A stretch of 62,983 nt of DNA, filler included, from Collodictyon triciliatum (Eukaryota): assembly GCA_043381765.1 (NCBI GenBank). It is 14 parts of 14 records of this genome, joined end to end, with 100 filler letters (N's around TTAATTAATTAA, not from the genome) between each part and the next. Parts side by side here need not be neighbours in the genome. Positions count along the whole stretch, not along the records: positions 26,496 to 30,807 come from JBHJMP010006247.1; 13 more parts are not named here. The stretch is one strand, 5' to 3'. The position numbers were made by a program, and so were the translations under genes. Positions within the stretch are counted from its first letter, which is position 1. Every line of letters starts with the position of its first letter. The notes below the pieces were generated by a model. That model searched no databases, was not told where the DNA came from, and saw only the letters and a program-made list of their open reading frames with translations. This document shows positions 1 through 62,983 of the stretch, one piece after another.

Positions 1-26988: not shown

Positions 26989-29900
26989 TTAATCCAACAA
27001 CGGGTCAGATAATCGTTTTCCATTCTTCAGATTTTTCATCTTGACCAATTTTTGCTTGATTTTGCCACTTTTGAATAGAGGAATCACAATAGCGATTGAC
27101 GCAAAATAAAGCAGCCATATTGAGTTCATTCCAATAAGCAGAGCTGTAATCCACGATTGCGAGTCAAACAGAGTCGACATGAGCGAAAGGAAGAAGGACA
27201 AAAAAATAATGTAGAGGCTGGACACCTCCATTTGATTTTCGATTTTCGAGTTGTAAGGCTTATACTCTTTTTGCATCCAAATTGAGCTCTAATAGTTTGT
27301 GCTTGATTTAATATTTAATGCTCAAAAAATTATCTGATATTACGTCATATAAATAAATATTTAATCAACCTGAATAACGATGATGAGAAGCACGAAGAAA
27401 ACCGCTGGGCTTGTGTATGGAATGTCACTGAGCACAAACGAAAAAGCGATGCGGCGTGCGATTATGACAAACTCCCAATACTTGAAGGTCTAAATAATGT
27501 TATTCTCATAAATAATTCCCAATTGATAATGCAAAAAGAAGAAAATTGAATTCAGTACCTCTTTGTATGGCAAGTATAGGAATCCATATCGCGCTCCTGG
27601 TTCGTATCCAGGTCTTTCTGCCATGATTTTCACTTTCCACAATACAAAAGCAGGCAGACCGACCAAGAAAAGAACGAAAACTGGGACAGATATTGCAAGC
27701 AGGTTTTGATATTCATCCAAAGCTGGTCTGCATTGAATCCAGGGCTTGAAATTCAAATACCATTTATTCACACCTTTGTCATAAACAGTGCATCCAAAAA
27801 CACCAAACACCTCTCTTGCAACTGAGTAGTATATAAAAAATAGAAGATTCAAGGTGATGAAAACAGCCTGCCAAAATATTTTTTTTAGTTTTGGTAGTAG
27901 TTGAAGCTGAAACTAATATAAAGATTTTACAATTGAATTTATTTTTTCATCCTTACTTTGTTCTGCTTGTGTCCATGTCCAAAATAGTACGTGACTGAGC
28001 CAATAACGATAAAGATTGGCATTCTTGCAAAACTGAACATCAGAGAAGCAAACACATCGTCTACTCCAAGGACACAGGAAAGGTTGGGAAATTGGATTGA
28101 GCCAATCGACGATGAAACATCGATGAAGCTATTTGAATCTTCTGAAAGAACAAGTCCACCAGAAACAATCGACAGTGTTTGCATGTGTAACATGACTATC
28201 CTGAGTTTCGCTACATAAATATTCTGATTAATATAATAAGAATCAAGTGAAATAACTTAATAACATTTACCTGATTTTGATGTCTCTGTGAAATACAGAT
28301 AGCAAACGAACATAAAAAATCCAATCGAACCAATAATCAGAGTTGAATAAATTGTTCCTTTATCGCATTTCACACACGACCTCCCTTGATTTCCGTATCC
28401 ATTCTGACATTTTGAGCAGGCATTACCTTCATAACCCTCTTGACACAGGTCTATGATTTCGACCGTCACACTTGAATTCGAATTTTTCTCTGGAATCGAC
28501 ACATCACATGACTCGCGACGTGGACATGGTAGTATTGATTTCACAGAGGTAATGCTTGGTGAAGCATGACAGAATTTCAAGGACGTTCCATCAAGGCAAT
28601 CACATCCTCTTGGGCATTGAGCGCAATTATTTCCAAAACCCAAAATAACCAGGCAAACATTTACAAAATTCAAAGTCATAGTATTCTGGATTGAAGTCAA
28701 CCTCCAACTCAACCAGACCAGATTTCGAAATAATGGAAGGACAAAGGTAGCGTTTCGTTTCATCTTGGAGATTGAAAGATGTTGTGAAATTCATGAAATC
28801 AGGAAGAAAATTAGCTGTTCCGTGATTCATCGATGTTTCATTCAATCCCAGATACTCAAGCTTTGAAAATCCGATGTATGATTCAGGGATACTTCCAACA
28901 ATCGGATTTCCAGTGAGGTCAAGGGAAGTCCATCTCAATAGATTTGTGAGTTCATCAAGCTTAGTGATGTTGTTTTTCTTAATACTAAACGTTTTTATGT
29001 TAAGAACATAGTTAAAAAGTCTCCAATTCAGTTCCCCATAGAGTTGGTTGTCATCAAGCAAAAGGTTTTCATAAAAGTAATCGTAATTTTCTGAAGCTGG
29101 AACAATGAAAACACCAACGTCTCCTGAAAATGAGTTGTTTCTCAAATCAATCGTCACTAGATTCGGCAGATTCCAGAATAAATCAGGCATGCTTCCAGAG
29201 AATTTATTATGGGATAAAACAAGTGATTTCAGCTCTAGTAATTCCTGAAAATAGGTTGGAACTGTGCCGTTCATTTTGTTCCAAGACAAGTCGATGTATT
29301 TAATTGAAGGCAATATCCAATTTTCTGGGATAGAGCCACTGATTTGGTTTTCGCTCACATCCAGTCTTGTCAGATTCTTCAGATTGAACATCGGTAATTT
29401 GCTTGACAACTTATTTCGGAATAGTACTATTTCCTTGATGTTTTTGCAATATTTGAAATCTGGAATCTCTCCCTCCAAGTGATTCTCATAAACAGAAAAA
29501 ATCTCCAGTTTACGCATATTTGAGGAGTTTGGGATTGTGCCTAAAATTACTCATTAATGTTTGAGGAAATATGAAAATCAAAAGAAATAGAAAGGGAAAA
29601 TAAGTAGAAATCACCATTCAATCTGTTTCTGTCAAGATAAATTCCTAAAGCATTTGGAATTCCACTGAAGTTTGGAACCGTTCCTGTAATATAAAGTTAG
29701 TTTTGTATCAATGACAAATGAAATAATGATTAAAACTTACCATTGAATTGGTTGTTGCCAATAGAAATCCCTAAAACATTTGGAATTCCACTGAAGTTTG
29801 GAACTGTTCCTGTTATATAAAGTTAGTTTTGTATCAATAATACATGAAAATTACTATAAAAACATACCAATCAATTGGTTGCTGGAAAGAGAAATTATAT

Positions 29901-30807
29901 CAACATTTGGAATTCCATTGAAGTTTGGAACTGTACCTGTTGTATAAAGTTAGTTTTGTATCAATAAAACATGATATTATAATTAAAATTTACCATTCAA
30001 TTGGTTGCTGTCAAGAGAAATTATTCCAACATACGGAATTCCACTGAAGTTTGGAACTGTTCCTGTAATATAAAATTAGTTTTTATCAATAAAACATGAT
30101 ATTATAATTAAAATTTACCATTCAATTGATTGCTGTGAAGATAAATTCTTTCAAGATTTGGAATTCCACTGAAGTTTGGAACTGTTCCTGTAATAAAGAG
30201 TTAGTTTTTCATCAATATATGATTTAATGTTTAAAACTTACCGGTCAACTGATTGTTGGAAAGATAAATTCTTTCAAGATTTGGAATTCCACTGAAGTTT
30301 GGAACTGTTCCTGTAATAAAGAGTTAGTTTTCATCAAGAAAACATGAAATCATAATTAAAATTTACCATTCAATTGATTGCTGTGAAGATAAATTCTTTC
30401 AATATTTGAAATTCTGTTGAAGTTTGGAACTGTTCCTGTAATAAAGAGTTAGTTTTTTATCAATAACACATGAAATAATAATTAAAATTTACCGGTCAAC
30501 TGATTGCTGTCAAGGTATATTATTTCAATATTTGAAATTCTGTTGAAGTTTGGAACTGTTCCTGTAACGTAACGTCAGTTTTGTATCAATACCACATGAA
30601 ATAATCATACAAAGTTACCATCCAACTGATTGCTGTGAAGATAAATTCTTTCAAGATTTGGAATTCCAATGAAGTTTGGAACTGTTCCTGTAATATAAAG
30701 TTAGTTTTTATCAATAAAACATGATATTATAATTAAAATTTACCATTCAATTGGTTGCTGTCAAGAGAAATTATTCCAACATACGGAATTCCACTGAAGT
30801 TTGGAAC
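26989..30807 (-). CDS. LRR plus Cys-rich plus multi-TM receptor-like protein, multi-exon, 5' truncated, 1-nt frameshift near 28637
   Basis: Plant-type LRRs (LxxLDLSxNxxSGxIP), CQEGYEGNACSKC, and TM exons with YGFLYLPYK, YWEFVIIARR and YKPYNSKIENQME. Confidence 0.87.
29615..30807 (-). repeat. Tandem array of about 126-nt units, each a 69-nt LRR exon plus a ~57-nt GT-AG intron; 9 full and 1 partial
   Basis: Exons such as 29615-29683 and 29741-29809 encode GTVPNFSGIPNxxxIxLxxNQLx; the introns are also near-identical. Confidence 0.93.
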
Positions 30808-31040
30808 NNNNNNNNNNNNNNNNNNNNNNNNNNNNNNNNNNNNNNNNNNNNTTAATTAATTAANNNNNNNNNNNNNNNNNNNNNNNNNNNNNNNNNNNNN
30901 NNNNNNNTTTTTTTTCTTTTTTTTTTCATTTTTTTTTTCAGTAAAGGTTGCAGCGAAAAGATGCAGGATCGTTCGATATGAACATATGAGGGGATTTAGG
31001 GTTAGAATAGAGTGAAAAGTATGTGAGTGTTTGCAGTTAC

Positions 31041-31081
31041 TTGTCCAGACGTCCTTTCGCGATCTTTGTCTTTTTACCCAT
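31041..31081 (-). CDS. SPB1: SPB1/FTSJ3 rRNA methyltransferase, first exon
   Basis: MGKKTKIAKGRLDK followed by a GTAACT donor; matches the conserved Spb1 N-terminus MGKxxKxGKxRLDK. Confidence 0.72.
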
Positions 31082-31927
31082 GGTGCGACTTGAAGTTGTG
31101 TCCGCTTTGCGTCTTGTTGTTGAGAGTCTTGCGCCTGAATGCCGACTGTGCTTGTGAGTATGTGACTTTGTGCTTGTGTAGATTAGTGTGTGAAGTGGGG
31201 TGAGGTTGATCGATGAAGAGACCACAGAGTTCAAATGCGGAAAATATGATATATAACCCACTTGATTGATTAAATGATGTATAATTGGACGCAATTGCAT
31301 AATATTATATGGGTAATATGTTAATGAATTGTATAAATTATCTCAGCCATTAATGTCAGCCCGTATTGCTTGTTATATCATCTAATGCGCGCACAATGAG
31401 GAAGAAGCGAGATTANNNNNNNNNNNNNNNNNNNNNNNNNNNNNNNNNNNNNNNNNNNNNNNNNNNNNNNNNNNNNNNNNNNNNNNNNNNNNNNNNNNNN
31501 NNNNNNNNNNNNNNNNNNNNNNNNNNNNNNNNNNNNNNNNNNNNNNNNNNNNNNNNNNNNNNNNNNNNNNNNNNNNNNNNNNNNNNNNNNNNNNNNNNNN
31601 NNNNNNNNNNNNNNNNNNNNNNNNNNNNNNNNNNNNNNNNNNNNNNNNNNNNNNNNNNNNNNNNNNNNNNNNNNNNNNNNNNNNNNNNNNNNNNNNNNNN
31701 NNNNNNNNNNNNNNNNNNNNNNNNNNNNNNNNNNNNNNNNNNNNNNNNNNNNNNNNNNNNNNNNNNNNNNNNNNNNNNNNNNNNNNNNNNNNNNNNNNNN
31801 NNNNNNNNNNNNNNNNNNNNNNNNNNNNNNNNNNNNNNNNNNNNNNNNNNNNNNNNNNNNNNNNNNNNNNNNNNNNNNNNNNNNNNNNNNNNNNNNNNNN
31901 NAAACGCAAACGCAAACGGCAACCTCA

Positions 31928-32964
31928 ATGACCGGCTGCTCGGGACGATCCGTCTGCGACTTTCTGCACTCGGCCTACGTCACAGTCCGGTCGGGGCTCT
32001 CTTGTGTCTTCAGTCAACTTTCTTTGGGTTCGCCAGCGACGCAGTATTACCAGACAGGAAGCGATCCGACCTTGGACTACGACGAAAGCAATATCGATCC
32101 AAACTTTGTCAACGAAGGTATGCGACTAACTGGAGTGTGCTTTTTTATATTTCATTATTTTTGTCTTTCGAAAACCTTCTTGCTTTGGTTTGGATTCTGT
32201 GCATGGTTATTATATACATGCAAAACATATTTCCTTTCTTCTCCATGGTACTCTGCTGGCTCGCTTTGGAGTTGGGCCAAGACTTTAGAGTCTGCGGATA
32301 ATTTGTTTCGGCATGAATATCCATTCTTTGTAAGAACATTCCTCATTTTCACTCTTGCAGGTGCGACAAAATGGAAAGCTGATCGCTCTAAATGGCTCTC
32401 TGTTCCAGAAGGACGAGCAAGGTAATAACGATAATATAATTATATGTTTTTCTTCCTATTCTACAAATACATGGTCGTTAGTTTTCCAGAAGTGTCTTCT
32501 TATCTTTCTGACGAACTCTTTCTATGGAAACAGTACTTCCTAAAATCGCTAATAAGGCAGTCAGCATATCACCACACATACACGCTACTAAATATATTGC
32601 TCAATAAACAATCATCCAGGAGAACAGCAAGAACACTGACGCAAGATCAGTTCGACTTGCTGTGGGAAGACATATCATCACGTGATGCGTTGACAGAGCG
32701 CGCTCCGCTTGGCCAGGTCTGAACTCATTGACACGTATAAAAGCGCTATATTTTTTTTTTTGAAGGGGAAGTGTTTGTCCCTTCACACGTGGTTGCATAT
32801 TTGCTCAATATGACAGAGGAAGAAAAAAAGAAAAAAAAAGAGCTAATTCTGTGAATAGACATATCTGCCCACTCTTTCTTTTCTTTCTCAATTCTTTTTC
32901 TCCCTCTGAGCAGGTCGTTAAAGTTTTACACGAAATGTGGGATGAGGACAACGATATCGATTGA
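31928..32964 (+). CDS. DUF4050/Gag1-like clamp domain protein, 4 exons (start may lie upstream in the gap)
   Basis: Spliced FVNE|GATKWKADRSKW..|..FDLLWEDI..ERAPLGQ|VVKVLHEMWDED* resembles the DUF4050 FVNxG..W / PL..V..L...W pattern. Confidence 0.7.
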
Positions 32965-33131
32965 CGTACACATTTCCGGTACATGTGTTGTTTCAGTTGC
33001 TTCTTTAATCTTGGGAGACTTCGCTATCATTTACATTCAAAGGAGCACCACACCTCTTCTATACCTCTACATCGGCTTTTCTTCTTCTTTCTGCCACATT
33101 CATTCGCTCTTTCCTATCACATCATCATCAC

Positions 33132-33233
<102 letters not shown>

Positions 33234-33591
33234 ACACTGAATTCCCCTGGTTAATCGGATTGATTACTTGTATAAAATCCGCCCCTCATTCCCTCCCCAT
33301 TCATCTTCTTTTCCTTCCTCTTCATAGCGATTATAATATTAATAAAAAAAAAAGTGAAACCCTGCACAACACAACCCCACAGACACGCTTTCTTTGTTTT
33401 GCGCCTCAAGCATCAAAGGGAACACGCTTATTTACTCTTTTTTTTTTTATTATTATTATTATTATATTAACAATAACAAGAAAGAAAATCGTAACTATTC
33501 AAAAACGAGACACTGGTTTGTTTTGTTTGTTCCACCACTACTTATTAATACTTTATTATAATTAGACATCAACCCGGGAAGTAAACTCAGC

Positions 33592-34182
33592 TCATGCTTG
33601 GAAACTCGACTCCATTTGGGAGGAAGACGCTTGCGCATGGTTGTTGGATTCTGCTGATGTGGGATGTGGGAATGAAGTGATGGTCGGGACTCTGAGGTTC
33701 TGTGTGAAAGCCTGGAACTGTTGCTGATGCATCCGGAACTCGTCCTCTGTGACAAAGAGTGTGTGCTCCATCATCTCCAGGAAGGCCACTTCCAGCCGGT
33801 TGATGTGTTGCAGAGAAAGCAGGCTGAGTTGGCGGAAGGAGTCATTGTCAAAGGGCGGCTCTTGAAGAAACTTGCAGGCGGCCATGGACGAGACGACAAA
33901 GACTTTGGGCAGGTTGGAGAATGTGACAGGGTAGCCTTTCTGCATCAGCCGGCAGATGTAGACGATGGCGAGAACCAGGTCTGTTTCCCCAGCCACTTTG
34001 AACTTCTCCAGCTCGCTGATGAATGTGGCGACGGCTCGGCAGTTTTCGGAGGCGTAGAACTGGTTGAATGGCTGGATTCTCTCGTGCAGAGTTGCGTCGT
34101 CTGTTTGTGCGGTGGGCTGCTGCGTCTGGTGGGCGACAATCCGGGAAATGTAGAGCGATACGGCGCGGGATAATGAAGTCAT
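33592..34182 (-). CDS. PHO80/P-type (cyclin-U-like) cyclin, intronless
   Basis: LAIVYICRL..PVTFSNLPKVFVVSSMAACKF..FDNDSF..INRLEVAFL..LFV. Confidence 0.85.
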   Translation of the reverse strand: MTSLSRAVSLYISRIVAHQTQQPTAQTDDATLHERIQPFNQFYASENCRAVATFISELEKFKVAGETDLVLAIVYICRLMQKGYPVTFSNLPKVFVVSSMAACKFLQEPPFDNDSFRQLSLLSLQHINRLEVAFLEMMEHTLFVTEDEFRMHQQQFQAFTQNLRVPTITSFPHPTSAESNNHAQASSSQMESSFQA

Positions 34183-35481
34183 CTTGTTTGTGTTTGTGTT
34201 GGTTCTTTGTTCTTTGTTCTTTGTTCTTTGTTCTTGGTTCTTGGTTCTTGTTCGCTGCTTTGGTGATTTGGTGATTTGGTGGTGCCCAAGTGAAAGTCAG
34301 ATGTACCAAAACCGAGGCCCAATTAAATATGGGTGTTTTGTAGGAACGAGCAGGGAGGATTTCGGCGAGCTAGTGATGAATTTTATGGAATGGGCTAGGA
34401 GGAAAGGGGCGTAGTATGCAGTTCAGCTTATTTTGTATATTACTATTTTAGTGTATAAATTTCTATATTTCAATCATTAGTATTTGAATTATATAATAAT
34501 TATAATTATATATTATAATATCCAGAATTAGATGTTAGGTATAATTAGTACGAAAAATCATAGAATAGTTACTGCATACCTATTCTGGTTGAAAAGCGCA
34601 AACGACTCTGATTCAAAAGATACCGCTGCGTGTCATGCGCAAAGGCTGCCCTGTTGTTATCATGTATTATCATGATGATGGCATCATCTGACTGCGTGAT
34701 GACCTTTTGTCACACCAAGCACTTGCTCAACTTCTGGGCAACGGGTTCAGCTATGGTTCTGCATTGTCGAAACGAAGGCATTTGTGTGCGATTGCTTGAA
34801 ATGCTATCTTTGTGGATTCTGCGTTGATGCAGAAGGACACTAAATCAGAAGAATCTTCCTAATCGAAGATTGAGGGGGTCGGATGCTATGGCATACCATG
34901 ATTGCATGAGAGTGTGTACTGTTTTTATTCTTTTCTATTATATTTATGTGTTGATTACTCCTGGAGACAAGAAGTCAGTAATCCTTGAGGAGTTCGGCAA
35001 AAGCCTTCATTAAGAAGCTCTGCTACTTATCTCGTCGGTTTGGTGGTGATTATCCTCTCGTTTACCTTGCCGACTCGGCATCCTTCAACCATTATGTGCG
35101 GAAGTTAGAGAAAAAAGAAAAAAGAAGAAAGAAGAAAGAAGAAAGAAGAAAGAAGAAAGAAGAAAGAAGAAAGAAGAAAGAAGAAAGAAGAAAGAAGAAA
35201 GAAGAAAGAAGAAAAGAAAAAANNNNNNNNNNNNNNNNNNNNNNNNNNNNNNNNNNNNNNNNNNNNTTAATTAATTAANNNNNNNNNNNNNNNNNNNNNN
35301 NNNNNNNNNNNNNNNNNNNNNNAATATTAATTTTTGTTTTTTATTTTGTAAAATATAAAAGTGACCGCCTTTTTGTTTTTTTTTTTTTTTTTAAAAAAAA
35401 AAGGCAGATAATACAAAAAGGTGGAAGAGAAGAAAAGAGTTGAAGAGGAAAAAATGCTTATGCTTGTCAAATGAAACTCAC

Positions 35482-38421
<2,940 letters not shown>

Positions 38422-39058
38422 CGCGCTATGCGGTGTGTAAATGTTTTGTTTTTGTTTTTGTTCTTGTTTTTACGATATAAGGCATCATTCTGTGTTTGTA
38501 ACTCGCATAGCTCGAACTATGAATATGGAGTGAGTTTTTTCATTTTTCTCATTTTTTCTCACTTTTCCTTATTTTTGTCTTTTTTTTGTATATATTTTTG
38601 CTATTGCGAAACGATGAGATGCGATAAACGCAGGAATACTACCGGGTTCGTGTTGGAATCACTCGGGAAATATATGTAGTATCATAACGATAACTAAAAT
38701 CAGTGATATGAAGCAATTTTATATCATAGCTATCAACTGATTGACGAATTAAGAGAATTTAAATACAAATAAACATAATTTCCATAATAAATACACAAAT
38801 ATGGTATCCCCATCCCGTGTTTTTAATCACACAACCAAAACTCACAACCTGCCTGATTCTCACGTGATTCCTTTTTTTTTTTTTTTAATTTATTTATTCA
38901 TATTGAGCCGATATAATCTCCGTGAGGAAAAGAGATGACATCCAAATCCCCAGGGGTGCATCAGAGCCTGCGCAGAATCAACCAGCATCGTTCCCCAGCT
39001 TCCCAATCGCTGTCTTTTGGGGTCTCGGAGAAGCGCGGCCGCAGAAGACAGAGCGGGG

Positions 39059-39575
39059 CTAGTAGATGGGTCTCGAACCGGACGAGGCAGCCCCATGCGA
39101 GGAGCCCCAAACGCCGTGTGAGGAGCCGTGGCGCCCGTTGTCGTTGTTGGCATCGTCCGAGTCACTGCTCGAGTCATCTGCGTCGCGGCTGCTTTGGGGC
39201 GCGGCTGGCGGCAGCTTCGCGGAGTCCTCGTCCTTGCGGCGCCGGTAGAAGAGCACATATGCTGATGTCGAGACGACAGAGCCTTCGCGTTCCCCACTGA
39301 CATAACTGCATATATATGTTTTTGTGTTCATACGTGAGGATTTGTTTGTCAGACAGAAATGCAGACACAGTCTCTTTCTCTCTCTTTTTTTTTCTTTCTT
39401 TTTTAAATTATTATGAATTGCAGACGAGCGATGGTGTTGGATGCAAAGTTGGGTGGTGGGCGATTGGAGAGGGAAAGAAGGGTTGTACCTGTCGTCGTAG
39501 GAGCGCCACTGCTGGTCGTATGAGTTTTTGCAGTATGCGGTATAGTGTCCGCCTCCGAGTCCGCCCATGTGGTTC
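39059..39575 (-). CDS. C-terminal end (His box) of a USP4/15-like deubiquitinase
   Basis: NHMGGLGGGHYTAYCKN..WRSYDD|SYVS..SAYVLFYRRR; intron about 39308-39488. Confidence 0.9.
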
Positions 39576-40750
39576 TGTGGTAGGTGAAAGAAAAAAAAGA
39601 AAAAAAAGAAAAAAAAGAAAAAAAAAGAAAANNNNNNNNNNNNNNNNNNNNNNNNNNNNNNNNNNNNNNNNNNNNTTAATTAATTAANNNNNNNNNNNNN
39701 NNNNNNNNNNNNNNNNNNNNNNNNNNNNNNNGCTAGGTTATCTTAGGTGTCCAGTATCTGGAGCTCTCTTGTTTTTCTACTCCATTTGTGTTTTCTACTC
39801 TGTTTTTTTGTGTTTTCTACTGTTTTTTTGTGTTTTCTACTGTTTTTTTTCTATTTTTCTGATTTTTTTTATATTTTTCGCAAAAGGTCATGTTTCCGCG
39901 CTTTGGTTGTTTCGACACCAACGTCACGTTCTCCGTGTCGTGTGTTGTGGCTTTTTTAAATGCCAGTTTTTATTTGAAAGATGGTATGGTACCTATGTGG
40001 GGGTGTCTTACAAATGCGGACTTTATAGTGCGCGGATTATGCGAGCGTGTGGTATATCGTTTACAACCCACAGCACACGTAAATCAGTCACACGCACATA
40101 TTGTGGCATCATTAGTTTCCAGTCACACAGGAATCATCAGTGCAAAGTGTCACGCAACAAAACCAACTAAACATACATCTTCTCCCAGTCTGTTCATCCC
40201 AAACCGCAAACTACACAAACCACGAACCACATCAATCGCACCGACTCATAAAGCGCTTAACAAGGAAGAAAAAAAAAAAGGAAGCTTCCAGAAGGAATCA
40301 CAGGAAGAGAAAATGAGAGGCGGTGTGATGCCAAACGAAGCGTGTGCATATAATCCGGATTCCATTCACCCACATCCGCCACACCAGATAATCTCACAAC
40401 CATATATAATGCGACGATTCACTCAGAATCCGCCAATCTTCTAATGTCTGCTTCGCTTTTTGAGCCACAATCACCGAGTCATCAACGGCCATCACACACA
40501 CAGAAAGAGAAAGAGAAGGAGAGACAAGGGCGGTTCAAGCAGGTTCAAAGCAGGCAAACAAAGAGGAAAAGAAGGAGCGCAAGAAAGGAGATAATGTCTG
40601 TTCTTTCTGGCGACGAAATACGCAAGGCCATCGAAGCAGGGTTTTTGATTTTCTTTTCTTGCGTGTCTGCAGGTGGGAAACAACATGACAAAGTATTCGA
40701 GGAATGTGGCGGTAAACGACATGGTTTCCAACTGAAAATTTAATGTGTTT

Positions 40751-43837
<3,087 letters not shown>

Positions 43838-44429
43838 CTAAATTTTTAAAGCCACGTCAGAGAGGGTTTGATTTCAATATGCATGAATGATTCATTTCAT
43901 GTGGCCAAGATAGAAAAGAAAAGTAAAGAAAAGTAAAGTAAAGTAAAGTAAAGTAAAGTAAAGTAAAGTAAAGTAAAGTAAAGTAAAGTAAAGTAAAGTA
44001 AAGTAAAGTAAAGTAAAGTAAAGNNNNNNNNNNNNNNNNNNNNNNNNNNNNNNNNNNNNNNNNNNNNTTAATTAATTAANNNNNNNNNNNNNNNNNNNNN
44101 NNNNNNNNNNNNNNNNNNNNNNNAAAAAGAAAAAGAAAAAGAAAAAGAAAAAGAAAAAGAAAAAGAAAAAGAAAAAGAAAAAGAAAAAGAAAAAGAAAAA
44201 GAAAAAGAAAAAAGAAAAAGAAAATATAAAAGAGAGAAAGGGTTCTCACACGCAGACTATTCTACCCGAAGTGATTGAATTCCGTCGCGATTTCTGGTTG
44301 TATTTGAGACTGACAGAAGAGCGGATAGAGTTGTCGGGTCGATGAAAATACGCACATGGCTGTTATTTCTCAAATCGATTCCGACGAGTAATTTCAACCT
44401 TCTATCTCAGACAGGGTTTACATCCTATT

Positions 44430-45810
44430 TCATTCCACAGGATGAGTTTTTTGAAGGGACAACGGGTCACTTTCCTTGCGTTTCTTGCTGGGCGACTCAG
44501 ACAGAAAGCGATGCATCGTTGTTTGCCTGGTATTCACGGAAGTGGCGCTTGACCGTCCCCTGGTTTCGGAACCATGCGTAGCCAGCTGTGGACTTTGCTT
44601 AACCGGAGTATGGATACGCGTTTGTGGTTTTAAAAACATACGCTCCTGCTTGCTCGGACTGTCTTCATTTTGTGAAGTTCAAAGCTTGGATTCGACTTCT
44701 GGTGTTTGCTCTTGCTCCTTGGTTCTCGGTGCGACGGGCTGGGGCAGGGTAAACGGACTATCTTTGGTGGGCGCTGATTCTTGTGATGCCTTCGCTTTGG
44801 AGTATACTTTCGGATAAGTAACGAAGACTGCCTTGATGCCTCCTATGTTAACCATATTCACGTCAGTCTGAATGGGTAGTTTAAGGGGGGATTTCATTCG
44901 GGGTTTGGAGATGCGCTGCTCTTGGGTCTTGTGATGTGCGGGCTTGTCTGGCGTTGGCGGTGGATGGCTCGAGTGCGATGATTCTGAAGAGGAACCGAGA
45001 TTTCCTTCCATGTCATCGTCGCTGTCGCTGTATGCGCGTATCTGTTGTGAGTCTTGCAGACTCTGTTGTTGCCTGGCTTTGGCTCTCTTGACCCCGGTTG
45101 CTGCTTGTCTGCTTGGCGAGTGTATTCTTTTGCGGGGCTTTTACTTGTTGTTTGTTATTCGCGGCTGTCGGGCGCTCTTTGAGGATGCGCTTTGGACACT
45201 TTTTGCCCATGACCGTAAACTTTGCAGAGAGCTGGTTCTTGTGGTAGAGAAGCTTCACCGAGGACGTGTCTGTGAAGAAGCCTTTGTCTTTTTTTGATCT
45301 CCACGTGGGTCTGTCTGAACGACTTCAGCTCCTCACGAAGTAGTTACGGTCACACGTCCAGTGATAGTTGGTAGAGCATCACCGAGGCCTCTGTTGGTTT
45401 ACTTTTGCTGAAGCTGATCGTAATATCAATCAAACTTACCTGCTTCAGCTCCAGAAGCTTTCGGGCGTTTTCTGCAGTGCGGAAGGAAATCAGGCAAAGG
45501 CCTTCGCTGTCCGGTAAGCGCCATTGGATGGACTCTTCCCAAAGTTTGTTCGCTTTCAAGAAGGAGGCGAGTGCATCTGTGAGCCTGCGGGCCTTGTTCT
45601 TGTTATAAACGACTTGCTCGACCCCGTGCAAAAATATTGTCCGCTCAGACAGATTTGAAGGCGGCTTCCTTGCACGGGTCTTCCTAGACTTGCGTGCAAC
45701 TCGGGGGTTTTTCCACACCAGCGTTGGAACCAGAAGAACTGGTTGCAACTTGCAAAGCCTTCGACGGGTCGCGGCTTGTGTTTTCCCTCCATCAGGCGCA
45801 GGAAGAAGCT
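44430..45810 (-). mobile_element. Probable LINE ORF1 (RRM-like N-terminus, low-complexity C-terminus), frameshifted
   Basis: ORF pieces 45350-45832, 45013-45258 and 44679-45011; homologous to 9703-10555. Confidence 0.6.
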
Positions 45811-45819
45811 TGAAAATTG

Positions 45820-47200
45820 GTATAGAGCACAAGATTTGTGTTATATCGCATACAAATTACATCTTACATAAGATATTAATCCAAATAAAAATAAACTATA
45901 ATCTCCAATATGAATAGTCCCAGCATCGGAGCCACAATCATGTTAGACAAATGAACTGACTCACGGCTTCGATGTCTAAATATCTTAAGATTCATAGGGT
46001 TTTAAGGAAACATTAAAAAAAATACCAGTACAGTGCGACGCAGTAAAGCTATTTCATACAGCCTCCATTAGAGCGGTAAAAATCCATCCCATGTCTCAGG
46101 AATATCCTCGTTCCGTGCATCTACCGGCACGATAAAAAGACCACTTCATTTGGATACCAAAATCTTCACTACAAAAGCCAAAATTTTAGGGGTTTTTTGT
46201 CAAAAGAATGATAAATATGCTGATATTTTAGTTTATCATCATGTCTCTTACACAACTGAATATAAAGATAATGAAATCATACAGTATATGAGAAATTATT
46301 TAGAATTCAACGCAATATAGCACATCGAATCATTACATAATGAAATTAGAAACAGCATTACATCACGCCATGAAATATCACTATATCACAAGATTTGATT
46401 AACAGCTGCAAAACACCAACAATCGCATCAATTAACACATAAATTGATATACTGTGTTTTTTTTAAATCAAATAATACTAATTGCATACCAGAATGACTG
46501 CACATGTAGGCCAAATGCATTTTTTTAAAATCAATGACCACCTTAGCGCATGATAAAGTAAAGAAATAAAAATATATTCACTCCAACATTAAACACACAG
46601 GCATCCACTTTAGTACTCTCCTATTCAATATTCCATCATATACTCACACATAGCAGAATTCAACAGTCACCTATTGCCGAAATTAGGTTGGATGGCATCA
46701 TACAAATATCTTTCCTCAATGGCTTCGTTCCCCATCCTCAAGTTTTCCTTACGCAGAACCTGTGAGAGGATACATGTAAAAAAATAGATAAAGAAATATA
46801 TTGAAGCTGACCGCAAACGATTATATATGTAGGAATGTGTCGTGCGATATCTCCCACAACATATCCAACCCCTGCTACCCACACAGCCAATCAACCAGTT
46901 GGGACGCCCACCTGACTAACTCGCTATCACTGATTACTTCCCAGTGCTAGCCTCTCCATAGTAGTGTCTTGTCCTACTCGCGTTTGCTCTCTCCCATGCG
47001 CTCCCATCTCGCCCCTTTGTATGGCATAACCTCGCTGCACTATGAATCGAATAAAGGAAAAGAAAAGAACAGAGAGATTGAATCTCGCCTATACTCCTCA
47101 TGCAGGCACAAGAGCAAGGCTGGAAGCTTAACTACAGGATGTGTTTCCTGATAACCGACTACCTCTTCACCACACGGATGTCAAGGAGCGTCTAAATGAA
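45820..47200 (+). mobile_element. Highly decayed LINE ORF2 3' half (family B) interrupted by a family A copy
   Basis: Remnant motifs AQDLCYI (~ADDTAFI), IGATIMLDK (~GGKINYDK) and KYLKI (~KYLGI); 46690-46775 and 47065-47200 match the minus strand of 9385-9640. Confidence 0.5.
46807..47060 (+). mobile_element. Family A non-LTR 3' end copy
   Basis: Closely similar to 26545-26800. Confidence 0.8.
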
Positions 47201-48239
47201 CGAAATAGAGAATTAATGCTAATGATCCACATATCTTGTACATATCGAAAGGAACAAATATATAACAGTCACGTAGGGTAGCGAGTGCGCACCAAAAAAA
47301 TTAATCCATTAGGGGACTGAGCTGCGGCAAACTATGGGAATTATGAAAAGGATGTTCGATTGGGGATATGTGTAGAACTAAAGACCCCTGCTCTTATCAG
47401 GTGAGCCGCCAGCCTGACTAACTTGGTAATATCTACTTTTCCATATGGGAATTTCTTCGATTTTTCCTTTGATTTTCTCTTTAATTTGCGTCTGCTCTCT
47501 GCCATCCACGCATCGCTCGCCTTTGTGCAGCTAGACATTTTGATGGTTCAATCGAAAAAAAATGGCAATATTTTCTTGATTTGCGCATATGACTACAAAA
47601 TCTTTCATCAGTACACATTCATCAATAGAGAACTGGGCTTTGGTGTGCGCGTGTAGTGTTCCACTTGTCAAGGCAAGTGAAGAAAGGAATGCGTTTTAAG
47701 TCAAAATAAATACAATCGTTGCGAAATATATATATATATATATGAATTATAATGGGCAGGTATGCATAGATAAAGTATTATTGCATAAAACTGTGAACAG
47801 CGCAAGAACCTCGAAGGCTTGAATAACAAGGAATAACATGAAACCATTATTTTTGAAAAGGGCTCAGAACATCCAAATAATAAAAAGATTAGTTCCTTTC
47901 ATGTAAAAATGTTTTTTTTTTTTTTTCAACTGGGCAGGCACGTTTTTTCGATAGGCGCAGCGTGAGTCTCGTCGGCTGTGGGAGAAGGTCGTGTTCTGGG
48001 TCGCCACGCCGCTTTCTTTTTCTTTTTCTGCAATATAACGAGATCAAATTTACTTTCCAGATAGAAAATTCAAAGCTGGAAAATATGAGCTATATAAAAA
48101 TTAATAACAATAGCACATTGAGTGATTATAAGTAACTATATCAAAAATTAATCATCATAATTAAAATGTATACGCGTTTACGAAAATCAAAACTGGGTTA
48201 GGTTAGTCTACTCCTTCCAGGGCGCATTAAAGATTGGTA

Positions 48240-48439
48240 ATTGATGAGGCACTGGAAAGAAGTAAGTGATAGCGAGTTGGTCAGGTGGGCGTCCCAACTG
48301 ATTGATTGGTTGCGTGGGCAGCAGGGGTTGGATATGCTGTGGGAGATATCGCACGACACATTCCCACATCTCTCTTCGCTTGCGGTCAGAGTAGCGAAGA
48401 ATGCGGGCGTATTTCAGCAGACTGTTCAGGAAGCTGTAT
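48240..48439 (-). mobile_element. Family A non-LTR 3' region fragment
   Basis: Reverse complement matches about 26496-26690. Confidence 0.8.
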
Positions 48440-48669
48440 NNNNNNNNNNNNNNNNNNNNNNNNNNNNNNNNNNNNNNNNNNNNTTAATTAATTAANNNNN
48501 NNNNNNNNNNNNNNNNNNNNNNNNNNNNNNNNNNNNNNNATGTTTTTTATGTTTTTTATGTTTTTTTATGTTTTTTTATGTTTTTTTATGTTTTTTTATG
48601 TTTTTTATGTTTTTTTATGTTTTTTTAGCTATATTCTACCACCGAGTCATACAAGGACTATGTGATTAC

Positions 48670-51063
48670 GTGAGGCTTTTCTCTTCCGTCAAATCGGACA
48701 ACAAGGTTCAAGCCCGTATACTTAGTCCGGGAGCCTCCCTCGACACGGATTTTAAACCCTGATATAGCACCCTTGCCTTTGTAAACGATGACTGGATTAA
48801 GTCTTTTCCTGGTGATGAAGCTTTTTCCCTTCATTAAAAGATATATTAACTTCCAGTCGAATATTAGCCTTCTTACATTTTGGATTGAATGAGGGGGGGA
48901 AACGTTGAGCCAAATAATTATCAAACTGGCCAAGTGTAAATGAAGCTGTTGAGCTATCCCAAAAAGCAAAAGAAAGAAAAGAAAAAAAGGACAACCAGGA
49001 ATGGTGATTGACTCATAATCATGTTTATCTCATAATTGTAAAATTAAATACTTTTAACATTTCTGATATCGGCAGAGATTTGAGCCAAGGTGGTGACGGA
49101 TGCTCCACTGCTCGGTAGATTACATTCATCGCCTCGTCAATATTCTCCTCATCTCCTTTAAATGTCACAGGTACGGTTGAATCAGGTATGAAATTATACT
49201 TGTGATACGTAAATATATAGTATAATCCCTGTCTGAAATACGTTCTGGGGTCAACATTTTTCGGAAACTACGAATGATCCAAATTAATGCGATAAAAAGG
49301 GGTTTCAGCCGTTAAAAATCACATAAAATGACTTAATTTAGGCTTAATTATGAGTCACATCATGGGACTTGAATTCGCAGGTAATATCACATGATTACCC
49401 GAAATCCTTTCATATCTACAGTTATTGTACAACTTTTTGTGTAATAAATTGGGACGTAGTGGAAGAATCCACTTCTGATATCATTCATCCCAGACAAAGG
49501 AAAAAAATATGGTTTATGAGTCCCCGTAGACATATTTCGAATAGTTCTATTGAAAACTAATTCCCCGTCCACCTTTTCATATATAAAAGAGAAAGCTGGA
49601 AATTAATGAGGTATGAGCTTTTTTGTAGAAGCAGATAGATAGATGGTTGGATGACTTGATGGTTGGATAATAAAAATACCTCAACAAGTATATCCCATAA
49701 TAACCCAGCACCAGAATCTGACCCTGATGTAAAAATTAGATAAGACCGTAGTATGCAACCAGGTCCATAATCTTCGAAAATACGTAAGTAGTCTCCATTT
49801 ATTGATATGAAATGATTGAAGTCCTATTCAGAAATATGTTAAATGAACGAAGGCGCTGAGAGAATGAAATCTATAAAAATCTAACAAAAATTCATCTTGA
49901 CTTCTTAATAATAATAGCAGTAGTAATAGTAATATTAAAAGTAATGGTGCTGGTCATGGTGATGGTGATGGTGATGGTGATGGTGATGGTGATGGTGGGT
50001 ATGGAAAACAAGGGAACAAGAAAAGTTTTTGACGCCTATCCTCTTACGGATAGTTTTTTTAAAACTTTTAGGTACAGTAGTAACCTGATTGTTTGCGGAC
50101 CAATCGTAGCTGCTGGCCTGTCGTATCGTGAATCCCCGCTTTCTGATAGGCATTCTGTCAAAATGAAGTAATCCGTTATACTTGAAGGGCTCATGCGGTA
50201 AAACAGGCACAGACTCTGCCTCTTTTTTTCTGCCCTCCTAATATAATTGATGAAGGCTAAATATTTTTTCCTTTATTCGATTCAAAGGTTCAACAAGGTT
50301 ATGCCTTACAAGGGGCGAGATAGGTGCGCATGGTAGAAAGCAAACGCGAGTAAGAGAAGACGCTACTGTGAAGAAGTTAACATGGGAAAGATATCGGTGA
50401 TAGCGAGTTGTTCAGGCGGGCGTAAAGATTGAGCATTAAATTCAAAAGAAGGAAGGAAGGAAGGAAGGAAGGAAGGAAGGAAGGAAGGAAGGAAGGAAGG
50501 AAGGAAGGAAGGAAGGAAGGAAGGAAGGAAGGAAGGAAGGAAGGAAGAGCCTTATGGTCACTATTAAATCAAAGATCTAATATAACATAATCACTGAAAC
50601 TGGAGCAAGATAAATTAAAAATAACGAAAGTGAATCAGCCAAAAGGAAGGGTAAGGAAAGCAAAGATCAAGTGAACAACTTGCGTTCAATATTTATAAAT
50701 ACCAAAATAATTCAATACCAAGTATCAAAAAATACCAGAGCGACGAGAAGATTGTATCGCACAAGATAAGACAAAAATATACGGTTTATGTGGTTTTTTG
50801 TTGCTGTTGTTTTTGTCGTTGTCTTCCTTTATGCGGTTTATGTGTTAATAATACATCAATAAGAAACTTACCATAACCTCTCCCGCCCTGAATGAATTGT
50901 TCGATACCCCATAACTACCCTTTTGACAAGAAACAAGTCCATCGCAGTTGCCTGAGAGGCAATTGATATATCCTTGAAGCGGGCATGAGACCAAGAATAA
51001 AACAATCCCCACTCCTGTGACAAACAGGGTGACTCTAAGCTCGAGTCGTGTCTCAAAAACCAT
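48670..51063 (-). CDS. DUF2961/GH172-like protein with N-terminal signal anchor, multi-exon, 3' truncated
   Basis: QASSYDWSANNQ|DFNHF..EDYGPGCI, VDGE..PYFFPLSG..GFFHYVPIYYTKSC, LYYIFTYHKY and GKGAISGFKI..LVVRFDG match the bacterial DUF2961 pattern. Confidence 0.7.
50262..50422 (-). mobile_element. Diverged family A 3' end inside intron 1 of the DUF2961-like gene
   Basis: cctttattcgattcaa...gatagcgagttg is the reverse complement of the family A 3' end. Confidence 0.7.
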
Positions 51064-51252
51064 TCTTTTCTTTCCCTTTTTTTTTCTTTCAAGCGCTGCG
51101 ATTCCGTTGCTGAACTTGTCCTTCCTTTACTGGTATCTAACAACAAAAGAAAAGATATGAAGGAGAAAGCAAGTGCAGTAAGCATGTGTCGACTGAGACA
51201 CTCGCTTGAAGAATCATGAAAAGTTCATAAATGAATGAAAAATAAATAAATC

Positions 51253-51516
51253 ATATAGGAGCCTTGTATGGGAATGTGTCGTAAGATATCTCCCACGGCA
51301 TATCCAACCCCTGCTGCCCACGCAACCAATCAACCAGTTGGGACGCCCACCTGACCAACTCGCTATCACTGACTTCTTTCCAGTGCTACCCTCTCTACGG
51401 TAGTGTCTTCTCCTACTCGCGTTTGCTCTCTCCCATGCGCTCCTATCCCGCCCCTTTGTATGGCATAACCTCCCTGCACTTTGAATCGAATAAAGGAAAA
51501 TATAGGAGCCTTGTAT
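51253..51516 (+). mobile_element. Family A 5'-truncated retro-insertion with 17-bp target-site duplication
   Basis: ATATAGGAGCCTTGTAT at 51253-51269 and 51500-51516 flanks the repeat. Confidence 0.88.
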
Positions 51517-52183
51517 AGCCCTGAAAATGAACAAAATATCACAGAGGGGAGGAAGTCTCATTGTCTCGTCCTGCCACCTTCCGGCGGCATTCCTCCTCCA
51601 TCCTCCAAATCCATCTCACGAAGCACGATCATGTTTTATCTCAAACCCATGCAACTCACTCCCGCACCTTCGGAGTGTGTCTCTCAGATCATGTCCAGAC
51701 GAAAGGAAATAGAAAACAAAAATACAATAAGGCTGCCCTTCTGGGAATGATGTGAAAACAGGGGAGGACTAAAACCATGTGGAACTGTGGTCGTGGTATT
51801 ACCGCCGCCTGAAAGAAAGGAAATATATATAATCTTGGGGCAATATCTCCCACTCAAGGCAGACTTTCCTCCCGGGCGCCGAGATTCTTCGAAGGCAGCG
51901 CAGGGCATGAAAAGAGACCTTATATAATGACTCTTTTGGTTTGTTTGTTTTATGTTTTTTTTTATTCATTCATTCCGCCCAGCGTCCGATTCCTCATGTT
52001 GGTGTTAGTGTCTGCTAAAAGTAGGCGGAGAAGAAAAAGAAAAGAAAAGAAAAAGAAAAAGGGGAAAAGAAAAAAAAAAGAAGAAAAAAAGAAAGGAAAG
52101 GAAAAGAAAGAGAAAAAGAAAGAAAAAAGGAACAGAAAAAGAAAGAGAAACGAAAAAAAAACTCGTGTATCAAAAGCGCACGC

Positions 52184-52528
52184 CTAGAAGTCAGAGACAC
52201 GGCCTCTGCGCTCCCAGTCCGAGTATCGCGTCGGCTCCAACCCTGCCGGGCCGCACCGCTCTCCAGTCTCCTCATTGATACGCTCCGGCTCGTCCGCCTC
52301 CAACTCCTGATCAATCGCGTCCAGCGACTCGTCAGCCTCGGCCTTGGACGCACCCGCGTCCTTCTCCAGATCGCGGCTCATTTCGCGCCAGCTCAGCGAC
52401 GGGACGGGCGGGGGGATCCGATCTCCGGCCGGGCCGAGCCGCAGCGGACTGCCCGCGCTCAGCAGCCGTCGAGGGGGATTTGTCGCTGCGGCAACTAGTC
52501 GCTTCCAGGAGGAATGCAGGAGGGACAT
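52184..52528 (-). CDS. SDHAF4: Succinate dehydrogenase assembly factor 4 (DUF1674), intronless
   Basis: Mitochondrial-like N-terminus; INEETGERCGPAGLEPTRYSDWERRGRVSDF. Confidence 0.93.
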   Translation of the reverse strand: MSLLHSSWKRLVAAATNPPRRLLSAGSPLRLGPAGDRIPPPVPSLSWREMSRDLEKDAGASKAEADESLDAIDQELEADEPERINEETGERCGPAGLEPTRYSDWERRGRVSDF

Positions 52529-53400
52529 TGCCTTCTGTGTGGGGGGTGGCTTGTGCGTGTTAGGTCTGCCGGATCGTCTGTTTTCCTAGTGTTTGCTGGC
52601 GGCCTCGTCCTTCGTGCTAAATAGAGGCCCTTTCTGATCTGGGATCGGAAGTGGCAGTGTGGTATCGGCTGTTTAAGGTATGTTTATCCGGTCAGGCCGA
52701 CCAGCTCTGGTTATTTATTCACTCTGGCAGGGACTCTGCTTTGCAAAATCAGTGCCTTCATCGGAAGAGCTCGTTCGGCTTCAGACATGTTTTTCCTTTT
52801 TCAAGGGGTGGCTGCCTAGTCCCGCCTGGCCTCTGCCACATCCAGCNNNNNNNNNNNNNNNNNNNNNNNNNNNNNNNNNNNNNNNNNNNNTTAATTAATT
52901 AANNNNNNNNNNNNNNNNNNNNNNNNNNNNNNNNNNNNNNNNNNNNAAAAAGAAAAAAGAAAAAAGAAAAAAGAAAAAAGAAAAAAGAAAAAAGAAAAAA
53001 GAAAAAAGAAAAAAGAAAAAAGAAAAAAGAAAAAAAAGAAAAAAAAGAAAAGAAAAAAGAAAAGAAGGTGCATCCTACGTGATGCAATCCAGAGCCATGC
53101 GAATACCATGAAAGTCGAGTTTGTACAGTAAGCAAGAGACATTATACCCTCATTCATTAATTTTAGTTTTGAGTCAATATTATCACACCCATTCTCTCCG
53201 AATTAAAAACAAAATAAAAATGTGCTATGATTCATATACCTTTTTTTTTTTTTTACATCACTCGCGATGAATTTTATGGAGTTCCTTCCCTGCACACGTT
53301 TTCTTCAACCATGGCAGGAAAATTGAAATTAAGAAAAAAAAAAATCCAAAGAGAAGGAGAAGGGAGAGGAGAAGCGTGTGGCAGAGAAGGAGGTGGCGGT

Positions 53401-58512
<5,112 letters not shown>

Positions 58513-58679
58513 GCTATTGTGCACACATAGGATTAGCTGAGAGTATAAGCCCACACACAGACACTCAGACACACAAAAANNNNNNNNNNNNNNNNNNNNN
58601 NNNNNNNNNNNNNNNNNNNNNNNTTAATTAATTAANNNNNNNNNNNNNNNNNNNNNNNNNNNNNNNNNNNNNNNNNNNN

Positions 58680-61600
58680 AGTTGACCGAGGGCGAAATTA
58701 AGGATGGTGTCGAATCCTTCCTCATCCGCTATGACAAGACCCTGAACGAAAAGCAAGTTGGAATGATTCTGGCTGACCTGGAAGATACTGGTGAGGCATT
58801 TTTAATAGGAGTATATATATTTTAATAAAAAAAAATTCCAAGGAATGATTAGTTATTCTTATGTGATATTTTTTATAGGCCATCCGCTCTATCTCCGCAT
58901 CATTCTGGACGAAGTCAGGGTCTTTGGCGTCTATGAGAAGCTTGATGAAGAACTGAATACTCTGCTCTCAACCAACGGTGTCATTGAGCTTTACACTCTC
59001 ATTATCAAACGCTGGCAACTGAAGTTTGACAGGAAAGGTGAGTATTGGTTTCATATTTCACAAAAAAAAAAAAATGCAAATTATAACAGCAATTTTTGTT
59101 GAATACTTTTTTTAATTGTAAAGTCTCCTCTTCTGATGGAAAAGAGACAATGAAGGTCGAGTATGTCTCCCTCTCGATGAAGGTTCTCTTTGTTTCTCGC
59201 ATCGGCCTGAGTGAAGGTGACCTGGACAAGTACATGAAAGACGCGATTGGCACAGGATTCGAGCTTGCCGAATGGTTTACTTACTATTGAATTTTAACAG
59301 AATTAATAGGTTAACCCTTTCCATTTTCTTTTTTATTTAACTTATCTTTTATCCATTCAAATAGGAAATCCTTTTTCTTTACCCTCATCGAGTCGCTTTT
59401 CGTCCGCAATGGAAGGTTGGTGTTATTTCTCAGTTCTTTTCTTTCGTTAATATGTGTTTTTGGTATTATTTTATTTGGATATAAAGCTAACTATTGTCTA
59501 TCATAGATACATGTACTTCCATCAGCTGTTGTTGGAGACCACTGAAAAGGTATACTTCTCTGAAGTGAAAGAGATGGAAAAAACCCACGAAAAATACGGA
59601 AAATGGCTGTTTGGCCAGTATTCTGAGGCTGCTGACGCGGATGAGGAGCTTGCTGCTGAGATATGCTACCAACTTCTGAAGGGCAGTTCATTTGACTTGC
59701 TTGTCGAATACATGAAGCAAAAACATGTAATTTCTTTATTTTTATTTAATTGTTTTCACTCATAATGAAATGTCATTCACTCATTAATTTTTTAAAATAT
59801 CTCATAGGTTATTAGCATCATGCTCAGTGGTCGCTATCGCTACGAGTTCTTTACATGCTGGAGAGCAATCAACGCAAGCGGAGCGGCGAACTACAAGGAT
59901 GCTTATGGAAGCTTGGCTAAGGTAATTTTATTAATAATTTTATTTTTTGAAGGTTACCACTCACGAATTAAATTATTAATCATGATTTATCTATTTTTTT
60001 TTTTATTTTTTTTCAGTCTTTGGATAATGTGGGAGACCTGCTGGTTGGATTTTTCTTGGAGTCTTTTGAGAACTCGTTCTTGTTATCTGTTCTGAATGTG
60101 CGTCTTGGAAAGCATCAGACAGAAGGTATGCAATTTATTGTTATTTTTTGATGAATTTAAGTCACGAATATGAGTGTATATATATGGAGATATTCAATAA
60201 TCTATTAATTCATAGATGCGAAGTCGGCTGATTACTTAAGTCTTGGTCGTGTCTACAAGAACGTCCAAAAGTAAAAAAAAGAAAAAAAAAGCAATGATTA
60301 TATAATTAAGACATGAAATTATGATTATTTATAATGGCAACTTTTCTAAAATAAAATAAAAATTAAACAGCTGGTCTGAGTCCATGGTCTGCTACAAGAA
60401 ATGTCTCGACTCCGTTGAGAAAAATGCAGATGATTCCCTGCGTATCGCTACCATCCATGAAGAGATGGGTATCATTTACCAGCAACAGGATAAGTAAGGC
60501 TCGTTTTCAACTGTAAAATAAATTATGAATAATGTTTCAAAAAAGGAATTATTCTGATTTTTCTTATGAAACAGAATCGATGAAGCTCTTGGTGAATACA
60601 AGATATCACTGGAATTGAGAATCAAACAGCTGGGCGAGAACGACTTGCAAGTGGCCCAATCATATGACCGCTTTGGAGATATCTATGTGAAGCAGTCAAA
60701 GTAATAATTGATTCATCTATATTCGTTTTTTTTTTTTTGCATTTATTTTGTAAATATATAAGTATGCTGATCAATTTTTTATGATAGGAATGAGCAAGCT
60801 CTGGTTGAATACACAAATGCCATGGAAATCCGCCAAAAGAAAGTCGGAAACGAGCATCCTCTTGTCGCAACATCGTACCAGAACTACGGCCATGTCTCTC
60901 TGGCTGGGAAAAAGTAGCACAGTCATTCGATTAAAGCTTATTTTAATCTACTTATAATTTGAGAAATATTAATATGATTGAATCATCAAGGTATGAAGAG
61001 TCTATTAAAAACTACGAAGAGGCTAAATCAATTCTTGAAAAATCGCTGGGAGCGAAGCATGCATCTGTTGCCTCGACAATCCAGTTTATTGCGAGTGTTC
61101 ATCTTGCCAGTGGAAAGTTCGGATTTCTAAATTACAGATATTTTCATAAAACAATAATAATTTTCTATTTCTTTTAATTTGCAAAATGAGTTTAGCTTCA
61201 TATATTCATTGTATGGACTCTATTTGTGGTTAAGATTATGCATCATATAATTCTAATTAATTATATAAATATCAAAACTATTATCTTTTATAGGAAAAGT
61301 GAGGCCTTGTCCTCATTAAAGCAATCGCTTGATATTTTCATGTCTGCTCTGGGTGAAAATCATCCGAATGTTGTGGCCTGCTATGAAATGATTGGAGACA
61401 TCAGCCATGATTTGAAGGAGTATCTCTTTAAGAATTATATTTTTATATTTGATTGAAAGGAATAATTTATTTACTCACATTATCCTAGCTTCAAGGGTGC
61501 TTTGGAGGCGTATACAAAGACGCTGGATATTCGCGTGAGAACATTGGGCGAAAGGCATGCAGATTATGCGACTTCCCTGGAGAATATTGGCAGAACAAAC

Positions 61601-62983
61601 TTTGAGCTTCAAAGGTAAATTTCTCTATTTGTTAAAAAAAATTAAATATTATATTAATACTTGTAAAAACCATGAATAAATATAATATACATGCATTTAG
61701 ATTGGACCAAGTCGTGGAATACTTCCAGAAGGCAGCTGCTATCAGAAAGGAGACGAAGACTATCATATCACTGAAAGACGGCCCGCAAATTGACAACATT
61801 ATCCGCCTCATGAAGGACAAGAAGGAGCATGAAGCCGTTGTTCAGCTTTACAAAACAGCTGCTGTTATACATGGTGAAAAGTCATCCTATGAAAACTGGG
61901 ACTGCTGGGTGGCTTGTGAGACTGCACACCAACACTGCAAAGAAAATAAGCAGCATAACGAAGCAGTGGCATTCTGGACTGAGATGAGAGACAGATTCGC
62001 TGATAAAGTCGGATGGATTCACCCCAGAACGTTAAACTCGTGCGAATACTTGTCCGTTCATTCAAAAGAAATCGGAATCAACAAAGAGCCTGTCGAGTTT
62101 ACAAGAGTCAAGGAATTCATCAGTGAAACTCTTGATGATGCAAAACTGGATGAGAAATGGAATCGTGAGCAAATCATTGCATCATTATTCAGAATTGTCT
62201 ACATGTCAACGACTGATGAGAGCAAATCAAAGGCTGCGTCTAATGCAATCACACTTTTGAATTTCATGAATATTTCATTTGGTGGAATGGATTTATCAAA
62301 CATCAATATTCCACATGCAAATCTCAGTAACTCAATCTTTGAAGGTGCAAACCTCACTGGTGCCGACTTGGATGGTGTTGATTTCACGAATTCGATGCTT
62401 GGTGATTGTGTTTTTGATAATGCGAATATGAATAATGTTAAATTCGGAATTCCTCATTATAAATTAGAAGGTCATACAAGTTATGTCAATAGTGTTTGCA
62501 GTATCCAAGGACCGAATGGTCAAAACTGGCTGGCTTCTGGAAGTCTTGACAAAACAATACGTATTTGGGATGTAGCCACAGGAAACCAAATCAAAATATT
62601 CGAAGGTCACACAAATGATGTCAGGAGTGTTTGCAGTATCCAAGGACCGAACGGTGAAAATTGGTTGGCTTCTGGGAGTTATGATAAAACAATACGTATT
62701 TGGGATGTAGCCACAGGAAACCAAATCAAAACATTAGAAGGTCATACATATGCTGTCACTAGTGTTTGCAGTATTCAAGGACCAAATGGTAAAAATTGGT
62801 TGGCTTCTGGAGGTAAAGATAATACAGTACGTATTTGGGATGTAGCCACAGGAAATCAAATCAATACATTAAAAGGACATACAAATGATATCAACAGTGT
62901 TTGCAGTATTCAAGGACCGAATGGTGAAAAGTGGCTGGCTTCTGGAAGTTTTGATAATACAATACGTATTTGGGATGTAGCCA
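58680..62983 (+). CDS. NPHP3/TEP1-like STAND C-terminal region plus TPR array, pentapeptide repeats and WD40 repeats; both ends truncated
   Basis: YDKTLNEKQV..GHPLYLRIILDEVRVFGVYEKL; 42-aa KLC-type TPR exons; last exon open from 61701 to the window end with AASNAITLLN..DLSNINIPHANLSN and GHT..WLASGS.DKTIRIWD repeats. Confidence 0.88.
62464..62983 (+). repeat. Near-identical 135-nt (45-aa) WD40 tandem repeats, at least 4 copies
   Basis: Units start at 62464, 62599, 62734 and 62869. Confidence 0.95.

Follow-up and report, generated by a model that had tools for sequence, protein, structure and literature searches.

A probable germline-duplicated array of exon–intron leucine-rich-repeat cassettes in a putative multi-pass membrane protein gene of Collodictyon triciliatum

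Glycoprotein-hormone receptor and LGR genes carry one leucine-rich repeat (LRR) per exon, lamprey VLR genes are completed by the somatic copying of non-exonic donor cassettes into an incomplete gene, and insect Dscam holds mutually exclusive exon variants for one position. The closest published analogue of the locus described here is the LRR exon array of Tetrahymena. According to the excerpted text of a 2019 paper (PMC6564038), these arrays consist of intragenic tandem units of one LRR-coding exon and one intron that are recognizable at the nucleotide level, with exons of exactly 90 bp preceded by phase-2 introns and a peak length of about 10 exons, for which the authors propose unequal crossover between exons. 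The same excerpts give introns of about 257 nt for the youngest T. thermophila group, describe most Tetrahymena LRR genes as lacking transmembrane domains and state that such arrays had not previously been described in other organisms. A literature search for protist LRR genes with tandemly duplicated exons brought up no other relevant paper. For human NLRP3, the exonic modularity of the LRRs permits alternative splicing (Hoss et al. 2019, PMC6642158, excerpted text).

We analysed a window of 62,983 nucleotides of C. triciliatum DNA, which is made of about 14 unrelated contigs (approximately 4.3 kb each) joined through N44–stop-linker–N44 spacers; the genuine context of the array is a single contig, positions 26496–30807. 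An Rfam search of the whole window gave no matches. On the minus strand of this contig lies a tandem array of LRR exons, each followed by an intron, together with a multi-TM C-terminal region (Table 1). Tandem Repeats Finder reported a repeat at 29599–30807 (period 126, score 1490) and also gave a 251-nt period (score 1532). Nine complete 69-nt exons, all flanked by AG upstream and GT downstream, encode one 23-residue LRR apiece, and a tenth lacks its first 5 nt at the contig end. All of the array exons are phase 1-1, nine introns measure 54–58 nt and the last measures 74 nt. The nine aligned introns all start with GTA, end with CAG and contain a CTAAC-like branch site (CTAAC in seven, CTGAC in one and CTAAT in one). 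The frame is open across all ten units, with a product of the form G-T-V-P-N-F...N-Q-L-x, and each unit has the LRR core (L/V/I/A)xxIx(L/I)xxNx(L/F), which recurs every 23 residues. Individual array exons are of insufficient length for Pfam, with three of nine giving sub-threshold matches to LRR_4 and LRR_8 only; the LRR core in all units and the scores of the long downstream exon, which exceed the curated cut-offs (LRR_4, 67.8 bits; LRR_8, 61.8 bits; LRR_1, 60.2 bits), place the product in the LRR superfamily. The plant-specific (PS) LRR unit has 24 residues, LxxLxLxxNxL(s/t)GxIPxxLGxLxx; its NxLxGxxP signature is present here, but all nine complete exons encode 23 residues, and assignment to the PS class was rejected. 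The agreement of repeat finder, splice borders and open frame bears out the initial annotation, which from the sequence alone had described at least ten units of a 69-nt phase 1-1 exon plus an approximately 57-nt intron, had listed varying beta-strand strings that the translated units match, and had placed the array ahead of a multi-TM, receptor-like C terminus. On these findings the exon–intron LRR cassettes are real and belong to a receptor-like protein with a multi-pass membrane module.

Table 1. Features of the array-bearing contig, in the order of the gene (positions in the window)
Feature	Position	Strand	Evidence or remark
Artificial spacer	30808..30907		N44 + 12-nt stop linker + N44; marks contig end
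Tandem array of 10 LRR exon-plus-intron units, period ~126 nt, first unit cut by contig end	29615..30807	-	Tandem Repeats Finder, splice borders, homology
LRR exon 1, 64 of 69 nt present before contig end	30744..30807	-	Identical to exon 7 at 64/64 bases; within 99-nt exact repeat
LRR exon 2 (69 nt, phase 1-1)	30619..30687	-	AG/GT borders; weak Pfam LRR_4 and LRR_8 matches, exon alone
LRR exon 3	30493..30561	-	AG/GT borders, open frame
LRR exon 4	30367..30435	-	AG/GT borders, open frame
LRR exon 5	30242..30310	-	AG/GT borders, open frame; weak Pfam LRR_4, LRR_8 and LRR_1 matches
LRR exon 6	30119..30187	-	AG/GT borders, open frame; weak Pfam LRR_4 and LRR_8 matches
LRR exon 7, twin of exon 1	29994..30062	-	AG/GT borders, exact repeat
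LRR exon 8	29868..29936	-	AG/GT borders, open frame
LRR exon 9	29741..29809	-	AG/GT borders, open frame
LRR exon 10, followed by 74-nt intron 29541-29614	29615..29683	-	AG/GT borders, open frame
Long exon: further intron-less LRRs, then Cys-rich stalk and first TM helix	28271..29540	-	Pfam LRR_4, LRR_1 and LRR_8 above cut-offs; frame runs on from exon 10
T4 run, apparent 1-nt frameshift within Cys-rich motif	28635..28638	-	Frame shifts here; homologues read through the motif uninterrupted
TM-module exon	27957..28210	-	In frame with homologues
TM-module exon, most conserved stretch	27559..27867	-	HMMER matches; 69-nt joint 27490-27558 in X1 and X5
TM-module exon	27370..27489	-	Both borders are joints in X1 and X5 contigs
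Last exon, TAA stop 26989-26991	26989..27288	-	81-nt intron crossed by X1 record 2

The N terminus of the protein is missing; towards the C terminus there follow at least 10 LRRs encoded by the array, about 10 more encoded without introns, a Cys-rich stalk and lastly a membrane module of about nine helices. The contig end at 30807 cuts into the array, so the 5′ end of the gene is absent and the unit count is a minimum. The coding sequence comprises approximately 2.9 kb over 15 exons, with all splice sites intact and no stop or frameshift other than at 28635–28638. The genetic code is standard: the gene ends in TAA, and an open reading frame of 1414 codons contains neither TAA nor TAG in frame. 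Because the downstream LRRs of the gene have no introns, the intron-per-repeat pattern is confined to the amplified module.

The array resembles those of Tetrahymena, as excerpted, in belonging to a free-living freshwater protist, in a uniform intron phase that leaves the array translationally interlocked and in a length of about 10 exons (here 9.6 copies at 84% matches by Tandem Repeats Finder, with nine consecutive 69-nt exons). It differs from them in exon size (69 versus 90 nt), phase (1 versus 2) and intron length (about 57 nt versus the approximately 257 nt of the youngest T. thermophila group), and in having the standard code and a multi-pass module, whereas the excerpts describe most Tetrahymena LRR genes as having no transmembrane domains. 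Vertebrate NLRs share LRR units that are frame-preserving exons and can therefore be duplicated or skipped; as far as the excerpted source goes, they are cytosolic, with old, divergent exons and long, unrelated introns, whereas here exon and intron have been co-amplified recently. Like VLR and Dscam, the locus is a cassette array (LRR or Ig in those systems) that varies on the binding face; unlike them, its units are serial spliceable exons with GT–AG introns in one continuous open reading frame, and on these grounds VLR-like somatic cassette assembly was rejected.

To judge by sequence similarity, the gene belongs to an unannotated family that is known almost only from the transcriptome of Diphylleia rotans (EukProt EP00002). 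The spliced 978-residue model is 41% identical over 959 residues to D. rotans P0138 (residues 328–1287 of 1309) and 35–41% identical to 15 further family members, and the spliced array matches the LRR region of P0121 (residues 313–521) at 43.6% identity (E 6e-53). LRR domains occur in 22 of 30 family members. The D. rotans proteins P0138, P0121 and P0133 share 23-residue LRRs of the G-T-x-P-x-F type, the same Cys-rich motifs (CxC...C stalk), the same membrane module and a collinear LRR region; by eye, their LRRs are much less alike than the nine array units here, which are on average 69% identical in pairwise comparisons. The sequences of these D. rotans proteins come from transcripts. A protein search with the long exon gave 2552 matches at E≤0.001 among 6152 candidates, mostly generic LRR proteins, and among the best 120 of these, three Diphylleia entries combined at least 98% query cover with 36–41% identity. 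The most conserved TM exon is 51–55% identical to its two best matches, P0133 and P0138; searched against longer proteins, it gave 3 matches among 110 candidates (best 49% identity), and no paralogue from the same species was found among them. We found no paper naming both 'Diphylleia rotans' and 'leucine-rich repeat'.

The exact gene sequence was not found in the sequencing runs searched (best share of sampled words 0.10), no RNA run was listed as containing it, and the four runs that were aligned to the gene contain only relatives at 85–99% identity. Contigs from X1 and X5, whose RNA status is an automated guess ('RNA?'), lack the introns at 27289–27369, 27490–27558 and 28211–28270, all with GT..AG ends. 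In X1 record 2, which spans the 81-nt intron, 13 of the 384 aligned nucleotides are mismatched, and the 3′ border of the long exon agrees with the 60-nt joint in an X1 contig. The 3′ introns are thus spliced in near-identical contigs. One X1 contig has an alternative acceptor joint, 27821/27957, which removes 46 nt of the exon, a length not divisible by 3, and is anchored by only 30 nt on one side; we took the contig for a misplaced paralogue. An exon with both flanking introns is present, at 85–89% identity, in metagenome contigs of DNA type from two studies (X2 and X3). In the array region, exon-like sequence directly adjoins the scaffold halves of units in X1 and X5 contigs, and 30384–30807 is essentially uncovered, with a depth of ≤0.95 in each of the four runs. 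A metagenome scan for two TVPNF-coding motifs one unit apart returned 33 loci, none of which matched the contig by blastn, and its multi-motif loci were set aside as unrelated repeats.

The membrane module appears distantly related to the Pfam TRP family (PF06011). In 10 of 16 relatives the membrane module weakly matches the C-terminal half of the PF06011 profile, and two of them (P0136 and P0177) exceed its curated cut-off of 28.5 bits, the two scores being 33.0 and 28.9 bits; the TM exons of this gene gave no PF06011 match at E≤0.01. A protein-atlas feature search links the module to clusters carrying PF06011 with a score of 0.96. That family comprises fungal Flc/pkd2-like polytopic proteins and, unlike those, the present protein has an LRR ectodomain. 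An AlphaFold model of the relative P0172 (pLDDT 88.9) has about 9–10 long helices. No solved structure resembling it was found by Foldseek (no match at E≤0.001; best GPCR rows at TM-scores of 0.13–0.20) or by VIA-align, in which the best Z of 8.6 lies within helical-bundle noise and no GPCR rises above that noise. In this organism the module is also joined to an ectodomain of Ephrin-receptor-like repeats.

Exchange between units is apparent in the distribution of identical tracts. Unit 1 (30807–30744) and the non-adjacent unit 7 (30062–29994) have identical exons across the 64 compared bases, and their introns differ at 3 positions; an exact tract of 99 nt (30807–30709 and 30057–29959) joins them. 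Further exact tracts of 71, 53, 51 and 45 nt join different pairs of units, forming a patchwork. In a mosaic test the longest-concordant-run statistic was 391, compared with 274 ± 20 in shuffles, a value that was reached by none of 1000 shuffles. Divergence between units is 0.175 in introns, and 0.217 (pS) and 0.159 (pN) in exons; because introns are as similar as exons, the units are either young or held alike by exchange. The near-identity of two distant units, introns included, had been proposed to reflect unequal crossover or gene conversion, and the patchwork supports exchange between units by germline, evolutionary recombination, the mechanism of which is inferred. We consider it quite probable that a 126-bp module (a 69-nt phase-1 exon plus an approximately 57-nt intron) was duplicated in tandem in the germline, with exchange between units, in a gene for a membrane protein. 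Every unit begins and ends in phase 1, and therefore the gain, loss or exchange of a unit leaves the reading frame intact. Each exon would add one 23-residue LRR to the extracellular solenoid of a large membrane protein, for which an extracellular ligand-binding role and signalling through the membrane module can be envisaged.

Differences between units are concentrated on the presumed binding face, as had been proposed. Counted as minimum events, nonsynonymous changes number 27.5, of which 13 lie within 5 of 23 codons, the concave-face x positions of xxLxLxx, and pairwise dN/dS is 2.7 at these positions compared with 0.11 in the scaffold. The enrichment therefore stands, but a dN/dS above 1 is not significant: the event-count ratio at the concave positions is 1.4, with an N:S split not different from neutral (P=0.48), and change there exceeds the intron rate (P=0.025) but not clearly the exon-wide synonymous rate (P=0.094). 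The scaffold (GTVPNF, I, L, N) is under purifying selection, and the five solvent-exposed beta-strand positions hold, in a descriptive sense only, most of the amino-acid differences between units. Because the N:S split is close to neutral and the synonymous-rate comparison gives P=0.094, relaxed constraint may operate at the concave positions.

Two readings would make the array something other than a functional product of germline duplication. It might be an assembly artefact in which collapsed or mis-joined repeat reads gave rise to the near-identical terminal unit and possibly also to the unit count and order: the contig stops inside the array, its final 99 nt duplicate an internal tract without a mismatch, the draft is broken into many pieces of about 4.3 kb and the distal units lack support from the four runs. 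Past the 99-nt tract, however, the two copies diverge: all 3 intron differences fall in the last 22 nt, which indicates that the tract has two distinct contexts on its right-hand side. Among the remaining eight full units, 3–21 exon mismatches separate one unit from another, and so these are not collapsed copies; in addition, two metagenome studies contain contigs with related DNA of exon plus intron. We regard an artefact as quite improbable, although unit number and order near the contig end may be wrong because the terminal 99 nt repeat the internal tract. It is also unlikely, if somewhat easier to credit, that the gene is a decaying pseudogene, a dead member of a large family in which unit variation reflects neutral decay. 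In that case the frameshift at 28635–28638 would be real: a single additional T disrupts the reading frame within the Cys-rich motif, and in each of X1 and X3 one related contig lacks the letter at 28635. The concave-position N:S ratio is compatible with neutrality. Against decay stand the otherwise uninterrupted coding sequence, the intact splice sites and the low dN/dS of the scaffold codons, and the break lies in a homopolymer of a low-quality draft, where base-calling error is presumably common.

The array might also serve programmed diversification, with its symmetric exons combinatorially skipped or somatically reshuffled and many receptors arising from a single locus. The equal length and 1-1 phase of the exons allow skipping or duplication with the frame preserved, variation is enriched on the presumed binding face, and the NLRP3 precedent (PMC6642158, as excerpted) allows for alternative splicing of modular LRR exons. 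Yet in an alignment of five isoforms from one Diphylleia homologue, the variation lies at the N and C termini and not in the LRR count, giving no sign of such splicing among them; paralogue transcripts placed on the most similar unit account for every joint in the array region; and the units look like ordinary constitutive exons with strong splice signals. We consider this very unlikely, and the earlier suggestion of a recombination- or splicing-diversified repertoire holds up for germline exchange and not for splicing. Similarly remote is the prospect that the array is a working diversification device of a unicellular predator, with units skipped, duplicated or converted often, within clones or between cells; if true, one locus would yield many LRR ectodomains on a TRP-like channel module, a protist analogue of variable LRR receptors.

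Germline tandem duplication with exchange between units is thus the reading that we prefer, and this way of growing and reshuffling a binding surface is real, though not unprecedented. It would show that the growth of LRR solenoids by single exon–intron modules is not peculiar to Tetrahymena, since the same mode would operate in an unrelated, standard-code protist with another exon size and phase. The combination of an LRR ectodomain, a Cys-rich stalk and a PF06011-related module would constitute an undescribed receptor architecture, built on a membrane module that has no Pfam family of its own, no solved structure and 61 representatives among 1.84 billion proteins (HMMER with exon 27559..27867, E≤1e-3). 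Properly assembled, the locus could reveal how recombination and selection shape a binding surface.

The initial annotation described a tandem array of exon–intron LRR cassettes with 69-nt phase 1-1 exons, and we confirmed this from the repeat period, the AG/GT borders and the reading frame. Tandem Repeats Finder reported a period of 126 nt at 29599–30807 (9.6 copies, 84% matches, score 1490), together with a two-unit period of 251 nt (score 1532). On the minus strand, AG stands before and GT after each of nine 69-nt blocks, and a tenth one, lying at the end of the contig, is without its first 5 nt; the proposed count of at least ten units therefore stands, as nine whole units and one cut by the assembly. 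All blocks are phase 1-1, with the exon-final G completing the glycine codon of the next exon, and the translated units are 23-residue LRRs in which every one of the annotated beta-strand strings was found. Nine array introns measure 54–58 nt and the last one 74 nt. The nine introns that we aligned all start with GTA, end with CAG and contain a CTAAC-like branch site (seven CTAAC, one CTGAC and one CTAAT).

We found that the window consists of about 14 pieces of about 4.3 kb each, placed end to end and apparently sorted by length. It contains 26 runs of exactly 44 N forming 13 pairs, with spacers within 4319–58679, and three longer internal gaps besides these; the pair at 30808–30907 encloses a 12-nt linker that carries a stop in every frame. 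Because the window is a chain of separate contigs, genes lying side by side are not genomic neighbours. The genomic context of the array is limited to the piece 26496–30807 (4312 nt), the end of which the array reaches.

Features of the LRR gene and of other pieces in the window
Feature	Position	Strand	Remark
LRR exon–intron array	29615–30807	-	units 1 (contig end) to 10
1.27-kb exon, more LRRs without introns	29540–28271	-	frame continues after unit 10 and the 74-nt intron
T4 run with 1-nt frameshift	28635–28638	-	in Cys-rich stalk
Four exons of hydrophobic multi-helix module	28210–27957, 27867–27559, 27489–27370, 27288–26992	-	TAA end
Intron-less ORF, 1399+ residues	22198–26394	-	neighbouring unlinked contig; 24 Ephrin-receptor-like repeats and DUF7630
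Five 279-nt DNA repeats	24106–25521		within the Ephrin-receptor-like ORF; 83–86% identity
~256-nt dispersed repeat	26546–26801, 46807–47064, 51246–51503	+	81–92% identity
ORF off window end	61636–62982	+	pentapeptide repeats and WD40 repeats
135-nt tandem DNA repeat	62463–62983		86–88% identity
Reverse-transcriptase (RVT_1) fragment	8838–9384	-	contig start; points to retroelement
(ATC)n microsatellite	33116–33233		~40 copies, inside ORF 32855–33565 without Pfam match

The 1.27-kb exon was matched by the Pfam families LRR_4, LRR_8 and LRR_1 (67.8, 61.8 and 60.2 bits). Its intron-less LRRs are followed by the Cys-rich stalk and, as the initial annotation had proposed for the end of this gene, by a multi-TM receptor-like C terminus, whose four exons lie on the same contig as the array. 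The spliced gene model comprises 978 residues, with an X placed at the frameshift. It aligned with the homologous protein P0138 at 41% identity over 959 residues (P0138 residues 328–1287 of 1309) and with 15 further stored proteins at 35–41% identity. As the model start aligns at P0138 residue 328, about 330 N-terminal residues are missing past the contig end; to judge from the homologues, this segment would hold a signal peptide and an N-terminal region, probably with additional LRRs. The frameshift falls in a Cys-rich motif through which the homologues keep one frame, and one related contig each of the public sequencing runs X1 and X3 has one letter fewer at 28635. A true pseudogene would account for the frameshift, but a homopolymer error is the more likely explanation, since the rest of the coding sequence is undamaged, as are all splice sites.

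Exchange between the units is apparent from their shared tracts. The last 99 nt of the contig (30807–30709) are an exact copy of 30057–29959, and other unit pairs share exact tracts of 71, 53, 51, 45, 45, 42 and 40 nt. Unit 1 equals unit 7 across the exon and the first 35 intron nucleotides, and the remainder of its intron is nearer intron 6 (one difference) than intron 7 (three differences); these three differences all lie within the last 22 of 121 positions (chance 0.006). In a GENECONV-like test, in which polymorphic columns were shuffled 1000 times and the longest concordant runs were summed over 36 pairs, the observed sum was 391 versus 274 ± 20 after shuffling, a value reached in 0 of 1000 shuffles. 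The tracts and the shuffle test thus indicate that units exchange segments, as would be expected of unequal crossover or gene conversion, and support the origin first proposed for the near-identical, non-adjacent units. The 99-nt exact repeat is likely to be the reason that the assembly halted at 30807, so ten units are a lower bound, and the order of the distal units is provisional.

The nine full units share a mean amino-acid identity of 69% and differ from one another at 3–21 of 69 exon positions and at 4–19 intron positions. Divergence across units was similar in introns (p = 0.175) and exons (synonymous 0.217, nonsynonymous 0.159), which indicates that the whole 126-bp module was recently amplified or homogenised. 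Established LRR structures have the five x residues of the xxLxLxx motif exposed to solvent on the concave face. In a Nei–Gojobori pairwise comparison, dN was 0.49 and dS 0.18 at these five positions, and dN/dS was 0.11 at scaffold codons. Using minimum event counts, which keep one change from being scored repeatedly, we placed 13 of 27.5 nonsynonymous events in the five concave codons and 3.5 in 12 scaffold codons, with 32 changes over 57 intron sites. The concave rate exceeded the intron rate (P = 0.025) and the rate at eight further non-core positions (P = 0.040). No excess was seen over the exon-wide synonymous rate (P = 0.094), and the concave nonsynonymous-to-synonymous split did not depart from the neutral expectation (P = 0.48). 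The claimed focus of variation on the binding face is therefore real, but positive selection does not reach significance. The pattern suggests that positive selection may act at the concave positions; relaxed constraint on exposed residues would yield much the same pattern.

The exact sequence was not found in public sequencing runs (best share of sampled words 0.10). When contigs of four runs were aligned to the gene at ≥85% identity, contigs of DNA-type metagenomes from two studies covered whole exons and parts of both flanking introns at 85–89% identity (for example, 29718–29849, 30066–30209 and 30040–30194), indicating that related exon–intron arrays exist beyond this assembly. Contigs of X1 and X5, small runs whose RNA nature is only a flag (‘RNA?’), omit exactly 27289–27369, 27490–27558 and 28211–28270, which have GT..AG ends; one such contig had 13 mismatches in 384 nt. 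These contigs indicate that close relatives of the LRR gene are spliced as modelled. In the array region, ‘RNA?’ contigs fuse the scaffold half of a unit straight to exon-like sequence, with the intron absent. The idea of a splicing-based or programmed diversification found no support.

In the same runs X1 and X5, the ~256-nt dispersed repeat reached a depth of 1500–2300, with poly(A) loose ends from ~26794–26801. It ends in AATAAA and an A-rich tail and had no match in Rfam, and these features suggest a SINE-like or other abundant polyadenylated element.

A protein search with the long exon returned 2552 matches at E ≤ 0.001 among 6152 candidates, mostly generic LRR proteins; among the 120 matches listed, three EukProt transcripts, all from Diphylleia rotans, had 98–99% query cover at 36–41% identity. 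Exhaustive HMMER searching of 1.84 billion proteins with the most conserved TM exon gave 61 representatives at E ≤ 1e-3, 39 of them at E ≤ 1e-10. Pfam identified LRR domains in 22 of 30 scanned relatives (four of these also with FG-GAP repeats and one with NIDO); of the other eight, seven were without a Pfam family and one had unrelated matches. The ten relatives whose sources we looked up were eight Diphylleia rotans transcripts and two metagenome fragments, and two Anaeramoeba ignava proteins also matched the membrane module. A second, word-based search gave three matches (best identity 49%), and neither search found a relative closer than the 55% TM-exon identity of the best HMMER match. 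Five Trinity isoforms of one Diphylleia rotans homologue (P0004, P0121, P0124, P0125 and P0122; one 90% cluster) have an alternative C-terminal frame and different N-terminal starts, with no difference in LRR number; P0122 carries unrelated upstream sequence resembling a retained intron.

No Pfam family is dedicated to the membrane module. PF06011 (TRP) was matched weakly, along its C-terminal half, by ten of 16 module-bearing proteins; two of the 16 exceeded its 28.5-bit cut-off. A language-model search also led to PF06011 (scores 0.96); the window's own TM exons did not match it at E ≤ 0.01. P0172, a relative encoded as a fragment on a 1459-nt contig, gave a confident AlphaFold model (pLDDT 88.9, pTM 0.87), and structure searches found no solved structure resembling this model. 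The module of the LRR gene recurs at the end of the Ephrin-receptor-like ORF (hhalign probability 99.1%, E 1e-18, 327 columns), which means that this organism joins it to two or more kinds of ectodomain.

LRR arrays of Tetrahymena are likewise made of exon-plus-intron repeat units, with a peak near ten exons, and are ascribed to unequal crossover by authors who state that they are aware of such arrays in no other organism (PMC6564038). The Tetrahymena exons are 90 nt and phase 2, whereas those of the present array are 69 nt and phase 1 and thus lack these defining features; the present array also lies in a transmembrane receptor-like protein of another, uncharacterised family. Human NLR genes are described as having a strict exonic modularity of LRRs that allows alternative splicing of NLRP3 (PMC6642158). 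We found no literature linking Diphylleia rotans with LRRs. We conclude that the exon–intron LRR array is genuine, that it was amplified recently and recombines, and that it encodes part of a receptor-like protein in a freshwater protist that has been little studied.

Follow-up and report, generated by a model that had tools for sequence, protein, structure and literature searches.

The Contig and the Spliced Gene Model

The window, the whole stretch of 62,983 nucleotides that was analyzed, is a chain of contigs of about 4.3 kb joined by linkers (N44-TTAATTAATTAA-N44), and 13 linker pairs recur in it about every 4.4 kb. The gene described here lies on the plus strand of the contig at 58680–62983 (4304 bp), which starts, cutting the gene, directly behind the linker at 58580–58679 (no strand). 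Because the window consists of contigs joined by linkers, the locus is one small contig with the gene cut inside at both ends. The contigs placed beside it in the window are not its physical neighbors.

Fifteen exons, separated by 14 introns with GT–AG borders throughout, join to a frame of 1001 codons without a stop. In order, the exons encode the last part of a STAND NTPase arm, six TPR units with one exon each, a helical linker, a helix ending in AASNAITLLN, a pentapeptide β-helix, and 3.8 WD40 units. The gene fragment is genuine. The spliced model and its colinearity with Diphylleia rotans protein P0089 (see section Relatives in Diphylleia rotans and the Origin of the Module) bear out the original prediction of an NPHP3-type STAND/TPR protein whose frame runs on through pentapeptide and WD40 repeats. 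The last intron (61615–61700, plus strand; 86 bp, GT..AG) splits a codon (AG|A), and the frame from 61701/61702 is open to the window end, as predicted (427 codons, no stops). At the upstream density of one intron per 123 nt, the Poisson probability of a last exon without introns is 3e-5. In tblastn searches of the whole window with the spliced model and with P0089, no other contig was matched, all nine HSPs of the model lying on the 58680–62983 contig. No LRR family, the sensor of canonical NLRs, was matched in Pfam scans of the region or of P0089, and in this respect the protein differs from a canonical NLR.

The STAND Arm and the TPR Exons

Exons 1–8 (58682–58790, 58879–59037, 59124–59274, 59365–59415, 59507–59726, 59808–59921, 60017–60125, and 60216–60270, plus strand) have GT–AG borders and an open frame and are assigned to the C-terminal arm (helical/winged-helix) of a STAND NTPase, since they align colinearly with P0089 starting at its residue 810, after the P-loop region of that protein (residues 618–845). 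The NTPase with its Walker motifs lies outside the contig, and so do DUF4062 and the remainder of the WD40 array.

Exons 9–14 (60371–60493, 60575–60700, 60788–60913, 60991–61116, 61294–61419, and 61489–61614, plus strand) are 123 or 126 bp each, start in phase 2, and encode one TPR unit of about 41–42 residues apiece, with an average unit-to-unit identity of 22%. Scanned singly, five of the six matched TPR_12 (E 4e-4 to 2e-6; 20.9–28.1 bits); these scores stay below the cut-off of 30.1 bits because each exon holds a single unit of about 41 residues, and the homologous stretch of P0089 reaches 142 bits. In the same Pfam scan, in which 13 pieces were taken one by one, the sixth TPR exon and six upstream exon pieces had no match, and the linker piece had weak matches (E 0.04 or worse). 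Matches to TPR_NPHP3 and NPHP3_N were weak and below cut-off. A custom TPR unit HMM run over 358 proteins counted at least two units in P0089, its cluster mate P0239, and P0184 alone, counts that are no measure of rarity because P0091 and other TPR types were missed.

The Last Exon: Linker, Pentapeptide β-Helix, and WD40 Units

The translation of the last exon was modeled by AlphaFold2 with a mean pLDDT of 90.6, as a helical solenoid followed by a β-helix and WD blades, and profile scanning, as the original prediction anticipated, placed both Pentapeptide (PF00805) and WD40 (PF00400) above cut-off in it. The exon starts with the end of the last TPR unit, followed by a helical TPR-like linker (61701–62130, plus strand; AlphaFold2, HMMER, and GC3), for which helices are predicted at last-exon residues 2–18, 27–39, 43–60, 66–81, 85–103, 108–123, and 130–144 (pLDDT 83–96 from residue 31). 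Among the best 150 of 326,510 HMMER hits, three matches cover the linker, all from D. rotans, and within these hits it was found only in the TPR-type family, for which it thus appears to be specific. Word-index searches against longer proteins yielded 87 matches with residues 1–250, all via the pentapeptide part, and nothing among 229 candidates with residues 1–175; they say little on the rarity of the linker because P0184, which HMMER found, was missed in both. An ESM Atlas search with the linker (best score 0.83, to TPR clusters) stayed below the reliable level and was kept as a lead only.

The part shared with other proteins begins with two helices (62131–62265, plus strand; residues 155–168 and 173–188 in the AlphaFold2 model) that end in AASNAITLLN (62236–62265). 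Alignments to NACHT-type proteins start at last-exon residues 144–162, which sets the homology boundary at 62131–62187. Some 12 pentapeptide repeats follow (62266–62451, plus strand; PF00805 41.5 bits, cut-off 20.2, residues 187–225), predicted as a β-helix with single-residue strands every 5 residues over 197–247 (pLDDT 92–97).

WD40 units of 45 residues start at 62470, 62605, 62740, and 62875 and span 62470–62982 on the plus strand, up to the contig end, where the fourth is truncated. PF00400 matches four stretches (146.1 bits, cut-off 27), Tandem Repeats Finder reports a 135-bp period with 3.9 copies and 87% matches at 62463–62983, and the model has four-stranded WD40 blades (pLDDT about 90–98). 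The four units read exactly as quoted in the original prediction, but its description of them as nearly identical proved too strong: over 36 shared columns, the four units are 84–90% identical in DNA and 75–86% (mean 81%) in protein. This identity is high for WD40 repeats, and is to be set, for 4 units and 36 codons, against the >85% threshold that marks “highly internally conserved” fungal repeats (PMC4986451). The expected variation at the surface is present, since 10 of the 36 protein columns vary, including all four HET-E-type positions next to the conserved V and D (hypergeometric p = 0.0036), and each of these top-face positions carries 2–4 different residues among the 3.8 units. An overall excess of non-synonymous change was not found, dN/dS between the 3.8 units being 0.22–0.67 and not >1. 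In HET-E, the four corresponding top-face positions are under positive selection (PMC1805685).

Transcription

Short RNA contigs tile 61702–62513 (e.g., 62050–62207, 62082–62237, 62102–62252, and 62116–62259) and thereby cross the boundary between the TPR and pentapeptide parts, the point at which the original prediction called for transcript evidence. Spliced RNA contigs from runs X1, X2, and X18 have the GT..AG joints of nine introns (59274/59365, 59415/59507, 59726/59808, 60125/60216, 60270/60371, 60700/60788, 60913/60991, 61116/61294, and 61419/61489), and at the last intron, contigs from the same three runs have loose ends that match the exon on its far side. Altogether, 397 (X1), 449 (X2), and 149 (X18) RNA contigs matched the gene, at 88–99+% likeness and with a depth that climbs steeply over the WD40 units. 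The share of sampled words was 0.05–0.13 in all runs with matches, none exceeding 13%, and the RNA contigs may stem from paralogues or a related strain rather than from this exact copy. Hundreds of short RNA contigs at 88–99% likeness point to a large, diverse family, which, to judge from these contigs, is expressed in freshwater samples. The DNA metagenome run X4 (10 contigs, nine fitting in part) was considered as a trace of the organism or its habitat and rejected; of eight pieces listed, seven are low-complexity matches of 22–35 bases, and one is a 266-base piece at about 91%.

Relatives in Diphylleia rotans and the Origin of the Module

The same architecture, which was to be sought in other genomes, is present in three Trinity transcript proteins of the freshwater flagellate D. 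rotans (EukProt EP00002): P0089 (49.4% identity), P0184 (47%), and P0091 (30%). Like the window gene, these have a STAND arm, TPR units, the helical linker, pentapeptide repeats, and 45-residue WD40 units; they differ from it in the likeness of the WD40 units within a protein (mean 45–47%, against 81% in the window gene), and the AASNAITLLN motif is degenerate in P0089. No literature description was found for P0089, P0184, or P0091. The host is probably a freshwater protist, and its closest relatives on record appear to be collodictyonids (D. rotans).

Residues 1–1001 of the spliced model form a single HSP with residues 810–1800 of P0089, at 49.4% identity. P0089 is full-length (2619 residues) and is ordered CH, DUF4062, P-loop NTPase, TPR, pentapeptide, and 19 WD40 units, with Pfam scores of 42.8 bits for CH, 42 bits for DUF4062 (cut-off 24.7; residues 379–470), and 34 bits for Pentapeptide. 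Its NTPase (residues 618–845) has a P-loop and falls just under the cut-offs (nSTAND1 26.1 vs. 27.1 bits, NACHT 24.4 vs. 26.7, NPHP3_N 22.3 vs. 24.8). When the PDB was searched by sequence with P0089, WD40 proteins made up all of the best 60 among 599 matches, and none of these was for the NTPase or the linker. The whole-protein architecture of the window gene is borrowed from this 49%-identical relative.

In a tree of the module (30 rows), the window gene and the three D. rotans TPR-type proteins form a clade (support 100/99); its sister is the NACHT-type protein P0090, also from D. rotans (support 94/94). The 45-residue WD period is shared by all five D. rotans proteins with at least five WD cores, P0089, P0239 (its near-identical cluster mate), P0184, P0091, and P0090. 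Among the 261 proteins with at least five WD cores, the period is 42 in 224 and 45 in 11; six of these 11 are not from D. rotans, three of the six being actinobacterial, and the period was rejected as a unique lineage marker.

GC3 falls from 0.53 to 0.28 at the module boundary (380/723 codons upstream of 62150 vs. 78/278 in the module; Fisher p = 1.7e-12), and at four-fold sites the counts are 142/283 upstream and 22/109 in the module. The linker, with a GC3 of 0.49, is similar to the upstream exons. The original prediction held that an intronless sensor module had been grafted onto an intron-rich TPR gene. Its domain-shuffling part is upheld, as the boundary of homology, the change in GC3, and the tree all show; a recent event is contradicted by the join being common to three D. 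rotans paralogues at 30–49% identity, and a join at an intron by the start of the intron-free exon about 430–480 bp upstream of the module boundary. An old domain shuffle rather than a recent graft is supported by the homology boundary, the coincident GC3 drop, and the sister relationship to the P0090 module, although a compositional relic of transfer should fade over such divergence, and to this extent the GC3 drop counts against an old fusion.

Proposed Function and Alternative Explanations

It is likely that the locus holds a transcribed gene fragment of a lineage-specific STAND (NLR-like) switch family that gained its capping helix–pentapeptide–WD40 module by an old shuffle and that may work by an off-state/ligand-release mechanism. 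An ancestor would have gained the module from the lineage of NACHT-pentapeptide-WD40 proteins in its own organism group, or together with it, and the family would then have expanded. The C-terminal repeats would keep the NTPase off, as in APAF-1-type STAND proteins, and a ligand bound in the groove of the TPRs, on the top face of the WD40 propellers, or at both sites would release it; nucleotide exchange and oligomerization would then gather the N-terminal DUF4062 domains, the putative effectors, which would probably act via NAD+ hydrolysis. The rigid pentapeptide β-helix may space the two sensor arms, and recent duplication or gene conversion may keep the WD40 units alike while ligand-facing positions vary.

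According to two 2026 preprints, DUF4062 is a TIR-like NADase that serves in bacterial anti-phage defense and that many NLR-like proteins of eukaryotes carry at the N-terminus, NPHP3, NWD1/2, and TEP1 among them (bioRxiv 10.64898/2026.05.01.722283; bioRxiv 10.64898/2026.09.04.749371), and in the NIR preprint, most eukaryotic DUF4062 proteins are described as NLR-like (bioRxiv 10.64898/2026.09.04.749371). In the NADase assay of human proteins given in the other preprint, TEP1 is active and NPHP3, NWD1, and NWD2 are without activity (bioRxiv 10.64898/2026.05.01.722283), which makes the DUF4062 effector step uncertain. The candidate role in immunity or allorecognition put forward in the original prediction stays an analogy.

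Two alternatives concern how the module and the TPR gene came together. Direct and recent transfer of the pentapeptide-WD40 module from an AT-rich bacterium would fit its wide occurrence in bacteria (a Legionellaceae MAG, Glomeribacter, Mycoavidus, cyanobacteria, and myxobacteria), the sharpness of the GC3 fall, and the intron-free last exon, but is highly unlikely in view of the same fusion in the three D. rotans paralogues, a tree that places the module with D. rotans proteins and not with bacteria, the 45-residue WD unit shared with P0090 where bacterial NACHT-type proteins have a period of 42, and the intron-free stretch that starts ahead of the module. Equally improbable is an artifact or dead copy, whether a TPR gene and a WD40 gene were joined into a chimera during assembly or the copy is a pseudogene fragment. 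The small contig that ends inside a repeat array and the low share of words found in any one run would be in keeping with it, but the open frame of 1001 codons and the 14 intact introns speak against a dead copy, and the colinear alignment with independent transcript assemblies of another organism, together with RNA contigs across the splice joints, the last intron, and the boundary, makes misassembly very unlikely.

A third alternative accepts the gene as it is and questions its role. Nephrocystin-3 has been described as a ciliary or cytoskeletal signaling scaffold, and the window gene could likewise encode a non-immune, constitutive scaffold of this kind, in which the repeats are assembly platforms and not diversifying sensors. 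The N-terminal CH domain of P0089, the kinship with NPHP3, the weak TPR_NPHP3 and NPHP3_N matches, the inactivity of human NPHP3, NWD1, and NWD2 in the NADase assay just cited, and a dN/dS between WD40 units below 1 all suit such a scaffold. We nevertheless regard it as unlikely, since the numbers and diversity of the RNA contigs point to a large family and not to a single housekeeping gene, the variation is concentrated at ligand-facing WD40 positions, and eukaryotic DUF4062 proteins are mostly NLR-like.

A current view is that STAND/NLR-like receptors arose repeatedly by assembly from a common set of parts. The window gene, read as a member of a STAND switch family, illustrates this clearly in a branch of the eukaryotes that has received little study, with a module joined behind the complete TPR arm of an NPHP3-type, DUF4062-bearing NTPase and three repeat types in series. 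It is possible, though on balance doubtful, that a deep-branching, freshwater, collodictyonid-like lineage of CRuMs independently built a large, expressed, and diversifying repertoire of intracellular, NADase-armed STAND receptors with serial TPR and WD40 sensors, a pentapeptide spacer, WD40 gene conversion, and HET-E-like diversification at four top-face positions; if so, protists would have an innate-immunity or self/non-self system that converged on those of fungi, plants, and animals. Because DUF4062 is the TIR-like NADase of bacterial anti-phage defense and of eukaryotic NLR-like proteins, the family may offer a system, tractable if a culture is available, for testing protist immunity, and it can be used to ask whether WD40 blades diversify in the HET-E manner outside fungi. 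Should the role prove to be that of a scaffold, the gene would keep its value as an example of TPR growth by one exon per repeat and of domains shuffled from one STAND lineage to another.

Comparison with Known Systems

As the original prediction stated, the AASNAITLLN-pentapeptide-WD40 module elsewhere follows a NACHT domain directly, with Walker A 393–439 residues upstream of the motif in seven proteins. NACHT-pentapeptide-WD40 proteins occur in D. rotans (P0090; Pfam NACHT 34.6 bits, cut-off 26.7), Reticulomyxa filosa (P0287), a Legionellaceae MAG (P0250), Glomeribacter, Mycoavidus, Mortierellaceae fungi, cyanobacteria, and myxobacteria. They share with the window gene the capping helix with A-A/S-x-A-I-T-L-L, the pentapeptide repeats, and WD40, but are without a TPR array and, except for P0090, have WD units of 42 residues. 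Their spacing is not that of the window gene, in which about 570 residues (arm, TPR, and linker) precede the motif on the contig alone; in P0089, the P-loop lies about 890 residues upstream of the motif position. Two repeat types on one STAND protein, as put forward in the original prediction, are not unique, as bacterial nSTAND1-WD40-TPR proteins (P0245 and P0249) exist; in these, unlike in the window gene, WD40 comes first and the TPRs, of other types, are C-terminal, and pentapeptide repeats are not listed.

Among human proteins, as described in the preprint (bioRxiv 10.64898/2026.05.01.722283), NPHP3 resembles P0089 in its N-terminal DUF4062, P-loop NTPase, and repeats of the TPR_12/TPR_NPHP3 type, and NWD1, NWD2, and TEP1, for which an APAF-1-like mechanism is proposed there, resemble the window-gene family in the DUF4062 effector position, the STAND NTPase, and the WD40 propellers. 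Unlike the window gene, NPHP3 ends with TPRs and is without pentapeptide repeats or WD40, and NWD1, NWD2, and TEP1 lack both a TPR array and a pentapeptide spacer, with TROVE and vWA domains as further parts of TEP1.

The fungal HNWD proteins (HET-E, HET-D, and HET-R) are like the window gene in having WD40 units that are unusually alike and vary at the two residue pairs flanking the conserved V and D on the top face of the propeller (PMC1805685). They differ in their HET effector, another NTPase, the lack of TPR and pentapeptide repeats, and a unit identity that is lower in the window gene. Positive selection, concerted evolution, and allorecognition genetics are demonstrated for HNWD proteins, to which the window gene is likened at the level of sequence. 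Taken with these systems, the window gene is an unusual variant within a known class of immune-like sensor proteins.

Structure of the Gene and Its Contig

The gene at 58680–62983 (plus strand) overruns both ends of its 4304-bp contig. Its rebuilt model has 15 exons with GT-AG at every border, introns of 69–177 bp, and a spliced frame of 1001 codons with 0 stops; the introns have 20% GC, and the window, which is eukaryotic, about 35% overall. The last intron (61615–61700, plus strand) splits an AG|A codon, and the frame from 61701 remains open for 427 codons up to the window end, as originally predicted. This 1282-bp exon contains no intron, which has a Poisson probability of 3e-5 at the upstream rate of one intron per 123 nt. 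It is preceded by six consecutive TPR exons (60371–61614, plus strand) of 123 or 126 bp, each starting in phase 2 and encoding one 42-residue TPR unit; this pattern is the signature of array growth via exon duplication, and mean identity between the six units is 22%. Scanned singly, five of the six match TPR_12 (E values of 4e-4 to 2e-6; 20.9–28.1 bits, cut-off 30.1), and a one-by-one Pfam scan of six further upstream exon pieces (leaving out exons 4 and 8 as too short) gives no family match.

The last-exon translation contains the predicted WD40 (146 bits, four stretches) and Pentapeptide (41.5 bits) matches, both exceeding their cut-offs, and Tandem Repeats Finder reports a 135-bp period at 62463–62983 (3.9 copies, 87% matches). 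In an AlphaFold2 model of this exon (input alignment of 20 rows; mean pLDDT 90.6, pTM 0.64), residues 2–188 are predicted to form a helical solenoid with the AASNAITLLN motif on its final helix (173–188), followed by a beta-helix to about residue 250, with a strand residue at each fifth position, and by WD40 blades C-terminal to it.

The NTPase motifs lie off the contig, in agreement with the original prediction: the first window exon aligns at residue 810 of P0089, a TPR-type protein of Diphylleia rotans, near where the NTPase region ends. This 2619-residue relative contains CH (191–277), DUF4062 (379–470; 42 bits vs a cut-off of 24.7), a P-loop region (618–845) slightly under the nSTAND1, NACHT, and NPHP3_N cut-offs, TPR_12 (142 bits), and Pentapeptide (1560–1621), after which come 19 WD40 units repeating every 45 residues.

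A total of 13 N44-TTAATTAATTAA-N44 linkers (at 4319, 8737, 13154, 17569, 21983, 26396, 30808, 35223, 39632, 44024, 48440, 52847, and 58580) repeat about every 4.4 kb, so the window is a chain of contigs of about 4.3 kb rather than a single chromosome piece, and gene neighbourhood across any linker is meaningless. N gaps of 365–486 bases also occur inside three window pieces. The contig preceding that of the gene carries BEACH-domain exons (107 and 81 bits; 55990–57862, minus strand) beside long poly(A/T) and (CT)n runs, and a run of 50 A bases is located at 58181–58230. An intronless open frame of 1399 codons (22198–26394, minus strand) spans nearly an entire contig and contains 21 Ephrin_rec_like cysteine-rich repeats (465 bits) with weaker overlapping NCD3G- and TNFR-like cysteine-rich matches; its product resembles a very large extracellular repeat protein, truncated at either end. 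Other contigs carry, all on the minus strand, a reverse-transcriptase (RVT_1) fragment (8840–9384), an LRR protein (28630–29550), a cyclin-like frame (33595–34296), and a ubiquitin hydrolase (UCH) fragment (36711–37541).

Integrity of the TPR–Module Join

The join between the TPR array and the module (motif-bearing capping helix, pentapeptide beta-helix, and WD40 units) could in principle result from misassembly. At most 13% of the sampled gene words are present in any public run. Contigs from X1, X2 (small runs whose RNA type was guessed), and X18 (a freshwater metatranscriptome) align to the gene at 88–99+% likeness (397, 449, and 149 contigs, respectively). GT..AG joints are visible in aligned contigs at nine predicted introns, and since only RNA gives such joints, the spliced X1 and X2 contigs are of RNA origin. 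At the last intron, loose contig ends at 61614 and 61699 continue into the opposite exon in X1, X2, and X18, and the last exon is tiled at 61702–62513 by short contigs, four of which span the module boundary. These contigs possibly derive from paralogues or a related strain, so that transcription is demonstrated for the form and not for the exact copy. Summed RNA-contig depth in X1 and X2 is about 10–170 across most of the gene and 440–2350 over the WD40 units (62424–62983), which indicates that very many similar WD40 units are transcribed in these samples.

An exhaustive HMMER search over 1.84 billion representative proteins yielded three proteins, among the best 150 of 326,510 matches, that cover the full last exon including the linker between TPR and module: P0089, P0091, and P0184, all Trinity transcript proteins of D. 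rotans (EukProt). A single HSP joins the spliced model to P0089 (residues 1–1001 against 810–1800; 49.4% identity), and the model is 47% identical to P0184 and 30% to P0091. With RNA contigs that cross the boundary and independent D. rotans transcript proteins that align, a misassembly at the TPR–pentapeptide junction is very unlikely.

Origin of the Module

The AASNAITLLN-type motif occurs in 15 of the 243 proteins collected. In seven (P0038, P0078, P0090, P0096, P0135, P0142, P0193), a Walker A motif lies 393–439 residues upstream, consistent with the expectation that the module elsewhere follows NACHT directly; P0090, a D. rotans protein, matches NACHT (34.6 bits, cut-off 26.7) and Pentapeptide (50 bits), with no TPR family among its Pfam matches. 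The remaining motif proteins are the window translation, three cluster mates of P0038, two proteins that lack a P-loop at the N-terminus, and the pair P0093/P0240, with the motif far downstream. The combination of motif, pentapeptide, and WD40 is a recurrent, widespread module, carried among others by a Legionellaceae MAG, Glomeribacter, Mycoavidus, cyanobacteria, myxobacteria, Mortierellaceae fungi, and the foraminifer Reticulomyxa filosa.

NACHT-type proteins align to the window from last-exon residues 144–162 (62131–62187), and GC3 drops at this boundary, from 380/723 codons (0.53) before 62150 to 78/278 (0.28) after (Fisher p = 1.7e-12; four-fold sites, 142/283 vs 22/109), reaching 0.15–0.25 in the last WD40 units of the module (62131–62982, plus strand). 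In a maximum-likelihood module tree of 30 rows (the window and 29 of 31 covering proteins, two near-duplicates being dropped), the window and the three TPR-type D. rotans proteins form a clade (support 100/99) that is sister to NACHT-type P0090 (94/94, slightly below the tool's star). The WD40 unit is 45 residues in all five D. rotans proteins with at least five WD cores; among 261 such proteins, the period is 42 residues in 224 and 45 in 11, six of which are from organisms other than D. rotans (three of these actinobacterial).

The simplest reading of these comparisons is that domains were shuffled once, long ago, between two STAND lineages within one organism group and that the family expanded afterwards. 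Its presence in paralogues at a mere 30–49% identity shows that the shuffle is not recent. Of the proposed graft of an intronless sensor module, the domain join thus stands (boundary, GC3, and tree), but the event is old and the boundary lies 430–480 bp downstream of the last-exon start, away from the intron. Low GC3 in an old module might be due to exchange with an AT-rich pool of WD40 units or to relaxed codon selection, both of which are guesses.

NACHT–pentapeptide–WD40 proteins are also found in Mortierellaceae (P0135, P0142, P0193, P0357, P0358) and Glomeribacter/Mycoavidus (P0252, P0329, P0336), and the Mycoavidus and Mortierellaceae rows fall within one 10-row group of the tree (support 91/93). 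Mycoavidus and Glomeribacter are endosymbionts of such fungi, and the pattern hints at host–endosymbiont transfer.

Putative Function

DUF4062 is shown in two preprints to be a TIR-like NADase that bacterial anti-phage systems use as effector and that is N-terminal in many eukaryotic NLR-like proteins, including NPHP3, NWD1/2, and TEP1 (10.64898/2026.05.01.722283; 10.64898/2026.09.04.749371). TEP1 was the sole active protein among those eukaryotic proteins in an NADase assay; EukProt v3 was searched in the second preprint, whose supplementary table may therefore include the D. rotans proteins. By analogy with APAF-1-type STAND proteins, a ligand would release the protein to oligomerise and so activate its N-terminal effector; TPR and WD40 would serve as the two sensor arms, spaced by the pentapeptide helix. 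The chances that the gene family has an immune-like role may be put at roughly even; the main rival, a ciliary or cytoskeletal scaffold, is suggested by the CH domain and by kinship with NPHP3.

Comparison with Known Systems

Full-text searches gave 3 papers with NACHT, pentapeptide, WD40, and TPR together; judged by titles and abstract openings, none deals with protists or such an architecture, and one of them, PMC7159879, speaks of pentapeptide repeats in general terms, as domains that build superstructures. No paper combining NACHT and Collodictyon was found. Outside the window and D. rotans, the order TPR–pentapeptide–WD40 was not found among 358 proteins, a limited sample. Shuffled-part STAND proteins are already well known, and bacterial nSTAND1 proteins carry WD40 and then TPR on one protein.

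Over the 36 codons common to four units, the WD40 repeats are 84–90% identical in DNA and 75–86% in protein (mean 81%), with pairwise dS of 0.20–0.33 and dN/dS of 0.22–0.67. Mean within-protein identity is 45% in P0089, 47% in P0184, and 37% in P0090, a contrast that could be exaggerated, since highly similar repeats may be under-represented by transcript assembly. Ten columns vary in protein (4, 5, 6, 7, 18, 19, 25, 26, 28, and 30), and eight further codons change only synonymously. The pairs around a conserved V (5, 7) and a conserved D (26, 28) are all variable, with 2–4 residue types each (probability of all four falling within ten variable of 36 columns, 0.0036), and columns 5, 26, 4, and 7 rank within the top six for variability in 26 units of P0089 and P0184. 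The units had been predicted to be near-identical except at a few hypervariable positions: the variable sites fit that idea, though across four units only, too few to carry a codon-level test, and identity, high for WD40 rather than near-identical, is near or below the 85% threshold given for fungal repeats in PMC4986451. Paoletti et al. (PMC1805685) detected positive selection in HET-E at exactly the two pairs around V and D, numbered there as codons 7/9 and 25/27, each around a conserved codon and located on the propeller's top face.
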